Shown here: piece after piece, positions 1 to 64,000 of the stretch
How the letters are laid out: each line of letters begins with the position of its first letter
Position numbering within the stretch: the stretch's first letter is position 1
Virus record (IMG/VR): IMGVR_UViG_3300042934_000594
Coordinates: 1 to 64,000 of that record
Length of the DNA: 64,000 bases
Direction: 5' to 3' (one strand)
Notes under the pieces: generated by a model
The model's database searches: none
What the model was told of the DNA's origin: nothing
Seen by the model: the letters and a program-made list of their open reading frames with translations, nothing else
Program-made: the position numbers and the translations under genes

Positions 1-104
1 TACCTACGTGGGGTTACTCACGCAGTTGGGGTTATGGGCCAGGTGGAATCGTCGGCACCCTCCTAATCATCGTCATTGTCTTGGCGTTGATGGGACGGTT
101 GTAG
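1..104 (+). CDS. DUF3309-like small membrane protein, 3' end (partial)
   Basis: Frame starting at nt 3 reads PTWGYSRSWGYGPGGIVGTLLIIVIVLALMGRL*, matching the DUF3309 C-terminal pattern; not in the ORF track. Confidence 0.75.
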   Translation, partial: PTWGYSRSWGYGPGGIVGTLLIIVIVLALMGRL

Positions 105-173
105 CACCACCGCCCTTCCCTTCGGGGAAGGGTGTTATTTCCTGTACCTCTGAAGAAGATGAGAAACTTACCT

Positions 174-794
174 ATGTCGAATGTCATCGACCTCTTTGCT
201 AAGCGCAGTGATGCAGAACAGCGCGGTATCCGTCAACGCCAGAAATTGAAACACTTTCTGAACGTACTGTCCGAACCTGATCGTTTGTTAGGAGGCCTCT
301 TTAAAGATGCCATCACCGAAACGGCCAGTCGACTCCATCAAAGTTGGATGGACTGTTTGGCCTTTGGTTACCAAGTCCGTCAGGATGGGGGACAGTCGGC
401 TATCTATTTCATCGGGCGCAGTATGCTGCACCGCAACTTCACTGGGGAGAAGAACCACCCGCCCGAACTCTTTCAAGTGCGCTTCATGGCGCGGCCAGTG
501 GATGTCGCCGAGCAAGGCAGTTACCCGATGCTGGGCCTGGCTGAACGGATGGACCGTTGGATCACTCGTAACCACATCCAGGAAACGCGACTGATCTACC
601 CTGCGGTGTGGCTGTTGGGTGCGTTGCAAAGTCCGGCGGAGAACTTCCTGATCAAAGAAATCCGTGACCACAACAACATCTTCGAGGTGCACTTAGGCTC
701 CTACAACGGATTGTGTCGCGTGCGAATCTACGCAGACGCCTTACTCTCTGATCAAAAGACCTTGTTGGACCTTAATCTAATCCCCGGAGCTTAA
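174..794 (+). CDS. hypothetical protein
   Basis: Long ORF, ATG at 174 (MSNVIDLF) after purine-rich RBS; no recognised motif. Confidence 0.75.
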   Translation: MSNVIDLFAKRSDAEQRGIRQRQKLKHFLNVLSEPDRLLGGLFKDAITETASRLHQSWMDCLAFGYQVRQDGGQSAIYFIGRSMLHRNFTGEKNHPPELFQVRFMARPVDVAEQGSYPMLGLAERMDRWITRNHIQETRLIYPAVWLLGALQSPAENFLIKEIRDHNNIFEVHLGSYNGLCRVRIYADALLSDQKTLLDLNLIPGA

Positions 795-795
795 C

Positions 796-1080
796 ATGCT
801 ACAGCTGCTCATCGCCATTGCACTCGGCACCCTGGCCGTCACACTACTGGTCGCCTATGGGTACTATCATCGGGAAAAACAGTGTCTGCCCGGTGAAGAT
901 TATGATGGTGATACGCGCAACACCCTGCTGGGTATCATGGTGGTCATGCACCACAGACCCAAGAGTTACCTACGTCACTTCTTGCGCAACTTTGAGAAGT
1001 ACATGCTGCTCTGGTTCTCGCTGACCCTGTGCTCTCTCATCGCCGCGTTCATGTGGTTTATCGGTTTTAATCGTCACTGA
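796..1080 (+). CDS. hypothetical membrane protein
   Basis: Two hydrophobic segments; abuts upstream stop. Confidence 0.7.
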   Translation: MLQLLIAIALGTLAVTLLVAYGYYHREKQCLPGEDYDGDTRNTLLGIMVVMHHRPKSYLRHFLRNFEKYMLLWFSLTLCSLIAAFMWFIGFNRH

Positions 1081-1084
1081 ACAC

Positions 1085-1110
1085 ACGGGGTCCTGTCGGG
1101 CCCCGTTTAT
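1085..1110 (+). terminator. hairpin, putative terminator
   Basis: acggggtcc-tgtc-gggccccgt followed by TTTAT, right after stop. Confidence 0.55.
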
Positions 1111-1134
1111 ACCGCCTCAGGCTAAGGAGCCATT

Positions 1135-1374
1135 ATGAGCTTTATACTCTACACCGCTATGACCATCACCAACGTGCATGACAAGCACAGTGCCACCAGC
1201 CAGGCCTTTCAAAGCTTCCCCACCGAGCAGGGCTGCAAGGACATGCGTGACACCATCGTCACGGGTGGCCGGATCATTGATCAGGGTAATAAGCGCATCG
1301 CCATCGAAAAGACTGTCGACGGTTACACCATCATCACCCGTACAGGCATATGCCAGTCCGACGGTGCGCCGTAG
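1135..1374 (+). CDS. hypothetical protein
   Basis: AAGGAG RBS, ATG, 79 aa. Confidence 0.7.
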   Translation: MSFILYTAMTITNVHDKHSATSQAFQSFPTEQGCKDMRDTIVTGGRIIDQGNKRIAIEKTVDGYTIITRTGICQSDGAP

Positions 1375-1395
1375 CTTTTACCCAAGTTGCCAATA

Positions 1396-1419
1396 GAGTG
1401 GGTCCTTCGGGACCCATTC
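1396..1419 (+). terminator. UUCG hairpin, putative terminator
   Basis: gagtgggtcc-ttcg-ggacccattc. Confidence 0.6.
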
Positions 1420-1456
1420 ATGGACTTCTTTATTTTTGGTTATTGCAGTTAGTTTA

Positions 1457-1469
1457 AGACCTACATTAC
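1457..1469 (+). promoter_or_regulatory. candidate phage early promoter (AGACCTACATTAC)
   Basis: Intergenic, after a terminator; resembles phiKZ early TATATTAC element; related motifs at 11654, 18722, 40305, 55589. Confidence 0.45.
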
Positions 1470-1483
1470 TACGGTGAGTCTTT

Positions 1484-1600
1484 ATGGAAATGAAAACTGT
1501 ACTGTTAGGGCTACTGACCCTAGTCGTGCTGGTAGCGGTAGGTACCGCAGTCGTCGTGGTATTACACGATCCCCCGGTTCCCCCACAATTCAGTCCCCTG
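1484..1600 (+). CDS. small single-pass membrane peptide (38 aa)
   Basis: MEMKTVLLGLLTLVVLVAVGTAVVVVLHDPPVPHNSVP*; below ORF-track cutoff; follows candidate promoter. Confidence 0.5.
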
Positions 1601-1627
1601 AAACCCTAATACTCCTTTGGAGGTGTC

Positions 1628-2095
1628 ATGTTTAGCGCCAATCGTAAGGCCGAAATGTTCGCAGGCCTGCTTATGGATTACCTCAGCCAGCACCGTTTCG
1701 ACGGTGCCGCTTTTGACGTCCAGCTCAATCGTGAGGTGGGCGACCCTAACCACGTCCTGCTCGAAGTGCTGATCGTGGAGTTCAGCGACCTGGAAGGCGA
1801 TCGCAAGCCGGTGAACCTGCGCGCAAGCATCACCCATGACTTGGTGGGTCATACCCCGACTGCCATACCCTTCATCAGCAACCTTCCCGACAAGCTCAAT
1901 TACTCAGCGCGAGCCTGCAATGCGTTGATCGAGTGTGTTCGGCTGTGCGTAGCAGCGCACCTGAACATCTGCGTGCAAGACATCACTGAAGACGGGTGGG
2001 TCGTGCGCATGTGGGGCACGTTGGGTATTCGCGACTACTACGTTGACCTGGTGCTGGCTGAACCCAAACCTACCACCGCGGTGGAACCGGTATGA
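1628..2095 (+). CDS. hypothetical protein
   Basis: GGAGG RBS; operon packing. Confidence 0.75.
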   Translation: MFSANRKAEMFAGLLMDYLSQHRFDGAAFDVQLNREVGDPNHVLLEVLIVEFSDLEGDRKPVNLRASITHDLVGHTPTAIPFISNLPDKLNYSARACNALIECVRLCVAAHLNICVQDITEDGWVVRMWGTLGIRDYYVDLVLAEPKPTTAVEPV

Positions 2096-2571
2096 AGAAC
2101 CCGTTCGCACACTACTTTGGCATCGGGCATCGTCAGGAACTGATCCACGTCCATCAGGGCGGTGACGTCCCTACCGCAGGGGAAGTCCTGCTCTGTCAAC
2201 ACCCGGGGATTACCCATGGGGTGCTGGTGTTGATGTCCTGGACCGGTGAGCGCGACCCTGTGGCGATCCCCAAGATGCTGGCGTCAGGCTACACCCTGTT
2301 TCATGAGGAAGTCACCTTCAACCCGGCCAAGGCCGAGGCGGAGTTTCGTGAAGCCAGTCGTGACCCTGACTTCGTCATTATTGGGGAGACCATCGCTACC
2401 CAGCTGAAGCGTCAGCTCAAAGACTATCCAGAATCGGAACACTACGGTGCGACCCCCGTGCAATACGATGTCACCGATGAGACCCTGATCAAACTGGGTA
2501 TGGGCGCGCCTAAGCACCACACCCACCTCAACCGCAATGGCATCCCCCGTCGAAAAGGAAAAAGCTGGTGA
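2092..2571 (+). CDS. hypothetical protein
   Basis: ATGA overlap with upstream gene; basic C-terminal tail. Confidence 0.75.
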   Translation: MKNPFAHYFGIGHRQELIHVHQGGDVPTAGEVLLCQHPGITHGVLVLMSWTGERDPVAIPKMLASGYTLFHEEVTFNPAKAEAEFREASRDPDFVIIGETIATQLKRQLKDYPESEHYGATPVQYDVTDETLIKLGMGAPKHHTHLNRNGIPRRKGKSW

Positions 2572-3020
2572 ATAACGGCAATCAGATCGCGCATCATTTC
2601 GTGCGAAACGAAACCATGTCCACCATCGGGTTACTCAAGACCCTGTGCCTGGAATCCGGTAAACCCCTGCTGGAAAAACTCATGGCTGGCATGATCGCCT
2701 CCAAGTACCACGAGGGGCGAGTCAACGGTCACGATCAACAATTGATCTTGGAATTGGCTTGGAGTAAGGCTGAGCAGTCTTCAGCCCGGGTGGAGTTTCA
2801 CCCGGCAGAACGCTTGACCCGCTACCTTGAGCGCTTTACCGCGTTGGCGAAAGCACCCGTATTCAAAGACAAAGAGCACCGTAAGGCGTTCAGCAAGTTG
2901 TTGGAGGATTCTGACTACGTCTGCTGGTACGCTGAAAACGAGAACACCGAGTCGGTGCTGCTTTACCCTAAAGACGTTACCGTACAACCCACCACCATCC
3001 TGCTGATATCGTTTAAATAA
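2568..3020 (+). CDS. hypothetical protein
   Basis: GTGA overlap with upstream gene. Confidence 0.7.
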   Translation: MNNGNQIAHHFVRNETMSTIGLLKTLCLESGKPLLEKLMAGMIASKYHEGRVNGHDQQLILELAWSKAEQSSARVEFHPAERLTRYLERFTALAKAPVFKDKEHRKAFSKLLEDSDYVCWYAENENTESVLLYPKDVTVQPTTILLISFK

Positions 3021-3043
3021 CTGACCGTTTTACGGAGTTCAGT

Positions 3044-3592
3044 ATGAAAGATCCCATCGTTCCGCCAAACGAGTATGGCAAATCGTTCGTCCTTGAGAAA
3101 AGTAACCTCCCGTTGTTTGCGGGAGTACGACGCATGTTGAACCTGATGGAAAGTCGCATCGGTCACCGCACCGAGGTGATGGACCTGGTTATCGAACGCC
3201 ATACCCGCCAAGACCGGGACGTCTTCTATAAGCTGCATGCAGGGTTAGGAGGCACGCAAGAGTACCGCGTGGTGGTGTCCAACAACTTGCCTGATGAGAT
3301 CATCCTCAACTGGCAGCCGTACTTGTTTGACGTGCAAGTGAAAGTGGTGGCCTCACCGCTGGATCCTGAGCAGACGCCCACAGGGACCCAAGAGATCGCC
3401 AAGTACAACCTGAAGTTGTGCCAGCTTCAGTGCATCGCCGTGTTAATCAAAGACATTGCTCGCCAGCATGGCTTTACGTTCGTCTACGACGCCAAATGCG
3501 TCAGGGCCTTTACCTTAACGCCTCACCCACTGGAGATGACCCTTCAGTTTGAGGGGTCAGGCTTCTATTTACACACCGATCTGTGGAAGTAA
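3044..3592 (+). CDS. hypothetical protein
   Basis: GGAG RBS; operon packing. Confidence 0.75.
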   Translation: MKDPIVPPNEYGKSFVLEKSNLPLFAGVRRMLNLMESRIGHRTEVMDLVIERHTRQDRDVFYKLHAGLGGTQEYRVVVSNNLPDEIILNWQPYLFDVQVKVVASPLDPEQTPTGTQEIAKYNLKLCQLQCIAVLIKDIARQHGFTFVYDAKCVRAFTLTPHPLEMTLQFEGSGFYLHTDLWK

Positions 3593-3596
3593 GTCC

Positions 3597-4235
3597 ATGA
3601 CAGTTATCGTGTTTGACGGCCGTTACCTGGCTGCCGATTCAATGAGCACCTACGTGAGAGACGGTAAGCCTCTCCAGCACCACTGCAAAACGTGCAAGAC
3701 CGAAACCCCACGTGCTGAGACGGATGCCCAGAAGATCTTTCTGGCCCCTGAAGGCACGTTCTTCGGTGACCGTGAAGTCATGGTCATGGCCACCGCTGGG
3801 GCAGGTCCTTTGGCCTGCGGGATGAAAACCCTGTTGGTGGCAGGCGACATGATGCCTAGGCTGGGTATGATCCATGAGTTCTGGAAAGCGGGGCGTTTCC
3901 CCCACGACTCCTCAATGCTGCTGGTCTGTAAAGACAACTACGTCTTTAAGATCAACTTCAACAACAAGGAACTCAAGATTCAAGGCACGGACCGGGAATG
4001 GCCGTTGCTGTTGGGTTCAGGGGCAGAGGCTGCGCACATGGCACTGACCCTAACTGGGTGTAAGGCCTATGAGGCCGTGGCCCACAGCTATAAGGTCTCC
4101 CCACATGTAGGGGGTCCGATCAAATACGTGGACGTCCAAGCCAAGGGCGATCTTGTGATTCAAGAATACACCATACCCGACGCGGAGCAGAAACCATGTC
4201 CAACCAGACCCAAGAAACCGGGGAAATCACGATAA
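3597..4235 (+). CDS. proteasome-beta/HslV-like Ntn-hydrolase (putative Thr peptidase)
   Basis: M-T1 start (MTVIVFDGRYLAADS), LGSG motif, SPHVGGP motif; CxxC insert. Confidence 0.65.
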   Translation: MTVIVFDGRYLAADSMSTYVRDGKPLQHHCKTCKTETPRAETDAQKIFLAPEGTFFGDREVMVMATAGAGPLACGMKTLLVAGDMMPRLGMIHEFWKAGRFPHDSSMLLVCKDNYVFKINFNNKELKIQGTDREWPLLLGSGAEAAHMALTLTGCKAYEAVAHSYKVSPHVGGPIKYVDVQAKGDLVIQEYTIPDAEQKPCPTRPKKPGKSR

Positions 4236-4825
4236 GTGGTGTCTCACCTGAATGTGCCGTACTGATTCAAGAACTGGTCCGCCGAGCACTGCGGGTCAAT
4301 GACTTCATCGGCTGTGAGGTGCACTACCACCCGCCGGTGATTGACTCGGATGCAGAGACCGCACCTGCACGCAATCACAGTGGCCTGGATGAGACCTACT
4401 TGGACCTCACCAACGCTGTGGCTGAAATGTTGCAGGACCCTAAAGTGCTGCGGCTCTTTGATCACCGCTGGTCAGGGAAGTACCACTACATGTGGCCAGG
4501 TCAAACGTGGGAGACTGCCCCACTGGGATCCCTACTGCGTAATCGCCTGCTGAGGTTACGCGAGTTTTTGTCCAGCACGTCCCACAATGGAAAACTCGAC
4601 GCCATGTCCCGTCGCCTGCTGGCCCTGGGGGTGGATGCTAAAGTCTACTTGGGTATCGAGAAACCCATCTACACGGTGGATCTGGGTCAACTGCCTAAGA
4701 TCACCCCCACCGCCGTCCCTTACAGCGAACACATCGCCCGACCGGATTTCGTGGACGCCCAGGGCAATGTTACGCACTGGTTGTCCATTGAGATCAATGC
4801 CAAAAGTGGCGTGATGGTGTTCTAA
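4196..4825 (+). CDS. hypothetical protein
   Basis: 209-aa ORF in operon. Confidence 0.7.
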   Translation: MSNQTQETGEITISGVSPECAVLIQELVRRALRVNDFIGCEVHYHPPVIDSDAETAPARNHSGLDETYLDLTNAVAEMLQDPKVLRLFDHRWSGKYHYMWPGQTWETAPLGSLLRNRLLRLREFLSSTSHNGKLDAMSRRLLALGVDAKVYLGIEKPIYTVDLGQLPKITPTAVPYSEHIARPDFVDAQGNVTHWLSIEINAKSGVMVF

Positions 4826-4835
4826 GGAGACCTTC

Positions 4836-5084
4836 ATGAACTACGTACTGCTGTTAACCGTGTTGTTTTGTGTGGGCTTTCGAATCCGACGCATCTACGA
4901 CGAGGCCCAGTCTTATCGCCTGGCCTGGGGCATCAGTTGGAAAACCTCACTGCGTTACCACGTCGAATGGGATCGGCATATTGCCCGCACCATTGGTACG
5001 GCGGTAGCGATCATCGTCATTTATGCCCTGGTGTGGGGGACGGTCAACTACGGTTGCCTGTTCCTCAAGGGTGTGGCCTGCTGA
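4836..5084 (+). CDS. hypothetical membrane protein
   Basis: AAGGAG RBS; two hydrophobic segments. Confidence 0.7.
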   Translation: MNYVLLLTVLFCVGFRIRRIYDEAQSYRLAWGISWKTSLRYHVEWDRHIARTIGTAVAIIVIYALVWGTVNYGCLFLKGVAC

Positions 5085-5133
5085 AAAACACTGGCTTGTC
5101 AAAGCTATGTAACTCATCCCAAGGAATATCCCC

Positions 5134-5982
5134 ATGTCTAACTCGTTCAATGACGTGCTCAGCGTTGCTGACAGCATCTCCATCGCCCTGGATCCACGCA
5201 ACACGCATGGCTCGTATCGCGCCAGTATTACCTGCGGTGCTAGCACGCTGTCCACGCGCTATGCCCCTGAAAAGGGTGAAGGTGTACTGGCGGCGTTCGT
5301 CAAGACGCTGAACCTGTCGATGTCCGACATCGATCAGCACGCAGACGGTGCCCCCGGCGAGTTCGCAGAACGTCTGCAACAGGTGCGTATCTTTGAGATC
5401 GACACCAGCAAGGAATTCCAGTTCCCGAACCTGCCGTTCGACGGCACCGACAGCGAAACCCTGTTCAAGAACGCACGCAGCGTAAACTGGGCGTGGAATC
5501 AGCTGATCGTTGACGAGAAGCCGGTGACCGAGCTGACCTGTTCGGTGTCGTTGGGTGCTGTGACGGAAAGCGTGTCGATCACCCCTGAAGGTCCGCGCAT
5601 GGCCAACATGGTGTCCACCCTGGTGACCTGCCTGAACAACCTGCTCAAGCGTATCACCCTGGTCAAAGGTGAAATCCGTCCCAAGCTCAACAGCGGCGGC
5701 GTGATGACCACCAGCGAAGAACTGTTGAATCAGGCGTTGAGCATTGACTACAGCTTCGTCGAACAGCGCGACCGCAGTTTCGCGGTGATGTGCTCCGTCG
5801 ACCTGCTGTTCTGGGGCCGTGGTCGCAGTGTGGCCGTGGTGGGTAATCGTACTGAAGCGATGGCTGAAGCATTGGAAGAGTGCCTGGTGGCACTGTCCTT
5901 TGACTTTGCAGAAGCCGCGGCCGGTACCGAGATGGCCATCTCTGAAATCCTCAAGACGCGCAAGGCTGCCGAGGAGGCGTAA
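5134..5982 (+). CDS. hypothetical protein with three internal alpha-beta-beta-beta-alpha repeats
   Basis: Repeats such as SETLFKNARSVNW / SEELLNQALSIDY and TCSVSL / MCSVDL; strongly C-ending codons. Confidence 0.75.
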   Translation: MSNSFNDVLSVADSISIALDPRNTHGSYRASITCGASTLSTRYAPEKGEGVLAAFVKTLNLSMSDIDQHADGAPGEFAERLQQVRIFEIDTSKEFQFPNLPFDGTDSETLFKNARSVNWAWNQLIVDEKPVTELTCSVSLGAVTESVSITPEGPRMANMVSTLVTCLNNLLKRITLVKGEIRPKLNSGGVMTTSEELLNQALSIDYSFVEQRDRSFAVMCSVDLLFWGRGRSVAVVGNRTEAMAEALEECLVALSFDFAEAAAGTEMAISEILKTRKAAEEA

Positions 5983-6224
5983 TGAGCGAGCCGACCAAGG
6001 CTAACATCGGGGCGTCAATGCCCCCTGTTAAAGACACCACCACCAAGGTCATGCAGATTGACCCAGACGATGTCAACCCTGCACAAACGGCTGAGCGGGC
6101 ACACGCCGAGGGCTTTGCGGTGCGTGACACCAACGGCGAACTGGTGGACGAAGAAAACTTCCGTCACCTCAAGCCCAACTTCGTACCGGTACATATCGAC
6201 TTGATTGAACCTAAGGACAGCTAA
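5982..6224 (+). CDS. hypothetical protein
   Basis: TAATG overlap, GGAGG RBS. Confidence 0.7.
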   Translation: MSEPTKANIGASMPPVKDTTTKVMQIDPDDVNPAQTAERAHAEGFAVRDTNGELVDEENFRHLKPNFVPVHIDLIEPKDS

Positions 6225-6225
6225 C

Positions 6226-6564
6226 GTGGGATACGAGGTTGATGCAAAGTGTGCCTCGTGGTCCCTCACCGAACACGGCCGCGGTAAACGCGCGGTCGTG
6301 GTACGGACAGGGTGTTACGTGGTGGAACACATCTCAACGGGTAAGTTCATTGTGGCGTGCAGTAAGAATGTCACCGAAGAGGTCGACCTCACCATTCACC
6401 ACCTGTTGCAAGGTACGAGCAAGAATAAGGCGTTCAACCGGTTGGTTGCCACTGAGCCTGACTTGCGTCTGCTGGAGTACGCAACCCGTACGCTGGTCGA
6501 TGCCCGTAAGCTTGAAGCGGCGATTCGAAAGACGGTGACGCCTCGGTATTTACTCCTCAACTGA
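6226..6564 (+). CDS. degenerate GIY-YIG-like protein
   Basis: TGCYVVEHISTGKFIVACSKNV resembles the GIY...YIGSSxN hairpin; GTG start after AAGGA. Confidence 0.5.
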   Translation: MGYEVDAKCASWSLTEHGRGKRAVVVRTGCYVVEHISTGKFIVACSKNVTEEVDLTIHHLLQGTSKNKAFNRLVATEPDLRLLEYATRTLVDARKLEAAIRKTVTPRYLLLN

Positions 6565-6633
6565 GAAACTACTGGTGCAGGTAATACTGTGCTAGTAGTC
6601 CGCTAGTGTTTGTCCCACTACAGGAGCCCCAGC

Positions 6634-6855
6634 ATGAACGATAGTCCGCGTGGGCTGATAGGCGATAAGGGTGACGAAGGAGCCAGGGGTCCTATCATCC
6701 CTCCCGAGGAATGGGCAGCGATTATGTCAGACGTTGCCAAGGAGCGACCGCCGGCACCCCGTAGCCGGTTGAGCTACCAGATCCCTTTTGCGATCAGCGC
6801 GTTGATTCTATTGTTCACGGTGGTGCTCCATTACTTTCCAATAAGGAATTTGTGA
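6634..6855 (+). CDS. hypothetical protein, C-terminal TM helix
   Basis: AGGAG RBS; hydrophobic C-terminus. Confidence 0.65.
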   Translation: MNDSPRGLIGDKGDEGARGPIIPPEEWAAIMSDVAKERPPAPRSRLSYQIPFAISALILLFTVVLHYFPIRNL

Positions 6856-7163
6856 TGTCTGAAGTAGAAAAGTCTCAAGCCGCCGCCGCTGCCTTCCTGA
6901 GCGCAGTCAAAGTCCGCCGTGACGCAATCGTCAACAGCGACACCACCGTCTACGAAAAGCTTGAATCGGCCGACGGTAGCCCAAGCTTTGCGACCGCACT
7001 GGTAGACGCCGGCGTGATGGCTGTGCTGGAAGTGATCGACGGTAAAGACGGTGGCCCAGGCTACATGGCCGCGATCCGTCCAGTTGAAGGCGACGACATG
7101 AACTACGAGCCGATCGATCTGGGTAGCCAGTTGGCTGAAAGCTGGCTCGAAATCAACAGCTGA
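6855..7163 (+). CDS. hypothetical acidic protein
   Basis: TGATG overlap; C-ending codon bias. Confidence 0.7.
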   Translation: MSEVEKSQAAAAAFLSAVKVRRDAIVNSDTTVYEKLESADGSPSFATALVDAGVMAVLEVIDGKDGGPGYMAAIRPVEGDDMNYEPIDLGSQLAESWLEINS

Positions 7164-7170
7164 TCCTCCA

Positions 7171-7200
7171 GGGGCGTCCTTCGGGGCGTCCCGCTATGCC
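7171..7200 (+). terminator. UUCG hairpin, putative terminator
   Basis: ggggcgtcc-ttcg-gggcgtccc then gctatgcc. Confidence 0.55.
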
Positions 7201-7237
7201 CTTTATTCTGCAATGTCCTTTTTATCACGAGGTTTTC

Positions 7238-7531
7238 ATGGCACGTCCCAACGAAGTGCAGATCACCCTGGACCCAAAAAACCCGATGTATCCCGCAGGC
7301 CAACTGGTCCTCAAGGTGCCTCAAAAGGACTACCCGGACACCTCTGAGGTGTACCGTGTGCTGCGTCCCTTTCGTGTGGACCCTGAGGACACTGTGATCG
7401 GGGCGCGGATGATCAAGGAATTGATCGATCACCACTGGCTTGAGAAGCTGACTTTACCCGTCTGGACCACCCACCGCTACGACAGCAACTGGGCACAGAC
7501 CGTCATTCACGAAGACATACAGGAAGCCTAA
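7238..7531 (+). CDS. hypothetical protein
   Basis: GAGG RBS before ATG 7238. Confidence 0.7.
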   Translation: MARPNEVQITLDPKNPMYPAGQLVLKVPQKDYPDTSEVYRVLRPFRVDPEDTVIGARMIKELIDHHWLEKLTLPVWTTHRYDSNWAQTVIHEDIQEA

Positions 7532-8044
7532 ATGCGCAACCTTGAGAAATACTCCGACCGTGCTGCGTTCATGAAGACCTTCTACGAATGGTTCTGCGCG
7601 GAAGGTAAGTTCCGTGCGGATGAGCGCGAGTCCGTTGAACGGGCACTCGCCTACCAGGCCATCTTCTACCGCAAGCACGTCGGTGGGATGGCCGTAATGC
7701 TGGAAGAGTACTTCCCGCGCTCGGTGGCTTCCTACGAACTGATCTTGTTGCTGGATGAGTTCGAGCTGCACATCGCTGAACTGGCGGGTTACGAGTTTGA
7801 TGCTGCCCTCGAATCGGCTACTAAGATCAACGACCTGATGGGCCTGATCTACAAGAAGCGCTCGATCGTCTGGACCCCCAAAGACTGGGTTGTGGCAGCC
7901 TGGGTCACTGAGATGCTCGTGGAGCGTATGACGGTGGAGTTGATCCTGGACGAGAGCTTTGACCTCAACAGCTTCATCCGCCTGTTGCGCACCGAGGCCA
8001 ACGCGGCGTGGTTGGAACGTCATGGTGACGCCCATGACGCCTAA
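7532..8044 (+). CDS. hypothetical protein
   Basis: Abuts upstream stop. Confidence 0.75.
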   Translation: MRNLEKYSDRAAFMKTFYEWFCAEGKFRADERESVERALAYQAIFYRKHVGGMAVMLEEYFPRSVASYELILLLDEFELHIAELAGYEFDAALESATKINDLMGLIYKKRSIVWTPKDWVVAAWVTEMLVERMTVELILDESFDLNSFIRLLRTEANAAWLERHGDAHDA

Positions 8045-8477
8045 AGCCCATTGCGTGGCAGGGCGCTACTGCATCCTACCCGGTCTGTACATCGAGGTGT
8101 CTACTCGGGGTACCGTGGGCACCCACGCAGGCTTTGTGCAGTTCTACCTGCGTGATGCGATGGACCGGCACGAGTGGCCAGCCACCAACACCATCTGGCT
8201 GAAGGTCGAGAACCTGTTGACTGAGCCTGAAACGGCGAATCTGCTCAACTGGCCTGAGGTCGTTAAGGCCTGGGTGGCGCTGTACCTGGCCGAGCTGCCA
8301 GCGTACGCCCGGGTGGACAACGTCTACCTCAACAAAAACCTGTTCCCTGCTGATTACGCGCCAGGGCATAAAACGGTTCATGGCGAACCGTTTGTGGACT
8401 TTGAAGGCAGTCGCAAATGGGGTGCGCTGGAGTGTCAGTACCCTGAATCCCCTTTCCCTGATGAGGACGTCACATGA
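8034..8477 (+). CDS. hypothetical protein
   Basis: Overlaps upstream stop; start uncertain (8022 or 8034). Confidence 0.65.
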   Translation: MTPKAHCVAGRYCILPGLYIEVSTRGTVGTHAGFVQFYLRDAMDRHEWPATNTIWLKVENLLTEPETANLLNWPEVVKAWVALYLAELPAYARVDNVYLNKNLFPADYAPGHKTVHGEPFVDFEGSRKWGALECQYPESPFPDEDVT

Positions 8478-9226
8478 AAGCTGCTGTCAAACTATTTCTG
8501 GACACCGAGTTCAACGGCACCAACGGTTGCCTGATTTCGGCGGCCCTGGTCTCAGCCGAAGGCCATGAGTGGTACGAGGTACTGGACACCGGTGACACCG
8601 AGCTGGTGCCTTGGGTGGTGGAGAATGTCATCCCGAACTTGGGGAAACCTGCGATCAGCATGGAGGCGTTCGAACAATCGCTCAGTAATTTCCTGAGTCA
8701 GTTCGGCTACGTGGAGTTCATCTACAACGCACACGCTGATAAGCGCTACCTGGATGCAATGCTGGATGGCCTTCAACGGCTGCCTATGCACCGTTTGTCC
8801 CGAGACGGTAAGTTGCATGCCCACCATGCGTTAATCCCTCACAACGCCCTCTCAGACGCCCGTGCTATCGTTTCCTACGTGGCCGGGGACGATCAAGTGA
8901 AGCATTTCGGTGTGACCGAGCGGGAAATGTTCATGGGTCTGTGGCGGGCAGGGTATCCGTTTGACCGGCGTGACGTATTGGTGGCCTGGGATACGGCCGA
9001 GGGCTTTGGCATCAAGGGTGCTATCGCCACCCTAGCACCCACGCACAATCACAAGACCCTGTCTGGCAGTATCCAGGTGATGATGCCTGAGAAGTTGCAG
9101 AACAGTGGGTACAGTGGCGGTGAAACCCCCAAGTGGGCGCACATGGTTGTGCTGTACCTACCGCGGGTAGCCGCAGCCCTCAATGTGATGGACATCGCCC
9201 AACATTCCCAGCGACTGGCGCGATGA
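8474..9226 (+). CDS. DEDDh 3'-5' exonuclease (Rv2179c/DUF5051-like) with extra C-terminal domain
   Basis: LFLDTEF (ExoI), ADKRYL (ExoII), HNALSDAR (ExoIII). Confidence 0.75.
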   Translation: MKAAVKLFLDTEFNGTNGCLISAALVSAEGHEWYEVLDTGDTELVPWVVENVIPNLGKPAISMEAFEQSLSNFLSQFGYVEFIYNAHADKRYLDAMLDGLQRLPMHRLSRDGKLHAHHALIPHNALSDARAIVSYVAGDDQVKHFGVTEREMFMGLWRAGYPFDRRDVLVAWDTAEGFGIKGAIATLAPTHNHKTLSGSIQVMMPEKLQNSGYSGGETPKWAHMVVLYLPRVAAALNVMDIAQHSQRLAR

Positions 9227-9253
9227 TATAACCCAACCCTCCTGGAGACTGTC

Positions 9254-9772
9254 ATGCCTACCACCCTTTACCACGGATCGATGTACGCCCAAGAAGAGCT
9301 GATGCCAGGCATCAAACGTTCAGGGGAGAAGGTTGAGTGGGACGGTACGGAATCCAACGAGTACCTTTACGCCACGACCGACCGTGAGACCGCGGTCAGT
9401 CAGGGTTTTGCCAGCGCCATGGAGAAGGTCTTCCCGGTTCGACGGTTTCGCACCGAAGGCCGGGACATCCACATCTTCCTGGAAGGCAAACACCCCACCC
9501 CTGAGCAACTTAAAAAGCTCACGGTAAACCTGTACACGATCCGTGTGCTGCCGCAAGACCAGTGGCGTAAAAATAACAACAAGGTCAATGGTTTGGATAC
9601 TGAGTGGACTACTCAACAGACCATCACCTCGGGCATTGAGTCGCGGGAGACCATTGACGTACCGACCTGGCTTAATGGACGCACCATTAAGTTCTTCGAC
9701 CACGTGGATGAAAACCCCAACAGCCACATTGTCCAACACACCCCGTTAACGAAGTACTTCTTTAAGAAATAA
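9254..9772 (+). CDS. ADP-ribosyltransferase-fold protein (Arr-like)
   Basis: LYHGS at strand 1, YLYAT at strand 2, followed by Ala-rich helix. Confidence 0.55.
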   Translation: MPTTLYHGSMYAQEELMPGIKRSGEKVEWDGTESNEYLYATTDRETAVSQGFASAMEKVFPVRRFRTEGRDIHIFLEGKHPTPEQLKKLTVNLYTIRVLPQDQWRKNNNKVNGLDTEWTTQQTITSGIESRETIDVPTWLNGRTIKFFDHVDENPNSHIVQHTPLTKYFFKK

Positions 9773-9780
9773 GGACCTGC

Positions 9781-10224
9781 ATGGACCGTTACGAACGCGA
9801 AGCTTATTGGACGGGTACCCGGCTGTTTCTGGCCTTGGTGGCCATGGGTATTCTGATGGCACTGGGCGGTTACGCCTGGAAGTACTTCATGGCCCCTGTG
9901 GCTGGGAAGGCCGAAGCGGAATGGCAACAAGAATCGGGTGCCAACCGCACCGCGCAGTACGACAAGTTCTTTGACCTGTGTGCAGCGATCCAGGGTTATG
10001 AATCCACGATCCGCATCCAGAGCGAAGCCTTGAAGACAGCCACTGCGCCTGAAGACCGTTCTCGCTTGACCACGGTGGTTGCAGGGGTGCGTGCACAGCG
10101 CGGCCGTGCGATTGCCCAATACAACGCCGACGCTCGCAAGAGCTACACCCAAGGGCGTTTTCTCGACGGGTCCCTGCCGACCCAACTCAATGATGCTGCG
10201 GAGCAAACACAATGCGTAAACTGA
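9781..10224 (+). CDS. membrane-anchored helical protein
   Basis: N-terminal TM helix, helical body with two Cys. Confidence 0.75.
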   Translation: MDRYEREAYWTGTRLFLALVAMGILMALGGYAWKYFMAPVAGKAEAEWQQESGANRTAQYDKFFDLCAAIQGYESTIRIQSEALKTATAPEDRSRLTTVVAGVRAQRGRAIAQYNADARKSYTQGRFLDGSLPTQLNDAAEQTQCVN

Positions 10225-10751
10225 TCTATCTGCTGTGCGGTCTGTTCCTGACCGCAGGTCTGCTGGGTAACACCAGTTGCAATCAGGAACGTCCAACGGC
10301 ACGTGAAACCAACGTGGTGGCGCAGCAGGATCTGATGACACGGGCTACCCAGGCCGTGCCGGTACCGCGTGTCAGCAACTTTCTCAATCGCGAAGCGGTG
10401 GCCAAGCAGGTCACACGCCTCGATGAGAAGGGTAAGCTCTTCTACATCTACCTCTTCGGCGACAACGGACAGCAGATGGGCTACTTCGTTGCGTACACCC
10501 GTCCCGTGGCGACCTGTTCACTCCTTACCCCACCGGACGACGTCTGGAAGTACGGCGACACCGGGCGCACCAGTCAGGCATTGAAAGCCCCAGGTCTGGG
10601 CGGTGTGTGGAACCCGGGTAACTGCGGTCCGAACTACTTCTTCTTCGATGCCTCCACCGATGCGTACATCGAGTTCGGTGACTTCAAGTACTTCATCAGT
10701 GACCAACCACTGAGCCTGAAAGCTGAACCGATTCACGTCAACACCAAGTAA
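10212..10751 (+). CDS. putative exported protein or lipoprotein
   Basis: Signal peptide ending in Cys (LTAGLLGNTSC); overlaps upstream gene by 13 nt. Confidence 0.7.
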   Translation: MRKLIYLLCGLFLTAGLLGNTSCNQERPTARETNVVAQQDLMTRATQAVPVPRVSNFLNREAVAKQVTRLDEKGKLFYIYLFGDNGQQMGYFVAYTRPVATCSLLTPPDDVWKYGDTGRTSQALKAPGLGGVWNPGNCGPNYFFFDASTDAYIEFGDFKYFISDQPLSLKAEPIHVNTK

Positions 10752-10760
10752 CAACGCACG

Positions 10761-10794
10761 GCAGTCCCTTCGGGGACTGCTGGCTTTATTTTTT
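10761..10794 (+). terminator. intrinsic terminator
   Basis: gcagtccc-ttcg-gggactgc plus T-rich tail. Confidence 0.7.
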
Positions 10795-10806
10795 CTAGGG
10801 ACGTTT

Positions 10807-11418
10807 ATGAATTTATCTAATACCGTTGTCGTCGATGCTCAAGGTCAGCCTCTGGCAGTCTACCGAGGTGAGCATGGGATGCACGATCATTTCATCCAAA
10901 GCCTATTACCTTCCATCTCTTTTGGTGATGAGGCAGCGGCGCGTCAATACGCCATGCACCCCAATCAACCTCACCTGCGGGCAGAACGACCCCGCATTCT
11001 GAAAGCCTATCTGAATATCACCAAGCCGGTGTTCAACCGCTCAGGCGACTCCTACGTTGACTACGACGATCTGGTGGAGTTGGTGGGGTTGCGATTGGCC
11101 AACCGGATGTTCTGCAAGTTTGCTGAAGTGGTCATGGCCACTGATGCTTGGGCGGACATGGTGGTGCACAGCCTCAAGGCCTGGCGTACGGTGGAATCAC
11201 TGATTGCTCAACGCTTGGACCTCATGTCACAGCTGTGTATTCAGGTCTACCCATTGCTGGATGATCCTGAGTTTATCGAGCACACACGCTCCTTGGGCTT
11301 TGACGGGGCCATTCACATGGGCAGCGGGTTTAACTCCGGGGCAGACGAGTACCGGGTGTTTGACCAAAATCAGATCGTCTTCATCGGTGAAGAACGTCTA
11401 CAGGGGTGCGCAGCATGA
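10807..11418 (+). CDS. ART-PolyVal-like ADP-ribosyltransferase-fold protein
   Basis: VYRG, ISF...A..YA, AYLNITKP, GFDGAI, EYRVFDQNQI pattern. Confidence 0.6.
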   Translation: MNLSNTVVVDAQGQPLAVYRGEHGMHDHFIQSLLPSISFGDEAAARQYAMHPNQPHLRAERPRILKAYLNITKPVFNRSGDSYVDYDDLVELVGLRLANRMFCKFAEVVMATDAWADMVVHSLKAWRTVESLIAQRLDLMSQLCIQVYPLLDDPEFIEHTRSLGFDGAIHMGSGFNSGADEYRVFDQNQIVFIGEERLQGCAA

Positions 11419-11654
11419 ACGGGGCTAACAAAGCAACCATCCGGGGATTGACCATCCGGGCCAAGAATACGTTGCGTGATCAGCTGGTGCGTTTCCTGGA
11501 AAGCAAACGCGACCTCAGCGGTAATGAGCAAATGGCTTTGAGCATCCTGCAAGCCGATGAGCGCCTGACCCTGACGGTGTCTGACACCCACCTCGCCCTA
11601 CAAGGGGTTGACCAGCAGGGTAAGTTCAGCAGCACTACCTTGCACTTGGTTTAA
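11415..11654 (+). CDS. hypothetical protein
   Basis: ATGA overlap. Confidence 0.65.
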   Translation: MNGANKATIRGLTIRAKNTLRDQLVRFLESKRDLSGNEQMALSILQADERLTLTVSDTHLALQGVDQQGKFSSTTLHLV

Positions 11655-11666
11655 CGTCTATATCAC
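11654..11666 (+). promoter_or_regulatory. candidate early promoter (ACGTCTATATCAC)
   Basis: Member of the CTATATnAC motif family, intergenic. Confidence 0.35.
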
Positions 11667-11695
11667 CCAGGTGTCCCTAGCCGTTTGGAGGACCC

Positions 11696-12208
11696 ATGGT
11701 CTACCCCATTGTGTTACAACGTCCCACCGGCACACGCCGGCGTGAGTACTTCGCGTTTAGTCAACAGGATTATCGGTTGACGCTGGATGAGTTCGTGCAG
11801 GTGTTGGACCGTTGTGACGAATGGGTGGTGGCTGCAACGCTGCACCACTACCACACCGTGGACGTCGCCACGCAACAGCGCGTCATGCGCGAATGGCAAG
11901 ACAGACTCAATAACCCCGCCATCCGCACCCAACGGACGGTGGACACCGAGGTTGCCCTACGGTACGCCCCCGCCCACATGCAGAAAGAGCATGGGTGGGC
12001 CTTGTTGTCCTGTCGAGCGACTTCCTTGGTGGTGAAAATCGCCAGGGATTCTTACTTACTGGACCTAAGCTATGGCAGAGTGATGGCGGTCTTTGCTTTT
12101 GACCCTATCCACCAAGTCCGCGTCGGTCAAAAGCTCCACACTCTGACCATTCCAGGCGATCACCCCGTTCTGGAATTGTTTGTTCAAGAACACACCCCCC
12201 TTGATTAA
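11696..12208 (+). CDS. hypothetical protein
   Basis: GGAGG RBS. Confidence 0.75.
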   Translation: MVYPIVLQRPTGTRRREYFAFSQQDYRLTLDEFVQVLDRCDEWVVAATLHHYHTVDVATQQRVMREWQDRLNNPAIRTQRTVDTEVALRYAPAHMQKEHGWALLSCRATSLVVKIARDSYLLDLSYGRVMAVFAFDPIHQVRVGQKLHTLTIPGDHPVLELFVQEHTPLD

Positions 12209-12217
12209 GAGGTTGTA

Positions 12218-12799
12218 ATGAAAACGGTCAAACTACTGTACACCAGCGCCGGCTGGATGTTGGAGTGGCAAGGTCGTGCACCTTTGGAGGTGTATGAGTT
12301 TGTAGAAGAACTGCAACGCAGCCAGCAGAACGTCTTGGCCGATATCCTGCTCGCTCTGAACAAGGACAACCCGGTCGCGGCATTGGCGTACATGAAAGTG
12401 CTGTCGGACCCGAACGGTCCTGCTTACTTCGTTGCCCCTGAGGTGGATAACGCCACCTTGCGTTCAGAAGTGTGGTACCGCTCCGAACCGAACCTGCTCA
12501 CGCAGACTGGGGTCGCCGCCTGCGGTGGGTTGATCGAAGGGCGCGATGTGATGATCCACTTTGAAAACGGTCGGATCGTCGTCGTGAACAAAGGTGATGA
12601 GAACAAACCCCATGTGCGTCACCAGATGGTTCAACGCCATGGGGAGGTTATCACCAGTCTGGAGATTCCAGAAACCCATTCTCTGTTCGACACATTGTAC
12701 GTGATCGGTCCTCGCCTGCGCCAAGGCGGGTACCCCAAGATCGACACCCGTCCGATCTCGATCCGTGAGTGGTACGCCCTGCAACCCAAAAGCGCCTAA
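12218..12799 (+). CDS. hypothetical protein
   Basis: GAGG RBS. Confidence 0.75.
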   Translation: MKTVKLLYTSAGWMLEWQGRAPLEVYEFVEELQRSQQNVLADILLALNKDNPVAALAYMKVLSDPNGPAYFVAPEVDNATLRSEVWYRSEPNLLTQTGVAACGGLIEGRDVMIHFENGRIVVVNKGDENKPHVRHQMVQRHGEVITSLEIPETHSLFDTLYVIGPRLRQGGYPKIDTRPISIREWYALQPKSA

Positions 12800-12804
12800 A
12801 CCCA

Positions 12805-12830
12805 GGGGGTCTTCGGACCTCCCTTTGTGC
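12805..12830 (+). terminator. UUCG hairpin terminator
   Basis: gggggtc-ttcg-gacctcc then ctttgtg. Confidence 0.55.
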
Positions 12831-12933
12831 CGCTTCCCAAGACCAGTGTAATGATGTGGTCTAGGCCGGCTACTTACCACCCCGACCCACTACCCTTAAG
12901 CTGACCTCACCCTCGAAAGAGTTTGGAGCACGT

Positions 12934-13482
12934 ATGTCTTTACCCTTTGATAGCGACACGGTGTTTGATGCCATTGTCGAACAGACCAACGGCGTGCCGA
13001 CGCAGGCCGCCTACGCCCTGGCATTTGACCTGGTGATGGAGCAAGGCATCGATTACCCCGAAGCCGTGCAGAAAATCGTCAATGCTGACCTGGTCGCTGT
13101 CGGCGACAAAGACCGCATTGATGAAGCCATCGCCATCGCCGTCAATCAAGGCCAGACCCCAGGCGAAGACCACAAGATGTTTGTGATCGATCAAATGCTG
13201 CGCACACTCGCCGCCGGCGAATACCGCGGTATCGTCGAGACCTACAACACCCCGGCTGAAGCCGACGAACCTGAGTCGGACGACGACGAAGACGAGGGTG
13301 ACGACGCTGAAGTCGACGACGATCAAGATCGCCCGTTGCCAGTGGAAGAAGATTCCGTCGTGGTTGAAGTCGGTGTGGGTATCCCAGCACCTGCGGCCAA
13401 CCGCCATTGGGACTGCGGTGAGAAAGCCACCGGTCTGGAAATCCTGGCCACTGCCACCGGCATCACCGTTACCCGTTTCTAA
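12934..13482 (+). CDS. acidic hypothetical protein (HK.FVIDQM.R.L / WD.G phage family motif)
   Basis: GGAG RBS; D/E-rich tract EADEPESDDDEDEGDDAEVDDDQD. Confidence 0.75.
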   Translation: MSLPFDSDTVFDAIVEQTNGVPTQAAYALAFDLVMEQGIDYPEAVQKIVNADLVAVGDKDRIDEAIAIAVNQGQTPGEDHKMFVIDQMLRTLAAGEYRGIVETYNTPAEADEPESDDDEDEGDDAEVDDDQDRPLPVEEDSVVVEVGVGIPAPAANRHWDCGEKATGLEILATATGITVTRF

Positions 13483-13492
13483 AGACCTAACA

Positions 13493-13519
13493 GGCCTGGG
13501 GAAACCCAGGCTTTGTGCC
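13493..13519 (+). terminator. GAAA hairpin, putative terminator
   Basis: ggcctggg-gaaa-cccaggct then ttgtg. Confidence 0.55.
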
Positions 13520-13557
13520 CTGTACTACCTGAGGGATTTATTTTGAAGGAGAGCACC

Positions 13558-14244
13558 ATGTTTAAAGTTCTTGCCACGGCCCAGGGTAAACGCCAAAGCG
13601 CCGCGTTTCACCAGGTCCTGAGTCAATTGGGGCTACTGACGTTCTGGAGCCAGATCGAGAAGACCAACCCGGCGGTCAACGCGCCCTACCACAGCAATCA
13701 GCACATGTACCACGTGGCGCGGATTGCGTACGAGCTGTACTGCCTGGACCACGTTAACGCCGGGACCTACAACAAGGATCATGCGCGCAACATCGTGGTG
13801 GCGGGTCTGGTGCACGACTACGACCACTCCATGGGCCGGTTTGTGGATTCGGTCAACATTGAACGCGTCCTGCGTTCAATCGAGTGGTGGGGGATGGAAC
13901 ACCCCGGACTGTGCGACTGGGACGAAGTGGCTGACCTGGTGCGGTCCACCCAGTTTCCCTACGTGGAGTACAACTACCCACCCCTGCACCCGTACTTGCG
14001 TGATGCTGACCTGATGTACGGCATGGAGATCCATGCGCAGCAGGGGTTGCTTAAGGGATTACCTGAGGAGATTGCTCAGGGTTCAGGGACCCAAATGACC
14101 AGCGTGCAGTTTCTCCCCTTGCAACGTAAGTTCTTAGACGGCATTGAACCGACCTCTCGGCCGGCACAGTTTATCTGGCGAGCCTGCCTGGAAGAAGCTT
14201 TCTACATGCAGTCGAAAATGGCTGAGTATTTCGACAAGAAGTAG
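13558..14244 (+). CDS. HD-domain metal-dependent phosphohydrolase
   Basis: YHSNQH, LVHDYDH, LRDADLM motifs. Confidence 0.8.
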   Translation: MFKVLATAQGKRQSAAFHQVLSQLGLLTFWSQIEKTNPAVNAPYHSNQHMYHVARIAYELYCLDHVNAGTYNKDHARNIVVAGLVHDYDHSMGRFVDSVNIERVLRSIEWWGMEHPGLCDWDEVADLVRSTQFPYVEYNYPPLHPYLRDADLMYGMEIHAQQGLLKGLPEEIAQGSGTQMTSVQFLPLQRKFLDGIEPTSRPAQFIWRACLEEAFYMQSKMAEYFDKK

Positions 14245-14304
14245 CGGTATGGCGTTACGATTTAAAGCAGAAGACAAATACACTTTCCGCAGTACGGAGG
14301 TTGC

Positions 14305-14663
14305 ATGACACGTCGTAGTCCGAATGCGCCTGTCCAGGTCGAGTTGATTGCTCGCCTGACGCGCAAGATCGATGACGCCCGTGATTGGGTGTTTATCACC
14401 GATCACGAACAGCACACCAAGCAAAAAATCCTGGAAGGGGAATGGCGCGCCCGCCTGTACCGTTTCACCGCAGACCCTGAAAACGGGATTACCGAACAGG
14501 AAACCAAATGGGTAGCGGCGCTCCTGACCAAGCGTTATGCCGAGTACCTGCCTCGCACGGTGGTGGAGAAACTCACCCGTATCCTCACACCGCCCGTGCA
14601 AGCCAAACCTTCCCGTGAAGAAGCCCTGGCCAAGGTCAAACGCGACATTCGAAAGGTAAGGCC

Positions 14664-14667
<4 letters not shown>
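14305..14667 (+). CDS. hypothetical protein
   Basis: GGAGG RBS. Confidence 0.7.
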
Positions 14668-17154
<2,487 letters not shown>

Positions 17155-17155
<1 letters not shown>

Positions 17156-17451
17156 TGGATCAGCAAGTTGTAGTAAAGGCTTTCAAGATTACTGAGATTC
17201 CCAGGTGGCTATCCGACACCCTGGGTGGTGAGCCGTCGGCGGCCTGCACCCTCGTGTGTGAGTCGGGACACACCCTCTCCGTTAACGATGCCTGGGCGAG
17301 TGTCTACTCGCCTCAGGTAGGGGGCTGGCTGCTGGTGAACCGTCAGGGTAAGCCCGTCTACCGTTCGGACGAAGAGTTCCAGAAGATCGCGACTCACATT
17401 CAGAACAACTTCTACCACGTCCCCCGCGGTGGGGACTTTACAGGAGAGTAA
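17155..17451 (+). CDS. hypothetical protein
   Basis: TAATG overlap, GGAGG RBS. Confidence 0.7.
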
Positions 17452-17453
17452 CC

Positions 17454-18038
17454 ATGGCAATGTCCGACTGCGTGAAATGTTGGGACACCCCCTGCACGTG
17501 TGGCCACGACCTCAAAGAACGTTCTGAGGATTGGTTGAAGAACCAGTTGAAGATCATCACCGCCGAATTGGAATCGCGTACACCGGCTCGACTGGGTCAG
17601 CGTGTGGAGTTGTTACGCTTTGGGGTGGTATCAGAACACACCGGTTTGGTGTTGGTGCCCACCGAGGAAGCTGTAGCTGCCGTGCAAGCTATTCTGGGTA
17701 AGACCCGGTATTGCGAGTTTGGTCGGGTTGAACTCCCCCGTGACGCCAGTGCGACGGAGACCATTAATCGGATGGGCGTAGTCAAGGAAGCTCGAGTCTG
17801 CGCCTTCCTGGACCGTCTCCATTACGACTCTGAAGAACAAGTGCTTTGGGGACATTACTACGCGTACGGCCCATTTGCCAACAAAGCTAACATGCTTTTC
17901 GAGGGAACGGCACGCCTGACCTACCGCTGCTCATCGTACACTGATCCTAACGCCGGGACCCGTGAGATCAAGAAGTTGATCACGTTTGACCTTATCCCCA
18001 TCACCGAGGAGTTAGAGCATGCGTCTCCTGAAATCTGA
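17454..18038 (+). CDS. N-terminal Cys-rich finger plus degenerate prohead-protease (S80/U9)-like domain
   Basis: CVKCWDTPCTCGH; YCEFG...RVCAF...YGP...R...LITFDLI pattern. Confidence 0.5.
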   Translation: MAMSDCVKCWDTPCTCGHDLKERSEDWLKNQLKIITAELESRTPARLGQRVELLRFGVVSEHTGLVLVPTEEAVAAVQAILGKTRYCEFGRVELPRDASATETINRMGVVKEARVCAFLDRLHYDSEEQVLWGHYYAYGPFANKANMLFEGTARLTYRCSSYTDPNAGTREIKKLITFDLIPITEELEHASPEI

Positions 18039-18660
18039 ATCGCCCCGTTACAAGGCCCTGCCGCCGATGCACCTGCGCAAAGACCAGTTCGGTCGTTTGT
18101 TGCGGCTGCAATACGGCCCCAAGATCATGCAGGAATGCGTGAACCAGCACCGCCCATATGGCGACGACTGCTGGGACGGTGGGGTGACCGAGTTGCCCAT
18201 CCGGGAGGCTCGCCGTAAGCACCTGAACAAACTCAGACGCTACTGGCACCGCACTCAACCCAAACCCCTGGACACCACCAAGGTCAATGCGGAGCACCCG
18301 CGATACCCTGGGCACTATTTCTACCCGCTGGTCGGTAATGCCGCGCTGGTGGAGTTACCCCTGATTGACCGTATGAAAATACTGTCGGATGAGGGCAACT
18401 ACATGGTGATGCTGGCCAACCTGAATGACGAGGGCCAACGCACGGACGCTCTTTGCGCCTGTGACAATGCCCGCATCCCCACTCACCGTCGGCAGGACGC
18501 CCCAACGATACCTACGCTGGCCGAACACCTCAGCGCCTCACTGGCCGAAGTAAGGGCCACGTCACCCAATGCCCCGTCCCCCTACGGCAAGCTGTATGAA
18601 ACCACCCCCATCAGTGAGGAGGATTTTGTCAAGGCTTGGCAGGCGCCCTCCAAGGCATAA
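18019..18660 (+). CDS. hypothetical protein
   Basis: GAGGAG RBS; 213 aa. Confidence 0.7.
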   Translation: MRLLKSESPRYKALPPMHLRKDQFGRLLRLQYGPKIMQECVNQHRPYGDDCWDGGVTELPIREARRKHLNKLRRYWHRTQPKPLDTTKVNAEHPRYPGHYFYPLVGNAALVELPLIDRMKILSDEGNYMVMLANLNDEGQRTDALCACDNARIPTHRRQDAPTIPTLAEHLSASLAEVRATSPNAPSPYGKLYETTPISEEDFVKAWQAPSKA

Positions 18661-18661
18661 A

Positions 18662-18700
18662 AGCGGGCACCCTTCGGGGTGCCTGTTATGTCGTCTTTTC
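18662..18700 (+). terminator. UUCG hairpin terminator
   Basis: gcgggcaccc-ttcg-gggtgcctgt, T-rich tail. Confidence 0.65.
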
Positions 18701-18721
18701 TTTTTGATCGCACGGGTTTTG

Positions 18722-18734
18722 AAACCTATATGAC
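18722..18734 (+). promoter_or_regulatory. candidate early promoter (AAACCTATATGAC)
   Basis: Motif family member, downstream of terminator, upstream of Arc gene. Confidence 0.45.
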
Positions 18735-18790
18735 TCAGGTGTGAAAGCTGGCAGCTTTTACAAACACATACCACTTATTGGAGCAATACC

Positions 18791-19162
18791 ATGACTGAGA
18801 AGTCCAGGGGTCAAGGACACGCGTACCCATCACGTTTCGCGGACAAATTTGTCGTGCGTTTGGCCGATGGCGTGCGGGAACGCATTCTGGCGATGAGCAA
18901 AGAAAAGCACATGTCCATGAACAGCTTGATGCACGGCTGGGTCATGGAGGGCCTTCTGCGTGATGAAGGTGGGGCTGCCCGCTGGGTACCACGAAAGGGC
19001 ATGGTGATCTACGACACCCTTCAGTCTAAGGTCGGCGAGATCGTCGGCTTTACGTTAAGGCAGGGTGAGCTCTACATCAACTACGAAGACATAGAAGACC
19101 CCATGCGCGACCGCATCCTCACCCAACATGCGGCCGATTGCCAACCGTTCACGGTTTTCTAA
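18791..19162 (+). CDS. Arc/AmrZ-like ribbon-helix-helix regulator with extra C-terminal domain
   Basis: [21 protein letters not shown]...HMSMNS matches the Arc/AlgZ-AmrZ signature. Confidence 0.85.
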   Translation: [123 protein letters not shown]

Positions 19163-19232
19163 TCCAGGTGGGGTTGCCCCGCCATTGTAAGTCCGGCTTT
19201 TGCCACCAAACTGCTATTAGGAGTTACCCAAG

Positions 19233-19940
19233 ATGAACATCAAATCGCGCGTCATCCACATGAACCTGCGCAACATTGTTCGCCATGTGACCGATACACC
19301 GGGCAACATCGAGCAAGTCCCGCATTACACCCTCTCTATTCAAAACCGAGGGGCTCGGGGTGTGGAATGGTACGGTGTGTTTATCCAGTCGATCAAACCT
19401 GCCGATCGCTGGACACCTGAAGACACGTACTTCATCAAGCGTTGCCTGTGTAACTTCGTCCGAGACTTGGGTGGGGATCGGCGTCTAAGCCTTGGGGTTG
19501 AGAAAACCGCTGAACAAATCATCGACGTGGGTCTGCGCCGTAAGCCCTCCGCACTGTACGCGGAAGGCCACCCAACGCTGCTTAAAGCGTACCTGACCAA
19601 TGGCCTGGAATTGGACGTCGTGCGCCCTGGTGCGCAGCTGGGGGACGTTGAGGGGTACGGTGGGTTTAAGATCGCCATCCCCGTGATGGGTCTGGTGCAT
19701 GAAGGGTTGGTTTACCACCGCGGACTGCCGCTGTACAACTACCTGGACGTGGGTCATGTCCCTGGTATTGTGCGGGAACATTTAAGTTTGCAGTTTCCTT
19801 TGTTCTTTGGGGGACAGCGTGAACTGTGCGTGACCCAAGACCTCGTTCCCCGAACTCGTAATCAACGTATGGCAGTCGTTGCCGTCCGTGATCAGGCCGC
19901 ATTCGCCAGCGGGCCTGGACTTTCTACTGACCAGCATTAA
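19233..19940 (+). CDS. hypothetical protein
   Basis: AGGAG RBS. Confidence 0.75.
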   Translation: MNIKSRVIHMNLRNIVRHVTDTPGNIEQVPHYTLSIQNRGARGVEWYGVFIQSIKPADRWTPEDTYFIKRCLCNFVRDLGGDRRLSLGVEKTAEQIIDVGLRRKPSALYAEGHPTLLKAYLTNGLELDVVRPGAQLGDVEGYGGFKIAIPVMGLVHEGLVYHRGLPLYNYLDVGHVPGIVREHLSLQFPLFFGGQRELCVTQDLVPRTRNQRMAVVAVRDQAAFASGPGLSTDQH

Positions 19941-19997
19941 GATCTGAAGGGTTTTGCTGTTCCTCCCCTTCCTCTATGTCCCACTACGGATTGAGTT

Positions 19998-20507
19998 ATG
20001 AACCTGAATTTAAAGACCCAGATTATTCTAGCCCTGTCACTGGGTGCGCAGTTGACAGCGTATTCATCGTTTACTGACGCGGCTGAAGTGACCCTAAGGC
20101 TCGACAACACAGACAACACCGTGTCGGCGTACCGTGACGACACGTTGGTGGAATCGGACCTTGCGTTCAGCACAGGTGATCGGGTGGACAACAAGTGGCA
20201 GCTCACCGACGCTGCCGAAGAAGTCCTGGCCCGTACCCTGACCGATTGGTCGGTCAAACGGCACCTGCGCATGATCAAGCCGCACTTGGCGATCATCCGT
20301 GAGGCGTTCCCTGACGTCACCCTGTGGCGACTGCGTGATGTCCGCCTGACTGATGTAAACGGCTTTGCGGTGATCGCCCGGTACCGTGAAGGTGATCCTG
20401 ATCGTCTACCGTGCCCAAGCATGGGCGGCTTCGGTCTTTCCACTGATGGGCGGTCTATTGTGTATGTCGAGGCCGAGATCTGGCGTTACGAACCGTTGCA
20501 AGAATAA
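19998..20507 (+). CDS. hypothetical protein
   Basis: 169-aa ORF in operon context. Confidence 0.7.
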   Translation: MNLNLKTQIILALSLGAQLTAYSSFTDAAEVTLRLDNTDNTVSAYRDDTLVESDLAFSTGDRVDNKWQLTDAAEEVLARTLTDWSVKRHLRMIKPHLAIIREAFPDVTLWRLRDVRLTDVNGFAVIARYREGDPDRLPCPSMGGFGLSTDGRSIVYVEAEIWRYEPLQE

Positions 20508-20517
20508 CGAGGTAGGT

Positions 20518-20967
20518 ATGCTGTCGCAGTTAATCGTGATTGACTTTACAGGAGGTCAACGGAAGTTCAGCTTTGGTGAGTTCAGTGGGGCGCACGACAG
20601 TGCCGTCTCCCACGTCAACTCCCGACCGCTGGCTGACGAAATGACATACCTGTTTAACTACGACAGGTACCACTCCAACCGAACGCTGCTCCAAGTCGTC
20701 TTTCTGTTCGCCAGCAGTACAGAAGCTGAGTTTTGCCATCGGGCCAATCCCGATCCCAAAGCCCAAGCCTTCTGTCAACGGATCGAGGAGTTGGCGCTGC
20801 GTTACCGGGCTCTTACTAGCAGTCGGTTAAGTGTCGTGAAATACGATGGGTGGAACACACTCTGTGAGTTCAGCTCCACCGAACATGACCTGACTCTCAG
20901 TAACCAACTGGACTGGTTAACGTGTCCGATGACTGACTTACCGGATCCACCGGGAACCGATGCTTAA
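20518..20967 (+). CDS. hypothetical protein
   Basis: GAGGTAGG RBS before ATG 20518. Confidence 0.7.
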   Translation: MLSQLIVIDFTGGQRKFSFGEFSGAHDSAVSHVNSRPLADEMTYLFNYDRYHSNRTLLQVVFLFASSTEAEFCHRANPDPKAQAFCQRIEELALRYRALTSSRLSVVKYDGWNTLCEFSSTEHDLTLSNQLDWLTCPMTDLPDPPGTDA

Positions 20968-21010
20968 GTTATGCGCCTGTGTGTCACCCCTAACCGAAAA
21001 GGAACGTGGT

Positions 21011-21142
21011 ATGGAAAATCCATTGCTTGACCAGATCCACCACAAGCGTCGCATCCGTCAATTGTTCTACGTCACTGTATTCGCCGTTCTGGCCGTATCG
21101 CTGACGCACATCGTGGTCAAAGGCATTTTGCCAATGTTCTAA
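21011..21142 (+). CDS. small membrane peptide
   Basis: AAGGA RBS; single hydrophobic helix. Confidence 0.55.
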   Translation: MENPLLDQIHHKRRIRQLFYVTVFAVLAVSLTHIVVKGILPMF

Positions 21143-21146
21143 TTGT

Positions 21147-21177
21147 GTCCTCCCTACACCCGTGGGGAGGGCTTTAT
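21147..21177 (+). terminator. CCTCCC/GGGAGG-family hairpin
   Basis: gtcctccc-tacacccgt-ggggagggc-tttat. Confidence 0.55.
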
Positions 21178-21197
21178 ACCCTTCTGGGAGCAGTACC

Positions 21198-21434
21198 GTG
21201 TCCACAACCAAAACTGAAACAACGATTGCTGAATTCACCCTGGCCGAGCACTTTAAAGCTCATATCCAAATTGTGCGGATCGTTGAGATCAGCCCGACTG
21301 AGAAGTTTGAGTCGTACCGTATCGACATTAATGAGAACGGTGTGGTGGTGAGCCATACTCGTGAAACCCAACTCGCCACCTGGGACCTCTTCCAAGTGGC
21401 GGTTGAACAGATTGTAGAAAAGGCGAAGAACTAA
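21198..21434 (+). CDS. hypothetical protein
   Basis: GGGAG RBS, GTG start. Confidence 0.6.
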   Translation: MSTTKTETTIAEFTLAEHFKAHIQIVRIVEISPTEKFESYRIDINENGVVVSHTRETQLATWDLFQVAVEQIVEKAKN

Positions 21435-21435
21435 A

Positions 21436-21798
21436 ATGGCTGACCTACCCGTAGTTACCGTGGACCGTAAAACCCTGGTCGAACGCCTGAAGATGCAGTT
21501 AGCCAGCCGTCTGTTACTGCGCCGCTACAAGGCACAAGAGATTTACGCCATGCTGGATGCGTACATCGCGGGTGAACAGTCCGAGGTGGAGCAGCTGATT
21601 GTCGAGCTGGTGACGCACGCCACTCGCGATCGTGTCTTGTTGGGGATGCTCTGCGAACCCAACATCGGTGAAGTCATTCAATTCCCCCATCACACCACCC
21701 ACTACGCCGTGGAGCTCTCAGGTTCCCTACCTAAGCCGGTGCTGACCACCCTGCACGCCTTTCTCAACGAGCCTAAAGAGGTTGCTGTAGATGCCTAA
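21436..21798 (+). CDS. hypothetical protein
   Basis: Abuts upstream stop. Confidence 0.7.
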   Translation: MADLPVVTVDRKTLVERLKMQLASRLLLRRYKAQEIYAMLDAYIAGEQSEVEQLIVELVTHATRDRVLLGMLCEPNIGEVIQFPHHTTHYAVELSGSLPKPVLTTLHAFLNEPKEVAVDA

Positions 21799-21909
21799 AT
21801 TCATGAATGATGACGAATAGACATCACTTTTGTGTATGGTATGTTAGACACTGTCTGACTGCTCTTTCACAACTTAAGCACTACCCCCAGCGGAATGGTC
21901 CGCATTAAA

Positions 21910-21965
21910 GCACCCTTGTCAGCGACTGGGTGCGTTGAGCAACGTGCGCAAGCATCAGGCTCAAC
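21910..21965 (+). ncRNA. candidate small structured RNA (two abutting hairpins)
   Basis: gcaccc/gggtgc stem and gttgagc/gctcaac stem with inner GCAA tetraloop; intergenic, followed by family terminator. Confidence 0.3.
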
Positions 21966-21977
21966 AGATACACACGT

Positions 21978-22010
21978 CATAGGCCCTCCCGATTGGGAGG
22001 GCTTTATGCC
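21978..22010 (+). terminator. GCCCTCCC-family hairpin
   Basis: catag-gccctccc-gatt-gggagggc-tttatgcc. Confidence 0.7.
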
Positions 22011-22032
22011 GTCTCAACCAAACGGAGGCTTC

Positions 22033-22296
22033 ATGGTTATTCAAGAGGAGGGCGATGGGTCAGTGCATCTAGAAGAAGGTCCGGTTCACGTTTACTTGGG
22101 TCGCGACTTGACTCACTTGAAAGAAATCCACCACGGTTACGATCCACGTGACAGTTATCTGTGGATAGATCCATTGGGAGTAAGGCACATGCTTGTAACA
22201 AGTCCACACCTGCACAAAATCATCGACCCTGCCGTCAAACATCGGATTGGGGCTGAACTGTTTATCGATTACTGTTGTAATCACAAAGGACTCTAA
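22033..22296 (+). CDS. hypothetical protein
   Basis: GGAGG RBS before ATG 22033. Confidence 0.65.
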   Translation: MVIQEEGDGSVHLEEGPVHVYLGRDLTHLKEIHHGYDPRDSYLWIDPLGVRHMLVTSPHLHKIIDPAVKHRIGAELFIDYCCNHKGL

Positions 22297-22304
22297 CGCT
22301 AAAT

Positions 22305-22345
22305 GCCCTCCCGCTGGGGAGGGCCTATAACTCTTTATTTTTTTA
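22305..22345 (+). terminator. GCCCTCCC-family hairpin
   Basis: gccctccc-gctg-gggagggc then T-rich tract. Confidence 0.65.
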
Positions 22346-22388
22346 TTGGCTGATTCTATGTAATTTCCTTATTCCCAGGTACCGCACC

Positions 22389-23081
22389 ATGCTTGAAGCC
22401 CTGCTCAGCGGTAAACCCGCCATCTTTTCACAAGCCCCCGTACTGATGCTCGACCCGAGCAATCTGGCAACCGGCTCGACCGCTATCGCTGACAGCTCAG
22501 GGAAGGCTGTGACCGTGACCAACACTGGGGTAGTGGTAGCCAACAAAGGACCTAAGGCCGGGATGAAGTCGCTGTACTTCAGCAACACGGCGAACTGTTA
22601 CCTGCGCCTGCCGTATGCGCAGCTTCCCAACCTGCTGCGTGGTGACTTCACCATCGAGTTCTGGTACCAGCCTGAATCGCTACCCAACGGCGTTGAGGCC
22701 ATTATCGCTCAGTGGGCTCAAATCACCAACAAGGGTGGTTTCCTTACACACACCGGTTCGGGCAACCGCATCTTCACGTGGGGGCCCTACAGCGAGAACG
22801 CTGCCCTTAACACCGAATCGCAAGACACCATCGGCGTCTGGCGACACACAGCCATTGTGCGCAAGGACGGTGTCTTCAGCTTCTTCACGGATGGTACGTA
22901 CCGAAGCGGTGGATCGCGGCCAGAGTCGCGTGACCAGATCGGCGTGGACTGGACCGTGGGGGCCTACTTCGGGCCTGGCAACGGTATCCCACAAAGTGGA
23001 TACGCCCGTTTGAACGGTTGGATAGCAGGATTGCGTGTTTATACCGCGGCCAAATACACCAGTAATTTCACCCCTGCTTAA
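22389..23081 (+). CDS. LamG/concanavalin-A-like domain virion protein
   Basis: SLYF, DFTIEFWY, WRHTAIVRKDG, LNGWIAGLRVY...KY..NF pattern; starts MLEALL. Confidence 0.8.
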   Translation: MLEALLSGKPAIFSQAPVLMLDPSNLATGSTAIADSSGKAVTVTNTGVVVANKGPKAGMKSLYFSNTANCYLRLPYAQLPNLLRGDFTIEFWYQPESLPNGVEAIIAQWAQITNKGGFLTHTGSGNRIFTWGPYSENAALNTESQDTIGVWRHTAIVRKDGVFSFFTDGTYRSGGSRPESRDQIGVDWTVGAYFGPGNGIPQSGYARLNGWIAGLRVYTAAKYTSNFTPA

Positions 23082-23091
23082 TAGGTGCTGT

Positions 23092-23775
23092 ATGTACGAA
23101 GCGTTACTCACGGTTCAAAAGAAAGCCAATGGCGGTGGCCCAGGCCCTAAGACTCTGGTGGCGGGTGACGCCACCAACGGTTTCTACGGAGAAGTGGCTG
23201 CTGCTGATCTCTTTACCGCGACTGAACTGGCGACCCTAACTGGGGCGAATGCGTATGGGACTACCATCAATGACACCACCCCGTGGCTTAAATGCAGCCT
23301 GGACGGCAACGTGGTGTACCTGCCCAAGAAACCTATTCGCCACAGCATGACCTGGTTTCAGATTGATGCCCTAAAGATGCGCACCAAAGCCCAAGACAAG
23401 CAAGTCAGTAAAGACGGCCTGTCATATCGAGTGCGTTCAATGTCGGGGGTGGGCAGTACCTGGACAGGGGTGCAGGGTGAAGACCCACCGGGATGTTCGG
23501 ACAGTGAGTACAACCGGTTGATCTACCGGCTGTGTGTGCTGAACCCACCCAGTGAGACGCCGCCGGTGTTAGGCAGCTACACGCTCGATGACCTGGGGCT
23601 GACCCTGGGCCCTGGGTGCTGTCTGATTTGCCAGGAAGGCGGTAACACCTACGTCCAACGCAACGGGGGTGGTAACGCGACTAACACCAACTCCTGGCAC
23701 TCGCTGCAATCGGGCGTGCGTTCGGACCTGTCTGACCAATATCGTGGGTGGCGACCGATCTTGGAATTGCTCTAA
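23092..23775 (+). CDS. phiKZ-like virion structural protein (GEV / WLK..DG / SEYNRL / WRP.LE family)
   Basis: Family motifs shared with 63031-63741 and 63770-64000; starts MYEALL. Confidence 0.7.
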   Translation: MYEALLTVQKKANGGGPGPKTLVAGDATNGFYGEVAAADLFTATELATLTGANAYGTTINDTTPWLKCSLDGNVVYLPKKPIRHSMTWFQIDALKMRTKAQDKQVSKDGLSYRVRSMSGVGSTWTGVQGEDPPGCSDSEYNRLIYRLCVLNPPSETPPVLGSYTLDDLGLTLGPGCCLICQEGGNTYVQRNGGGNATNTNSWHSLQSGVRSDLSDQYRGWRPILELL

Positions 23776-23833
23776 CCCTTTCTTTAATTCTGGCGGATAA
23801 CTACCGCCCTCCTGCTCTCTAGTAGGCCTCGCA

Positions 23834-24541
23834 ATGATTGAAGCTCTTTTGCAACACTCAGGACCCTTTCGTGAAGACACCGGGAACGTGCTCTTTCTAT
23901 TTGACCCCGAAACCGGCACGGACCTCATGGGCTCAACGCCCACGGTGGCCTATACCAACTCCGCAGGGCCAGATGCTTTCGCCATCCGGGGCAAACCTAC
24001 TTATGCCCTCCCAAACACCAATGCGGGTCTGACCATCACTCTGGCCACACCGCTAAACCTTCAAGGCAAGAACTGGACACTGGAGTGGTCCACGTACAAC
24101 ACAGGTGCGTTTTCTGCCTACGCTTGGGAATTGGGTTTGGTAAACGCCAGTGCAGGGATTCAGGCGCGGTATGGCAACTCAGGTTTTGGCAGTCGTCTGC
24201 AAGTGGGGACTAACTTTCGAACGGTTGGAGCCGCCTGGAACCCACCGGTGTCTAACGCCTCGACGTTGAACGTGCTTAAAGAATACGCCCTGGTCTGCAA
24301 GAACAACGCCATCAGTATGTTTGTTGACGGCAAGAAACAAAAGTTCGCCAACGGAACCGGGTCAGTGTACAACACTGATTCGTTTGCCCCTGCTGATGAC
24401 TTGTCGGGTTTGACCCGGATCATTGCCGGCTTTCAAGGCAGTACGGTCCCGGCGGTAATCAGTAAGCACGGACGCATTCGCATCAGTGACTTTGCCCGCT
24501 ACACCCGCGACTACGAACCTAAGTTGTTGGAAATGGTGTAA
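23834..24541 (+). CDS. LamG-like beta-sandwich virion protein
   Basis: WTLEW, YALVCKNNAISMFVDGKK, RISDFARY pattern; starts MIEALL. Confidence 0.7.
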   Translation: MIEALLQHSGPFREDTGNVLFLFDPETGTDLMGSTPTVAYTNSAGPDAFAIRGKPTYALPNTNAGLTITLATPLNLQGKNWTLEWSTYNTGAFSAYAWELGLVNASAGIQARYGNSGFGSRLQVGTNFRTVGAAWNPPVSNASTLNVLKEYALVCKNNAISMFVDGKKQKFANGTGSVYNTDSFAPADDLSGLTRIIAGFQGSTVPAVISKHGRIRISDFARYTRDYEPKLLEMV

Positions 24542-24568
24542 AAGAATACTGGCGGTAGTATGGTATAC
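24541..24568 (+). promoter_or_regulatory. bipartite promoter of tRNA operon (AAAGAATACTG-N8-ATGGTATAC)
   Basis: Both boxes and the spacer length are identical at 25672-25699; upstream box resembles phiKZ middle-promoter AAanntTAC. Confidence 0.65.
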
Positions 24569-24590
24569 AGGAGCAGTCTGTCCCTGTAAT

Positions 24591-24675
24591 GGAGAGGTTC
24601 CCGAGCGGTCAAAGGGAGGGGACTGTAAATCCCCCGTCGTGTACTTCGAAGGTTCGAATCCTTCCCTCTCCACCA
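24591..24675 (+). tRNA. trnY: tRNA-Tyr(GTA)
   Basis: Full cloverleaf: GGAGAGG/CCTCTCC acceptor, gggga-CTGTAAA-tcccc, long variable arm, TTCGAAT, encoded CCA. Confidence 0.95.
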
Positions 24676-24681
24676 TTTCAT

Positions 24682-24760
24682 TGGGGCATAGCCAAGTCTG
24701 GCCTAAGGCAACAGGTTTTGATCCTGTCATTCGTTGGTTCGAATCCAACTGCCCTTACCA
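24682..24760 (+). tRNA. trnQ: tRNA-Gln(TTG), weak 1:72 and 2:71 pairs
   Basis: acagg-TTTTGAT-cctgt, gttgg-TTCGAAT-ccaac, encoded CCA; U1.U72 mismatch. Confidence 0.88.
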
Positions 24761-24765
24761 TTTAC

Positions 24766-24852
24766 GACCCTTTGCCATTGCCCGCGCTTGCCTATGTGCG
24801 AACAGCGCAGGAGGCGTCGCATTAACCCAGCGGTACGTCCGCTGGGAGGGTC
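24766..24852 (+). ncRNA. structured spacer RNA S1 (three-way junction)
   Basis: gaccct/agggtc closing helix stacked on perfect cccagcgg/ccgctggg helix plus an irregular gcct..tgcg/cgca..aggc hairpin. Confidence 0.45.
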
Positions 24853-24860
24853 ACCCTTGT

Positions 24861-25019
24861 TTGAAGCGTTGAGAGCGAGTGGTGGAACATGGTATACGTG
24901 GGGGATAGCATCCCCTAGTCGGGGAATATAGACTCCGGCCGCCTGTCCGTTGGTGCCTTCGTGGTTTGCGGGTTCGAACCCCGCCTCAGAGAGAACGGAT
25001 CATATTCTCAACGCTTCAA
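24861..25019 (+). ncRNA. tRNA-like RNA L1 (Leu-type D-arm and T-arm, rebuilt anticodon and acceptor domains)
   Basis: Perfect 14-bp terminal helix ttgaagcgttgaga/tctcaacgcttcaa; TGGTGGAAcaTGGTATAC D-arm; gcggg-TTCGAAC-cccgc T-arm; no 7-nt anticodon loop, no CCA. Confidence 0.7.
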
Positions 25020-25026
25020 CTTTTTA

Positions 25027-25103
25027 GACGCCGTAGCTCAGTTGGTTAGAGCACTAGCCTGTCACGCTAGGGGTCGAGGGTTCGAGTCCCTTCGGTGTCG
25101 CCA
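25027..25103 (+). tRNA. trnD: tRNA-Asp(GTC)
   Basis: GACGCCG/CGGTGTC acceptor, ctagc-CTGTCAC-gctag, TTCGAGT, encoded CCA. Confidence 0.95.
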
Positions 25104-25107
25104 TATT

Positions 25108-25191
25108 CAACGTAGGGAGAACTAGGGATCATACCCCTAGCCAGTTACTCATGAACTGGTCGCTTAGTCAGGTATAAAGCAATCTACGTTG
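25108..25191 (+). ncRNA. structured spacer RNA S2 (four-way junction with two 7-nt-loop hairpins)
   Basis: caacgtag/ctacgttg closing helix; ctaggg-ATCATAC-ccctag; ccagtt-ACTCATG-aactgg; gctt-11nt-aagc. Confidence 0.6.
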
Positions 25192-25203
25192 TCTTAGTTT
25201 CAT

Positions 25204-25279
25204 TCCATGATAGCTCAGTTGGTAGAGCAACGGACTGTTAATTCGTTGGTCCCTGGTTCGAGTCCAGGTCATGGAGCCA
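25204..25279 (+). tRNA. trnN: tRNA-Asn(GTT)
   Basis: TCCATGA/TCATGGA acceptor, acgga-CTGTTAA-ttcgt, TTCGAGT, encoded CCA. Confidence 0.95.
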
Positions 25280-25283
25280 CATT

Positions 25284-25313
25284 CATACGGCCTCCCGCAA
25301 GGGAGGCTTTATG
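25284..25313 (+). terminator. GCCTCCC-family hairpin closing the tRNA operon
   Basis: gcctccc-gcaa-gggaggc-tttatg. Confidence 0.7.
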
Positions 25314-25339
25314 TCGGATCTGTATTTAAGGAGTGGAGT

Positions 25340-25660
25340 ATGCTGTCAGTTCGCCTGGATAAAGAGTGTGACGAGTACCTGCGAAAATTGGCAGACCTCG
25401 AAGACCGCTCCATCAACAACCTGATCAAGCGCATGATCCTGGAGCATAAGCGTTACAACCCACTGGCTGAGGACGGTGGCATCCTACAGCTGGAACGGGG
25501 CGTCAAGCATGCGTTCATGATTGTCTTGGACGGTAAGGTCGTAGGGACACTCAACCGCGGTCCTGGTGGGTTACTGGCCTTGGAGCTGGACACTACTAAC
25601 CTAGGTTCTCCTGTGCCACATTGGTCTAAAGACCTGCCAAGCGGTGCTGTGACGGACTGA
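25340..25660 (+). CDS. ribbon-helix-helix (Arc/CopG-like) DNA-binding protein
   Basis: MLSVRLDKECDEYLRKLADLEDRSINNLIKRMI RHH pattern; AAGGAG RBS. Confidence 0.75.
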   Translation: MLSVRLDKECDEYLRKLADLEDRSINNLIKRMILEHKRYNPLAEDGGILQLERGVKHAFMIVLDGKVVGTLNRGPGGLLALELDTTNLGSPVPHWSKDLPSGAVTD

Positions 25661-25671
25661 CCTGGTTACTG

Positions 25672-25699
25672 AAAGAATACTGACCAGGTCATGGTATAC
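25672..25699 (+). promoter_or_regulatory. second copy of bipartite promoter (AAAGAATACTG-N8-ATGGTATAC)
   Basis: Identical boxes and spacing to 24541-24568; ends 18 nt upstream of L2. Confidence 0.65.
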
Positions 25700-25716
25700 G
25701 AAGCAGTTATGCAATC

Positions 25717-25823
25717 CCCTGGGTAGCTCAGTTGGTTAGAGCGTTGCCGTTGTGAGAGTCCGTTAGTCCGGGTGCTTTTGCAGCAGTGAAGGCCGATGGT
25801 TCAAATCCATCCCTCGGGGCCTA
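25717..25823 (+). ncRNA. tRNA-like RNA L2 (intact D/T arms, expanded anticodon domain, CCTA end)
   Basis: ccctggg/cctcggg acceptor with one mismatch; TAGCTCAGTTGGTTAGAGC D-arm; gatgg-TTCAAAT-ccatc T-arm; about 30 extra nt between the arms; own promoter and terminator. Confidence 0.7.
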
Positions 25824-25839
25824 TTTTGTGAATTATACA

Positions 25840-25864
25840 GCCTCCTTCACGGGAGGCTTTATAT
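25840..25864 (+). terminator. GCCTCC-family hairpin
   Basis: gcctcc-ttcacg-ggaggc-tttat directly after L2. Confidence 0.65.
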
Positions 25865-25880
25865 CGTCGAGGCATTAGCC

Positions 25881-26117
25881 ATGTTTGGTTGCTGTAAGTT
25901 CGCCATGCAACATGTGTACTGCGTTGATTACGGGGACAAACCCGATTTGGAAGTACTGAAGTCAGAATACGGTGATGAAATCTCCTTGGAGCAACGGCCC
26001 AATCTGCGCAACCCACAGGACATACCGCTTAAATGGGTGATGGTGAGCCCAGGTAAAGAAGAGGACGTCTGCACGTGTGGTTGCCACGTGCGCAACGGCC
26101 CAGCGATCATGTGTTAG
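25881..26117 (+). CDS. hypothetical Cys-containing protein
   Basis: GAGG RBS; 78 aa. Confidence 0.6.
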   Translation: MFGCCKFAMQHVYCVDYGDKPDLEVLKSEYGDEISLEQRPNLRNPQDIPLKWVMVSPGKEEDVCTCGCHVRNGPAIMC

Positions 26118-26125
26118 GAGCAGGT

Positions 26126-26482
26126 ATGGACGAGCGTTACGAATATGTCCGACTGGAAGTACAATACCAGATTCCCAAGATACTGCTGGACTATCTAGGC
26201 AACGTCGACGATTCCATCCGTAAACACTTGGCAAAGTTTGATGGCTGGGAAGACGCACGCATATTGAAGCAAGTTAGCCGTTACGTGGAGTGCCGTATTC
26301 GTCAAGAGATTCTGGCTAAGTACGAAAAGCTGGAAGTCCAACCCGATTACCTCGATGGGCACTGGGTTGAGCTGATCTTGGCATATCGGGACGCCGCTGA
26401 AGAGGCCAACGACGTCAGGGCAGAGCTTGAAACCATCCGGCGTATGCAGTTTAGAGCAACCATCTTCAAAGGGTCATGTTAA
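26126..26482 (+). CDS. hypothetical protein
   Basis: AGGAG RBS. Confidence 0.7.
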   Translation: MDERYEYVRLEVQYQIPKILLDYLGNVDDSIRKHLAKFDGWEDARILKQVSRYVECRIRQEILAKYEKLEVQPDYLDGHWVELILAYRDAAEEANDVRAELETIRRMQFRATIFKGSC

Positions 26483-27033
26483 TGGACGACGACTACATCA
26501 AGAAACATTTCGGTAACCCACCCGTGCCTGAGGTGGTATCGCATATTCCGCTGATGCGCAATAGTGAGACTGTGGAGGCTACCGCAACCCCTGACATTGC
26601 TCGCTTGGGTGCGGCTATCGACGCCATCGCCAAGGCTACGAAGGGCATGGACAAAGAAGAACTCCTCAAGCGTATGGATCGTTACCTGGAGGACATCAAG
26701 GAAAAGCGTCTGCCCATTCACGTGGGTCCTGCTATTCAAACCAGCGACTACAGTTGGATGGTTTCGATCCCTATCACCGATAAGGGTATTCGTATCCTGC
26801 TGGAGGACGCGGTAATCCACATCGTGAAACAGCACGACCGTGAGGCCGTGCTGTCGTCTGCCGAGTTTGCTGGGAAGATCCAGTTAGAAGTGCTGGCTTA
26901 CCTGCAAGCGATGTTGGATTTCCAGGAATCGAACCTGGAGGTCGATGTTACCTTCAAAGCCTATGAGGGGGAAATCACATACACTGCTAACCTCTACGCC
27001 TTCGGCATCGGCACTCGGGTACATTTTCAATGA
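26482..27033 (+). CDS. hypothetical protein
   Basis: TAATG overlap. Confidence 0.7.
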   Translation: MDDDYIKKHFGNPPVPEVVSHIPLMRNSETVEATATPDIARLGAAIDAIAKATKGMDKEELLKRMDRYLEDIKEKRLPIHVGPAIQTSDYSWMVSIPITDKGIRILLEDAVIHIVKQHDREAVLSSAEFAGKIQLEVLAYLQAMLDFQESNLEVDVTFKAYEGEITYTANLYAFGIGTRVHFQ

Positions 27034-27413
27034 CCGACCAATTCACGATGGATCAGCCGGGGTACGAAGCTGCCTACCAGTGGCTTAACCAAACCCATCA
27101 GTTTCACCTGCTGGATGCTATTCCTAAGTCCGATGGTTACACGGTCATCACCTTGGCCAATACACTGTGGGTGCAGCAGAACGGCGGCGTAGAACGTGAG
27201 TTCGAGATCTGGATGGAAGGCTACCAGGCCACCGGTGAGAGCGGTGGGGCACAACTGGTCGGTAAGTCCACCGGGTGGACCTTCTACGACGCGGTTAAGA
27301 ACCTGGCAGACCGGTCACACAAGGGTAAGTTTGACTGGTACGGTGGCCGTTGGAGTATTTGGGCCTGTCGTTTGTTCGACAATGAAGCCGACGCTCGCAA
27401 GAGCTTTGGCTAA
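27030..27413 (+). CDS. conserved phage hypothetical protein (IW.EGY.ATG / W.CRLFDNE..AR.SFG motif)
   Basis: ATGA overlap; motif recalled from many phage genomes. Confidence 0.75.
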   Translation: MTDQFTMDQPGYEAAYQWLNQTHQFHLLDAIPKSDGYTVITLANTLWVQQNGGVEREFEIWMEGYQATGESGGAQLVGKSTGWTFYDAVKNLADRSHKGKFDWYGGRWSIWACRLFDNEADARKSFG

Positions 27414-27422
27414 GGATCTGCT

Positions 27423-27644
27423 ATGCGTTACGCGCTAGAGCAACGGCTGCGGTTGATTGACTTCCTCCTGGCGCAGTATGGTTGGTTGCACCGCAAGATG
27501 GTCATGGACTACTACGCCATCACCATGGCAGCAGCATCCAAAGACTTTGCTGATTATATGAAACTGGCGCCTGACAACATGGCTTACAACTTAAAGGCTA
27601 AGCGCTACGAGCGTCAGTCTGGGTTTAAGCGGTTGTTTGAGTAG
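27423..27644 (+). CDS. stand-alone CapW/BrxR-type winged helix-turn-helix (no WYL domain)
   Basis: EQRLRLIDFLL..G...R..VMD.Y.I....ASKD...Y..LAP.NM.Y....K.Y.....F..LF matches the N-terminal wHTH of CapW-like WYL regulators. Confidence 0.75.
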   Translation: MRYALEQRLRLIDFLLAQYGWLHRKMVMDYYAITMAAASKDFADYMKLAPDNMAYNLKAKRYERQSGFKRLFE

Positions 27645-27813
27645 TCGGTACCGTCCATGACCCTTGGGCCTTAGGGTGCCAATCTCGCTGTGTAGGATGC
27701 CGGCGCATCTGAGCATGGGAGCCCCCTTCGAGAGGTGGGCAAGTGTAGAGGCAGGACAGACGATGTGGTCGCGTGCGACCTGCGCTGGACTGGGGTCAGC
27801 TTATTCCGTACAG

Positions 27814-27840
27814 ATCCCTCCCGCTTGGGAGGGGTTTATT
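27814..27840 (+). terminator. CCCTCCC-family hairpin
   Basis: ccctccc-gctt-gggaggg-gtttattt. Confidence 0.65.
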
Positions 27841-27863
27841 TCGCAACGTTCAGGCGACCTGAT

Positions 27864-28490
27864 ATGAAATGCAAGCACTGTGACCAACCCATGGTCTTTG
27901 AATTGGGGGTGGACAACGGAACAGATGAAGAAGCGTACTGCTACAACCTACACAGCTGTCGCGATTGCGGTACCCTCCTTAAGGAAGACATCCACAATCG
28001 ACTGCTGATCTGGATTCCCCCAAGCAATCAGATTCTTCGTGAGGGTAGTGAGGACCTTGACAGTCCTTTCAAACTGCCTCCCGTGACGCACGCACCGTTG
28101 GGGGTGCAGGAGTTCCTAAAGATGTTGCGCTCGCGCATCAACCAAGGGTACATGCCTTCAGCGACGGGGGAACAACAATACAACAGCAAGCCTGAGTACT
28201 TGCGTAACCTGCAACTGATTTTGGACAAGCCTGGGCAAAGTGGACTGTCGTATGGCTCAGGCTTTTATGCACAGGACGGCGCTTACCTGGAGTACACAGG
28301 GGGCAAGAAGGTTCATGACATTTACTTGTTCTTGGATGTGAGTAATGTGGCAGTGTTGGTGAACCTGTTGACCGATGAAGCCTACGTGGCCTTAAGCGGT
28401 GAAACCATTGGGGCGTGGGAACCGTGGACAGCACAGTTGCTGTCCGTAGATCGCCACCTGTTGGCGGAGAAGATTGACGCGTATTGCTAA
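27864..28490 (+). CDS. hypothetical protein with N-terminal Zn ribbon
   Basis: MKCKHC...CRDCG. Confidence 0.7.
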   Translation: MKCKHCDQPMVFELGVDNGTDEEAYCYNLHSCRDCGTLLKEDIHNRLLIWIPPSNQILREGSEDLDSPFKLPPVTHAPLGVQEFLKMLRSRINQGYMPSATGEQQYNSKPEYLRNLQLILDKPGQSGLSYGSGFYAQDGAYLEYTGGKKVHDIYLFLDVSNVAVLVNLLTDEAYVALSGETIGAWEPWTAQLLSVDRHLLAEKIDAYC

Positions 28491-28528
28491 CGTCAGTCGT
28501 GGCAACTTTCACCCGGGAGCACACTACT

Positions 28529-29302
28529 ATGAAACTTACCCGCCCACCCAAGACACGGAGAATCTTTATGTCCGAGCCATCACGCCGTTACGTACAGTCT
28601 GAAGAATCCAGCGCCCCGTTCTTCAGCCTGCATGAAGTCCTGATCCTGCACTTCGTAGATGCCGCAGGTATCGCAGCCCACGTCATCGGTTACGTCGAGC
28701 GCGTAAACACCGAAACCGAAGGTCCGGCTCTGTTTGACTTCGCCTTCCGCAACAAGTGGCGCAGTGGCGGCTTCGGCGGTCTGCTGACGCTCACCAACGT
28801 ACCAGCCTGGCGTTACCTGGTCGACCGTCTGCCGAACCAGGACGAACTCAAGTTGATCTTCGACGGTGCTGAAGAGTCCGCCAAGCCACACCTGTTCTTC
28901 CGTGATGCCGACGGCCAGCCGGTACTGGTGTCCAAGGCGCTGGAAGGGTACACCCCTACCCAACCACTGCCAGTCTTTGACAACGACGAAGGCCACGTGC
29001 TGGAATCGGGTGAAGGTGTGGCCACCGCGGCTGACTCTGACACCGAACTGCGCGATCAAGTCAACCAGATCATCGTCGCAGCCCACAACCACGTCACCGG
29101 TGACTCGAAGCTGACTGAACAGGAACTGGCCGAAGTCGTCGAGAAAAACATCGCCGAAGCTGTCACGGAACTGACCCACAACGAATGGCGCGCCACCTCC
29201 AAGACCCGTCTGGTCAATGGAGATCTGGTCACCGACGTGAGCCTGTTCCGGGTGGATGAACCCAAGACCTTCCACGTAGAAGCCAACCGCATCAGCGAAT
29301 AA
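28529..29302 (+). CDS. hypothetical protein
   Basis: GGGAG RBS; strong C-ending codon bias. Confidence 0.75.
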   Translation: MKLTRPPKTRRIFMSEPSRRYVQSEESSAPFFSLHEVLILHFVDAAGIAAHVIGYVERVNTETEGPALFDFAFRNKWRSGGFGGLLTLTNVPAWRYLVDRLPNQDELKLIFDGAEESAKPHLFFRDADGQPVLVSKALEGYTPTQPLPVFDNDEGHVLESGEGVATAADSDTELRDQVNQIIVAAHNHVTGDSKLTEQELAEVVEKNIAEAVTELTHNEWRATSKTRLVNGDLVTDVSLFRVDEPKTFHVEANRISE

Positions 29303-29303
29303 C

Positions 29304-29336
29304 CATACGGCCTCCCTTCGGGGAGGCTTTATGCCG
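29304..29336 (+). terminator. GCCTCCC-family hairpin
   Basis: catacg-gcctccc-ttcg-gggaggc-tttatgcc. Confidence 0.7.
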
Positions 29337-29388
29337 TCTCGGGAAATACCCCCGCTTTATATCCTATGCCAAAACGCCTTGTCTTGGC

Positions 29389-29448
29389 GGTCCACAAGGA
29401 CCTTACATGCGCTGTCCACAAGGACACTTGGCGCATCACCCACAAGGG
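29389..29448 (+). repeat. three CCACAAGG repeats at 24-nt period, each an ACAA-loop hairpin
   Basis: CCACAAGG starts at 29392, 29416, 29440; stems ggtcc/ggacc, tgtcc/ggaca, ccc/ggg; third overlaps the RBS. Confidence 0.7.
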
Positions 29449-29455
29449 AAACCAC

Positions 29456-30502
29456 ATGGTTAACATGTCTGTTGTACAAGAGCTGTACCTGCAATTGGTG
29501 CGTTGTGCCCTGGAAGGCCGCACAACCACCCGTAGTGAGTTGATTAGCCGGATCCCGGACGTTCTAGGGGATGGCGATAAAGAAGGCGCTATCGACGCTG
29601 TAGACCCGATGACGGACCCTCTGGGTGTACTGTGCACCTGGCTTAAAGAGCGGAACTTGCCGATGCTCACCAGTTTGCTGGTGAAAGAATCCGGTGGGGG
29701 TGTAGGTCGGGTTGGCTTAGGCTTCTGGCGTGGCCTGGGCTTTGAGTTAAACGACAAGGAGCTGACCTCCGACGCTGCCGGGATGTTCCAGCGGTATCTG
29801 CAAACCCAGTGCTTTGATTACTTTCAAGGGGTGGGGGTCAACAACTATGCCTTGGACCAACTGGTCAACCGTCGCTTGTTGGCTGTTTTGGGCAGTGAGT
29901 ACCCGGACCTGCGTGATGCCTGCCGTGCATTAGTGGAAGAGCTGTTGGCCAAACCCGACGTGGACCATAAACAGGTCAGCCGTGACGGGAGCCTTACCTC
30001 TGAGCCCGTCAACATGGCGGTTAGCCTCAATGCCTGGTTTGATCGGGTGTGCACGTGGTCAGACCTGGGTCTGCTGCTGGACTACGATCGGACCCTGGTC
30101 ATGAGCTACGAGCAGAAGCACTCCCATACCCGCACCGGTGTCTTGCCGATTGGCACCGAACTGGACATTGCCAGCTTTATGTTTGGTGACCTCTTGGCGG
30201 GCCATTACTTCACCTTGCTCAACCTGGAAGTCACTGGCGGCCTGGACAGTGAACGCAAACCGATCTACGGCCTGGAGATGACCTACTCAGGCTCATTGCC
30301 AGGGACGTGGAACTACGCCATCAAAGCGGACAACCGTGGCATTGGCGGGGTCACTGTGGACCCGCAGCGTTGCATCTTCCGGGCATCGGTCGACAGCAGC
30401 ACACCCATCAAGGAACTGATCGTCTCCGTGAAGGCCCTGGCCCATCCCCTCACCGACCCTGACCCGGATGTAGGGGGCGTACCCAAAGCCCTGTTGATGT
30501 AA
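29456..30502 (+). CDS. hypothetical protein with N-terminal winged-helix-like domain
   Basis: LGVLCTWLKERNLPMLTSLLVK...G.GFW resembles the wHTH found at the N-termini of some nucleases. Confidence 0.7.
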   Translation: MVNMSVVQELYLQLVRCALEGRTTTRSELISRIPDVLGDGDKEGAIDAVDPMTDPLGVLCTWLKERNLPMLTSLLVKESGGGVGRVGLGFWRGLGFELNDKELTSDAAGMFQRYLQTQCFDYFQGVGVNNYALDQLVNRRLLAVLGSEYPDLRDACRALVEELLAKPDVDHKQVSRDGSLTSEPVNMAVSLNAWFDRVCTWSDLGLLLDYDRTLVMSYEQKHSHTRTGVLPIGTELDIASFMFGDLLAGHYFTLLNLEVTGGLDSERKPIYGLEMTYSGSLPGTWNYAIKADNRGIGGVTVDPQRCIFRASVDSSTPIKELIVSVKALAHPLTDPDPDVGGVPKALLM

Positions 30503-30504
30503 GC

Positions 30505-30541
30505 GACATAGGCCCCTCCCCGAAGGGAGGGGCTTTATGCT
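30505..30541. terminator. bidirectional GCCCCTCCC-family hairpin
   Basis: gacatag-gcccctccc-cgaa-gggaggggc-tttatg between convergent genes. Confidence 0.75.
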
Positions 30542-30545
30542 GTCT

Positions 30546-31415
30546 TTATTTTACCGACGCATCGATCCACTTGGCCATGGCTTCGATGTAGTTGGTGATG
30601 TAAACATAGTAGTGCTGGTAGGATTCAGAGGCGTGGTAGTAACTGTGCTCAGCACCGTACGCACACTCGGAGACTTCATTGACCAGGTACTTGAGTTTGT
30701 CCGCCAACTCTGGATCGGACGACCAGTGCTTGTCGATCTCATCTTCGAATGGGTTATCGGAGGTGTACATCTTATCCCCGCCCATAGGTGCTAAACGGTC
30801 GTACCATTTCTTACCAAACGGGGTGGCGAGCCGATTACCTTCATACAGCTCCAGCATCAATTTGGCAGTGGCCTGTACGCCGTCCTTGTCCAGGGCGGGT
30901 AACTTAGCCGTCTCAGGCGCCTGATATGCTTCAGTGGGTTGGGTCCACTTAGGGTCATTGAGGTCGTCGTTGAAGATCAATTTGTCCAAGAACGCACGAC
31001 AGGCTTTGGCATCCTTCCATTTACCCGACGCAAAGAACTGCGACACCGTGTCGATCTGGTGGGTCAGTTTAATGACCAATTGTTCATCCTGATGCGCCGC
31101 AGCGCGCGAGGCTTGCAGTAACTTACGGGCCTGGGCTTCCCAATTTCCTTGTAAGTAGTTACCGCCTTTGACCGACACCGTCCCTTCAACAAAGCGGCGG
31201 TTACTGAGCCAACTGTAGTTAAGGTAGGTGCGGCTAAGCACTTGTTTCATGTCGCTGTTGGCGGGGATCTTCTCCGTCTTGCCGTGGCGCATGTTGCGAA
31301 AGGTGTCGCCTAGCGATTCCAACAGGCCTTCGCTGGAAGGACGAAAGAACACGCTTTCAATGCTGGTGTGGGTCGGTTGCGAGTGGTGTTGCTCAAGGTA
31401 CTTACGATAGTCCAT
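30546..31415 (-). CDS. phiKZ-like internal head/virion protein (gp93/162/163-type family)
   Basis: N-terminal S-x-E processing sites (SIES, PSSE|GLL) and TYLN.SWL..RRFVEG.V motif. Confidence 0.6.
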   Translation of the reverse strand: MDYRKYLEQHHSQPTHTSIESVFFRPSSEGLLESLGDTFRNMRHGKTEKIPANSDMKQVLSRTYLNYSWLSNRRFVEGTVSVKGGNYLQGNWEAQARKLLQASRAAAHQDEQLVIKLTHQIDTVSQFFASGKWKDAKACRAFLDKLIFNDDLNDPKWTQPTEAYQAPETAKLPALDKDGVQATAKLMLELYEGNRLATPFGKKWYDRLAPMGGDKMYTSDNPFEDEIDKHWSSDPELADKLKYLVNEVSECAYGAEHSYYHASESYQHYYVYITNYIEAMAKWIDASVK

Positions 31416-31486
31416 TTTAGTTCACTTGCCCAGGCGGAGGAAGGAGGCCCACAGGCATCCCGATGTATAGCATTGGACGTGTGGAC

Positions 31487-31522
31487 GGCATAAACCCTCC
31501 CCGTAACAGGGAGGGCCTTTTG
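31487..31522. terminator. CCCTCCC-family hairpin after nrdB
   Basis: ggcataaa-ccctccc-cgtaaca-gggaggg-cctttt. Confidence 0.65.
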
Positions 31523-31529
31523 GTGTCTT

Positions 31530-32723
31530 TTACAGCACCAGTTCGAAGTCTTCGTTGTCATCGTCACGCGACAACAGGTTAACCTTGTACTGAGCGTTCT
31601 GCTCCTCCTGTGGGGCGCTCTGAGACGCGCTGACGTCCAGGTAGTCCAACATGAAGGGCAATGGGTTGGTCTGTGGGAATTCGTGCCCACGGGCGATCAG
31701 GTCCTGCTCTACGCCCATGAACACTGCCGCAGCGCGACCGTTGAACTTGTTCCAGCGTTTACCGTGACTCAAGGTAAAGCCTGGCAGTTCGTTGCCTGAG
31801 CTGAATAGGTACTCCAACCAAGTGTCTTCGCTGTTGAGGATCTCATCCAACAGGTTGACGATCATCGGTTTGCACTGCTGGTACGCGATACGGCCGCGCT
31901 CGGTGGCCAGTTCGATGCGCAGCACTTCCTGACCGAACTGAGCGTGGATCTCGAACTCGTCCTGGGCAATACGCTCCACCGCTTTACCAATCGGTTGGAA
32001 CAGGCCGGTGCGGCACACCGCGAAGGTGATGGCGAACGAGGACATGAACTGCACGCGCTCCAGGAAGTACATGGCCACCAGGAACATGAAGATGGCGTTG
32101 TACGACTCTTGATCGGCTTCCACCTGACCCAAGGCGTATTTGTGGCTGACTTCATGAGCACGACCCATGACCTGGGCCACCGACGTCAGGCGCGACATGG
32201 CTTCCTTGACTTCCAGGATTTCTTTGAGCACTTCATCCGGGTTGTCGAAGCTGGAACGCACGATCTCCGAGTACGTCAGGCCGTGAACGTTTTCGTTCTC
32301 GTTGATCTTGACGTAACCGCACCAGAGTTCAGTCGAGCTGCACACCGGGCCCATGATCGTCGCAATGGCCCGTGAGGCCATCGAGTCGGCTTCCCACTGC
32401 CAGGCCAACGTCTTGATCATGAAGTCGGCGCAGATACGCCCTGTAGGGTCACTGGTGGCAAACTCCACGTTACAGCTGGAGTAGTCGAACTCGTTTTCGT
32501 CCCAGTCGAGCGAGCGCAGCGTTTTGTACAACGACCACAGCTGGGGGTACTGCTTGTTGATGGTGTCCAGTAGACCACCCTCTTGACCGAAGAACAGCGG
32601 GGTGCGTTCGTAGTCGGTTTTCTGGGTGTTGAAGATCTTGGCCGGCAGGGCAGACGGTGGTGCGTAGCCCCGGGAAGGTTCGTGGGGTAGTTCGGAATCG
32701 GGTTGGAATTCGCGGTCAGTCAT
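31530..32723 (-). CDS. nrdB: ribonucleotide reductase class Ia beta subunit
   Basis: EADS, ENVHGLTY (E..H..Y radical Tyr), FLE...FM.SF, DEFEIH. Confidence 0.95.
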   Translation of the reverse strand: MTDREFQPDSELPHEPSRGYAPPSALPAKIFNTQKTDYERTPLFFGQEGGLLDTINKQYPQLWSLYKTLRSLDWDENEFDYSSCNVEFATSDPTGRICADFMIKTLAWQWEADSMASRAIATIMGPVCSSTELWCGYVKINENENVHGLTYSEIVRSSFDNPDEVLKEILEVKEAMSRLTSVAQVMGRAHEVSHKYALGQVEADQESYNAIFMFLVAMYFLERVQFMSSFAITFAVCRTGLFQPIGKAVERIAQDEFEIHAQFGQEVLRIELATERGRIAYQQCKPMIVNLLDEILNSEDTWLEYLFSSGNELPGFTLSHGKRWNKFNGRAAAVFMGVEQDLIARGHEFPQTNPLPFMLDYLDVSASQSAPQEEQNAQYKVNLLSRDDDNEDFELVL

Positions 32724-32783
32724 GAATGGTCTCGGATCAAGAGGGTATAGAGAGTGGGGACCCGTAGGTCCCCACTCGGGGGT

Positions 32784-35258
32784 TCACAGTGCGCAGGCAC
32801 CGGAGGCACAATTGGCTTCGCTGGTATTGTTGGCTACCGCTGTTTCCATGTGCTCCAAGTCCAGCCCTTCGGCGGTCTCGCAGTTCTGGTAATAGCGGGT
32901 CTTCAGGCCCATCTTGACCATGTACAGGTAATCGCGAATCATCTCGGTCGAGGTAATCTTCTCGTCTTTGATGATGCGACGGAACAGGTCAGCACTGATG
33001 GCTTGGTCGGTGAACTTCTGGAACAGCGCGTAGCAGTCGATCATGTCCTTGGTGGGAATGTCCCAGGCCATTTCGTACTCGTAGTCAGGATCATCGCCAA
33101 ACGGCGCTGCCCAACGGATCGAGTTCTGCTCGTCGGTCTTCTTCAAGATCTTGCGACGGATCGGGTAGATGCTGTTGGTCAAGCCGGCAGCTTTGGACGA
33201 CGACTCACCTGGCATGAAGTTCACCAGGCAGCTGTGTGCAATACCACCGTTTTCAATGACGCGTTGCTTCTGACCGGCCCAGTCGTAGGTCAGTGAGAAC
33301 TCACCGATCGAGTCGACGTTACGGTTGTAGGTGTCCAGAGGGGACCAACCCTCAGGCCACTTGGTCTTGTGGATCCATGGCGCCAGGCCACGCTCCTTGG
33401 AGATCATCAGCGAGGCTTCGATCGCCATGTACATGTGACGCTCGGCCAGCCAGTGAATCTCTTGTTTGCCGGCAATCGAGGAGTACTTGAGCTTGTTGCG
33501 GGCCATGTGTGTGGCCAGCCCCATCATGCCCATGCCAGCGTTCATGCGTTGCTTGGCCGTAAAGCCCACATGCGGCAGCGGGTAGATCGACTTACCGATG
33601 GTGTAGTCAATCATTTTGTACCCGTAGTACATCACTTCCTGGTACTGCGCATCGTTTTCGATGTTGTCGACGCAGGTGGCACCCAGTGAGCACATGGCCA
33701 CTTCAGGCTGCTGCGTACGTTCCAGGACTTCCACCACGTCGTGAACGATGGCCTCGTTACGGGCGGTGAAGCGATCACCGACCTGCAAGTCGATGGCCGA
33801 ACGAACGATACCGCGCTGTTTGCCGTTTTCCAGCACAACCGGTTCCCACGCGTCCAGGATGTACTCGCCGCCATCCGTGTCACGCCAGGAGAACACACCG
33901 ACTTCACGGTCGGAGTAGACGTGTTCCATCTTGTAATACGGGTTGGTCGGCTCGGTCACTTCAGCGCACAGGTTCGAGGACCAGATGGTTTCCTTGAACG
34001 GGGTGTGGCGGTTGATCTCGTCCATGAAGGACAGGTAAGCCGTACCGGTTTCGTACGCTTCGTTGAGCGAGGTCAGCAACAGCTCACGGGCGTCGAAGTA
34101 GTTCTTGACGAACAGTGGATCGGCTTCGTACTTCTCGTACAGTGCGATGAAGTGACTCAGGTCTGCACTGTAGAAGGCCTGGAACAGATCCGGTGCCGTC
34201 TTGCAGCTCCAGGAGAAGATCTGACGCTCTTCTGGGGTTTTCTTCGCAACCTTGGAGGCGAAGAATTTGTTCTGCATCATGTTGTAATGCAGGTCGCGGT
34301 TCTGCTTGTCCACAGTCTGACGTGGATTACGCAGCTGGACCAGGAAGTCCGCTTCCGGGTCGAATGCATTGAAGTACATGGTGCCTGCGCCACCACGACC
34401 GTTTTTGGTGTTGGCCAGGACCGACTTGGCGATGTCAGCGATGTACGCTTTCTTGCCCAAGTGTTTGATGGTGCCATTGCGCACCGGCTCACCCACGCCA
34501 CGGGTCACCAGGTTCACACCGATGCCGGCGTTGGCTTGGGTCATGATGTTGGCAATGTAGCTGGTGATCGCCAGGGACTGGCCGTCGTCACCGGACACCA
34601 GTAGGCAGCAGGACGCCAGGCCTGGACGTGGGGTTCCGAAGTCAACGTAGTTAGGGGTCGGGGCACTCAGGCGTTTAGCCGAAAGGTGCTCGTACCACTT
34701 GGCCAGGTGCTTCATGCGCACATCGCGCGGTTCGTCTTCTGCCATGGCCATCGCCATACGCATGTACATGAACTGCTGAGTTTCGAACTCCTCGCCAGTG
34801 ACGCGGTTCTTCAGTGCGTACTTCTCACGGCTGTGGTGCAGCGAGAAGTGTGGGCAGTGGTAATCGCGGTCGTGGTCGATCAGCTCTTCGACCATCGCGT
34901 ATTCGGCGTCGGAGTAATCCAACTTGGCCATGATGCCGCGAAATGCCAGACGCGAATGCAGGGCTTTAACGGTCGGTACCTTACCGCCGTAGATTTTCTT
35001 GAAGAGGTAGGCCGCGTAAAGACGCCCTGCCATTTTGTAGGACGACCAGGTGCGCTGATCCAGGCACTCTTCGATCAGCCCCAGTTGAAAGTCCTGACTT
35101 GTGACCTTTTCCGGCATGTGGCGCACGGTGTTTGCCACAATGGAGGTCCAATCAACCTTGTCTCCCAGGTTTTCAGCTGCCCACTCCCCCCAGCCGTTTG
35201 CTTTTTGGGGCATGAAAGCCTGTTCGGAGCCATCAAGTTTGACAATAGTCTTGATCAT
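32784..35258 (-). CDS. nrdA: ribonucleotide reductase class Ia alpha subunit with about 70-aa insertion
   Basis: N-terminal ATP cone, ASCC, SNLCAE, EVAMCSL, MP.ESSS, KTRYY, C-terminal CASGAC. Confidence 0.97.
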   Translation of the reverse strand: MIKTIVKLDGSEQAFMPQKANGWGEWAAENLGDKVDWTSIVANTVRHMPEKVTSQDFQLGLIEECLDQRTWSSYKMAGRLYAAYLFKKIYGGKVPTVKALHSRLAFRGIMAKLDYSDAEYAMVEELIDHDRDYHCPHFSLHHSREKYALKNRVTGEEFETQQFMYMRMAMAMAEDEPRDVRMKHLAKWYEHLSAKRLSAPTPNYVDFGTPRPGLASCCLLVSGDDGQSLAITSYIANIMTQANAGIGVNLVTRGVGEPVRNGTIKHLGKKAYIADIAKSVLANTKNGRGGAGTMYFNAFDPEADFLVQLRNPRQTVDKQNRDLHYNMMQNKFFASKVAKKTPEERQIFSWSCKTAPDLFQAFYSADLSHFIALYEKYEADPLFVKNYFDARELLLTSLNEAYETGTAYLSFMDEINRHTPFKETIWSSNLCAEVTEPTNPYYKMEHVYSDREVGVFSWRDTDGGEYILDAWEPVVLENGKQRGIVRSAIDLQVGDRFTARNEAIVHDVVEVLERTQQPEVAMCSLGATCVDNIENDAQYQEVMYYGYKMIDYTIGKSIYPLPHVGFTAKQRMNAGMGMMGLATHMARNKLKYSSIAGKQEIHWLAERHMYMAIEASLMISKERGLAPWIHKTKWPEGWSPLDTYNRNVDSIGEFSLTYDWAGQKQRVIENGGIAHSCLVNFMPGESSSKAAGLTNSIYPIRRKILKKTDEQNSIRWAAPFGDDPDYEYEMAWDIPTKDMIDCYALFQKFTDQAISADLFRRIIKDEKITSTEMIRDYLYMVKMGLKTRYYQNCETAEGLDLEHMETAVANNTSEANCASGACAL

Positions 35259-35385
35259 GTTAAGGTTGGCCTGTCGTGTAGATATGACAATTATGATTCT
35301 CGTATAGAATCACTTGACGAGTAAAAAACCCACCCAAAAAAGGTAGGTCTGAAAATGTGTTGTGGTCTTCCTAAAGTGCATACCA

Positions 35386-35877
35386 TTACTTTAAATGGAT
35401 AACTTCCCGGACCTGATACGGAGAGATCTTTTGGTTAGTCCGGTGGGGCACGTAAGTACCTAAATGACCCGGCTCAATGATTGCGTTGGTAGGCACATCC
35501 ACAGCAATCACGACACGCTCTGTGAGCGATCCTAAGACACTTTCGCTCACTTCCTGCAAGGTAGTGACGGGTTGGTTTAGGAAGCCTGCTATGTGCACCA
35601 GAAGCTCTCCTACGTAGAGCTCCCGTCGGGTGGGTAGATCAAAGGGGTGCTCACAGGCCTCCCCCACAGTGCAGTAGAAATCACTGCTGCCCGCTAAGGC
35701 CGGTACAGGCACCGCCGTCAGAATTTCATCGGGGACATTGAAGAAATCCTTGATGCGGTTGTACAGATAACAGTAGTCATTGGCGTCCATGCCCACCCCC
35801 GTACGTTTAATGCGGGGTACACACGCCGCACGTGTGCTGTGATACAGCCGGATGACTGCGGCTTCCGTTGGCTTCAT
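35386..35877 (-). CDS. ART/Tpt1-fold-like hypothetical protein
   Basis: LYHST...I..TG at N-terminus, VVIAVDV and I.P..V at C-terminus. Confidence 0.55.
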   Translation of the reverse strand: MKPTEAAVIRLYHSTRAACVPRIKRTGVGMDANDYCYLYNRIKDFFNVPDEILTAVPVPALAGSSDFYCTVGEACEHPFDLPTRRELYVGELLVHIAGFLNQPVTTLQEVSESVLGSLTERVVIAVDVPTNAIIEPGHLGTYVPHRTNQKISPYQVREVIHLK

Positions 35878-35980
35878 TGCTAGTCCCTCCTCTAAAGCAT
35901 ACCATCGGGGTGGTAGCTTTTACTCAGAGACTACTATTATGATTGTTTGTAAAAACTTCCCGTAAACGTTGAGGTGTCCT

Positions 35981-36526
35981 ATGAATTACGCTTTATTGGA
36001 CCGTGTGTTGAACACACTGATCACCAGCCAGGCTAATAACACCGAGCCTCAAGAGTACCTCCTGACTGAAGATGCCATCCCTGTCAGCATCAACGACCTA
36101 CGTGACTTGGTTGCCCTGCGTGACAGCACCTACACGTTGTTCCAAGGGACTTTGGGTCTAGGGCAGGCCTTGGTCAATGTGTTCTGGACTGAGGGGGAGA
36201 ACCCGACCGACTACCCGCTGGAAGGCAGTGTGCCAATCCTTAGCTGCGGGATGTACGATGGGGTGTTCGTAATGGACCTGCAATACCGACCACCTGGAAA
36301 CGGTGCGTTGCAGGACATCCATACTTCCCATGTGGAGGTGACCCAAGCACAACGTCTGCACGTGCTGCGCATTCTGGGTGGTGTGTGCCCTAAGGCCCGG
36401 GAACTCAAGAAGGCCGGGTGGATGCAAGACTTCAATGTGTCCGTCACCAACGACGGTTCGACCATGCGTCTGAACGGTGAGACGTTCATTCACCAGATCT
36501 GCGAGGAACGGCTGGGTAAAAGCTAA
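35981..36526 (+). CDS. hypothetical protein
   Basis: GAGG RBS. Confidence 0.75.
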   Translation: MNYALLDRVLNTLITSQANNTEPQEYLLTEDAIPVSINDLRDLVALRDSTYTLFQGTLGLGQALVNVFWTEGENPTDYPLEGSVPILSCGMYDGVFVMDLQYRPPGNGALQDIHTSHVEVTQAQRLHVLRILGGVCPKARELKKAGWMQDFNVSVTNDGSTMRLNGETFIHQICEERLGKS

Positions 36527-36559
36527 CTCTATGTAACTCCCTGCCTAACGAGGACTGGC

Positions 36560-36931
36560 ATGAAAACTCAACACGTGTACGCCAAAATTGCCGCCGCCCT
36601 GTGGGTGACGTTTCTGCAACAAGAAATCCCCACCAGTGAACCGGCTGAGCTGAAGATGTTGACAGTCACCCTGAAGGATCAGATGTTGACGGTGGACGTT
36701 AAGACCCGTCGTGAAACCGACCCTACCCAGTCCGACTACACCTTCACCTATCCCGTGGGTGAAACCAGTCGTCGTGAAGTGGTGATCCAACTGTTGAGCC
36801 AGATCCTGGAAGAGCTGGACGATGTCCCGCAAGACTTGCTGGACCGCAACTTCGTACTCACCGTCAAGGTTTCCCCACAGGAAATCTCCGACATTGACCT
36901 GACTCATACCGAACCTGGATCCGATGACTAA
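36560..36931 (+). CDS. hypothetical protein
   Basis: GAGGA RBS; preceded by TATGTAAC (36530-36537). Confidence 0.75.
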   Translation: MKTQHVYAKIAAALWVTFLQQEIPTSEPAELKMLTVTLKDQMLTVDVKTRRETDPTQSDYTFTYPVGETSRREVVIQLLSQILEELDDVPQDLLDRNFVLTVKVSPQEISDIDLTHTEPGSDD

Positions 36932-37430
36932 GCTCTGTGTGATTGTAGCGGTTTCTGAAAACCACGTCATTGGTCGCAATGGCAAACTCCCCTGGCACTT
37001 TCCTGAAGACCTTAAGCACTTTAAGGACGTGACCATGGGTTGCCCGGTGATCATGGGACGTAACACCTTCGAAGACATCGGACGGCCATTGCCCGGTCGC
37101 AAGAACATCGTGGTCACCAGTCGTCCACTGGAACACGAGCATCCTGACCTGGTACGCGTGGCCTCGTTGCCTGAGGCCATGGCGCTGGTACAGAGCAGTC
37201 GGGCGGCTAAAGCGTTCTTCATTGGTGGTGAACGGATCTTCCGGGACGGTCTGCGCTGGGCGACGGAAGTTTACTTGACGCGAGTGACGGGTAAATTTGA
37301 CGGTGATCGTTTCCTGGACCTGTCGAACTTGCGCGAAACCTTTCGCCGGGTGGAGTCCACGTTTGTGATTTCTGAATCACCCCGAAACCCTGGGATGGTT
37401 GGGCACTTCGAACGCTGGGTTCGGCATTGA
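36924..37430 (+). CDS. folA: dihydrofolate reductase
   Basis: VIG.NGKLPWH.PEDLKHFK..T, IMGR.TF, RPLP.RKNIVVTS, IGG. Confidence 0.96.
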   Translation: MTKLCVIVAVSENHVIGRNGKLPWHFPEDLKHFKDVTMGCPVIMGRNTFEDIGRPLPGRKNIVVTSRPLEHEHPDLVRVASLPEAMALVQSSRAAKAFFIGGERIFRDGLRWATEVYLTRVTGKFDGDRFLDLSNLRETFRRVESTFVISESPRNPGMVGHFERWVRH

Positions 37431-37435
37431 TGTAG

Positions 37436-37463
37436 AGCCCCCTGCTTCGGCAGGGGCTTTATG
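37436..37463 (+). terminator. UUCG hairpin terminator
   Basis: agccccctgc-ttcg-gcaggggct-ttatg. Confidence 0.65.
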
Positions 37464-37507
37464 TTGTTTATCCTCTGAGCACCACGTTCGGGCTCAGGGG
37501 AGGGTAC

Positions 37508-38008
37508 ATGAGTAGTTTTACGCGGTTTGATGCACGGCTGTTAACCAGCTATGACCCCCATGCCAGTGCAATCCTGGGTAAGGATTACTGGTTGGTGGAG
37601 TTGGGCTTTCGTTACTACCTGGGGGACAAAGACTCCACCAAGTGGGTCGATATCCCTAAGTACTTTTTGACCGATGGGGCCTCAGTCCCACGTTTTCTGT
37701 GGAACCTGATCCCACCATGGGGTATCTACGGCCAAGCGGCTGTGGTACACGACTGGTTGTGCGAACACCTGTACATTTGTGAGCAGGTGGCGGATGGGAC
37801 GATCGTGCACACGCCGATTACCCGCAAGCAGTGCGACCAGATCCTCTACGAAGCCATGCAGGTGCTGGGCGTGCCTAAGCTGAACCTGTATGTCATTCAA
37901 GCGGGTGTGAACCTGTACCGCATGGTGGCGAACCCACAGAAGCCAGTCGTGGCGCAAGCCAAGCTGGATCTGGAAGCGACCTACGTCAAACAAGAACTGG
38001 CTGCCTGA
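37508..38008 (+). CDS. DUF1353 family protein
   Basis: IP..F.TDGASVP, AAVVHDWL, R...D.IL.EAM. Confidence 0.85.
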   Translation: MSSFTRFDARLLTSYDPHASAILGKDYWLVELGFRYYLGDKDSTKWVDIPKYFLTDGASVPRFLWNLIPPWGIYGQAAVVHDWLCEHLYICEQVADGTIVHTPITRKQCDQILYEAMQVLGVPKLNLYVIQAGVNLYRMVANPQKPVVAQAKLDLEATYVKQELAA

Positions 38009-38011
38009 GGC

Positions 38012-38046
38012 GGCATAGGCCCCTCCCGTAGGAGGGGCGCTATGTC
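38012..38046. terminator. bidirectional GCCCCTCC-family hairpin
   Basis: ggcatag-gcccctcc-cgta-ggaggggc-gctatgtc between convergent genes. Confidence 0.7.
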
Positions 38047-38048
38047 CT

Positions 38049-40214
38049 TTATGCTGCGTAGCGCATAGGACTGCCGTGTCCCAGACGTTTGGTACGCAGT
38101 TTACGCAGACGGTCGTTGTGTGCCTGTTGCAGCATGGCATCGATACCGACACCCCCTGACTCAGTCACATCCACCACCTGCGACAAGCGACGCAGTTTCA
38201 TCTCCAAGCGTGCAACCGACATCATGTCCTTGCAGCTCTTGAGTTCTTCCAGTGCTTCGTCGAACTCAGCACGTTGACGGGCAGTGCGCTGTTCACGGTA
38301 GATGTCCAGCTGACTCATTTCCTCTTCACGGCGCAAGGCCTTGGCGAAGATGCGTTGCGAGTCAATCCCGTAGTAGTCCAGGTTCTTGGACAAGATGCAG
38401 AACCAGTGCGCCAACAGGAAGCTGACCACCATGTCATCGTGGTTACCGCTGGAGTGATCCAGACGACCGTTCTTGATCGTGAGCGACAACAGCTCATTGA
38501 TCAGGATGTTGTCGTGCACCCGCTTGACCCCGTATTCCAACATCGACTTAAACGCAGTATTGAACAACGCATCGCGCGAATGGCCCCCACTCGACGAGGT
38601 GTTGAACCCAAAGTGACGTTTGAAGCGATCGTAGAAGTAGGGCTGTCGTTGGTTAACCGGCAACTGGATTTCACGGAACTCCGTTGCAAACTCTTCCCGA
38701 CTGTCCACGATGCGGTTGTACAAACGCTTGAACGGGTCAACCCCGGCTTTGGTCAGCTGAATGATCAGCATGTCCAAGATCGAGATGCCTGAGGACTTGC
38801 GTTCAATCACCAGCGTGGTGCGTGGGTAACGCAGCAGGAAGTTACCGATGAACTGCGCCAGTACCGGCAGACTCGTTTCGTTGTAGCGACCGGTTGCCAG
38901 CACATCGTGCGTTTCGGTGTCGATCATCACAAAACCGGTGGCGTCGTTGTCTTTGCCCAGGGCTTCGGAGGGGTCGATACCAATGACGCAGGTGGAGCGG
39001 GCCATCCGCTCAGCGATGTCCAGCTTACCGATGTACCAGCGCACGATGTAGCCTTCAGGCGAGATCTCGGTGTACTCAGGCTCACGCTCCGATTCCTTGA
39101 TCATGCGCTTCTCATCAGGCCCCAACGGCCCGCCTTCGGTACCGGCAGTCCAGATGTTGAAGTAGTCGCGGTCGGCCAGTTCCCCCGTGGAGGCGGTTTC
39201 ACGCAGTTCCTGGTAGAGCCATTCATCCGTCTTACCCAACTGACGGTGGTTAAACGGCCCATAGATCAACGGCTTACTGCCCGAGTTCTTCTCGATGACC
39301 CGTTTGAGGGCGGCCTGGTTAGGCTGATCGAAGTAATGCTCGGTCCACGGTGCGCCGCCTGTCATGAACTGGTAGGCGTACTGACCGTCACGGCTGTTGA
39401 TCGAGCCTGCCGTTGTGGTGAAGATGTTACCGTAAGGCTGGCCAGCGTTCTTGGCTTCCAGACGCGCAGCAGAACCCGACGACAGGGCTACAGGCAACGA
39501 GGCGGCGATCCAGTTGATGTACGACAGCTCGTCGAACTGCATGATCGGTACGGTCAAACCACGACCGAGTTTGTCCGCTTCTTTCTTGTCGTTACGACCC
39601 ACGGCCGTCTTGTACTTGTTGCCCAAGCGGATGCAGGTGATCAGCTCCTGGTTATCGGCGTCCAGGGCGTTCTTGCGGTACAAGTAATCAGGCAGCAAGT
39701 CACGCATGTCTTTCAAGCGGTCAACGTTGGAGTTGCGCAGCTTGATGTCCTTGGTGATCAGAACGATGTCGGTGTTCTCACACCAGATGTGCATCAACCC
39801 GTTCATCAGGACGTCAGTGGATGCTGACTTACCTGTTTGACGGGGCTGGAGCAACCCGAAGTCGACGTGGTTGAAGAAACTCCAATACAGTGCGATGTTT
39901 CCGCGGTTGGCTCGGAAACGGATCGGCACGGTACCGGCGTTCGGAGGTAGGCGCGCCACTTCACGAAAGAAGTACCAGGGGTTGTACTTACATTCCCGGG
40001 AAATCATGAACTGCTGTTCCATCGTCAGGTTCGGGTCAAATGGATCGACCCCACTGAGTTCAGGCTGATACAGCGCCAAGATAAATTCACAGTTTTCAAT
40101 GCCTTGCTTTTTGTACAGGGCCACTGTACGCAGGAAGGACTTGTTCGTGGTGTTGTAGTCCACCACCGCGGTTGGGAACTTAGCCCAGTCCGACTTAAAC
40201 AGAATCATGTCCAT
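38049..40214 (-). CDS. terL: terminase large subunit (phiKZ gp25-like)
   Basis: Walker A PRQTGKS, Walker B MQFDE, nuclease IGIDP and HDD motifs; 721 aa. Confidence 0.93.
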   Translation of the reverse strand: MDMILFKSDWAKFPTAVVDYNTTNKSFLRTVALYKKQGIENCEFILALYQPELSGVDPFDPNLTMEQQFMISRECKYNPWYFFREVARLPPNAGTVPIRFRANRGNIALYWSFFNHVDFGLLQPRQTGKSASTDVLMNGLMHIWCENTDIVLITKDIKLRNSNVDRLKDMRDLLPDYLYRKNALDADNQELITCIRLGNKYKTAVGRNDKKEADKLGRGLTVPIMQFDELSYINWIAASLPVALSSGSAARLEAKNAGQPYGNIFTTTAGSINSRDGQYAYQFMTGGAPWTEHYFDQPNQAALKRVIEKNSGSKPLIYGPFNHRQLGKTDEWLYQELRETASTGELADRDYFNIWTAGTEGGPLGPDEKRMIKESEREPEYTEISPEGYIVRWYIGKLDIAERMARSTCVIGIDPSEALGKDNDATGFVMIDTETHDVLATGRYNETSLPVLAQFIGNFLLRYPRTTLVIERKSSGISILDMLIIQLTKAGVDPFKRLYNRIVDSREEFATEFREIQLPVNQRQPYFYDRFKRHFGFNTSSSGGHSRDALFNTAFKSMLEYGVKRVHDNILINELLSLTIKNGRLDHSSGNHDDMVVSFLLAHWFCILSKNLDYYGIDSQRIFAKALRREEEMSQLDIYREQRTARQRAEFDEALEELKSCKDMMSVARLEMKLRRLSQVVDVTESGGVGIDAMLQQAHNDRLRKLRTKRLGHGSPMRYAA

Positions 40215-40304
40215 GTGTTATTCCTTAGGCGCTATAAAAGAAAGATGACGAAATACGCCTGTATCCACAGCATTAGTGCATATTTAGGTAACGAAAAACT
40301 CTAG

Positions 40305-40317
40305 AGACCTATATAAC
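40305..40317 (+). promoter_or_regulatory. candidate early promoter (AGACCTATATAAC)
   Basis: Motif family member at the start of the + strand accessory block. Confidence 0.45.
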
Positions 40318-40371
40318 ACAGGGGACAGCTACACAATGGTCGTAACTTTTATACCCTCATTCGGAGGCTAG

Positions 40372-40644
40372 ATGGAAACTATTTCGCTTCGAGGCCGTTT
40401 TCAAAAAGGTCATCGTATCAACGAAGGGCGCATCCATACACCAGAACACCGTGAGGCCACGCGGCAAGCGGCATTGCGACGCTCTACCAAGGTCTACCGT
40501 AAGTTGAGTGTGTCGGGTGTGGTCTACCCTAACTTGACGCAAGCGGCTAAAGCGACTGGAATCAGCGCACGAGCACTGGGTATGTATGCCCGTTCCGACA
40601 ACAACATCTTTAAACACATTTTCTTTATCGAGCCGGAGAACTGA
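40372..40644 (+). CDS. NUMOD3/NUMOD1-type DNA-binding protein lacking a nuclease domain
   Basis: GRIHTPEHRE (NUMOD3-like) and GVVYPNLTQAAKATGIS (NUMOD1/HTH-like). Confidence 0.6.
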   Translation: METISLRGRFQKGHRINEGRIHTPEHREATRQAALRRSTKVYRKLSVSGVVYPNLTQAAKATGISARALGMYARSDNNIFKHIFFIEPEN

Positions 40645-40646
40645 AC

Positions 40647-41054
40647 ATGCCATGCGTCTCTTCCCACATGGAACCCACCGCTACAGAGAAGCACATTCAA
40701 CGTACCGCCAAGTTGTTTGTGTACCTCTACACCAAACTGGCGCTGGAGATTCCGGCACCCATCGCGGCAGCGGCTAAAGACATGTACGCTTCGAGCCGTG
40801 ACATTGAGCCTGCCCTGTGCAAAGCAATGCAAGCGCTCAAGGACACCAACGAAACAGCCTTTGACACCATCGTGTACGACGGACGCATTCCAGAAGCACG
40901 TGACCTGGCTGCCTGGTGGCAAGCACACGAAACGGCCGATCAGCAGCGCGAGCAAAGTCTGTCCGTGCTGGAGACAGCGGTGAAGAAATTGAACCGTGCT
41001 GAAGCGGATGCGTTGGGCCATCGTTCCCTGTGGGATCGCCTCAATAAGGAGTAA
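40647..41054 (+). CDS. conserved phage hypothetical protein (MPC / LC / WW..H..AD..R motif)
   Basis: Motif recalled from phage proteins; GGAG RBS. Confidence 0.75.
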   Translation: MPCVSSHMEPTATEKHIQRTAKLFVYLYTKLALEIPAPIAAAAKDMYASSRDIEPALCKAMQALKDTNETAFDTIVYDGRIPEARDLAAWWQAHETADQQREQSLSVLETAVKKLNRAEADALGHRSLWDRLNKE

Positions 41055-41056
41055 GT

Positions 41057-41788
41057 ATGTTTCGTCGTCTGGTCGTAGAACAACGCCACCCCATGCAACG
41101 CGAAGAGGCGTTGTTGGTGGCCCATGCAGAAACCCTGGGTATCCCTGTTGAAGGGGTGTACCTCAAACACATGTCGCGTGGTTTCGTACGACCGGGCTCT
41201 GCGGATCTAGTGGCGGGAACGATCCAGTTCATGCAACACGCCGTGCGCCAGTATGGCAAAGAACTGGCTGAGCACACGCCATACCCCGAGTGCCTGAAAC
41301 CTTTCATGCACCGTAAGACTTGGCAACTGGACACCTTGGCTCAAGCCAAGGCCATGCTCGACAGCGGTCGCAAGTTCTTCATCAAGCCTGTGCACTGGAA
41401 AGTGTTCACCGGCTTTGTGGCTGAATACAGCGATGACTTTCGTTTCAACGGGGTGTCTAACCAGACGCCTGTGTATTTGTCTGAGGTCGTAGAGTTCATC
41501 GCCGAGTACCGAGCCTACGTGGCCCATGGTGAAGTCTTGACCGTGGAGTTTGCGGGAGGGGATGAACGCTGCGGAATGATTCCTCATCCTACCATCTTTG
41601 AAGCGGTGAAGATCCTGACGCAACACGGTGTGCCTGCGGGCTACGCCATTGACTTCGGGATCCTGACCACCGGCCAAACGGCACTGGTGGAACTCAACGA
41701 TGGTTTCTCCATCGGGGCTTACGGCAACATCACCGCCGAGCAATATTGGAAAGTGATCGCAGCACGCTGGCCAGAACTCATTAAATAG
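41057..41788 (+). CDS. ATP-grasp domain protein (DUF4343 / R2K-like)
   Basis: FIKP...K.FTG, SEVV....EYR.YV, AIDFG, LVELND. Confidence 0.8.
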   Translation: MFRRLVVEQRHPMQREEALLVAHAETLGIPVEGVYLKHMSRGFVRPGSADLVAGTIQFMQHAVRQYGKELAEHTPYPECLKPFMHRKTWQLDTLAQAKAMLDSGRKFFIKPVHWKVFTGFVAEYSDDFRFNGVSNQTPVYLSEVVEFIAEYRAYVAHGEVLTVEFAGGDERCGMIPHPTIFEAVKILTQHGVPAGYAIDFGILTTGQTALVELNDGFSIGAYGNITAEQYWKVIAARWPELIK

Positions 41789-41801
41789 ATTCGAGGTTTG
41801 C

Positions 41802-42182
41802 ATGGCCACACCCTTTCTGGACGAACTGGCAGCACTGTACATGGGGGTGTCTTCGGTCACCCCCGAGTGTCTGATCACCTTCCGTCCTAGGCAACAACCT
41901 GCCAACAATGAATACGCCCTGAAGGCCTTTACGGCTGACGGGGGTCACATGAAACTGGACGGCTACAGTTACTACACCCAGGTTAAGGGGACGTTGGTAC
42001 TGGTGCTGTCCCGCGACTCCCTGCGGCGCAATAACCATCTGGAGATAGCCTTCTACCTACACCGCAAAGGCGGTTGGTTAATGGACTACCCCAGTGCGTT
42101 GCGTTCCACGGACTTACCTCGGGAAGACTTTGAAATCTTCCAGAACCTGTTGTTAACGTTTCAGCGCAGCATGGTGCCTTAG
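41802..42182 (+). CDS. hypothetical protein
   Basis: GAGG RBS. Confidence 0.7.
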   Translation: MATPFLDELAALYMGVSSVTPECLITFRPRQQPANNEYALKAFTADGGHMKLDGYSYYTQVKGTLVLVLSRDSLRRNNHLEIAFYLHRKGGWLMDYPSALRSTDLPREDFEIFQNLLLTFQRSMVP

Positions 42183-42215
42183 GGCACCGTTCCATACCCT
42201 TCGAGGAGCAACACT

Positions 42216-43991
42216 ATGGCAGAAGAGAAACCCGTCATCGTCAGCGGTGACTATTATACCGCGTTGGAGAAAGCAGCCCCAGGACGGCATATTCGTCCTG
42301 AAGGGACCGCTGGCGAAGTCCACGTCACAGAGCGTAGTATTCCGATGCGCTCTCAAGGGGAAAGCGAGACCCGGCTTCCGCTGGGTAACGATGTCATCAT
42401 CAACAACATCCCAACCTTCAATCGCATGAACCACGGGCGTTTGCTGGAGAAACACCTGACAGAAATGGGGGGTTACAAGAATCAACCCAAGAACAACCCT
42501 GACGGCCGAGGGATGATCAATCCGTTTGACAGCTTTGCTGACCGCACGGGTCTGCTGCCTTCGCCTGAAGGAGACGAAGATCCAGAAGAAGAAGCGCTGA
42601 TGGCTGCATCACCTCTGTACAACCAGAAGTTTGTCGACATCCGCGACGTCATGGCGCAACTGCGTGACGAGCAGCCTGAAGGGTGGGAGCAGCAAGTAGC
42701 TGAGATGCAAGACTACCTGGACAACGTCCAGAAGCGCTTCTTTCCCCAAGAAGAACCCATTGACATGGAGGTACTGGCGCAGAAAGTGGCAGACGGGGAA
42801 CGACTGACCCCCTTGGAACACCGCGCTTACATCGAGCACATCTTGCAGGCGAATGAACTGACGTCAGCCGGTAAAACCCTGCTGACCGCAGCCACCCCAC
42901 TGTCGGACACGGAGTACGTGAACCGCAAGCTGCAATTGGGTGGCGTCCCGGAAGAAGAGACTTTAAGTTCTGCGCAGGAGAAGAAAGAACGGCGTAAGCT
43001 GGCCAATCGCGAACGCAAGATTGAAGCACGCATGGCTCAGGGCATGTCTCGTGAAGAGGCTGAGCGCAGCCTGGATTACAACTCCACTGCACTTAAGGAC
43101 AACTTGGCCCTCCAGCGCGATCTGGCGTTTGATAACGATCTGTTTAACCGGCGTTACGCCAGTCCGTTGCTCAAGGCACAGGCGTACGAGGAGCACATCG
43201 AAAGCATCCTGGAGACCAAGCCCTTTGGTTGGGAGCAGCGGATCATCACCTTGCGTAAGCAGCAGGCGGAGTTGTTAGCCCCTGTAGCCCCTGTGGTCGC
43301 CGTAGAGCCGCCCCCACCGCCACCGGTACTGGACTTCAGCACTGAAGACCTGGAATTGCCTGAGCGCTTTATCATCAAGGATCTGGAAGGCTTTAAGTTT
43401 GAGCCAGACACAAAGTTTGATGGGCTGCGCTTGCCGTACGAGTCGTGCTTGTTTGTGTTGGGTGAAGAACCGTTGCGTGCGGTGGTCTTGGCCACTCAGG
43501 AAGACGAAGACGTCATCAGTCTGAAATTGCTGTCCGAACAAAAGGCTGAATTGCCGTGGCACTCGATGGCCACGCTTTATGTCCGTCTGAACGGTAGCCG
43601 GGCTCGGCTTAAATGGGCTAACACCAAACGCACGCTGGACAAGCGTTTGGGCATGGTGTCGTCGGTCTTGGCGTTTCTGGCCGGTGAGCAGATCGGTGAC
43701 GTGGAAATCGAAACCGTGATCAACGCACCGATGGGTCGTGAGATCCCTCCACCGAAACCTGGCTACAGCTACAGCGTGGTCAGCATTGTTCACGAGCAAC
43801 GCAAAGCCAAGCGTCGGGACTGGCAGGGCGGTACGCATGCCTCACCACGGGAACACAAACGCAAAGGTCACTGGTGGCCGGGTAAGAAGGGCCTGATCTG
43901 GCGTCCCGCTACGATCGTTAACAAGGGTGTACTCGGCCGAGTCGAGAAAGAATACCACGTCACTAAACTAGAGGGAGGCCACGATGCCTAA
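42216..43991 (+). CDS. multidomain accessory protein with N-terminal RNAP-beta-like fragment and C-terminal SPREH.R.GHW motif
   Basis: EK..PGRH...DVIIN....NRMNHGRLLEKHL; C-terminal THASPREHKRKGHWW. Confidence 0.8.
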   Translation: MAEEKPVIVSGDYYTALEKAAPGRHIRPEGTAGEVHVTERSIPMRSQGESETRLPLGNDVIINNIPTFNRMNHGRLLEKHLTEMGGYKNQPKNNPDGRGMINPFDSFADRTGLLPSPEGDEDPEEEALMAASPLYNQKFVDIRDVMAQLRDEQPEGWEQQVAEMQDYLDNVQKRFFPQEEPIDMEVLAQKVADGERLTPLEHRAYIEHILQANELTSAGKTLLTAATPLSDTEYVNRKLQLGGVPEEETLSSAQEKKERRKLANRERKIEARMAQGMSREEAERSLDYNSTALKDNLALQRDLAFDNDLFNRRYASPLLKAQAYEEHIESILETKPFGWEQRIITLRKQQAELLAPVAPVVAVEPPPPPPVLDFSTEDLELPERFIIKDLEGFKFEPDTKFDGLRLPYESCLFVLGEEPLRAVVLATQEDEDVISLKLLSEQKAELPWHSMATLYVRLNGSRARLKWANTKRTLDKRLGMVSSVLAFLAGEQIGDVEIETVINAPMGREIPPPKPGYSYSVVSIVHEQRKAKRRDWQGGTHASPREHKRKGHWWPGKKGLIWRPATIVNKGVLGRVEKEYHVTKLEGGHDA

Positions 43992-44724
43992 AGTAGCCAA
44001 GAGTAACCAAGCTTTCAAGATTATCGCCATCAATGTACCCCCTATTGGGGCACCTGAAGATGATACGTACCACCTGATCGGGCAAGAGCTGACTCAGCTC
44101 CTCAGTATCCCTAAAGAAGTCTACGACGTTTGGCAGCCGAAGATTGGTGGTTGGGTGGATTTCGAAAACACCACTCGCGGTTGTCAGCCCGGAGCCTACC
44201 CAGAGGCGATGGCTGTTTACCGTGAAGACCTTCTGCCCAACACCGTGGGGGACTTTGATGGGGACAGTCTGGGGGACCCTCTCAAGAAACCTGTTAACTT
44301 CAGCCGTTTGGACAAACTGTTCGAATACTCCAACGGTCGCAAGGACCCTTCGGTGCTGAACCTGGTTCAATCCATGCGGGTCTTCACCCGCCGGCATGGT
44401 GGTGCTTATGGCGCCATGCTGATCAACAACCGTGATCACGGTAACGATGCGTTCGAGATGATCGCTGAAGACTACGGCCTGAGTCATCACTTGAGCCAAC
44501 GCCCATGGTTCCCCTACCGTGAATCCGACACCGCCACGGGGGCAATCACTGCCCTGATGGACTTCCTCAATAACGAACTGACCCAAGATCGCGAGCAATT
44601 GATCAACTGGTCTGTCAACTGCGCCTTGTTTGAGTACAAGCTCAGTCAAGGCGGTGATGGTTACTACGACATCGCCACCGGCTGGTGCCTGAGCGCCGAA
44701 GAAGCTTACGCCCCACAGAAATAA
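43984..44724 (+). CDS. hypothetical protein
   Basis: GGAGG RBS; overlap. Confidence 0.75.
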   Translation: MPKVAKSNQAFKIIAINVPPIGAPEDDTYHLIGQELTQLLSIPKEVYDVWQPKIGGWVDFENTTRGCQPGAYPEAMAVYREDLLPNTVGDFDGDSLGDPLKKPVNFSRLDKLFEYSNGRKDPSVLNLVQSMRVFTRRHGGAYGAMLINNRDHGNDAFEMIAEDYGLSHHLSQRPWFPYRESDTATGAITALMDFLNNELTQDREQLINWSVNCALFEYKLSQGGDGYYDIATGWCLSAEEAYAPQK

Positions 44725-44767
44725 ACTGAAGTTCCATTTCGTCACTAATACTCATTTGAGGTTTACC

Positions 44768-45190
44768 ATGCGTTTAATCACCCGTAAACAATTCCTGGAA
44801 CTCCCAGAAGACACTGAGGTATTGTATTCGCAGTACCACCCCATCGTGTTTGAAGGTTGGTCGATCAAGACCGGCAATACCGGTCGTAATGACTGGTGCT
44901 ACACCCGCCTGCAACCGGACGACATCGCTAACCGCGGTTCGGACGATCACTGCGACAAACTCTTCAACGCTGAGCGCCTGGTGTTGGACCCTAATCAACC
45001 TGAACTCCCGATGGACTTCGATTGCGGCGAACGTGACGGGTTGTATGAAGCCGACAATACGTTGATCGCGGTCTACTCGGAAGCGGACGTGTTGGCCATG
45101 GCTGAGCGATTGGTACGGCTGTTGCCTAACCACCGCCTGATCGACGCCGACGGTAACGACGTACCACGCCCTCCCATCGATGTCGACTAA
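44768..45190 (+). CDS. conserved phage hypothetical protein
   Basis: GAGG RBS; ITRKQFL.LP..T motif. Confidence 0.75.
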   Translation: MRLITRKQFLELPEDTEVLYSQYHPIVFEGWSIKTGNTGRNDWCYTRLQPDDIANRGSDDHCDKLFNAERLVLDPNQPELPMDFDCGERDGLYEADNTLIAVYSEADVLAMAERLVRLLPNHRLIDADGNDVPRPPIDVD

Positions 45191-45200
45191 GGGGATTCCC

Positions 45201-45860
45201 GTGACTCCTCTTGAACGGCTGTTTCGTAAATACCCTCTCCAGGTAGGTAAGCATTACCGTCACGACGGCAAGCTTCGTCGGAACCAGAAGAAGACCTGCC
45301 CCTGGTTGGGTGAAGAAGTAGAAGTAATCAGGCAGTTGAAATCCGGGCTGTACCAAGTCCGGGTCATCAACTGCCGCTTCTCGTGGTTTGACCCTGAGAC
45401 GACTTACACCCTCCCCAAAAACGAGTTCTTGCCTATTCCGGGTACGGCGTACGATTACCCTGAGGATGTTTCAATGGGTCTGACCCTTAAGCAGGTCACT
45501 GAGAACAGCGATCTGATCTACATCGCCACCAGCGAAGGCATCGGCGCATTGATGCCCCGCAATACCCAGCTGCAACGGGTGCTGATGTTGTTGACAGAAC
45601 CTGGCAACGAGGTCTTCGACAACTACTTCAATTCCACCTGGTTCCCGATGGCACGGGGCGGCAGTGTGGAAGGCAATATGGCAGTGGTTGCGGACAAGGT
45701 CGCCACCTTGAACGAAGACCGCCTGGAAGACTTCGTCAAAGTAATCGTGTCGCATTGGCAAGCTATTGAAGACAACTTCAAATGGCCGCTGGAAGTTGAC
45801 TTTGACGCCGCTGTTAAACGAGAGGGCGAACTGGAACAAACCGTTGACCGCCTGCAATAA
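45201..45860 (+). CDS. hypothetical protein, SH3-like N-terminus
   Basis: AAGGGG RBS, GTG start. Confidence 0.7.
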   Translation: MTPLERLFRKYPLQVGKHYRHDGKLRRNQKKTCPWLGEEVEVIRQLKSGLYQVRVINCRFSWFDPETTYTLPKNEFLPIPGTAYDYPEDVSMGLTLKQVTENSDLIYIATSEGIGALMPRNTQLQRVLMLLTEPGNEVFDNYFNSTWFPMARGGSVEGNMAVVADKVATLNEDRLEDFVKVIVSHWQAIEDNFKWPLEVDFDAAVKREGELEQTVDRLQ

Positions 45861-45887
45861 CACCCACACCTAACGAGGAGCAACACC

Positions 45888-46181
45888 ATGAGCCGTACTT
45901 TGACTTGGGAACAAATCGTCAGTGCCGTCGACCGGCACGGCAACAGCGCCAATGGCCGTGAGGCCTGGGAAAATGAAGAAGACCTCGACACCGAGGAGAC
46001 TGCACTGATCGATGAAGACGACGGCGCAGTGATTGTGGTCGGCACCGACGATGGTGACGCCTGGATCAAAGAACACTCCTTGAAGTACCCTGATGGGGTA
46101 GTGGTCACGTACGAAAACGATCACCACCGCGAAACTTGCGTGCGTGATGTCCTGCCACGTTACATTGCTGATAAGCTCTAA
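45888..46181 (+). CDS. small acidic protein
   Basis: GAGGAG RBS; 24 D/E in 97 aa by hand count. Confidence 0.75.
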   Translation: MSRTLTWEQIVSAVDRHGNSANGREAWENEEDLDTEETALIDEDDGAVIVVGTDDGDAWIKEHSLKYPDGVVVTYENDHHRETCVRDVLPRYIADKL

Positions 46182-46189
46182 GGATTACC

Positions 46190-46498
46190 ATGGCTCTTGA
46201 ACCCTGTAATGACGATGTCTACAAGTACGGCGAAAGCTTAGGCTTCCACGACATGTCCAAAGAAAAGGCTGAAGAATACTGCAAGCAGCAAACCGAGGCA
46301 ACCGGTCGTCTGCACGACTGGCACTACGTCGGTGGTCGTGTGCACATCAAAGCCTTGCTCGCGTCGCCTGCCTCGGGTGACAGCGCATATGACGCTGCCG
46401 TGATCAAAGGTTACAAGGGTACGTTGGAGGAATGGAAGGTGGCTCTTGGAGCCGGTGCTTCTAAAGTTCTTCCTGACTCCAATACGGAGGCTTCCTAA
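46190..46498 (+). CDS. hypothetical protein with G.SAY..AV..G..GT.EEW motif
   Basis: AAGGA RBS; motif recalled from phage fibre/collagen-like proteins. Confidence 0.7.
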   Translation: MALEPCNDDVYKYGESLGFHDMSKEKAEEYCKQQTEATGRLHDWHYVGGRVHIKALLASPASGDSAYDAAVIKGYKGTLEEWKVALGAGASKVLPDSNTEAS

Positions 46499-46499
46499 C

Positions 46500-46889
46500 A
46501 TGGAACCTCCGGATCCGTGTCTGCGTAAAGAAGATGGTCTCCTGCGCTACTTGGCATGGAATGCAGTCGCCTTGCTACTGTTAGGGTTGTTCTACCTCTA
46601 CATGGGGTTGATCCGCCCGTTCTTCTATGCCGTGGCCTACGTACGCAGCTGGTACCGTTGGCGGCATCACCGTGACCTGGGGTACCTCACCCTCGATTCA
46701 TTGATCGGCGCTTACAGTGACCGTTCTTCGAGTCTGGTGGCCCGAGCGTTTATAGAAGCCCATGGCGACTTCGTGCACACGTACGAGTTCGCCATCCGTC
46801 CGGGTTACCACCCCGCGCACGCCGTCATCGTGCTGCGCCACGGTAGGGACTGGGTCAAGGTTCCCACCCGTAACACTAACGCCCGTTAG
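46500..46889 (+). CDS. hypothetical membrane protein
   Basis: GGAGG RBS; TM segment. Confidence 0.7.
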   Translation: MEPPDPCLRKEDGLLRYLAWNAVALLLLGLFYLYMGLIRPFFYAVAYVRSWYRWRHHRDLGYLTLDSLIGAYSDRSSSLVARAFIEAHGDFVHTYEFAIRPGYHPAHAVIVLRHGRDWVKVPTRNTNAR

Positions 46890-46927
46890 GACATAACGCC
46901 CTCCCCGGTTTGGGGAGGGCTTATGCC
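46890..46927. terminator. bidirectional GCCCTCCC-family hairpin
   Basis: gacataac-gccctcccc-ggttt-ggggagggc-ttatgcc between convergent genes. Confidence 0.7.
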
Positions 46928-46944
46928 GTCTCTTTCTTTTTTGT

Positions 46945-48585
46945 TTACTGACCGCGTTGACGAACCACCAAAGCAGTAGTCGCCAATTGCAGGTCGGTTT
47001 CGTACGTACGGCGCAACCATTGGATCAACAGCAACTCGCCGTTGGCCAAATCGTTGTTCACCACCAGGGCTTGGTTCCACTGGCTGACCGCAAACTCGTA
47101 CGTGTTGTGTGCAAACACGAGGCGGAAGTGCGTCGGGTCTGGTGCGATCGCTTCCAAGTCTGGGTTGTACAGCGGCTCGGTACGTTCGAACAAGGTCTTA
47201 AGCCACAGGGCCTGTTCAGTGATACCGTTGGCCAACCGCAGGCGCCAGGAGTTGGTGTTGACGTATTCCAGATCGGCGATGAGGTCGCGACCGTAGCCTT
47301 GCGCCTGGTTGGGGGTGAAGAACACTTCCCAGTTCGCCGTGTCGGCTCCACCGTTGAGCAGCGCGAGTTGCACGTTCTGCACATGACGGTGAGGGGCAAA
47401 GCGCCCGTCGACTTTGTTCAGGTCCAGCGCGTAGGTCATCTTTTGGATGACGCCAAATGCCAGAGGGTCGAACGCGTTCGAGTTGACGCCCAGCTCCACG
47501 TACGGCGTGACGTTGTAGAACGTCTGCCGGTCGAGGTTGTACATCCAGAACTCCAGGCGGTAGCCTTTGGCTGCGCTGACCCAGAACGGGTAAACGAACA
47601 GCTTGACTTCGTACGCACCGTCAGCCGTGGTGGTGGTTGCCGTGTAGTCCATGACCAACGAACGATCCAGCGCTGGAGTGAGGTTATACGACACCTCATC
47701 TTCAGCCAGGGTGTACTTGAGGACCAACGGGAACTTTTGACCGACTTCGGTAGCGATGTAGTCATTCAAGCCCAACAACTGGAACTTGGAGTTCTGCACC
47801 GACATGCGGTTCTTGGAACCGTCGCTGTAATACACGACGGCCGTCATCGGCAAGGACTCAACCGTGACGTTGATCGGGAACTCGATCGTCTGCGGATCAG
47901 CCGAGGACAGGAACGGTGATTCCAGGGCAATGGCCTTGATGTAACGCTTGGAGGTGTCAGCCTGACGGTTAGCCGAGGAGTTAACAATCACCAATTGGTT
48001 CTTGCTGGCCGGTGTTCCGTTGCGGTAAGGCACCAGTGTTACGATCTCACCGTTGCTCAACTGCTCGGAGGTAAAGCCCACCGAGGGAATACGCACGGTC
48101 TTGTGCAGCGCCCCTGGGATTTCCATTTCTTCAAATGGAACCGATTCACCCAGGAAGTTACCGGAGGGATCAAAGAACGTCGAGATGACTTTACCGAACT
48201 CCTCCGACGTGTCAGTCCCCAGGAACACCTTGTAATGCGTGACATCCGTGGCGTAGGTGTGCAGGCGCACATCAGGCGACAGGGTGTGTGGGGTGACGGT
48301 CTGATCCAGGAACGCACGGTACGACTCATCGATCGTTCCTGGCCCATGACCGGTCAAGGTCAGGGAGACCCCCTCTTCCGTTGGCTGGGTGGGAGCGAAC
48401 CAAGGGCGCATCTTCGATTCACCAGTGGTGTAGTCCACCTCGGTGATCAGGAAATCCCCTTGGTCTTCGTCAAAGAGCTTGTCCCCGACGTTAGGCACCC
48501 AGGGACCACCGAAGGAGACGACTTCGCCTCGAGCCCAGTAGTGAAAGCCGCGATCGGGATCGCGGTAGTTGGTTGAAGTTGGCAC
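46945..48585 (-). CDS. virion structural protein (phiKZ gp26-like)
   Basis: Size and position in the gp26-27-28 block divergent from the sheath gene; CAGGAG RBS, GTG start. Confidence 0.75.
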   Translation of the reverse strand: MPTSTNYRDPDRGFHYWARGEVVSFGGPWVPNVGDKLFDEDQGDFLITEVDYTTGESKMRPWFAPTQPTEEGVSLTLTGHGPGTIDESYRAFLDQTVTPHTLSPDVRLHTYATDVTHYKVFLGTDTSEEFGKVISTFFDPSGNFLGESVPFEEMEIPGALHKTVRIPSVGFTSEQLSNGEIVTLVPYRNGTPASKNQLVIVNSSANRQADTSKRYIKAIALESPFLSSADPQTIEFPINVTVESLPMTAVVYYSDGSKNRMSVQNSKFQLLGLNDYIATEVGQKFPLVLKYTLAEDEVSYNLTPALDRSLVMDYTATTTTADGAYEVKLFVYPFWVSAAKGYRLEFWMYNLDRQTFYNVTPYVELGVNSNAFDPLAFGVIQKMTYALDLNKVDGRFAPHRHVQNVQLALLNGGADTANWEVFFTPNQAQGYGRDLIADLEYVNTNSWRLRLANGITEQALWLKTLFERTEPLYNPDLEAIAPDPTHFRLVFAHNTYEFAVSQWNQALVVNNDLANGELLLIQWLRRTYETDLQLATTALVVRQRGQ

Positions 48586-48591
48586 CGGATG

Positions 48592-51288
48592 TTACTCCTG
48601 TAGATATACGAACACGGAGGTTTCGGGAACTTTGCGCAGGTACAGCTTGATCACCCGCTGGAAGAACGCCCACTGATACGTATTCAACGCCACCGGTGAC
48701 CCAAACCAATGTGGATAGACCATGACGTGGATCGGATCGTAGTCGTTGTTGCAGATGTCGAAGGGCACCAGCCATTCGTACGCTTTGCACCAGGTGCGAA
48801 TGTCTTGCTCGCTATAGAAGCCGGACGAGATTCCCTTGGGGTTGAGTACACCGGTCCGCAGGTCATGAAGGATTTTGTTCGTGAAGGCGGAAAACACGTG
48901 GTACGGTTCTTTAATAAAGTCAACACCCCGGTCTCGCGTGGGGTAGTACTGACTCATGTAGTCACTGACCATCTGGTCCCGAGCATCGTCCTCTTCCCGA
49001 GCCAGCTTATCACTGGTGTACACGTCCCTGAAGACGATCGGTGGGGTTTGGATGGTGTACGGAGCCCCGTTACGCTCGTTGGTGATGGTCAGGGCATTAA
49101 GCTGCTCCTCGAACACCAACTCTTTTGCGTCACGGTAATGGCCGTCAATCACTACGCGCTGAACCTTGTGCGTGTGGATGTCGTAACGGTGGTCGTTAGA
49201 CAGCACCCCGTGTTCGACAAAGCCCACTTCACTGGGTGGGTAACGCGTCATGTCGTCGTTGCAGAACCCGTGGCCACGGAGCATGACGTTGGTGACGTCA
49301 GTGCCCAAGTACTCCAGGTTATTGATCACCACTTGCGGCCAGCGCACGAAGTAATCCAACCCCTCGATCAGGGTACGCCAGCGTTGACCTGCCCCTGGCT
49401 GCACCAGGATGTCCAGTTGCCCGAACGGGATGTCCATCAGCTGGTAGGTTTTGAGGTCCGAATGGATCTCGTCACTGGCCACTGAGAAACGGATCACCCC
49501 CGCTGACTTGTTAAAGGTCAGGGTATCCAGGAAGAACTGATCGTCCTGACGCACGGCACCCATGTACCGGGTAGCGTCTACGGACCACACCCAGCGGTGC
49601 ACGTCCTGGGTTTCATCCAGGAAGCCGTACTTGGCCAGATCCGGGGATTCGGTGATGTCCACCCAATCGCCCTTGGGCTCGCCACCCCACACCGAGCTGA
49701 TGTACAGTCGGTAGTTGTAACCGGTGCGCAGGGTAACAGGCTTGGTGCCGTAGACCGTGTTGAGCGCCTGACCCCCGTAACCTGTGATGGCTTCAACCCG
49801 GACGCAGGCCAGGTTGCGGACCATCCACTGTCGACCGCCGGAATGGTAGTAGTGATCGATCAACAATCCTTTGTCATCGTACTCAAAGATCGTGGCGTTT
49901 TGCCAGTGCTCATAGCACAGGTCTGCCCAACGGTAGCCATCCTTGGCGTAGACCGAACTTGGGGTGTTGGCCAGGATCTCAGCCGCTGCGTGGTAGCCGA
50001 AGACGTCCCCTACGAAGTTGTTGGCTTCTTCCTTACCAGGGGTGACGTCATCAGGGCGAAAGAAAGCAATCGGGTAGATGAACTTAGCGTCCGCCGACAT
50101 GAAGCGCACGTAAGGGCACATCTCCAACTGCGCCGCTTGCCAGAGTGGGTTGCTCGATTCCAACCCAGTCAGGGCGCGCACCACTTGTGCATCGGTGAGC
50201 TTATACAGCTCTTGGATGCGGTTGGCTTCAGCGACCAACGGACGTTCGTAGCCTGAGTGACGCAGGTACACCCGCACCGTCAGATCAGACGCTGACTTCC
50301 AGTCGTCCGCCGGCCAGCGTACGTTGTCGATGGCATTGCGAGGGTCTGGGGTGTGGGTTCGGACAAAGCCTTCCACGCGGGCTACAGGGATGCTGTAGTC
50401 TTTGTGTGTGACCATGCGCAACCACTCACCTTCGTTGTGGTGGTAATACACCCCCATGAACCGACCAGCCTGGGCTTGCGGCCGAAGCAGGTAGATGTCG
50501 ATGTCATCGAGGTAGTCAATCGACTTCGCACTGGGGTCGTTGTAATGGAGTAGGTACTTGCGCGCCTTGTCCAGCACCGAGGTGAAGGTGGGCAGCTGCG
50601 GTACCTGGAACTCCAGCAGACGCTTGATCGAGGAATCCAGCACCAACTCCACCACGTCACCGATGGTTGCAGTGGTGAGGTTGATCCCTTGCACAAACCG
50701 GCCGTTGACGAAGTACAGGGGGAAGCCCCCTTTCGCGGCGACCAGGTCATCGACTGCGTGTTGGAAGCGCAGCAATTCCGCCTGGGTGGTCACCCGCAGC
50801 CCCATGACATCCACATAGCGCTTGGCTGCAAGGTCAGAGCGACCTGACTGGTAATAGGCGTTGGAGTAGAAGCGCAGGTACAGGTCTTGGTCATCCAGGT
50901 CGATGATCCGTGGGTTGATCTTGCACGCCACAATCAGGTTCCGGTTGGCGGTGACCAACACGTAGGACTCAAAGCGTGGGAACTGCAACCCGTTGGTCAC
51001 GTACAGGTCAGTGAGCAGTTGGTCACTGATGGCCATGGAAGCCAGCGAGACCCATTGGTTGATCCGGGTCGGCATGCCCAATAGCTTGGGCACCACCTGA
51101 CCAATTTGATACACGTGCCAGTAATCATCACTGGTAGGCAACCGGTAGCGCTCGTAGTTAACGGGCCAGGTGCCGCGAGCACCGTACCGAGGGGTGAGTT
51201 GCGCCAGCTTATAAACGTACTGGCGGTCCTGACCCGGGTTGCACCAGACGTTGGCAATCGCGTGACGTAACAGGTAATCGTTCATCAC
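48592..51288 (-). CDS. virion structural protein (phiKZ gp27-like)
   Basis: 898 aa; starts DYLLRHAIANVWC.P.QDRQ; synteny. Confidence 0.8.
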   Translation of the reverse strand: MMNDYLLRHAIANVWCNPGQDRQYVYKLAQLTPRYGARGTWPVNYERYRLPTSDDYWHVYQIGQVVPKLLGMPTRINQWVSLASMAISDQLLTDLYVTNGLQFPRFESYVLVTANRNLIVACKINPRIIDLDDQDLYLRFYSNAYYQSGRSDLAAKRYVDVMGLRVTTQAELLRFQHAVDDLVAAKGGFPLYFVNGRFVQGINLTTATIGDVVELVLDSSIKRLLEFQVPQLPTFTSVLDKARKYLLHYNDPSAKSIDYLDDIDIYLLRPQAQAGRFMGVYYHHNEGEWLRMVTHKDYSIPVARVEGFVRTHTPDPRNAIDNVRWPADDWKSASDLTVRVYLRHSGYERPLVAEANRIQELYKLTDAQVVRALTGLESSNPLWQAAQLEMCPYVRFMSADAKFIYPIAFFRPDDVTPGKEEANNFVGDVFGYHAAAEILANTPSSVYAKDGYRWADLCYEHWQNATIFEYDDKGLLIDHYYHSGGRQWMVRNLACVRVEAITGYGGQALNTVYGTKPVTLRTGYNYRLYISSVWGGEPKGDWVDITESPDLAKYGFLDETQDVHRWVWSVDATRYMGAVRQDDQFFLDTLTFNKSAGVIRFSVASDEIHSDLKTYQLMDIPFGQLDILVQPGAGQRWRTLIEGLDYFVRWPQVVINNLEYLGTDVTNVMLRGHGFCNDDMTRYPPSEVGFVEHGVLSNDHRYDIHTHKVQRVVIDGHYRDAKELVFEEQLNALTITNERNGAPYTIQTPPIVFRDVYTSDKLAREEDDARDQMVSDYMSQYYPTRDRGVDFIKEPYHVFSAFTNKILHDLRTGVLNPKGISSGFYSEQDIRTWCKAYEWLVPFDICNNDYDPIHVMVYPHWFGSPVALNTYQWAFFQRVIKLYLRKVPETSVFVYLQE

Positions 51289-51300
51289 CGCCCCCTGGGG

Positions 51301-52236
51301 TTATTCGAAGTGTTCTGCCACGTGCCGGGAAACCAGGTCCGTGAAAGCTTTAAGGTCGTTAGGTCGACCTGCGGTTTCAGCCCGACGGGCCAAAACTGTT
51401 TTACGGTATGAGCGTTCATCGAGTGCGCTATACGCCATCGCAATAAAGGTGGGTAGATGCTCCATTGCCACCCCTACGTTTTCCCGGCCGTTGTGTCCGC
51501 CCCATGAAGCGGCCAACAGTTTGTAAACGTCGGCGTACTTGATCGCGTTCAAACGAATCGTTCCAGCGTGCTCTGCCAGTTCCCGGGCCAGTGCGCTTGC
51601 GTCAGGCATCGGTCCAATGCGCTCAGCATAATCGAGCACGGTGTTCAGAGGCGCCATCGTGGCACGAGAGATCATCGGTGCAAGCCGATGGCGTTCGTCC
51701 ACCGACGCCAAGCTTTCCGCGCCATTGACCATGCCGTAATAGTAGTAGCCACAGATGATCGACACCGCGATCTGCGTATCGAGTGGCAGGTTGAAACTGC
51801 TGGCCAGTTGTACTGTGATCCAGCGCACGAATATTTTCGCCGGGACGTCACCCAACCGGTTGAAAACCCGCAAGTCTCCATCCATTAACCGAAGGGTCAA
51901 AGCCATTCGAATGCACTGAAAGGTGTAATCGTTTTCAGCAGTCAGACGGTATGTATCCGAACGTGGTTCCCAGCGCATATAAGGCCGGGCATCAATGACG
52001 AGTTTAGGGTTCACAGCATCGCCCATGTTGAGAAACTGGGTAAAGCTGGGCACGTCCTGATGCTCGTCCCGCGGAGTAATGAACACTGCGCCGGCCAGTA
52101 GGTTGCCGGCCGGTGTTTTGACACGCGGAAGCGGGTAGTCCAGATCTGCGCGACGGATCGCATTGAGTGTTCGCTCCAGCGACGGTTCGGGGTACAGACC
52201 CCGGCACAGTGTGGTCTGGTAGGGTAATGTTAGCAT
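51301..52236 (-). CDS. virion structural protein (phiKZ gp28-like)
   Basis: PY.TT.C N-terminus, LEH.PTF.A motif, synteny. Confidence 0.75.
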   Translation of the reverse strand: MLTLPYQTTLCRGLYPEPSLERTLNAIRRADLDYPLPRVKTPAGNLLAGAVFITPRDEHQDVPSFTQFLNMGDAVNPKLVIDARPYMRWEPRSDTYRLTAENDYTFQCIRMALTLRLMDGDLRVFNRLGDVPAKIFVRWITVQLASSFNLPLDTQIAVSIICGYYYYGMVNGAESLASVDERHRLAPMISRATMAPLNTVLDYAERIGPMPDASALARELAEHAGTIRLNAIKYADVYKLLAASWGGHNGRENVGVAMEHLPTFIAMAYSALDERSYRKTVLARRAETAGRPNDLKAFTDLVSRHVAEHFE

Positions 52237-52372
52237 GACCTGGGCTTCCAAAAGGGTTGTGAAAAATAACTAACGTTACTTCTATGCGCAGTTATTGGTT
52301 AATATTTATGGATTGACTGTAGTTAACGCTCATAACATCGAGTTGCTTTGCTCCAAACCTGGGAGATACACA

Positions 52373-54463
52373 ATGGGTACCACGAACGCCTCTCCAAAGA
52401 TTGTCTTTGGGGGTATCGACGATCAGTCCCGGCGGCCGCTCGCGCGTCCCGCTGTGACTTTCGCGCAACACGCCCCGCTGCTCCGTCTGTTTGCTCAGAC
52501 CGGGCCTGAGACCACTGAATGGGTGGGCACCGAATCTGGTGGTTTCGCTTCACTCTACGGTGCGCTGACCCTGGCCCGTCGTGGTCAGTATTACAACCTT
52601 CAGTCGATGCTGGCTGAAAAGCTCCTGGGTGAGGGTAACGGCTTTGCAGTCAAACGCCTGATTCCAGACGATGCGCCTGCACCTGCGCGCATCATCATCG
52701 CACTCGAGCTGGTGCGTGACGCCATCCCTGCCACGACCGTGGCGCTGTCTGGGTTTGACTACCCGGAAGATGTGGCTGACGTCAGCGGTAATACCGCTCA
52801 AGCTCAAGCCGTCGGCGACACCGTCAATGGCCTGCGTGCTCGCATCATCACCATCCAGGACAACCAGTCGGGCGTGGGTAAGCAACGCGTTCTGCCAGGT
52901 ACTCTGGTGGCTGAATCCGATTCGACTCAGTCGATGGTTTACCCGCTGTTCGAATTGCCGGCTTCTTTTGTCGGCAGTGGCGGTAACCTGCTCGGCTGGC
53001 GCGCATGGGCGCCCACCACGCAAGACGACATCGGTTTCGACGAAACCACCGCTGCTCAGTTCAAGACCCGCATGTACCGCATGCAGTTCTTGCAGCGTGC
53101 CACCAGCTCGGCTTCCCCGGCTGTGGTCAAGACTGCCCTGGGTGACGACTACGTTGACGTCTGCTTCACTGAAGGCGCCTACAGCGAGTCCACTGACAAA
53201 GAATACTACATCGGCCAGACGCTTGTTCAAGCGTACAAGGACGACGGTTTGGACAGCGGCCTGGCGCCCCTGTACTCCCCGTTCGAAAAGATCTACGTCT
53301 ATAAGGACAACATCAAAACTGTCCAGGACCTGATCTACGAAGTAGAGCTGGAAGTCAACCCGGCTGCTCAGGCCCTGATCGCGGCCCCTGGCCAGATCGA
53401 TTTCCTGACCGGTACCGGTATCGACGGCGACCTGTACCAGGGCATCCTGTTCGAAGGTCCGCTCAACGGCGGCATCAAGCTGGGTGACCAGACCACTGTT
53501 TATGCAGTGGGTGGCGGTGACGGTACCACCGACCTCGCCATGTACGAGAAGTTGGTCAACCTGGAAAACGACAACTTCGGTCAGCTCAAAGACCAGTACG
53601 AAAACTTGGCGGTCTTCCCGTTCACTCGTCTGTACGACACTGGCCTGTCCATGGACGGCAAGTATCGCATGATGGGTGTGCTGGGCAAGCGTCAGGACCT
53701 GATGCTGACCTTCACCACGTACGTGGAAGCAGAAGGTGTGGCACCGACGGCGTCTGAAGAGCTGTCCCGTGCGCAAGCCCTGACCACGCGTCTGAAGGCG
53801 TTCCCTGAGTCGACGCTGTATGGCACTCCAGTGTGCCGTGCTGAAATCATCATGCAAACCGGTTACCTGGCAGGCGGTGGTTACACCAAGCCTGTGCCAC
53901 AGGTCATCGACTACGCCGTACGTTGGGCTCGCTTCGGCGGTGCTGGCAGCGGCAAGATGCGTGAAGGCTTCGACATCGACGTCAGCCCGAACAACCGTGT
54001 GACTGAGATCAAAGACCACAACGTCAAGTATTTCAACGCACGGGCGCAATCCAACGCCTGGGTCAACGGTGGTTCGTACTCGTTGTCTTACGACAACCGC
54101 AGCATGTACTACCCGGCGATCCACACCGTCTACAACGACGACACCTCGGTGTTGACCTCGCCGATCACCACGTCGATCTGCTGCGACCTGATGCGCCTGT
54201 CGCGTCTGGTACACGCTGATTTCTCCGGTAACGCCAAGCTGACCGATGAGCAATTCATCGAGCGCTGCGATGCGCGCCTGCTGGCTCTGGTGGACGGTCG
54301 TTACAACGGTCGTGTGGACCTGGTACCCACCACGTACTTCACCGCTGATGACAAGAACAATGGCTTCAGCTGGCACGTGAAGTGGGAAGTCCGTGCGAGC
54401 GTGCCTCGTACCGTGATGTACCTGGACATCATCACCGAACGTCGGGACTCCGTTGCGGCGTAA
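52373..54463 (+). CDS. tail sheath protein (phiKZ gp29-like)
   Basis: NA.PKIVFGGIDD.S, QH.PL, YDTG; 696 aa upstream of tube gene. Confidence 0.88.
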   Translation: MGTTNASPKIVFGGIDDQSRRPLARPAVTFAQHAPLLRLFAQTGPETTEWVGTESGGFASLYGALTLARRGQYYNLQSMLAEKLLGEGNGFAVKRLIPDDAPAPARIIIALELVRDAIPATTVALSGFDYPEDVADVSGNTAQAQAVGDTVNGLRARIITIQDNQSGVGKQRVLPGTLVAESDSTQSMVYPLFELPASFVGSGGNLLGWRAWAPTTQDDIGFDETTAAQFKTRMYRMQFLQRATSSASPAVVKTALGDDYVDVCFTEGAYSESTDKEYYIGQTLVQAYKDDGLDSGLAPLYSPFEKIYVYKDNIKTVQDLIYEVELEVNPAAQALIAAPGQIDFLTGTGIDGDLYQGILFEGPLNGGIKLGDQTTVYAVGGGDGTTDLAMYEKLVNLENDNFGQLKDQYENLAVFPFTRLYDTGLSMDGKYRMMGVLGKRQDLMLTFTTYVEAEGVAPTASEELSRAQALTTRLKAFPESTLYGTPVCRAEIIMQTGYLAGGGYTKPVPQVIDYAVRWARFGGAGSGKMREGFDIDVSPNNRVTEIKDHNVKYFNARAQSNAWVNGGSYSLSYDNRSMYYPAIHTVYNDDTSVLTSPITTSICCDLMRLSRLVHADFSGNAKLTDEQFIERCDARLLALVDGRYNGRVDLVPTTYFTADDKNNGFSWHVKWEVRASVPRTVMYLDIITERRDSVAA

Positions 54464-54490
54464 GCCGCAACACCTTTAGAGGATTACACA

Positions 54491-55354
54491 ATGTCGCGCT
54501 ATACCAGTCCCTTCGTTGGACAAACCGGGTACGGTCGCGGTCAGGCAGACAACACCATCAACCTGGCGCAAGCCGGTACGATGCAGTTTGCTCCAGACTT
54601 GGCCAACATCGCCTCCAACACGCCGTACGTGCGGCGCAACGTCATCCCTTTCTTGATCGAGGCACCACGCTTCTTCCAATTCACCTCCAACCCTGAGTTG
54701 ATGGTGCGTTGCCTGAAGGCCATGATCGAGAACCACACGCGTACCATCGATGGTCTGAACCAACAGATCAACGTGGACCTGGCTGAAGCGCCATACGGCG
54801 GTTCGGGCGAGCGCATCCAGGTGGCGACCAACGTCACCCGTGCAACCTCGGCCCCAAGCCATGGCATGTGGGAACTGCAAGGTCGTGCGGTGAGCCGCTT
54901 CATCAAGTGGTGGATCACCTACGGTATCGGCGACGAAAACACCAAGGTGCCTTTGGTGGTTGCAGACGGTCAGGTGAAAGCCTCCGACTACGACGCAACC
55001 TTCTACGGCGCCACCGTGCTGTACGTCGAGCCGGATCCGACCTTCACTCAGGTGGTCAGTGCCTGGTTGTGCACCAACATGTTCCCGACGGCGACTCCGC
55101 CATGGGAAGGTGGTAAGGACGCTTCGATTCTCGGTCAAAACCTCGACATCACCCTCGAGTTCACCGCGATCGCAGACGTCTCGATCGGTACTCAACTGTT
55201 CGCCCAGCAGCTGCTGCAAAGCCTGTCGGTCGGCGGTCTGAACCCGAACGAGAACAAGCTGTGGCTCGAATCGATCTCGGCCGACGTGAAAGCGGCGACC
55301 AACGGTATCGAGAACCAGCTCGAAGAAGGCGCGGCCAACCGCATCAGCTTCTAA
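54491..55354 (+). CDS. tail tube protein (phiKZ gp30-like)
   Basis: [23 protein letters not shown]; follows sheath. Confidence 0.85.
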
Positions 55355-55364
55355 GGAGTAAGGT

Positions 55365-55535
55365 ATGGCAAATCCAACCACTCCGGTTCAGACCGGTCAA
55401 GACGGCACCACCAAACCTGCGGCTGCGTCCTACGCAGACCTCGTCGGTTCCAGTGTGGCCAAGGCGACCAATGGCATTGCTTCTCAACTGGCTGCCGGGG
55501 CGAAAGCACGGGCAACGGTGAGCAAGCCGTCCTAA
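55365..55535 (+). CDS. 56-aa protein resembling the tail-tube C-terminal helix
   Basis: AAGGAG RBS, ATG 55365, TAA 55533-55535; VAKATNGIASQLAAGAKAR vs tube [19 protein letters not shown]; missed by ORF track. Confidence 0.75.
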   Translation: MANPTTPVQTGQDGTTKPAAASYADLVGSSVAKATNGIASQLAAGAKARATVSKPS

Positions 55536-55539
55536 CACG

Positions 55540-55569
55540 AAGGCCTCCCTTCGGGGAGGCTTTTGTGCC
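55540..55569 (+). terminator. GCCTCCC-family hairpin closing the sheath-tube operon
   Basis: gcctccc-ttcg-gggaggc-ttttgtg. Confidence 0.75.
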
Positions 55570-55588
55570 GTCACAAGAATCACCTCGC

Positions 55589-55601
55589 TGCCTTATATGA
55601 C
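55589..55601 (+). promoter_or_regulatory. candidate early promoter (TGCCTTATATGAC)
   Basis: Motif family member between terminator and next gene. Confidence 0.35.
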
Positions 55602-55626
55602 ACGTACCCCCACCCCTGGAGTCAAC

Positions 55627-56055
55627 ATGCCTACAACCTTCGTTATCGGTGTGCGCACGCACAACGTCACGCCTGAAGACTTGCCCGGCTTTGCCCGTAC
55701 GTTCGACTTAGAAGACCGCATCCCACATGAAGCTCCGGTCAATGTGTTTGCCGGTTACATCCTGGGGGAACAGACCTGGGTGATCAGCTTTCCAACCGTG
55801 CACGTAGACATTGATACCCTGCACTTTATCTGGGACGAAAACCTGGAAGACCAGGCCCACACCATGCGGTGGGTGGCGCACTGGCAAGAACTCTTTGGTG
55901 GTGTGTGCACCGGTTATCAATGGAGCGGTACCCGAAGCCATACTACGCTGGTGGGGTACAACACCATTCGCCTGCTGCATCAGATGGTGCAGTGGAAAAT
56001 TGAATCCGGGGCTGAAGACCGGGCGGAACGGTTGCCGTGGGACCTGATTCACTGA
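55627..56055 (+). CDS. hypothetical protein
   Basis: GGAG RBS. Confidence 0.7.
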   Translation: MPTTFVIGVRTHNVTPEDLPGFARTFDLEDRIPHEAPVNVFAGYILGEQTWVISFPTVHVDIDTLHFIWDENLEDQAHTMRWVAHWQELFGGVCTGYQWSGTRSHTTLVGYNTIRLLHQMVQWKIESGAEDRAERLPWDLIH

Positions 56056-56057
56056 CA

Positions 56058-56091
56058 GCATAAAGCGCCTCCCTACGGGGAGGCGTCTATG
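56058..56091. terminator. bidirectional GCCTCCC-family hairpin
   Basis: gcataaagc-gcctccc-tacg-gggaggcg-tctatg between convergent genes. Confidence 0.7.
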
Positions 56092-56093
56092 AC

Positions 56094-57380
56094 CTATGCC
56101 ACGTGCTTGATATTGGAGCGCACGTTGACAGCCTGTGTGGACGCGCCTGAGCCGTTTGAGTAGTAACCCTTGGTCATCGCGCGGACTGTGATGTAAAGCA
56201 GCACACCGGTCCTCACAGCTGCCACCACAGCCGGATTACGGCTACGGATCGCTTGTCCTACCATCCGCTCGGTGTATTCACGCAACTTGAGTACGGTGGG
56301 GTCACTGGAACGCGACGCCATCAACAGCGAACGCAGTTTAGCCAACAGCGCCGCGATGTCATTGGAATGACCCACCATGGTGCGGTTGTTTTGCAGGTAG
56401 TCGAACGTGTATAGCAAGTTCTCGGTGATAATCTCATCGAGGTAACCCATGTTGGGTTTGCCGTAGTTGTTGGACATGAACAGCAACGCTTCACGCAGCA
56501 ACTGCGGTGGCATTGACTGCATGGCCGAAGCAATGACTTCGACCAGCTCTTCACGGATGAAGTTACGTTCTGTCTGGACCACCATCTTCAGGTAACGCAT
56601 GTAATCGGCGTAACCGTTCTTACGGTCTTTGAGCACTTGTTCCCCATCGGTGTTGAGCATGGTCTCTGAGGTCGAACGAATACGTCCCCCAGACGCCAAG
56701 GTCTCCAGGTACACCGCGTAGATCTTCTTGACCACTTCCCGGATACGGCCTTGGGTGTCCGTCACCACCCGGATCAGGGACGGATCGGGCTCAAAGCGTT
56801 CGATGGCCTGGCGGTAGATCGAGTTAGGGGAAATCAGATCCTCTGCCCGCGCTTGCAACAAGGCGCGCCAGCTGCCGTACCGACGGATGTCAAACCGACC
56901 CGACAGGGAAGCGTAGGTGGCAGTGGCCACTTCAGGGTCAGCGGGGTAACGGAAACGCTTGACCAACAGTGACGTCAGGAACCGGTAGTGCAGGACCATG
57001 AACGCATGGGTCATGGCCTCGTGGCGCAGCGCTTGAGGGATACCGCTCTCTTTCTGAAGCCGGTGGCAGATGTAGATGGGGGTGTAGTTGAACACATCCG
57101 ACATCACCTTGAACTCGAAGTTGATGGCCTTGACCTTGCGAAAGGCTGCAAACAACAAGTCCTCGTCCACTTCCAGCACGTCTTCGTACCAGGCTTCCCG
57201 GTCAGACTCCAGAAAGCGAATAGGGTTAACCCCCAATAACACACCGCCAAAGAAGGCGGAGTGGTCATCGTTGCGGTTCATGTACTTGAGGGAAAACTGG
57301 ATCACCCGCTTGCAAAAAGCCGTATCGAATTTAACCTGATCAAACTGCTGATCGAAGGCTTCTTTGATGGTGAGGTTCAT
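56094..57380 (-). CDS. virion structural protein (phiKZ gp32-like)
   Basis: FFGG.LLGV, F.PD, DTQGRIR, RTG.LLY motifs; synteny. Confidence 0.75.
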   Translation of the reverse strand: MNLTIKEAFDQQFDQVKFDTAFCKRVIQFSLKYMNRNDDHSAFFGGVLLGVNPIRFLESDREAWYEDVLEVDEDLLFAAFRKVKAINFEFKVMSDVFNYTPIYICHRLQKESGIPQALRHEAMTHAFMVLHYRFLTSLLVKRFRYPADPEVATATYASLSGRFDIRRYGSWRALLQARAEDLISPNSIYRQAIERFEPDPSLIRVVTDTQGRIREVVKKIYAVYLETLASGGRIRSTSETMLNTDGEQVLKDRKNGYADYMRYLKMVVQTERNFIREELVEVIASAMQSMPPQLLREALLFMSNNYGKPNMGYLDEIITENLLYTFDYLQNNRTMVGHSNDIAALLAKLRSLLMASRSSDPTVLKLREYTERMVGQAIRSRNPAVVAAVRTGVLLYITVRAMTKGYYSNGSGASTQAVNVRSNIKHVA

Positions 57381-57473
57381 AAAAGACCCTGGCATGATGT
57401 TTGAAAATATTTAAGACCTAGATCATTGGGATGAATAAACCCAATTGTACCAACTACTAAGGAGTAGACTCAC

Positions 57474-58400
57474 ATGAAACACCCAATGTCGGCCCTCGCT
57501 CAATTCAACTTTGCTCAAGAACCTGAGGTCCGCCGAATCCAACAGGCGCTTAAGCACTACTACAACAGCCACATGGCTGAAGCTGCCAAAGCCCCTTTGG
57601 CCGATATCCACGATTTCGGTCTGTTTCTGTATCACGATGCACATGGCGAGACCGAACTTAAAGTCGCCTACCTGCCCACCGGTGATTACACCCTGGTGAG
57701 TTGCCCACCGGACGTGACTGGGTTTGATGCCAGCGAATGGTTCTTGACCCAAGTGGACCGTTGGTTGTCGGAGTACACCCCCGACCTCGTCCAACTGTTT
57801 GAGTCGCATGCCGAACAGGTGAGTGCCAAAGAGCATGCCTGGTACCGGGTGAACTCTGTGTCGGCTGAGAACGCCCTGGTGCTGCAAAAGCAGCTGGAAG
57901 ACAGTAACTTCTGGTTGACGACGATGAGTATGCGCACCGAAATGCTGCCGCGCTACCAGTACCCGATGATGTTGCACGACGAGCAAGGTCTGCATCAGGA
58001 CGAAAGCATCGTGACGCGTGAAGAGCTGCGTTACCGACTGAAGTTCTTTGTGGCTGACAACCCGGATGCATTCAAGCATCAAGGTCTGATGCAGCAAGTG
58101 ACCAGCATCTTCCTGGACGATGACTTCTACTTCTTCAATGCCTCGGTACTGGAGCGTGACGATCACCGCGTTCTGCAATACCGCGGCCGGCAGCGATTGG
58201 CGGCTGACGACCTGGCACCTCACTTCTTTGAGTTGCGCCTGGAGCTGATCGTCGAAAAGGCCGACCCCCACGCCGTGCTGTCCACTCTCGCCCGAGTGCG
58301 TGATGTCGTGGGGGACCGCCTTGAAGTGAAGGACGGTTCCATGATCTCGGAAGAAAATCGCTTCGGTAGCCTTAAGACCCGTGCGGGTCTGACGGAATAA
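57474..58400 (+). CDS. hypothetical protein
   Basis: AAGGAG RBS; 308 aa. Confidence 0.8.
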   Translation: MKHPMSALAQFNFAQEPEVRRIQQALKHYYNSHMAEAAKAPLADIHDFGLFLYHDAHGETELKVAYLPTGDYTLVSCPPDVTGFDASEWFLTQVDRWLSEYTPDLVQLFESHAEQVSAKEHAWYRVNSVSAENALVLQKQLEDSNFWLTTMSMRTEMLPRYQYPMMLHDEQGLHQDESIVTREELRYRLKFFVADNPDAFKHQGLMQQVTSIFLDDDFYFFNASVLERDDHRVLQYRGRQRLAADDLAPHFFELRLELIVEKADPHAVLSTLARVRDVVGDRLEVKDGSMISEENRFGSLKTRAGLTE

Positions 58401-58681
58401 AAGCGGCCCGCCGGCCGCCGTCATACAGGGTGAAACAACCAGGTACCCAAACAGAACGTGACGAAGCTAGAGACCTCTGTGTCTCTAGCGTTCTTCGAAA
58501 ACAACGTTCAGCTGTATAGAGAAATCTAAACAAAAATAACTTAAAAAGTGTATATATAGAGAGGGGGGACCGACACCGGAGGGGGCGGGACCCCCCTCCT
58601 TATTCTTTTATATTTTTTAGAGTTAGTTAGTGGTGATTATCACAGCATGTAGTTATTTAGTTTAATCTCCCAGAGGTGATT

Positions 58682-59656
58682 ATGAACGAAGACCGTAAAC
58701 CCGGTGTACTGCAACGACTCAAGACCGCTGTGCGCAAAGTGTTCAAACGCCCAGCCCCTGAACCCAAGACCTTGGACGACACCGTCAAGCGCAAGGACGC
58801 CATGCCGGAAGCGATGCGTCAACACGCCCCCGAGCGCGGTCCTCTGGAACTGCCTACTCGCCAGATAGGTGAAGTAGAGCATGTATTCTTCACTCAACAA
58901 CCCGCAGACCCATCCGGCGTTACTCTGCACCGAGAGGAGGTTGACCAGGTTCAGTGGTCGCTCGATTGGTTCATGACCACCGCCGTTGCCGACCGGGCTG
59001 CCTTCGAATCGTTTCTGATGGACAACTGGTCGTCCTTCCAGGGCAGTGCCATCACCGATACGATCTTTCGTACCAAGCTCATCCGATCCAAACTCACGGA
59101 TTTCTTCCGCGATCATCCCCAGATGCATTTTGTGTTGCCCAACGAGTACAACGGCATCAAGGTCATCCACTGGGGGATTGCCAAAGAAGAAGACCGCACC
59201 GCATTCATTGAGATGTTCCGTGAGAAACACTGGTTGATCCGTGGGTTCACGCCTATTGAAGCGGATGACTTCAGTTTCAACCAGCCCGATGCGCAAAAAC
59301 AGCTTGATGCCTTTCTGGGCGAGCACTACCTGACTACCGCCGTGCACCCGGAAACCTTGGCCAGTTTCCAAGCGGCGGCTGCGTTGGACCTGAATGCAAG
59401 CCCCGAACCCTTTACGGGCAACCCGTACATCGTGGACCCTAAATCACCGGTCGGTCAGGTGCTGGCCCGGCAGTCGGGCAAGGCTCGTGTACAGGATGCG
59501 GTCGACGACGTCATTGAGCGTCTGGGTGGGATCGTCCCTGATGAAGCCGGGCACGCCAGTCGGGTCACCCCGATGACGGAGAAGCCGGTAAAGTTCCGTC
59601 AACAGGGTCAACCTCGCAACACCCGTAAGAAATCTAAGAAACCTGGTAAGAAATAA
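58682..59656 (+). CDS. hypothetical protein
   Basis: GAGG RBS; basic C-terminal tail. Confidence 0.8.
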   Translation: MNEDRKPGVLQRLKTAVRKVFKRPAPEPKTLDDTVKRKDAMPEAMRQHAPERGPLELPTRQIGEVEHVFFTQQPADPSGVTLHREEVDQVQWSLDWFMTTAVADRAAFESFLMDNWSSFQGSAITDTIFRTKLIRSKLTDFFRDHPQMHFVLPNEYNGIKVIHWGIAKEEDRTAFIEMFREKHWLIRGFTPIEADDFSFNQPDAQKQLDAFLGEHYLTTAVHPETLASFQAAAALDLNASPEPFTGNPYIVDPKSPVGQVLARQSGKARVQDAVDDVIERLGGIVPDEAGHASRVTPMTEKPVKFRQQGQPRNTRKKSKKPGKK

Positions 59657-59665
59657 GGAGTGGAT

Positions 59666-60934
59666 ATGACTGATGAGAAGCGCCCCCTGATCCTGTGGTC
59701 CGGGGGTTTGGATTCAACGTTCCTGATGTACCAACAGCTGCTCAATGGGCCGGTGGATTACATTGTCATGGACGGGGGTCAAAGCCGGTCTAAGATCCGC
59801 ATGGAGGAGGAAGCGCGCACCAAGGCACTGAATTGGTTCGCTGCGCAGGGCCTGCCCTACCCGCATCAATTGAACACGGCCGATCCCATGACGCTGGCTA
59901 AGATGCCCGGCATCAGTTGGTCGCAAACGATCCCGTGGTTGATCGGTGCGTTGTATGCCGCGGACCATCGTAAGCACCACAGTGTGATGATCGCCTACGT
60001 GATCGGTGATGAACCAGTGCACCTGAAGGACGTCTTCAGTCAAACCTTCGAAGGCCTGCAACGGATTTCCAAACACGGTGACCCCGTTCCCCTGTGCTTC
60101 CCGTTCCTGGATGGGTTCGTCAACAAGCGCCGGATCTTGCACGAGATCCCCCGTGGCCTGCTCGAGTGCGTCTGGTACTGCGAGCTGCCTGAGAAAATCA
60201 ACGTCACCCCGTGTCAGTTTGAGATGGTCAGTGGCAAGCGGTGTGAATGGAAGGCTAACGATCAGTTGGTGATTGAGGTCATCCAGGAAGGGGATGTGGA
60301 ACGCGTCGAATTGAGTGCGCTTTACCTTCAACCTGAACACCGGGTGGTCATGCCCGACGGCTCTGTCGAGGTGGTCAGCAAAGCGGTCGAGCAAATCGAC
60401 AACGTGTACATCTGGCAGCGTTGCAATAACTGTCCGGCGTGTGTGACGCATGACCTGGAACTGGTGCGCTATCAGCGCCTGGGTAAACACATCGGCTATC
60501 GCAAGGATGTGGGCGTGGAGGATCCTGTACCTGCCCCGGGTAAAGAGCTGCCACCCCCGGACGCCACCGTGTTCCTGGTGGCCACCGCTGAGCAAGTCTT
60601 GACCATCGCGCAAAGCGGTCTCACCGCCGGCACCCAGTTCCACGCCACCTCAGAACAGGCCGCCCTGGAAGTCAACAACTGGCTGGCGGGTGGGTTCCCA
60701 GGGGACGACATCCGCGTGATCGAAGTGGACTACCATTCGGGCATGCGTGGGCAAGACGCTCCAGCCAAAGACTGGATCTTAGACTGTGCGTTGAGCACAG
60801 GTTTCATCCGCCGCCTGCGCGATCGCAATGGCACCCAACTGCTCTGGCCCGTCCCGTGGGAAGAAACAAGCACCCCGGACGACGTCGTCGAGCAACTCGT
60901 CGAACTGGCAAACACACTCAAAGAGGAGGTCTAA
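59666..60934 (+). CDS. QueC-like PP-loop ATPase with 80-aa spacer in the Zn site and C-terminal ART/Tpt1-like domain
   Basis: ILWSGGLDST PP-loop; WYC...CNNCPAC Zn ligands; extra about 120-aa C-terminal domain. Confidence 0.75.
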   Translation: MTDEKRPLILWSGGLDSTFLMYQQLLNGPVDYIVMDGGQSRSKIRMEEEARTKALNWFAAQGLPYPHQLNTADPMTLAKMPGISWSQTIPWLIGALYAADHRKHHSVMIAYVIGDEPVHLKDVFSQTFEGLQRISKHGDPVPLCFPFLDGFVNKRRILHEIPRGLLECVWYCELPEKINVTPCQFEMVSGKRCEWKANDQLVIEVIQEGDVERVELSALYLQPEHRVVMPDGSVEVVSKAVEQIDNVYIWQRCNNCPACVTHDLELVRYQRLGKHIGYRKDVGVEDPVPAPGKELPPPDATVFLVATAEQVLTIAQSGLTAGTQFHATSEQAALEVNNWLAGGFPGDDIRVIEVDYHSGMRGQDAPAKDWILDCALSTGFIRRLRDRNGTQLLWPVPWEETSTPDDVVEQLVELANTLKEEV

Positions 60935-61263
60935 TGAAACGCATCAAGGATCTGATTAAAGCGTATGCGGTGGCTCCCATCGAAGTGGACCATGATGACC
61001 TGATTGATGGCAACCTGACGGTGTGGTACTCCACCGACGGTACACACGCTGAGCAGCGGTTGCTCAAGCACGACAACGAACCCCTGGCCGAAGGCGATCT
61101 TTACTATGGGTTCATGCCGATCGAAGGTACACAAGTGGCGGTGATGAACTTCCATTACTTGCACAACCTGCGTACCAACCGTATAAGCCCGGCATTGCGC
61201 CAGTGGCCCCAAGGCTTTCGAGCCATCCTCAGCGGCACTGCTTACGTCACCCCCAAGGAGTAA
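60934..61263 (+). CDS. hypothetical protein
   Basis: TAATG overlap, GAGGAGG RBS. Confidence 0.75.
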   Translation: MKRIKDLIKAYAVAPIEVDHDDLIDGNLTVWYSTDGTHAEQRLLKHDNEPLAEGDLYYGFMPIEGTQVAVMNFHYLHNLRTNRISPALRQWPQGFRAILSGTAYVTPKE

Positions 61264-61265
61264 CC

Positions 61266-61361
61266 ATGGCTTCCATGTATGGCATGTACGGCCTTCGTCG
61301 TACCGTTAAATCCAAACCGTTGCCCAAAGCACTGAACAAGTTGCTGGCCCGGGCGAAGTAA
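61266..61361 (+). CDS. 31-aa basic peptide
   Basis: AAGGAG RBS; MASMYGMYGLRRTVKSKPLPKALNKLLARAK*; missed by ORF track. Confidence 0.55.
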   Translation: MASMYGMYGLRRTVKSKPLPKALNKLLARAK

Positions 61362-61459
61362 AGAAACACCCGTAGCAATGTAGTATGTAACAAACCCTTT
61401 CCCTTCAGCCAGACGCGGTGCGTCTGGTTTATTTCCTCACTGTAACTAGGAGTTTCACC

Positions 61460-62398
61460 ATGTCTAAGATCAAAGCCCGTCTGTACAACTGCGGTGGTGC
61501 CGGTACTGACCTCGGCCTGCAAGTGCAGTCGGACACGTTCACCAAGTGCTACGTCGATGCCAGCGACTCCAACCTCAAAGAAGGCATGGACAAAGCAGAC
61601 TGCTTCTTCATCCCAGGTTTGAAAGGATCGGGCAAGAACCGCGCTGAAAACGCCAAGATCATCGCGCCGATCATCCCTGAGATCATGGATGCTCACGAGC
61701 CAGGTGAATTCAACGTCGTGGTGTACTCGCTGGCCGGCGGCAGCGGTTCGGTGATCGGTCCGTACATCGTGCGCTACCTGTTGGAACAGAACCTGCCGGT
61801 GATCTCGGTAGTGATCGGTGTCACCGATTCGGCGACCGACATCAAGAACAGCATGAACACGCTCAAAACCCTGGAAGCGTTCTCGGCGGCTACCCGCTTG
61901 CCGGCGGTGGTCAACTACCACGAAAACGTGTCGGGCCAACCACAGCGTATCACCGACCAGAGCGTACTGTTCTGCCTGGAAGCTTTGGGCGACCTGTTGA
62001 CTCAGGAAAACGATCGTCTGGACTTGATGGACCTGACCAACGCGGTTCAGTTCCACAAGGTCACCCCGATCCCGGCGCAGTTGGCCTACATGGGCATCTT
62101 CGACAATCGTCAGTCGGCCACGCAAGTGCCTGAACCGATCGTCACCGTGTCGCTGTACCAAGACCCGGACAAGAACATCGCCGTGGGTCAACCACACGTG
62201 GCGTACGCCGGTCTGCCGCGCAACGAGATCACCTCCGAGCAGCTGCACTTCATCGTCAACACCGCGACCATGGAACAGATCACCACCGATCTGATCACCA
62301 GTCAAACGGCGTTGAACCAGAAGCTTGGCGGTTACCGCAGTCGTAAGCCGGTGGTCTCGGTCGACGACAACATGGCGGCCGATGGCCTGGTGCTCTAA
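61460..62398 (+). CDS. phuZ: PhuZ tubulin-like spindle GTPase
   Basis: CGGAG, G.GSGK.R, GGGSGS signature, D..D (RLDLMD) T7 loop, acidic C-terminal tail DDNMAADGLVL. Confidence 0.93.
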   Translation: MSKIKARLYNCGGAGTDLGLQVQSDTFTKCYVDASDSNLKEGMDKADCFFIPGLKGSGKNRAENAKIIAPIIPEIMDAHEPGEFNVVVYSLAGGSGSVIGPYIVRYLLEQNLPVISVVIGVTDSATDIKNSMNTLKTLEAFSAATRLPAVVNYHENVSGQPQRITDQSVLFCLEALGDLLTQENDRLDLMDLTNAVQFHKVTPIPAQLAYMGIFDNRQSATQVPEPIVTVSLYQDPDKNIAVGQPHVAYAGLPRNEITSEQLHFIVNTATMEQITTDLITSQTALNQKLGGYRSRKPVVSVDDNMAADGLVL

Positions 62399-62474
62399 CC
62401 CTCCCAGCAGCGGGGCTCTGAAAAGGGTCCCGTTTCACCCTTAGTTATGAGGGTAAGCACCGGGAGGACATGGC

Positions 62475-62987
62475 ATGTCAAAGTCCGCTGTCAAACACCT
62501 CGATCAGGCAGTGGCAACGGAGCTGGGCTTACAGAACAGTCCCTTCGCCATGACGTTCAAGCATGCACGACAACTTCACCGAGTGATCACAGGGTTTGTC
62601 TTTGCGTTCGAGAAAGACGGCCTGGTGCATTTCGACGAAGTAGGGATTTGGGACTCCACGCAGGGACTCAGGCATAAGGTCACCCGTTTCATCTCTCACC
62701 CTCGTATCGAACAACGGTTATCCAAAAGGCAGTACCAACGTTGGTACGTGCGAGATGAGAATGCTTTGTATCCCCTGCAAACAGCAAAGGTCGAGGACTT
62801 GAAAGATAACTTCTACTTTGTCGTGGACGACAACCCCTGTCACCGTACGCAGATAGTCATGAACGAAGAGACACAGTTCATCCGTAAGAAACCGTTGCTG
62901 GCAATGCGTAAACCTCACATCCCGTGGGGCGTACCCATGCCTGTCATCGTGGTCACCAAGCGTCAACGTATGGCCGTAGCAACATAG
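62475..62987 (+). CDS. hypothetical protein
   Basis: GGAGG RBS. Confidence 0.75.
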   Translation: MSKSAVKHLDQAVATELGLQNSPFAMTFKHARQLHRVITGFVFAFEKDGLVHFDEVGIWDSTQGLRHKVTRFISHPRIEQRLSKRQYQRWYVRDENALYPLQTAKVEDLKDNFYFVVDDNPCHRTQIVMNEETQFIRKKPLLAMRKPHIPWGVPMPVIVVTKRQRMAVAT

Positions 62988-63019
62988 CGCCCTCCCGGTT
63001 GTGGGAGGGCGTTTATGTC
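62982..63019. terminator. bidirectional GCCCTCCC-family hairpin
   Basis: acatag-cgccctccc-ggttgt-gggagggcg-tttatgtc. Confidence 0.7.
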
Positions 63020-63030
63020 GTCTTTTCTTT

Positions 63031-63741
63031 TTAGTTCAATTGCTCAAGCACCGGTCGCCAACACACCATGATGTCGGTGTCCTTGTCCATCAGTTCAAAC
63101 CCGTCCACCCCACTGCGCACCAGTCCATTGGTACCCCCGTCGGTTTCACGCGTCCAGGCCAGTTTATCCAACCCCAGCTCAACCGCTGTCATGCTGGCAA
63201 ACTGACCGTTCTGCAAAGCACCGAAGAGGCGGTTCCATTCCGAACCACTGCCATCGGAGGCTCCTACGGGATTGTTCACTGAACCGCGCAGCAGTCGGAG
63301 CTTGTATTGGCGCCCATCGATCGTGGCCAGGGTATTGCCGGTACTGAGGTCTGCTTGCTCCAGTTGGTTGTAGGAGACGTCAGACATGATGGGCAGCTTT
63401 GGAGTGTAAACGTAGTTACCGTCTACCATGAACTTAAGCCACGGGGTTTCACCGTTGATGGGTACGCCGTCATCCAGACCCACCGATGTGCGGATCAAGT
63501 TCACGGTGGTGAAGTCTTCTTGCGAGACCTCACCGTACCAGGCCAGGGTATCGTCCCCAGCCAGGCGCGTAGCGTTTGCCGTCACGGCCCGAAAGCCTAG
63601 AACTTCAAACCCACCCACCGTCACACCGTCATGGAACCGTAAGGCTTTCTTTTCCAGGTCAATCGACAGCCGACCTTCAGGGAGCAGCAGGGCATCGTTT
63701 TGTGCGGTAGTGCCCCGCGTGACTTTAATGTTCAAGTTCAT
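63031..63741 (-). CDS. virion structural protein, Mtd-N-like domain plus GEV/WLKF/SEWN/WRP family domain
   Basis: RGTTAQND...EG.L.ID.....L..HDG.T.GG N-terminus; WYGEV, WLKF.VDG, SEWNRL, WRPVLE. Confidence 0.7.
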   Translation of the reverse strand: MNLNIKVTRGTTAQNDALLLPEGRLSIDLEKKALRFHDGVTVGGFEVLGFRAVTANATRLAGDDTLAWYGEVSQEDFTTVNLIRTSVGLDDGVPINGETPWLKFMVDGNYVYTPKLPIMSDVSYNQLEQADLSTGNTLATIDGRQYKLRLLRGSVNNPVGASDGSGSEWNRLFGALQNGQFASMTAVELGLDKLAWTRETDGGTNGLVRSGVDGFELMDKDTDIMVCWRPVLEQLN

Positions 63742-63769
63742 TACAAACTCCAAGAGCTGCAACTTGCGT

Positions 63770-64000
63770 TTATTGTGGTACCAGTTCGAGTAAAGGCCGC
63801 CAGTTAAGGGTGGCTGAATTTACAGCCGCGCTGGTGAAGTACAAAGGTCCCGTGCCCCCGCGTAGCACGGCAGCACCACCTGCCGTGAGTTCCTGACAGA
63901 CGCTAGGAACCGTTAACCCCAGTTCGGCGTTACTGAAGTTCGCCCAGCGGCTGGCCTGCCCTAGGGAGGTGGTGATCGGGTTAAACAAACTGTTCCACTC
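63770..64000 (-). CDS. virion structural protein paralogue, 3' end (partial)
   Basis: EWNSLFNP...WRPLLEL C-terminus of the same family; runs off the window. Confidence 0.7.
   Translation of the reverse strand, partial: EWNSLFNPITTSLGQASRWANFSNAELGLTVPSVCQELTAGGAAVLRGGTGPLYFTSAAVNSATLNWRPLLELVPQ

Follow-up and report, generated by a model that had tools for sequence, protein, structure and literature searches.

A putative AcrVA2/FinQ-family protein of a nucleus-forming jumbo phage with an N-terminal string of RNA polymerase-like motifs

AcrVA2, an anti-CRISPR protein encoded by a prophage of Moraxella bovoculi, silences its target during the translation of the latter. Its structure is given by PDB entries 7CI1 and 7CI2 and its family by Pfam PF26125 (AcrVA2-like). 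To our knowledge, no other protein of the bacterial world has so far been found to recognise a nascent peptide and then destroy the mRNA under translation, and we know of no targets for the many AcrVA2 homologues found outside Cas12a hosts. A precedent for conflict between mobile elements is provided by FinQ, which lowers the mRNA of the transfer genes of a rival plasmid. In eukaryotes, TTC5 reads a conserved peptide of the nascent tubulin chain and causes decay of its mRNA, which ties tubulin synthesis to the pool of unassembled subunits. The other relevant system is the non-virion RNA polymerase (nvRNAP) of phage phiKZ, whose subunits are gp123 (beta-N), gp71-73 (beta-C), gp55 (beta'-N) and gp74 (beta'-C), as in PDB 7OGP.

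Mutational data of Marino et al. revealed that residues H286, R288 and H291 of AcrVA2 are needed for translation-dependent down-regulation of mRNA, and the same authors named FinQ and FinQ-like proteins of conjugative plasmids as AcrVA2 homologues. Association with ribosomes or polysomes, and decay of a specific mRNA after binding of the nascent peptide, are known for AcrVA2 only. The protein described here is AcrVA2-like and carries RNA polymerase (RNAP) motifs; no description of such a protein was found in the literature searched.

The phage gene and its AcrVA2/FinQ-like core

The window (the whole stretch of DNA analysed, 64,000 nucleotides) contains a real open reading frame (ORF), which is preceded by a GAGGAG ribosome-binding site (42203-42208) and called identically on two public contigs; the 591-aa translation given in an earlier note on this DNA is confirmed. 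Its source is a nucleus-forming jumbo phage that encodes chimallin and PhuZ, as well as complete nvRNAP subunits elsewhere on the same contig. The gene is accessory, and nearly all phiKZ-like phages lack it. In a set of 50,697 phage records, phage Noxifer gave the sole match to the protein and megablast of the gene DNA gave none, whereas the tail sheath was found in 221 records. A conserved downstream partner gene was looked for and not found, and promoter and terminator scans, including one for the phiKZ early-promoter word TATATTAC, were uninformative. A scan of the whole protein against Pfam, NCBIfam and PHROGs returned sub-threshold noise, except for two short matches to RNAP PHROGs. The features assigned to the locus are the following.

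42216-43991, + strand: whole ORF, 591 aa (P0001), with 13 metagenomic homologues (E 1e-99 to 1e-174)
42249-42299, + strand: M1-like stretch, residues 12-28, DYYTALEKAAPGRHIRP, similar to M1 and containing the GRH of the earlier note
42327-42380, + strand: M2, residues 38-55, TERSIPMRSQGESETRLP, copy of nvRNAP beta-C R..GESETR
42384-42458, + strand: M3, residues 57-81, GNDVIINNIPTFNRMNHGRLLEKHL, copy of the beta double-psi beta-barrel (DPBB) segment
42468-42527, + strand: M1, residues 85-104, GGYKNQPKNNPDGRGMINPF, copy of the C-terminal motif of gp123-type nvRNAP beta-N
42576-43283, + strand: helical middle, residues 121-356, AF2 helices (pLDDT 60-87)
42858-42938, + strand: M4, residues 215-241, ending in PLSDTEYVNRKLQL, copy of the nvRNAP beta'-C bridge-helix segment; phrog_3015
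43278-43331, + strand: Pro-rich linker, residues 355-372 (PPPPPP at 365-370)
43311-43988, + strand: AcrVA2/FinQ-like core, residues 366-591 (AF2 pLDDT 84.6)
43827-43967, + strand: C-terminal basic module GGTHASPREH547KR549KGH552WW...VNKG...Y, corresponding to AcrVA2 H286/R288/H291

The full-length AF2 model is of low confidence (pLDDT 49.7). Residues 1-136 (pLDDT ~30) are predicted to be disordered and do not dock on the core, while the model bears out the helical middle and Pro-rich linker read earlier from the sequence. The helical middle varies in length between relatives and includes the repeated motifs KP.GWE.RI..L and G[ML][ST]..EAE....YN. The core (226 aa) is almost invariant, with 70-79% identity inside the closest clade.

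Profile comparisons place the protein in the AcrVA2/FinQ family through this core. A profile of the 14 closest homologues found 442 representatives at E <= 1e-3 among 1.84 billion proteins. Built from the jumbo-phage clade alone, this profile matches P0038, P0047, P0071, P0079 and P0143 at E values from 7e-10 to 2.5e-6, and each of the five bears precomputed PF26125.1. In a list of 120 family hits, about a quarter bear PF26125 AcrVA2-like, and no other Pfam family appears. P0041, marked PF26125 (weak), has matches on 248 plasmids, of which most are conjugative and enterobacterial; the family is common on conjugative plasmids in general, those of Pseudomonas included, and the cluster names of the plasmid matches are all "hypothetical", none of them mentioning FinQ. 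In the precomputed Pfam table, neither the query nor any of its 13 close homologues is assigned to a family. A Pfam scan of 60 members detected no PF26125 even in the precomputed carriers, and the scanned Pfam copy probably lacks the model.

The direct links of the core to AcrVA2 itself, in sequence and in structure, are weak. With the core profile, AcrVA2 (7CI1) was the sole sequence match in the PDB (E 6.9), while a second PDB profile, built from stand-alone family members, gave no match. The 7CI1 alignment (285-319) runs over R-x-H-x-R-R-G-H-W...VN.G and equates H547, R549 and H552 with AcrVA2 H286, R288 and H291; these three columns are invariant or nearly so in both the 14 and the 60 sequences. 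The C-terminal motif SPREHKRKGHWW, listed before as a basic motif of an otherwise unrelated protein, is the AcrVA2/FinQ family signature. Foldseek with the core model returned 7CI1 and 7CI2 as the top three hits (E 0.03-0.06, TM 0.22-0.34). VIA also placed 7CI1 first, both within Foldseek's list and in an unbiased comparison with 48,161 chains. That alignment has Z 4.6 and rmsd 5.0 over 153 aa and covers the whole model, but GNAT-type folds are level with it (Z 4.0-4.4 over 82-89 aa). A PD-(D/E)xK nuclease core (E429, D432, E441, K443) was considered and rejected: conservation of these residues does not extend to the wider family, and the fold comparisons returned no nuclease.

RNA polymerase-derived motifs of the N-terminal extension

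Judged from its sequence, the N-terminal extension consists of short copies of nvRNAP catalytic-centre motifs, strung together in a region of predicted disorder and taken from both beta and beta'. M1 (residues 85-104) has a collinear match that extends over residues 73-115 (42432-42560). The motif matches PDB 7OGP chain E (phiKZ gp123 483-524) at E 1.3e-5, and its 13-residue core YKNQPKNNPDGRG is identical to phiKZ gp123 497-509. M1 matches were found in 78 jumbo-phage records, and the annotated matches shown all lie in the gp123-type subunit gene; the M1 HMM reached E 1e-9 among 2,202 six-frame ORFs, and the alignment score stood at z 17.

M2 corresponds, by position and pattern, to the universal RpoB motif RFGEME, of which GEME stands at 1271 of 1342 in E. 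coli. Its HMM detected Noxifer beta-C at E 2.5e-8 (2,202 six-frame ORFs searched) and the phage's own beta-C (612-629) at E 3e-7, and its alignment score (z 7.5) was reached by 0 of 2000 shuffles. The source of M3 is the D-I-V-L-N...SRMN.GQ.LE.HL segment of the catalytic DPBB. When residues 55-84 were compared with the whole 1342-aa E. coli RpoB, the best local placement was 1094-1117 (z 7.5, 0 of 2000 shuffles). The own beta-C of the phage, whose residues 386-455 correspond to RpoB 1060-1129 (E 6e-9), is less similar: M3 aligns with its residues 416-443 at z 3.4 (p 0.008) and the M3 family HMM detects it at E 0.075. An RpoB 1040-1140 query, run against ORFs of at least 120 aa of Noxifer and the window plus the phage's own nvRNAP-region proteins, ranked the 591-aa ORF third (iE 0.07), behind two true nvRNAP beta-C subunits.

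The earlier note had read residues 18-81 as one fragment parallel to RpoB. This holds for residues 57-81 (DVIINNIPTFNRMNHGRLLEKHL against RpoB 1094-1117) and fails for the EKAAPGRH half: the pairing of residues 8-36 with RpoB GDKMAGRHGNKG is at chance level (p 0.32), as is that with DGHGGKGVI of the phage's own subunit (p 0.39), so the GRH match is a chance one, which that reading had missed. Neither is the fragment collinear, since residues 38-55 copy GESETR, which lies about 190 residues further along beta. The M1-like stretch at residues 12-28 (DYYTALEKAAPGRHIRP) is probably a decayed M1 copy; it is weakly similar to the family motif DY..QPKN.P.GRG.INP, at p 0.01-0.02 against two of three relatives (0.019 for the M1 copy of P0002 and 0.009 for that of P0013) and 0.15 against the third.

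More RNAP-derived motifs, at residues 85-104 and 215-241, lie in the part previously called unrelated. Of the 26 family proteins examined, 25 carry the latter, M4. Its HMM matches Noxifer beta'-C (E 5e-7) and the phage's own beta'-C 238-259 (E 3e-5; z 5.2); the best E. coli RpoC placement is the bridge helix (778-800), which alone is not significant. The first reading had overlooked that both beta and beta' contributed copies. Relatives carry two extra motifs, beta' NADFDG(N) (M5, HMM E 2e-5) and an F-loop motif (M6, HMM E 9e-9), both lacking from the 591-aa protein itself. The M3 motif is present in 9 of the 26 proteins.

As its local matches to motifs of beta and beta' are significant, the protein might be taken for a genuine, highly diverged split piece of RNAP beta that is active in catalysis, a view that we regard as scarcely credible. 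Local similarity to SRMN.GQ.LE.HL is there, but a contiguous DPBB, in which GDK.AGRHGNKG, SRMN.GQ and GEME would keep their native order and spacing, is not: the GESETR copy lies before the SRMN copy, with no spacer between them. The pieces are of 18-25 aa, in non-native order, with beta and beta' mixed in a predicted disordered region. Instead of full-length homology to one nvRNAP subunit family (gp123, gp71-73, gp74 or gp55), only stretches of 18-43 aa match. The protein has no Pfam RNAP domain, and the phage encodes complete nvRNAP subunits elsewhere.

The origin of the copies is indicated by several searches. The motif HMMs single out nvRNAP subunits among the 2,202 six-frame ORFs, and identical HMMs match the phage's own subunits; in this background, the query, Noxifer gp262 and true beta'-C alone have at least two motifs. 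Of 160 family representatives, 24 have at least two. With phmmer, the whole N-terminal extensions of family members found the four nvRNAP core subunits as top matches in a whole jumbo-phage genome, and in such unbiased searches these were the only meaningful matches, which supports, as to origin, the proposed capture of a piece of a split phage RNAP gene. Some relatives retain larger RNAP fragments, from about 76 to 150 aa (P0020, 76 aa by phmmer; P0015, 110 aa by phmmer and ~150 aa by PHROG profile). The order of motifs differs from relative to relative, and in Noxifer the copies and the RNAP genes use different synonymous codons. Because synonymous codons differ and motif order varies, the motifs appear to be selected at the protein level; the sequence data thus indicate copies that trace back to captured RNAP gene fragments and are maintained as protein. 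The differing synonymous sites also rule out recent gene conversion from the RNAP genes, and an intein or homing-endonuclease reading was rejected, as there are no Hint or HNH features and the gene does not adjoin the RNAP genes.

Introns and homing endonucleases are known to accumulate in the RNAP genes of these phages. The phage RNAP subunits gp55-56.1 and gp71-73 are spliced. Fragments captured by illegitimate or homing-endonuclease-linked recombination could therefore be evolutionary debris, forming a functionless leader of an AcrVA2-like part with some other target, and the loss of M5 and M6 and the decay of one M1 copy in the query would fit this. We consider this improbable: key motif residues are kept across 24 representatives despite changed linkers, order and synonymous sites, and 25 of the 26 proteins retain M4.

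Readings of the motif string

The motif copies suggest, but do not prove, that polymerase production is the target. We consider it possible, at somewhat less than even chance, that the protein is a ribosome-associated, nascent-chain-directed regulator, whose RNAP-derived segments engage RNAP subunits during their synthesis. By analogy with AcrVA2, the basic C-terminal H-x-R-x-x-H module would keep the protein bound to ribosomes engaged in translation, its N-terminal part would pick the target emerging from the ribosome, and a cellular RNase would then be recruited to the mRNA under translation. The RNAP-derived segments may act as surrogates of partner-subunit surfaces. Once the polymerase is assembled, the six motifs, contributed by four polypeptides, converge on its active centre; the copies would therefore engage nascent or unassembled RNAP subunits, and synthesis or assembly of the multisubunit RNAP would be shut down. 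On this reading, the likely use is either to keep out a related phage that co-infects or arrives later, or to turn off the phage's own early nvRNAP genes by feedback. Since the phage's own nvRNAP bears the same motifs, self-harm could be avoided only by timing. Prediction of a complex of the own beta'-N with residues 1-125 scored 0.00, which is evidence neither way. A link to the import factor Imp7 was dropped, no relation having been found in the Imp7 paper.

Several considerations count against the nascent-chain reading, besides the motifs shared with the phage's own nvRNAP, the weak direct links to AcrVA2, the lack of a precomputed Pfam family and the closer resemblance of M3 to bacterial RpoB. 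AcrVA2 recognises its target with a folded domain and not with copies of target-related peptides, we know of no precedent for short interface peptides used as bait, and copied sequence classically marks a decoy or pseudosubstrate, not a receptor. The RNAP-like peptides could be bait for something else that recognises nvRNAP motifs, with the conserved C-terminal module competing for the same ribosomal site. Such a sensor might be a FinQ/AcrVA2-type nascent-chain sensor, or another anti-polymerase defence, encoded by the host, a plasmid or a prophage; alternatively, the peptides might occupy the protein's own peptide-binding core, resulting in auto-inhibition or in autoregulation of its own mRNA. 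Copies of conserved peptides of a target are how decoys look, and they are degenerate here (e.g. 14 of the 18 M5 copies have Asn in place of the third catalytic Asp). Moreover, the N-terminal motifs leave the ribosome first, and family members are common on plasmids, as described above. We nevertheless judge a decoy rather unlikely. No known defence senses nvRNAP peptides, the AF2 model leaves the N-terminus undocked, one nearly invariant core could hardly bind six unrelated peptides, and the retained functional H-x-R-x-x-H residues argue for an active effector.

The earlier note suggested that the protein could be an RNAP-subunit mimic, which is apt as a description, and that it could bind or poison RNAP assembly. 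As a stoichiometric assembly poison or regulator, the motif string would bind unassembled subunits at the protein level only, the AcrVA2-like part being a scaffold. In favour of this idea, each of the four core subunits has contributed motifs, which converge on the active centre between the subunits, jumbo-phage RNAPs are devoid of an alpha assembly platform, and nvRNAP import relies on subunit-subunit contacts. It is nonetheless quite unlikely in our estimation, as the AcrVA2-like core, with its functional motif, is better conserved than the RNAP motifs, and a gene that nearly all phiKZ-like phages lack is no general assembly factor. The carrier domain, overlooked at first, points to ribosomes and nascent chains over simple stoichiometric poisoning.

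A broader and more doubtful form of the nascent-chain reading is that AcrVA2/FinQ nascent-chain silencers can be re-aimed by capture of fragments of the target complex. The jumbo-phage clade would be a natural example, in which pieces of all four RNAP core subunits serve as the recognition device of a translation-coupled switch that blocks synthesis of a rival's polymerase or of the phage's own early one. A general rule of captured target fragments could not be demonstrated for other long family members: Pfam gave nothing, and PHROGs gave families of unknown function and one more M4-type RNAP match (P0147). If the nascent-chain reading holds, it would reveal how specificity evolves in the AcrVA2/FinQ family, bring a further level of control or conflict to the split, alpha-less RNAPs of nucleus-forming phages, and suggest a route toward programmable, polypeptide-specific gene silencing; a decoy, in turn, would imply an undiscovered defence sensing phage polymerase peptides. 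The RNAP-motif clade carries a written hint of its own target in the copied polymerase active-site motifs, so that the question can be put to the test in culture, with Noxifer gp262 and its host P. fluorescens SBW25.

Comparison with known systems

The only homologue in a cultured phage is gp262 of the Pseudomonas phage Noxifer (405 aa, annotated as hypothetical). It shares the architecture of the 591-aa protein, with M1, M2, M3, M4 and M5 followed by the AcrVA2-like core; however, it has a shorter middle region and a core of 37% identity, and its gene has a different genome location.

The phiKZ-type nvRNAP subunits are the source of the copies, with GESETR, EYFNRK, NADFDG and DI[DN]S.IF matching the corresponding subunits. 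In contrast to these, the 591-aa protein contains only short pieces, shuffled and lying in predicted disorder, and is no polymerase subunit. With TTC5 it may share the logic of tubulin autoregulation, an analogy without homology.

FinQ-like plasmid proteins belong to the same core family by sequence, although the plasmid matches are not named FinQ in databases. Unlike the 591-aa protein, plasmid members (e.g. the 350-aa L013 ORF) have no RNAP-like motifs.

AcrVA2 itself is of ~320 aa, compared with 591 aa here, and the difference lies in an extra extension of ~360 aa comprising the RNAP-motif copies, the helical region and the proline linker. The carrier also differs, being a nucleus-forming jumbo phage with no sign of a Cas12a target. 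Common to both proteins are carriage by a mobile element, a predicted homologous core of ~220 aa and the basic end G-G-T-H-x-S-P-R-x-H-x-R-R-G-H-W...V-N-x-G...Y, with the three functional residues of AcrVA2.

Conserved C-terminal core of the 591-aa protein

The 591-aa ORF (42216-43991, +) is preceded by a good ribosome-binding site, and its gene calls are identical on two contigs. Alignment of the encoded protein with its metagenomic homologues (n=13) revealed that the last ~230 residues are nearly invariant, whereas both the length and the order of the first 360 differ between proteins. A profile of this jumbo-phage clade recovered 442 representatives at E <= 1e-3, most of them stand-alone proteins of ~270 aa sharing the last 70-180 residues. 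Several profile matches, with E values of 7e-10 to 2.5e-6, are assigned to Pfam PF26125 (AcrVA2-like); roughly one in four of the 120 matches listed carries this family, and no other Pfam family occurs among them. When the core (residues 366-591) was compared with the PDB, the only sequence match of its profile was a weak one (E 6.9), to AcrVA2 (7CI1). The alignment spans R-x-H-x-R-R-G-H-W...V-N-x-G and therefore places H547, R549 and H552 opposite AcrVA2 H286, R288 and H291, which are needed for mRNA down-regulation and dispensable for target binding (Marino et al.).

AF2 modelled the core with confidence (pLDDT 84.6). AcrVA2 came top in all three fold searches with low scores (Foldseek E 0.03; VIA Z 4.6 over 153 residues), the VIA score being tied with those of GNAT-type folds that span half of the model. 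The first sub-domain (residues 373-494) has a weak resemblance to the fold of GNAT/HAT1 acetyltransferases (Z 4.0-4.4, 82-89 aa). It is on sequence grounds that we place the core in the AcrVA2/FinQ family, an assignment with which the low-scoring fold matches are consistent.

Conjugative plasmids are a common location of the family (248 records). Of 50,697 phage records, just one contained a member, gp262 of the cultured Pseudomonas phage Noxifer. The 591-aa gene is an accessory one, outside the conserved jumbo-phage core. AcrVA2 homologues in 'megaphages' were mentioned by Marino et al. without further detail. Our full-text literature search found work on AcrVA2 and work on jumbo-phage RNAP and, within the library searched, no paper linking both.

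The phage and the neighbouring genes

The window, whose coordinates are also those of the contig, covers the initial 64 kb of a JGI metagenome contig of 269,430 bp. The genes referred to below are:

38049-40214, -, terminase
41057-41788, +, R2K-clade ATP-grasp protein (Pfam R2K_2, E 1.7e-30), in the gene array of the 591-aa ORF and two genes ahead of it
43984-44724, +, downstream 246-aa ORF, overlapping the 591-aa ORF at its stop codon
52295-54463, tail sheath
61418-62398, +, PhuZ-like tubulin, inside the window
contig 77433-79325 (16494-18386 of L018, a piece of the same contig), chimallin, just downstream of the window
contig 79399-80850 (L018 18460-19911), beta'-N subunit of the split non-virion RNA polymerase (nvRNAP), directly after chimallin

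Since a PhuZ-like tubulin is encoded within the window, and chimallin followed by nvRNAP beta'-N just outside it, this phage, whose terminase, tail sheath and phiKZ-type virion proteins also count as evidence, is a phiKZ-like nucleus-forming jumbo phage, i.e. a chimallivirus. Its sheath protein is only ~55% identical to those of the closest cultured relatives. Auxiliary genes (14870-17155, 31530-35258, 36924-37430 and 59660-60934) encode an NAD-dependent DNA ligase, the large and small subunits of class I ribonucleotide reductase, dihydrofolate reductase and a QueC-like protein.

A perfect 6-bp inverted repeat (GGTGCC-TTAG-GGCACC, 42173-42188), lacking a T-run on its 3' side, overlaps the upstream ORF (41802-42182) at its stop codon and lies 28 nt ahead of the 591-aa ORF start; it may form an RNA processing or attenuation hairpin. 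The downstream 246-aa ORF gave no match in a family search and has no homology to the gene downstream of Noxifer gp262. Its VGDFDGDSL is a faint echo of the NADFDGD of RNAP subunits (motif HMM E 1.6, not significant).

RNAP motifs in the N-terminal extensions

Six short motifs (M1-M6) recur, in varying order and number, across the extensions of 26 family proteins. One profile HMM per motif was searched against 2,202 six-frame ORFs from the complete Noxifer genome, the window, the phiKZ gp123 locus and E. coli rpoBC.

Motifs, their occurrence, top HMM matches with the family proteins themselves set aside, and matches in the phage's own nvRNAP subunits
M1; Y..QPKN.P.G; 14/26; phiKZ gp123 (E 1e-9), Noxifer gp125, the gp123 homologue (E 6e-7)
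M2; R..GESE.R; 21/26; Noxifer beta-C (E 2.5e-8); own beta-C 612-629 (E 3e-7)
M3; SRMN; 9/26; E. coli RpoB, weak (E 2.1); own beta-C 428-441 (E 0.075)
M4; EYFNRK; 25/26; Noxifer beta'-C (E 5e-7); own beta'-C 238-259 (E 3e-5)
M5; NADFDG; 18/26; nvRNAP beta'-N (E 2e-5), virion RNAP (E 0.035), E. coli RpoC (E 0.05); own beta'-N 409-424 (E 2e-6)
M6; DI[DN]S.IF; 12/26; Noxifer beta'-C (E 9e-9); own beta'-C 196-208 (E 6e-7)

At least two motifs were found by pattern in 3 of the 2,202 background ORFs (the 591-aa ORF, Noxifer gp262 and the true beta'-C) and in 24 of 160 family representatives. The phage's own beta'-N (483 aa), beta-C (703 aa) and beta'-C (663 aa) were located along the contig. Residues 386-455 of beta-C correspond to E. 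coli RpoB 1060-1129, and residues 275-427 of beta'-N to RpoC 332-472, NADFDGD included. M4 and M6 fall a short way upstream of the trigger-loop match, in the place of the bridge helix and F-loop. By position and pattern, M2 matches the universal RFGEME motif.

The 591-aa protein carries a probable decayed M1 (residues 12-28), M2 (38-55), M3 (57-81), a further M1 (85-104) that shares an identical 13-residue core with phiKZ gp123, and M4 (215-241); M5 and M6 are absent from it. The earlier note had drawn a parallel between residues 18-81 and an RpoB segment. Its SRMN half holds: residues 55-84, compared with full-length E. coli RpoB, fall precisely on 1094-1117 (z 7.5; 0/2000 shuffles equalled the score), and when RpoB 1040-1140 was in turn searched against all long ORFs, the protein ranked third, behind two true nvRNAP beta-C subunits (iE 0.07). 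M3 resembles bacterial RpoB more closely than it does the beta-C of this phage. The GRH half (EKAAPGRH, GDKMAGRHGNKG) is at chance level against both E. coli (p 0.32) and the phage's own beta-C, which reads DGHGGKGVI (p 0.39). The interval does not form a single collinear piece, with residues 38-55 copying another beta motif.

AF2 predicted residues 1-136 to be disordered and 137-356 helical, followed by a proline linker. The helical region (42576-43283, residues 121-356) holds two more repeated motifs of the family, KP.GWE.RI..L (twice, around residues 155-175 and 335-355) and G[ML][ST]..EAE....YN, neither of which gave an RNAP-subunit match. The latter has a weak YoaH-like match in the relative P0019 (NCBIfam E 0.057); another relative, P0007, was named YoaH-like by JGI.

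When whole extensions were searched with phmmer, without bias, against Noxifer ORFs, the only noteworthy matches were the four nvRNAP core subunits. Some relatives join the AcrVA2-like core to longer stretches of RNAP, comprising about 76 aa of beta'-C across the F-loop and bridge helix (P0020, L015 3221-4507) and about 110-150 aa of the beta-N subunit of gp123 type (P0015, L014 3413-4738); they resemble earlier steps of one and the same capture. In Noxifer, the motif copies and the RNAP genes differ at synonymous sites. The copies are accordingly old, and kept up at the protein level rather than through gene conversion.

Proposed action

As described by Marino et al. and in a 2026 summary of the version that was published, the C-terminal part of AcrVA2 binds ribosomes and polysomes, the rest recognises the nascent Cas12a N-terminus, and a cellular enzyme is then made to degrade the mRNA under translation; AcrVA2 homologues are thought to act in mobile-element conflicts. 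The six RNAP motifs stem from four polypeptides that meet at the catalytic centre of the assembled enzyme. Our best inference is that the RNAP-derived segments serve as surrogate partner surfaces. Such segments would engage nascent or unassembled RNAP subunits, and the protein would therefore lower RNAP synthesis or assembly, possibly for the exclusion of late-coming related phages or for feedback on early nvRNAP genes.

Because the protein carries copies of a conserved peptide, and copying such a peptide is what decoys do, the main rival explanation is that they act as a decoy or pseudosubstrate. This is also favoured by the M5 loop of relatives: of its 18 distinct copies, 14 have NADFDGN, the third Mg-binding catalytic Asp being replaced by Asn, while true subunits keep NADFDGD. 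The protein represents an unusual, directly testable architecture within a known family, and its variable, presumably target-selecting end is built of polymerase pieces.

What the first reader, a model, noticed from the sequence alone, without database searches (positions are those of the whole stretch)
55365..55535. Unannotated 56-aa ORF that copies the tail-tube C-terminal helix
Directly after the tube stop, with an AAGGAG RBS and before the operon terminator, is a 56-aa ORF. Its GSSVAKATNGIASQLAAGAKAR aligns with the tube end [22 protein letters not shown] (11 of 22 identical), with the acidic residues swapped for Ala. The DNA has diverged at synonymous sites, suggesting selection on the peptide. 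It may mimic the tube arm to chaperone, cap or pace tube or sheath polymerisation (inference).
Basis: partly seen in the sequence, partly recalled or inferred. Interest (0 to 1): 0.6.

Follow-up and report, generated by a model that had tools for sequence, protein, structure and literature searches.

The report
Small gene copying the tail-tube arm
Right after the tail-tube gene of this soil jumbo phage lies a real, conserved 56-residue gene whose core is an old copy of the tube protein's C-terminal arm (the arm that ties one tube ring to the next), so it is a good but unproven candidate for a new tail-assembly factor.

Summary
The window is the first 64 kb of a 269-kb phiKZ-like (Chimalliviridae) phage from soil. 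It carries sheath (52295-54463), tube (54491-55354), the 56-aa ORF (55365-55535, AAGGAG 6 nt upstream) and a strong terminator hairpin.

- **Similarity to the tube end:** it is significant. 0 of 2000 shuffles reach the score. A tube-arm HMM finds the ORF as the best non-self hit among 4127 genome ORFs (E 2e-5). The profile-profile comparison gives E 3e-5.
- **Known ORF family:** it belongs to the family annotated as hypothetical protein PHIKZ030.1 (phiKZ), gp013 (PhiPA3) and gp33 (201phi2-1). I found it directly after the tube gene in all 9 GenBank and 25 IMG/VR relatives examined.
- **Selection and distribution:** dN/dS is about 0.25. The gene was not found in seven more distant Chimalliviridae.
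- **Published context:** cryo-EM shows the tube's C-terminal extension docks onto the ring above. PHIKZ030.1 is in no solved structure. phiKZ Tn-seq tolerates no insertion in it.

Best reading, by inference: a non-virion assembly factor that occupies the arm's docking site on free tube subunits. The one complex prediction gave no answer. The gene is real and paralogous to the arm (about 0.9). The mechanism is about 0.35.

The parts
52295..54463 (+). Tail sheath gene. The listed ORF starts at TTG 52295; the family match begins at residue 27, so the true start is probably ATG 52373.
   Evidence: phrog_3242 tail sheath, E 1.9e-230; ORF list
54491..55354 (+). Tail tube gene, 287 aa, homologue of phiKZ gp30
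   Evidence: Pfam PF23806 Phage_TTP_14, E 1.3e-94; phrog_3185; PDB 9xpf PHIKZ030, E 1.9e-119
55262..55351 (+). Part of the tube gene encoding residues 258-287. This is the distal C-terminal extension ('arm') that the small ORF resembles.
   Evidence: Alignments. The role of the extension is taken from PMC13250141, PMC9700779 and the Goslar preprint.
55353..55358 (+). Shine-Dalgarno AAGGAG. It overlaps the tube stop codon and lies 6 nt before the ATG.
   Evidence: Read directly from the sequence. Relatives have AAGGAA/AAGGGG at the same place, or a one-base stop/start overlap (TGATG or TAATG).
55365..55535 (+). 56-aa gene, member of the PHIKZ030.1 family: disordered N-terminal 22 residues, then a helical core.
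   Evidence: Family HMM built without this protein finds it at E 3.1e-9; without its clade, 1.8e-8; from distant clades only, 6.5e-6, among 4127 genome ORFs. Synteny in 34 of 34 relatives. AlphaFold2 model: helices 23-26, 29-32, 38-52, pLDDT 65.
55431..55511 (+). Core of the small gene (residues 23-49), homologous to tube residues 258-284
55536..55567 (.). Operon terminator: a 14-bp hairpin with a T-run, able to fold on both strands
   Evidence: dG -25.8 kcal/mol, z -4.8. The scanner lists the same hairpin on the minus strand.

Best explanation
The ORF is a genuine, expressed small gene of the PHIKZ030.1 family. It is specific to the Pseudomonas phiKZ / PhiPA3 / 201phi2-1 / Noxifer / Psa21 group of jumbo phages.

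Origin: it arose by an old partial duplication of the 3' end of the tube gene. It consists of a variable, disordered N-terminal stretch plus a free-standing copy of the tube's C-terminal arm.

What the arm does: in the assembled tail, each subunit's arm reaches up and docks on the tube ring(s) nearer the capsid.

Most likely role (inferred): a non-virion tail-assembly factor, made together with the tube protein. It occupies the arm's docking site on unassembled tube subunits and so holds back baseplate-independent or head-to-tail self-association. At the growing tube end it would be displaced by the arrayed arms of the last ring, in the manner of donor-strand complementation and exchange.

Shown: the gene is real, conserved and under selection; it is homologous to the arm; the arm is the inter-ring connector; the phiKZ orthologue tolerates no transposon insertion and is absent from the solved virion structure.

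Inferred: binding to the tube, the site of binding, and the chaperone or capping effect.
For: **Real gene**
- Present directly after the tube gene in 9 of 9 GenBank relatives and 25 of 25 IMG/VR relatives with enough flank.
- 56 clusters at 90% identity in the protein collection.
- dN/dS 0.09-0.51 in three clades, against 0.02-0.13 for the tube.
- 98-100% identical across 48 phiKZ-like records.
- In a roughly 7% diverged relative, the contig across the ORF has no indel, while the intergenic stretch after the terminator has 28 gap letters.
- Start signals are kept: an SD sequence or a one-base stop/start overlap.

**Homology to the arm:**. The nearest relative's small protein scores 76-77 against tube ends of distant clades.

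**Not a modelled virion part:** neither PHIKZ030.1 nor the family profile matches any PDB chain, and the phiKZ atlas text does not mention it.

**Importance**
- phiKZ Tn-seq gives 0 insertions in PHIKZ030.1 after trimming, and 2 single-read insertions in the raw table. That matches the essential gp30.
- The next gene, PHIKZ031, takes 13 (trimmed) and 40 (raw) insertions, so polarity does not explain the result.
- Only 25 of 210 genes under 500 bp lack insertions.

**Transcription:** PHIKZ030.1 was added to RefSeq from RNA-seq. Its read counts are as high as or higher than gp30's, although the gene is about a fifth as long.
Against: - No binding evidence. The complex prediction of tube residues 1-247 with the small protein scored ipSAE 0.16 against a mark of 0.32. 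The tool's verdict is 'no answer'.
- No protein-level detection was found. PHIKZ_p06 is absent from the held part of a co-fractionation MS table that lists other small '_p' proteins; that file was cut when stored.
- Seven more distant Chimalliviridae with homologous tubes and a recognisable arm motif have no such gene after the tube gene. Whole-record searches of five of them also found none (positive control). Such a factor is therefore not generally needed for this tube type.
- No excess similarity between a phage's small protein and its own tube, so no sign of co-evolution.
- Column conservation of the two families correlates only weakly (Spearman 0.25, p 0.15).
- Zero insertions in 183 bp is only moderately significant.
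Confidence: 0.4

Rival explanations
1. Minor virion component. The free arm copy plugs arm-docking sites that have no tube ring below them, namely the first tube ring sitting on the initiator, or it sits at the terminator end.
For: - The tube-arm HMM finds no third copy of the arm motif in the genome, so the tube initiator appears to lack an arm.
- Six copies per virion would be easy to miss by mass spectrometry.
Against: - The phiKZ atlas assigns 40 proteins, including the very small gp163.1, and resolves the tube-initiator junction without mentioning gp30.1.
- No PDB chain matches.
- 201phi2-1 gp33 carries no virion-MS note, while its neighbours gp30 and gp32 do.
- One-base stop/start overlap with the tube gene in many relatives, and RNA counts as high as the tube's, suggest far more than six copies are made.
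Confidence: 0.12
2. Competitor or timer. The arm copy binds the terminator or another arm-accepting partner, tuning when the tube is capped or how tube and sheath growth are coordinated.
For: - The top ring's arms must be received by the terminator hexamer (Goslar and phiKZ descriptions), so a second arm-accepting surface exists.
- In one relative (L018) a terminator-like hairpin separates the tube gene from the small gene, which hints at dosage control.
Against: - Nothing ties it to the terminator or the sheath.
- Tail length in such phages is normally set by a tape measure (general knowledge).
- The same lack of binding data applies as for the best explanation.
Confidence: 0.1
3. Duplication relic that kept the arm-like helix but now does something unrelated to tube assembly, for example a host-directed or regulatory small protein.
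For: - Fast evolution outside the core.
- The 201phi2-1-type members carry extra conserved N-terminal (YPL) and C-terminal (PIEAGG-x-Y) motifs that the tube lacks.
- The tube's invariant A-D-V and final R are not kept in many small proteins.
- No own-tube co-variation.
Against: - Strict linkage to the tube gene in 34 of 34 genomes, with translational coupling.
- Late structural operon.
- Seven of the eight best-conserved columns of the small family (aromatic 23, G28, G37, L38, Q41, L42, A46) fall on well-conserved tube columns with the same residue types (a post-hoc count).
Confidence: 0.2
4. Chance ORF or untranslated 3' region, conserved only for RNA reasons (mRNA stability ahead of the terminator).
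For: - No peptide evidence was found.
- In phiKZ, RNA counts over this segment are as high as or higher than those of the five-times-longer tube gene, which could reflect a stable 3' fragment.
Against: - dN/dS is well below 1 in three clades.
- The frame is kept open in 34 of 34 genomes despite saturated synonymous divergence.
- Amino-acid motif conservation comes with codon turnover.
- Start signals are conserved.
- Family HMM E-values are 1e-6 to 1e-9.
Confidence: 0.03

Closest known systems
PHIKZ030.1 (phiKZ locus tag PHIKZ_p06), PhiPA3 gp013, 201phi2-1 gp33, Noxifer gp23, Psa21 gp013, Phabio gp021: uncharacterised small proteins
   Same: - Same position directly after the tube gene, same strand, and size of 52-99 aa.
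- Shared core motif (aromatic, hydrophobic pair, G/S, then G-L/I-x-x-Q/D-L-x-x-x-A).
- The profile match holds when the window's protein and its clade are left out.
   Different: - The window's member is short (56 aa).
- It lacks the YPL and PIEAGG-x-Y end motifs of the 201phi2-1 type.
- It is net basic.
- It is so diverged that tblastn against 50,697 phage records finds nothing.
C-terminal extension of the Chimalliviridae tail tube protein (phiKZ gp30, PDB 9xpf; phiKp24 gp119, 8bfk; Goslar gp217)
   Same: The core of the small protein aligns without gaps to tube residues 258-284. It shares the conserved aromatic, G, L/I, Q, L, A and (in this clade) R positions.
   Different: It has no tube body, hence no beta-sandwich core. 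The DNA is diverged (46% identity), so this is an old paralogue and not a recent repeat.
Tail assembly chaperones encoded after tube genes (lambda gpG/gpGT, P2 gpE/E+E', Mu gp41/42)
   Same: Small accessory gene placed right after the tube gene in a tail operon. Not expected in the virion.
   Different: - No Pfam or PHROG match.
- No frameshift partner. An in-frame TAA at 55359-55361 sits just before the ATG, and the frame relation to the tube varies among relatives.
- It is followed by a terminator, not a tape-measure gene.
- Those chaperones coat the tape measure; they are not copies of a tube arm (general knowledge).
Polymerisation-arm capping chaperones: chaperone-usher donor-strand complementation (PapD/FimC), flagellin FliS, type III needle chaperones
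   Same: The proposed logic is the same: a separate protein occupies or shields the surface used for subunit-subunit joining until the subunit reaches the growing polymer. This rests on general knowledge and is an analogy only.
   Different: Those chaperones are folded proteins unrelated to the arm they replace or bind. Here the candidate is a paralogous copy of the arm itself. No binding has been shown.

Membership tests
PHIKZ030.1-like small proteins (no Pfam/PHROG family yet) | Significant profile match to family members from other phages | tested here: met
   HMM built without the window's protein: E 3.1e-9. Without its clade: 1.8e-8. From the Psa21, phiKZ, PhiPA3 and 201phi2-1 types only: 6.5e-6. 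In each case it is the top hit of 4127 genome ORFs.
PHIKZ030.1-like small proteins (no Pfam/PHROG family yet) | Encoded directly downstream of the tube gene on the same strand, coupled by an SD sequence or a stop/start overlap | tested here: met
   10-nt gap with AAGGAG in the window. Same arrangement in 34 of 34 relatives.
PHIKZ030.1-like small proteins (no Pfam/PHROG family yet) | Translated into a stable protein | not testable with these tools
   Only indirect support: dN/dS about 0.25 and RNA-seq support in phiKZ. No peptide evidence was found. No RNA run holds this phage.
Tail tube protein Phage_TTP_14 (PF23806) | Tube body: N-terminal domain plus central beta-sandwich domain matching the Pfam model | tested here: not met
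   The small protein has no Pfam hit. Only its residues 21-56 align, and only to the last ~35 columns of the tube family. The neighbouring 287-aa gene is the member (E 1.3e-94).
Tail assembly chaperone (gpG/gpGT type) | Family match, a programmed frameshift product, and a position between the tube and tape-measure genes | tested here: not met
   - No Pfam or PHROG match.
- An in-frame stop lies just upstream of the ATG, and the frame offset varies among relatives.
- A terminator follows, then an unrelated 152-aa ORF.
Virion structural protein of phiKZ-like phages | Found in the solved virion structure or in virion mass spectrometry | tested here: not met
   - No PDB chain matches PHIKZ030.1 or the family profile.
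- It is not named in the phiKZ atlas.
- 201phi2-1 gp33 lacks the virion-MS note that gp30 and gp32 carry.
- Caveat: early MS searches predate the annotation of this ORF.

The most novel reading that the evidence does not exclude
A phage keeps its tail-tube subunits from joining prematurely with a free-standing paralogous copy of the tube's own inter-ring arm. This 'donor-arm complementation' chaperone would be exchanged for the real arm at the growing tube end and would be essential for tail assembly in phiKZ-like phages. It would be a tail-assembly factor of a kind not described in the papers and family libraries I searched.
Probability: 0.3. Interest if true: 0.75.

Novelty: new variant of a known kind. 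Interest (0 to 1): 0.58.

Why it matters
phiKZ-like phages are the main model for nucleus-forming jumbo phages and are used in phage therapy work. Their tail was solved only in 2026, and how the unusually interlocked tube is assembled is unknown.

This small gene sits in every genome of the group, appears to be needed in phiKZ, and is absent from the virion model. It has been carried for years as 'hypothetical'. Recognising it as a copy of the tube's polymerisation arm turns it into a concrete hypothesis that can be tested cheaply (binding, knock-down, electron microscopy of lysates).

If the hypothesis holds, it adds a new way of controlling self-assembly: a paralogous arm mimic. It would also be a handle for blocking or engineering tail assembly. 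If it fails, the gene is still a clean example of a new gene born from the 3' end of its neighbour.

Tried and rejected
- **Complex prediction** (tube residues 1-247 with alignment A4, plus the small protein with alignment A3): ipSAE 0.16 and 0.15, under the 0.32 mark, and controls were not run. The verdict is 'no answer', so it is evidence neither for nor against binding.
- **AlphaFold2 model of the full tube** from 23 close homologues: pLDDT 40, too poor to define the arm socket. I could not read PDB coordinates, so the docking site of the arm could not be compared.
- **Pairwise BLASTP of small protein against tube:** no significant hit at the arm. Profile and shuffle tests were needed.
- **tblastn of the window's small protein against phages:** no match.
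- **Pfam and PHROG scans of the small protein:** nothing. **PDB sequence searches:** nothing meaningful.
- **Test for co-evolution or gene conversion** (each small protein against every tube end): the own-tube score is not elevated. Gene conversion is rejected as the cause of the similarity, and so is recent duplication (46% nucleotide identity).
- **Conservation-profile correlation:** weak and no better than shifted registers.
- **Frameshift or read-through fusion to the tube:** rejected. A TAA sits in the small ORF's frame at 55359-55361, and the frame offsets among relatives vary (-1, 5, 10-15, 72 nt).
- **Charge swap (acidic to Ala) as a family feature:** rejected.
- **RNA evidence for this phage:** no RNA run holds it. 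Only DNA contigs were laid.
- **Literature search for gp30.1 / PHIKZ030.1:** no paper discusses it.

Full report
**What the window is**

The window is the first 64 kb of a single 269,430-bp virus record, 56% G+C, about 90% complete by CheckV. Its DNA is held by soil metagenome runs, and no RNA run holds it. The region of the finding is a late structural operon on the + strand:
- Tail sheath, 52295-54463 (phrog_3242, E 1.9e-230; the true start is probably ATG 52373).
- Tail tube, 54491-55354 (Pfam PF23806, E 1.3e-94; phiKZ gp30 in PDB 9xpf, E 1.9e-119).
- The 56-aa ORF, 55365-55535.
- A hairpin terminator.

The closest cultured relatives are Pseudomonas jumbo phages of the phiKZ kind. Tube identity is 69% to Noxifer, 64% to PhiPA3 and 201phi2-1, and 60% to phiKZ/PA7. 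The closest metagenomic relative has 78%.

**Checking the observation**

- The tube stop TAA is at 55352-55354 and AAGGAG at 55353-55358. ATG at 55365 follows a 6-nt spacer, and the ORF stops at 55533-55535.
- The hairpin 55536-55567 folds at -25.8 kcal/mol (z -4.8) and is followed by a T-run.
- Residues 23-49 of the small protein align without gaps to residues 258-284 of the tube, with 11 identities.
- 7 of those 11 use different codons, and nucleotide identity is 37 of 81.

The similarity is not chance:
- No shuffle out of 2000 reaches the local alignment score (z 5.7).
- A 33-column HMM of the tube's C-terminus, built from 23 tubes, finds the small ORF as the best non-self hit among all 4127 six-frame ORFs of the genome. 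Its E-value is 2.1e-5 and the next best is 2.1.
- The reverse search ranks the tube end second.
- The genome search does the same in this genome, in 201phi2-1 and in Noxifer.
- Profile-profile comparison gives E 3.1e-5.
- Composition-adjusted BLASTP misses it.

**The ORF is a known, conserved but uncharacterised gene**

A small ORF sits directly after the tube gene and is annotated 'hypothetical protein' in RVTF4, Noxifer (gp23), HPP-Temi, PhiPA3 (gp013), 201phi2-1 (gp33), PA7/phiKZ (PHIKZ030.1), Phabio (gp021) and Psa21 (gp013). The same holds in 25 of 25 IMG/VR relatives with enough flank.
- A profile search returns 56 clusters of 52-99 aa, none with a name or a Pfam domain.
- HMMs built without the window's protein still pick the window's ORF as the top hit of the genome: E 3.1e-9 without the protein itself, 1.8e-8 without its clade, and 6.5e-6 from the most distant clades only.
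- dN/dS is 0.09-0.51 (about 0.25) in three separate clades, against 0.02-0.13 for the tube.
- The phiKZ version is 98-100% identical in 48 records.
- A roughly 7% diverged relative in a public run keeps the ORF free of indels, while the spacer after the terminator has 28 gap letters.
- The start is always coupled to the tube gene. It is either a one-base stop/start overlap (TGATG or TAATG), or a spacer of 5-15 nt that in most of these relatives carries an AAGG-type SD. One relative has a terminator-like hairpin in between and a GTG start.
- The frame relation to the tube varies, and in the window a TAA lies in the ORF's frame just before the ATG. A frameshift or read-through fusion is therefore excluded.

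The gene is clade-restricted. Seven more distant Chimalliviridae (PCH45, RP12, Eowyn, DT01, RSL2, Ea35-70, SPFM17) have a convergent gene right after the tube gene. For OBP the fetched record stops at the tube gene's end, so nothing can be said about it. Whole-record searches of five of the seven (PCH45, RP12, Eowyn, DT01, RSL2) find no homologue, and the same search finds it in 5 of 5 clade genomes.

**Anatomy of the protein**

The AlphaFold2 model (64-sequence alignment, pLDDT 65) gives a disordered N-terminal 22 residues, two short turns (23-26, 29-32) and a helix at 38-52.
- Only the core is shared across the family. Its pattern is: aromatic, two hydrophobics, G/S, then an invariant G, L/I, x, x, Q/D, L, x, x, x, A.
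- Seven of the eight best-conserved columns of the small family align with well-conserved tube columns of the same residue type (W258, S263, G272, L273, Q276, L277, A281). This is a post-hoc count, and the overall conservation correlation is weak.
- The 201phi2-1-type members add conserved YPL and PIEAGG-x-Y end motifs that the window's protein lacks.
- A phage's small protein is no more like its own tube than like other tubes. The similarity therefore reflects an old duplication, not gene conversion or tight co-evolution.

**What the copied segment does in the tail**

Three cryo-EM studies of this tube family agree that the long C-terminal extension is the inter-ring connector:
[quoted passage not shown] The arm motif (x-A-D-V-x-A-x-x-G-aromatic) is recognisable even in distant tubes that lack the small gene.

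**Functional data on the phiKZ orthologue**
- PHIKZ030.1 (locus tag PHIKZ_p06) entered RefSeq on RNA-seq evidence. In published count tables it has as many or more reads than the five-times-longer gp30 gene (PMC12571901 supplements).
- In genome-wide transposon mutagenesis of phiKZ (bioRxiv 10.1101/2025.11.23.690004) it has no insertion after trimming and two single-read insertions in the raw table, like the essential gp30.
- The next gene, PHIKZ031, takes 13 (trimmed) and 40 (raw) insertions with thousands of reads, so polarity cannot explain the gap.
- Only 25 of 210 genes under 500 bp lack insertions. For a 183-bp gene this is suggestive, not proof.
- It is not a chain in any PDB entry and is not named in the 40-protein phiKZ atlas, which does include another tiny '.1' protein.
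- 201phi2-1 gp33 lacks the virion-MS note that its neighbours carry.
- I found no peptide evidence. PHIKZ_p06 is missing from the held part of a co-fractionation table that lists other small '_p' proteins (PMC10449902).

**Most likely mechanism**

A free copy of the polymerisation arm is made together with the tube protein, is apparently needed, and is not seen in the virion. That fits an assembly factor that occupies the arm's docking site on unassembled subunits and is displaced at the growing tube end. Every step after 'homologous to the arm' is inference.

My one complex prediction (tube core without its own arm, plus the small protein) scored 0.16 against a mark of 0.32. The tube monomer model was too poor to locate a socket.

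The rivals are:
- A low-copy virion plug for the sockets of the first tube ring. The initiator seems to lack an arm, but the atlas shows no such chain.
- A competitor acting on the terminator.
- A duplication relic with an unrelated job.
- A non-coding artefact, which is all but excluded.

**Comparison with known systems**
- It is a member of the PHIKZ030.1 family.
- It is not a tube protein, because it has only the arm.
- It is not a gpG/gpGT-type tail assembly chaperone: it has no family match, no frameshift and no tape-measure gene downstream.
- In logic it would work like arm-capping chaperones of other polymers (chaperone-usher donor-strand complementation, FliS, needle chaperones). It differs in being a paralogue of the arm itself. 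That comparison rests on general knowledge, not on a test here.

**Verdict**
- The ORF is not new as an annotation. Its relation to the tube arm, and the resulting hypothesis, do not appear in the literature I could search.
- Confidence that it is a real gene paralogous to the arm is about 0.9. Confidence in the chaperone or capping mechanism is about 0.35.
- No alternative genetic code was used.
- The reads tool was given 3901 letters.

Noticed in passing
L018:2362-2595 (IMG/VR UViG_3300037502_002993): In this relative (tube 72% identical) a terminator-like GC hairpin with a T-run lies between the tube stop and the small ORF. The ORF starts with GTG after a GAGGA. The small gene may be expressed at a lower, read-through-dependent level there.
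   Followed up: partly
P0006, P0009-P0034 and other 201phi2-1-type family members: The longer (75-99 aa) members carry two further conserved motifs, absent from the window's protein and from the tube: Y/F-P-L near the N-terminus and P-I/V-E-A-G/N-x-x-Y at the C-terminus. This suggests extra partners or functions in that sub-family.
   Followed up: no
phiKZ NC_004629.1 23336-23518 (PHIKZ_p06), supplements of PMC12571901: RNA-seq counts over the 183-nt PHIKZ030.1 are as high as or higher than over the 882-nt tube gene. Late in infection they are 62,614 against 45,277, several-fold higher per nucleotide. This could reflect a stable 3' fragment ahead of the terminator or separate regulation.
   Followed up: no
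window 55597-56055 (+): The 152-aa ORF after the terminator has no Pfam or PHROG match. It differs from the genes found at this position in the relatives, so the neighbourhood downstream of the small gene is not conserved.
   Followed up: partly
window 55536-55567: The terminator hairpin is flanked by an A-rich run upstream and a T-run downstream, and the scanner reports it on the minus strand as well. It could therefore act in both directions.
   Followed up: no
window 52295-52373: The sheath ORF as listed starts at TTG 52295, but the family match begins at residue 27. ATG 52373 is the more likely start.
   Followed up: no
window 55806-55947 against runs X3 and X4: Two soil runs hold a near-identical strain with 13 differences in 3.9 kb. 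These cluster in the sheath 3' end and in the 152-aa ORF downstream. None is listed inside the small ORF.
   Followed up: partly

Follow-up and report, generated by a model that had tools for sequence, protein, structure and literature searches.

A phage QueC-like PP-loop protein with a split zinc motif and an orphan C-terminal domain: a putative adenylating enzyme of the QueC singleton branch

Recent work on two bacterial anti-phage systems has shown that QueC-fold enzymes can link a nucleobase to a protein. Cap9 (PDB 9nto) is the protein deazaguanylase of type IV CBASS, and its operon also contains a CD-NTase and the TGT-like Cap10. QatC of the QatABCD system provides the precedent of a remodelled pocket that can still use CDG. 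In canonical QueC of E. coli, the residues Y35, R99, Y131 (of the YPDC loop) and Y189 are essential for preQ0 synthesis (PMC13329287). Phages carry lone QueC-like genes that have already been set apart from QueC in the literature; Hutinet et al. (2019) note this singleton class, with ECML-4 and Muddy among the examples (PMC6884629).

The protein described here, P0001, belongs to the phage QueC singletons, a class that is already known and uncharacterised. It is encoded on the + strand at 59666-60934 of the window, which is the whole 64,000-nucleotide (64-kb) stretch of DNA analysed, and the source record of 269,430 bp derives from a giant, PhuZ-encoding phage. The reading frame is intact over all 422 codons, and a Shine-Dalgarno sequence, AAGGAG (59655-59660, + strand), precedes the ATG at 59666 by 5 nt. 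The whole protein, as well as each of the two modules added to its core, was seen in this one metagenomic phage only.

The PP-loop core and its relation to QueC

The PP-loop ATP-pyrophosphatase domain comprises residues 1-172 (59666-60181, + strand) and ends at the first zinc ligand, C172. Its pyrophosphate loop, SGGLDS (residues 12-17; nucleotides 59699-59716), is invariant across the family. The AF2 model of the domain has pLDDT values of 80-95. The earlier note had suggested structure searches domain by domain; for this part of the protein, Foldseek ranked Cap9 (9nto_B) first with an E-value of 5.5e-5, followed by QueC (2pg3) and then TtuA and TilS, with a second QueC structure (3bl5) also matched. 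TtuA, TilS, NcsA and ThiI were nearly level with QueC in this search (E 5e-4 to 1e-2). A profile search matched residues 2-183 to PHROG 1550, annotated "QueC-like", with an E-value of 5.3e-21, and the relatives P0005 and Noxifer gp027 scored 7e-24 and 6e-26 against the same profile. A profile of the family in turn aligned with the PDB entry of QueC (2pg3; E 1.2e-4) over the PP-loop and the CGxCxxC knuckle. P0001 fell below the gathering threshold of the Pfam QueC family, giving no match, and the NCBIfam search with the protein returned none. As judged from the sequence, the "QueC family" label that the earlier note had given to P0001 holds only at the superfamily level, where the PHROG 1550 match and the fold bear it out; membership of the Pfam QueC family is not borne out.

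Canonical QueC (PF06508 cluster 1) and P0001 have in common the fold, the SGGxDS loop, the type of Cys4 zinc motif, a conserved lysine and presumably the adenylation chemistry. The differences lie in the pocket, in the spacing of the zinc ligands and in the genetic surroundings. In an alignment with E. coli QueC at about 23% identity, a level at which residue equivalences may be off by a few positions, Y35, R99 and Y189 are replaced by G37, Q87 and P175, respectively, and the YPDC loop is absent. Q87-T88 occupy the position of the RN in the VPxRN motif, the glutamine and glutamate of the YxQxHxxE motif are kept with altered spacing, and K165 is retained as K154, together with the cysteine ligands. 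All four cysteines of the C(x)8CxxCxxC motif are present, but with a spacing of 80 instead of 8. All family-invariant residues, including these cysteines, are kept in P0001, and the remodelled pocket has a clade-conserved set of its own (K43, E47, Q87, W91, H104, Y111, D115, K154 and C172-E173).

The linkage of canonical queC to queD, queE and folE is also lacking in this phage. The earlier note had listed folE, queD, queE and dpdA as missing from the window and had proposed a genome-wide search; in the 269,430-bp record there is no folE, queD, queE, tgt/dpdA or second queC, and models of QueC, TGT, FolE, PTPS and radical-SAM proteins found nothing in the whole 269-kb genome while all controls were positive. 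TGT and PTPS (tgt/queD) are likewise absent from the complete genomes of PA1C, pEa_SNUABM_54 and RsoM3USA. A 308-aa ORF in the window was considered as a cryptic QueC paralog and rejected, having no PP-loop and being orthologous to the 303-aa genes of the related loci L004 and L006. Because the four essential residues are replaced and pathway or transglycosylase genes are missing from the phage and its relatives, P0001 is not expected to be a preQ0 synthase, which sustains the earlier view of a lone QueC-like PP-loop enzyme unlikely to act in ordinary preQ0 synthesis. The lone status is family-wide and not special to this phage.

The zinc-loop insertion and the C-terminal domain

The first zinc-type cysteine, C172, lies in a WYC motif, and the remaining three, C253, C256 and C259, form the predicted knuckle CNNCPAC (60422-60442, + strand), which is invariant in the family. 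Exactly 80 residues separate C172 from the CxxCxxC motif, precisely as first noted (residues 173-252; 60182-60421, + strand). In relatives the motif is contiguous, for example C-x8-CxxCxxC in PA1C, with a spacing of 8-16 in close relatives; the split motif is thus a genuine insertion, and alignments show it to be unique to P0001 among its relatives. Judging by the retained ligands, the four cysteines would form a QueC-type zinc knuckle across the insertion, a candidate zinc site.

The insertion is β-rich, with five predicted strands. Its AF2 model is of low confidence (pLDDT 30-60, and below 50 at residues 173-188 and 238-252). The sole sequence lead is a weak one to the Big_2 repeat: residues 188-244 align with positions 25-81 of the 82-residue repeat at 28% identity. 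The phmmer E-value against one Big_2 protein, 8.5e-5, is inflated by the summing of eight near-identical repeats; hhalign gave a probability of 50%, and against a single Big_2 unit the alignment score was 70, with a maximum of 51 among shuffled sequences, which is not significant at database scale. The Pfam Big_2 model did not match the insertion. An Ig-like domain of this kind and the insertion are both β-rich and similar in size, but the insertion would lack the opening strands of the domain. These comparisons suggest that the insertion is possibly Ig-like. The Hint-like segment that the earlier note had seen here was rejected: the insertion, at 80 aa, is below the approximately 130 aa needed, it ends in WQR before C253 with no HN, and Hint and intein Pfam families gave no match to P0001 at E-values up to 10.

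The knuckle is followed by a helix and a proline-rich linker (residues 260-298; 60443-60559, + strand) and then by an ORFan C-terminal domain of ~125 aa (residues about 299-422; 60560-60931, + strand) with a predicted β-α-β-α-β-α-β-α topology. Codon usage favours frame +1 by 0.34 bits per codon in the N-domain, 0.38 in the insertion and 0.40 in the C-terminal part. Since the signal of the two additions equals that of the core, both are taken to be translated sequence.

No relative of the C-terminal domain was found among 1.84 billion representatives, the BFVD viral structures yielded nothing, and the domain has no similarity to the rest of its own genome or to related loci. A scan of viral contigs with the C-terminal half gave a single 16-residue match inside a prophage integrase, which was attributed to chance. 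Derivation of the domain from a separate downstream ORF elsewhere was rejected, as there is no similarity to the neighbours of the gene in PA1C, RsoM3USA, Taipeivirus, SP-15, Noxifer or Erwinia phages. The tails of the relatives P0003, P0004, P0005 and P0007 were rejected as remote homologs at an hhalign probability of 0.13; an atlas search with the P0003 tail gave no usable match.

Every fold or feature search of the domain that returned anything pointed to the ADP-ribosyltransferase (ART) clan, and none was significant. ESM features were nearest to those of PARP, Tox-ART-HYD1 and Arr-ms (0.76-0.78), and the ESM model resembled DUF952 and DUF6912 (TM 0.51-0.57). The AF2 model (pLDDT 54) was nearest to Tpt1 and DUF952, and Foldseek E-values for the tail were 0.4 or more; other comparisons of the same model had Z scores of 2.6-3.7 for IcmQ, DUF952, TreTu, PltA, pertussis S1 and NarE, and TM scores of 0.42-0.48 for DUF952, PTS_2-RNA and DarT. 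None of these scores reaches the level that its tool treats as reliable, and confidence in both models is low. The membership of the matched families in the ART clan follows PMC7955679. The small ART domains (DUF952, Tpt1/KptA and DarT) are alike to the tail in size (about 100-130 aa) and in the predicted split β-sheet/α topology; against this stand the lack of any sequence-level match, TM values of 0.42-0.57 and Z of at most 3.7. A fold of the ART clan (DUF952/Tpt1/DarT) may accordingly be named for the tail at the level of a lead, below significance. The ART/Tpt1-like resemblance described in the earlier note agrees with the direction of these sub-threshold matches.

In the ART clan the active-site triad, H-H-h, H-Y-E or R-S-E, resides on strands 1, 2 and 5, and all three clades have His or Arg on strand 1 (PMC7955679). 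Inspection of the predicted strands of the tail, made with no homologs or reliable alignment to guide it, placed H326 on strand 2 and neither His nor Arg on strand 1 (VFLVAT). The catalytic His/Arg of β1 thus seems to be missing from the modelled domain.

Gene cassette and candidate activities

The gene is the second of a tight three-gene unit on the + strand. A terminator-like GC-rich hairpin of 8 pairs, 7 of them GC, with a T-run (58578-58599, + strand) marks the upstream boundary. The first gene (58682-59656, + strand) has a stop that overlaps the ribosome-binding site of the QueC-like gene, and encodes a 324-aa ORFan with no Pfam or PHROG match; in relatives, the proteins encoded at this position have 553-573 aa. 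The conserved C-terminal tail of this upstream protein (59489-59626, + strand), with the motif RLGGIVP...GHA and then a basic end, is the only part common to the L004 and L006 counterparts (43-47% identity, E about 1e-6), and was not found in isolate phages. The third gene, a 109-aa ORF (60934-61263, + strand) whose start overlaps the stop of the QueC-like gene by 1 nt, has a 107-aa counterpart of 67% identity at the corresponding position in L006 and L007 and is absent from L004 and L005. An origin of the L004 long form by fusion with the 107-aa ORF was rejected by comparison. A second terminator-like hairpin (61407-61429, + strand) forms the downstream boundary just before phuZ, the phage tubulin gene (61460-62398, + strand; TubZ_C_2 E 3e-23, PHROG 4733 E 4e-87). 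The latter lies outside the unit and serves as a context marker; with the order QueC-like gene, 109-aa ORF, phuZ, it is two genes on, as reported before. When the upstream partners and Noxifer gp028 were scanned for known families, the sole match was a weak one to a PHROG of no assigned function. The locus is hypervariable between related phages, and a tight unit in such a locus would fit the pattern typical of accessory or conflict-related genes.

The evidence leans, if only slightly past the even mark, to P0001 as a PP-loop (N-type) protein of the PHROG 1550 singleton branch that would work as an adenylating ligase, its substrate being remodelled or something other than CDG, with both modules acquired in this phage. 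Such an enzyme would bind ATP and adenylate a carboxylate or carbonyl of its substrate, and an amine or ammonia would then displace AMP, by analogy to the superfamily members QueC, Cap9, QatC, GMP synthase and NAD synthetase, from which the chemistry is drawn. The pocket is remodelled yet strongly conserved within the clade, which makes it probable that the enzyme acts on another substrate, or on one that it binds in another way. In the present phage a core of ~245 aa would have gained the zinc-loop insertion and the orphan C-terminal domain; these may be targeting or ligand-binding additions rather than second catalytic centres.

P0001 could instead be a protein deazaguanylase of the Cap9 or QatC kind, which would adenylate host CDG and join it to an amine group on a protein of the phage or the host, thereby regulating phage proteins or interfering with immunity; interference with type IV CBASS or Qat might proceed by competition for CDG or through a mis-modified host target. 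This is judged unlikely, with evidence on either side. The structure nearest to P0001 shows Cap9 together with its modified substrate. Both proteins have the LxSGGxDS loop, a zinc motif that begins with "CE", and a P(L/F)x4K element. Because the remodelled pocket of QatC still uses CDG, P0001 might likewise take a 7-deazaguanine substrate from the host despite the loss of the canonical residues; QatC resembles it further in length (about 400 aa), in the longer spacing of its zinc motif and in its terminal extensions. The cassette is tight, lies in a hypervariable locus and pairs the enzyme with two proteins that are small or variable, one of them bearing a conserved tail; this would also be in keeping with such a role. 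Against it, the relation to Cap9 and QatC raised in the earlier note does not extend to their signatures. PADLOC models, including those of Cap9 and QatC, did not match P0001 even at E-values up to 1. The Cap9 signature tested comprises Y/FxQ(x)5E, RN, H(x)4YxDC, PF(x)4K and CE(x)6CxxCxxCxD; P0001 has neither RN nor H(x)4YxDC, and the three elements named above are the only ones that can be recognised in it. The motifs of QatC, including C(x)19CGxCxxRR, are all absent, the knuckle CNNCPAC being followed by VTH with no RR. P0001 is phage-encoded and more than twice as long as Cap9, and no TGT-family match that could represent Cap10 exists in the phage genome. No QatA- or QatD-like neighbours (KAP or TatD domains) were detected, and the cassette neighbours have no Pfam domain and do not begin with Gly.

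A further proposal, and something of a long shot, is that the singleton family catalyses a new ATP-dependent conjugation, in which a nucleobase might be ligated to a protein or the terminus of a protein activated, for example the conserved RLGG-containing tail of the upstream protein, with the ART-like domain of P0001 as a second nucleotide- or NAD-handling site. If this were true, phages might turn the conjugation on immunity that depends on deazaguanylation (type IV CBASS, Qat), or modify macromolecules of their own or of the host with it.

Asn, Asp and Tyr tRNAs are common in phages that lack a QueC-like gene. The phage studied here has four tRNAs in all, including the queuosine-family Tyr-GTA, Asp-GTC and Asn-GTT, and Noxifer, PA1C and a Taipeivirus carry the QueC-like gene together with the same tRNAs. 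This co-occurrence, the near parity of TtuA, TilS, NcsA and ThiI with QueC in the fold search, and the action of the nearest ART-clan families, Tpt1 and DarT, on nucleic acids would suit a tRNA or RNA modifier like TilS, TtuA or NcsA, in which the core adenylates a tRNA base, perhaps in a phage tRNA with a GUN anticodon, and the Tpt1/DarT-like tail serves as the nucleic-acid-binding part. Such an activity is considered quite improbable, given that pEa_SNUABM_54 and RsoM3USA possess the gene and no tRNA genes, that neither THUMP, PUA nor another RNA-binding domain was detected, that most family members are tail-less, and that the zinc motif is of the QueC and not the TtuA or NcsA type, in addition to the wide occurrence of the three tRNAs.

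It is very doubtful that the tail is an active ADP-ribosyltransferase or Tpt1-type enzyme, which would make P0001 a bifunctional QueC-like/ART protein. The ESM features, the ESM model and the AF2 model do converge on the ART clan, but all scores are sub-threshold, Pfam ART-clan families gave no match to the domain at E-values up to 10, and H326 on β2 is the only candidate residue of the triad, strand 1 having neither His nor Arg and there being no homologs from which conservation could be read.

Decay of the gene, with the insertion and tail as junk accretions and the split zinc site broken, is regarded as highly improbable. The additions have no relatives, the locus is hypervariable and the ortholog in Erwinia phage pEa_SNUABM_54 has an in-frame stop just after the PP-loop, which implies that the gene is dispensable in that phage. 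In P0001, however, 422 codons are open, the codon signal of the additions is as strong as that of the core, the four cysteines are kept, and a good ribosome-binding site and tight coupling to both neighbours are present.

An ordinary preQ0 synthase that uses host CDG to raise the supply of queuosine or preQ0 is the least credible reading and extremely improbable: the QueC-type PP-loop and Cys4 motif, the annotations of the homologs and the queuosine-family tRNAs speak for it, but the residues on which E. coli QueC depends are all four replaced, the Pfam threshold is not reached, pathway and transglycosylase genes are missing, and phage singletons are distinguished from QueC in the literature (PMC6884629).

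Distribution of the branch among phages

Phages hold a widespread and unstudied QueC-fold branch of more than 200 records that has been set aside as "singletons" since 2019. Matches to P0001 in the N-domain only were seen in 206 phage records, and the members include nucleus-forming jumbo phages and Ackermannviridae. The residue comparisons argue that the branch is unlikely to be a normal preQ0 synthase yet has a conserved pocket of its own, making it a target for biochemistry. No other member seen is as elaborate as P0001, whose additions may hint at the target of the enzyme. If the branch serves counter-defence or a new conjugation, deazaguanylation-type chemistry would occur on both sides of the conflict, phages included; if neither applies, databases should drop the annotation "7-cyano-7-deazaguanine synthase" that these homologs now carry.

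Members of the family are either short, at 243-248 aa, or long with unrelated tails, and most of them have no tail. PHROG 1550 examples such as PA1C QBX32403, Noxifer gp027, RSL2/RSF1 and the Ackermannviridae and SP-15 homologs agree with P0001 in the SGGLDS core, the CE...CxxCxxC knuckle, the clade-specific residues and the lack of an accompanying preQ0 pathway. They differ from it in having neither the 80-residue insertion nor its tail, the other long forms bearing unrelated or acidic tails. In the nearest relatives the gene is syntenic, lying near sheath/tube and phuZ genes as in the present phage.

PP-loop core and pocket of the QueC-like protein

The N-terminal part of P0001, the 422-residue QueC-like protein, matches PHROG 1550 ("QueC-like queuosine biosynthesis") over residues 2-183 with E = 5e-21. 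The AlphaFold2 model, built from a 10-sequence alignment, is good over residues 1-170 (pLDDT 80-95). In a Foldseek search with this model, one of the checks proposed in the earlier note, Cap9 (9nto_B, E = 5.5e-5) and QueC (2pg3, 2.6e-4) rank first and second, with the PP-loop enzymes TtuA, TilS, NcsA and LarE close behind and QueC 3bl5 lower in the list. A profile of the family also finds QueC 2pg3 (E = 1.2e-4), in a match that takes in the PP-loop as well as the CGxCxxC knuckle. There is thus good support for reading this part as a PP-loop ATP-pyrophosphatase with a QueC-type zinc knuckle. The earlier note had placed the protein in the QueC family; this holds at the superfamily level only. 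Pfam, NCBIfam and PADLOC give no match, even for isolated pieces at permissive thresholds, and canonical QueC residues are replaced.

Canonical QueC is defined by SGGxDS, YxQxHxxE, VPxRN, YPDC, K165 and C(x)8CxxCxxC, and Y35, R99, Y131 and Y189 are essential in the E. coli enzyme (Libby et al. 2026, PMC13329287). In an alignment of E. coli QueC with the phage clade at only ~23% identity, a caveat that applies to all residue equivalences, P0001 shares SGGLDS, one Gln and one Glu of the second motif, K154 (equivalent to K165) and the Cys ligands. In contrast, Y35 is replaced by G37, R99-N100 by Q87-T88 and Y189 by P175, and the YPDC loop is absent. Within the phage clade K43, E47, Q87, W91, H104, Y111, D115, P146, K154, C172-E173, C253, C256 and C259 are invariant, which argues for an active enzyme whose pocket differs from that of QueC. 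P0001 combines an intact PP-loop and a QueC/Cap9-like fold with four conserved cysteines and a pocket that is conserved but unlike that of QueC.

By analogy to the established chemistry of the superfamily, P0001 would adenylate a carboxyl or carbonyl group at the expense of ATP, and an amine would then attack the adenylated group. On balance we favor a ligase or amidotransferase over a preQ0 synthase, with the insert (residues 173-252) and the C-terminal tail (residues ~299-422) as possible targeting or ligand-binding additions. Protein deazaguanylation of the Cap9/QatC type using host CDG, possibly in counter-defence, is unlikely: P0001 resembles Cap9 in the "CE" start of its zinc motif and in a P-x-K element, but lacks the Cap9 signature (RN, H(x)4YxDC) and that of QatC, including CGxCxxRR.

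Modification of RNA or tRNA is a rather improbable role for P0001. According to ARAGORN, the entire genome contains just four tRNA genes, located at 24591-25279 (+): Tyr-GTA, Gln-TTG, Asp-GTC and Asn-GTT. Three of these are queuosine-family (GUN) tRNAs. Among other phages with a singleton QueC-like gene, Noxifer carries tRNAs for Tyr, Asp, Asn and Lys, the eight tRNAs of PA1C include Asp, Asn and Tyr, and the seven of a Taipeivirus include two Tyr and one Asn; pEa_SNUABM_54 and RsoM3USA also carry the gene but lack tRNA genes. The association may be regarded as suggestive, not strict, and tRNAs of the Tyr/Asp/Asn type are probably also frequent in phages without a QueC-like gene.

Zinc-loop insert and C-terminal domain

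The split zinc motif described in the earlier note is confirmed. Exactly 80 residues (nt 60182-60421) lie between C172 and C253, where PA1C has 8 and the closest relatives have 8-16, and among the relatives aligned the 80-residue insertion is found in P0001 alone. The four cysteines may still form a single Zn site. All claims on the insert and tail concern one sequence.

AlphaFold2 predicts five β-strands in the insert at pLDDT of about 50-60. An exhaustive phmmer search with residues 176-422 against 1.84 billion representatives returned only P0001 itself and a 1512-aa protein of ten Big_2 repeats (E = 8.5e-5, summed over eight nearly identical repeats). Aligned to positions 25-81 of the individual 82-residue repeats, insert residues 188-244 are 26-30% identical, and in hhalign the insert reaches a probability of 50% with the repeat profile. 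A single unit scores 70 against the insert, compared with a mean of 22.6 (SD 4.1, maximum 51) for 5000 shuffles; by our extrapolation, hundreds of single-unit matches of this strength are expected by chance in the 1.84-billion database. The Pfam Big_2 model does not match the insert. An Ig-like (Big_2-like) insert is thus only a tentative reading; the Hint-like segment proposed previously was rejected, and that description is corrected here.

No relatives of the tail were found in a word-based search of 5.8 billion clusters, in the exhaustive search of 1.84 billion representatives or in IMG/VR contigs, and nothing similar occurs in the phage's own genome or the related loci. Folded alone, the tail yields a low-confidence model (pLDDT 54) of order β-α-β-α-β-α-β-α. 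Its ESM features are nearest PARP, Tox-ART-HYD1 and Arr-ms (0.76-0.78, below significance), and the atlas's own tail model is nearest DUF952 and DUF6912 (TM 0.51-0.57, also below significance). In Foldseek, the AlphaFold2 model of the tail retrieves six Tpt1/KptA entries together with DUF952 CC0527, with non-significant E values of 0.4-1.9. VIA-align against 48,161 chains gives IcmQ, CC0527, TreTu, PltA, pertussis S1 and NarE (Z 2.6-3.7), and an atlas shape search gives DUF952, PTS_2-RNA, DarT and DUF6912 (TM 0.42-0.48), neither significantly. The Pfam ART clan includes most of these families (PMC7955679), with DUF6912 only a putative member. The earlier suggestion of an ART/Tpt1-like domain is therefore upheld in part: the same clan recurs in these fold and feature searches, but never significantly. 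The tail probably adopts an ART-clan fold.

Catalysis by the tail is doubtful, because all three ART clades place a His or Arg on strand 1 (PMC7955679), and by inspection the predicted strand 1 (VFLVAT) appears to have neither, while strand 2 has H326. An active ART is accordingly very unlikely, despite the recurrence of the clan.

Family distribution and the phage singleton class

A tblastn search with P0001 matched 206 phage records, 148 of them from Salmonella phages, along with many other Ackermannviridae, PA1C-like Pseudomonas phages, Ralstonia RSL2/RSF1, Burkholderia FLC, an Erwinia phage, Noxifer and Bacillus SP-15. All 206 match residues ~1-180/250 only. The nearest metagenomic relatives share 46-53% identity on the core and occur as short (243-248 aa) and long (371-408 aa) forms, and the tails of the long forms are unrelated to that of P0001 (hhalign probability 0.13); Noxifer gp027 has an acidic, low-complexity tail. 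This distribution suggests that the ~245-residue core is the conserved functional unit and that the tails are lineage-specific.

In the ortholog from Erwinia phage pEa_SNUABM_54 (MW879341.1; 5950-6252 of the locus extracted, L002), the PP-loop (SGGLDSTVML) is immediately followed by an in-frame stop, and the annotated gene covers just the part beyond it, beginning at a later start codon. The stop marks either a pseudogene or a sequencing error; in the former case it shows that the gene can be lost. Decay of the P0001 gene itself is nevertheless hardly probable. Its 422-codon ORF, 59666-60934 (+), has an AAGGAG that lies 5 nt ahead of the ATG at 59666 and overlaps the preceding gene's stop codon; an alternative GTG start at 59660 falls within this ribosome-binding site. 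A codon-usage log-likelihood model built from 103 long ORFs of this genome gives 0.34, 0.38, 0.20 and 0.40 bits per codon in frame +1 for the N-domain, insert, knuckle/linker and tail, with near-zero or negative values in the other frames, and GC3 is 66-76%. Since frame +1 is favored about equally in all segments, the entire frame looks like native coding sequence.

Genuine preQ0 synthesis is the least probable role. Across the 269,430-bp record (completeness estimate ~90%), of which the window is the first 64 kb, nothing matched the Pfam models of QueC, GTP cyclohydrolase I, PTPS/QueD, radical SAM (QueE) or TGT, the last of which includes enzymes of the DpdA type, and all controls were positive; the absence of pathway genes noted for the window thus extends to the whole record. 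Nor were TGT and PTPS found in the complete genomes of PA1C, pEa_SNUABM_54 and RsoM3USA, each of which carries a QueC-like homolog. Several records, including PA1C (L001, 5995-6732), label such homologs "7-cyano-7-deazaguanine synthase", a name that is probably wrong because the catalytic residues and the pathway are missing. Phage "QueC singletons" were expressly left out by Hutinet et al. 2019 (PMC6884629), who suggested a different subfamily of N-type ATP pyrophosphatases for the ECML-4 and Muddy proteins; the class is thus already recognized, though uncharacterized, and the literature found assigns it no function. The P0001 gene adds a new and uniquely elaborated form to this class, and biochemistry is deserved more by the family than by this particular fusion.

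Downstream of their QueC-like genes, Taipeivirus KWBSE43-6 (L009, 4923-6608) and SP-15 (L010, 4980-6413) both carry a small hypothetical ORF and then a gene for a phosphoesterase or phosphatase, an arrangement that may be a recurring module in two unrelated phages.

Gene neighborhood

The source is a PhuZ-encoding phiKZ-like jumbo phage that presumably forms a nucleus. As previously noted, phuZ lies two genes downstream of the QueC-like gene (start 61460; TubZ_C_2 E = 3e-23, PHROG tubulin PhuZ E = 4e-87), and a conserved neighbor gene (PHROG 2921) matches 290 phiKZ-like jumbo phages, the closest being Pseudomonas phage Noxifer at 61% identity. Megablast found no close isolate.

Terminator-like hairpins at 58578-58599 (+) and 61407-61429 (+), the second preceding phuZ, bound a compact unit: a 324-aa ORFan gene (58682-59656), a 9-nt gap, the QueC-like gene and a 109-aa gene (60934-61263, +), translationally coupled to it through a 1-nt overlap. 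The raw sequence alone also shows a tiny ORF of 31 codons (61267-61362, +) downstream of the 109-aa gene and ahead of the second hairpin. The 109-aa protein matches no family; it is 67% identical to a 107-aa counterpart in two related loci (L006 and L007) and is absent from two others (L004 and L005). The nearest relatives share the order sheath, tube, 142-aa, 431-aa (minus strand), 303-aa, variable 553-573-aa, QueC-like, optional 107-aa and phuZ; in Noxifer the QueC-like gene lies one position earlier, among other neighbors. Since order is conserved at the flanks and content differs, the locus is hypervariable between conserved flanks, a pattern that would be common for accessory or conflict genes.

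The upstream 324-aa protein has only its last ~45 residues (59489-59626) in common with its 553-573-aa counterparts in L004 and L006: an RLGGIVP...GHA motif and then a basic end, not found in isolate phages. The RLGG resembles the C-terminus of ubiquitin or of sulfur carriers. The counterparts weakly match PHROG 3787, which has no assigned function (E = 4e-4 and 7e-5), and begin with a Walker-A-like GxxxSGKT (L004 6214-7932, L006 6276-7934), an N-terminal part that the shorter protein of the window lacks.
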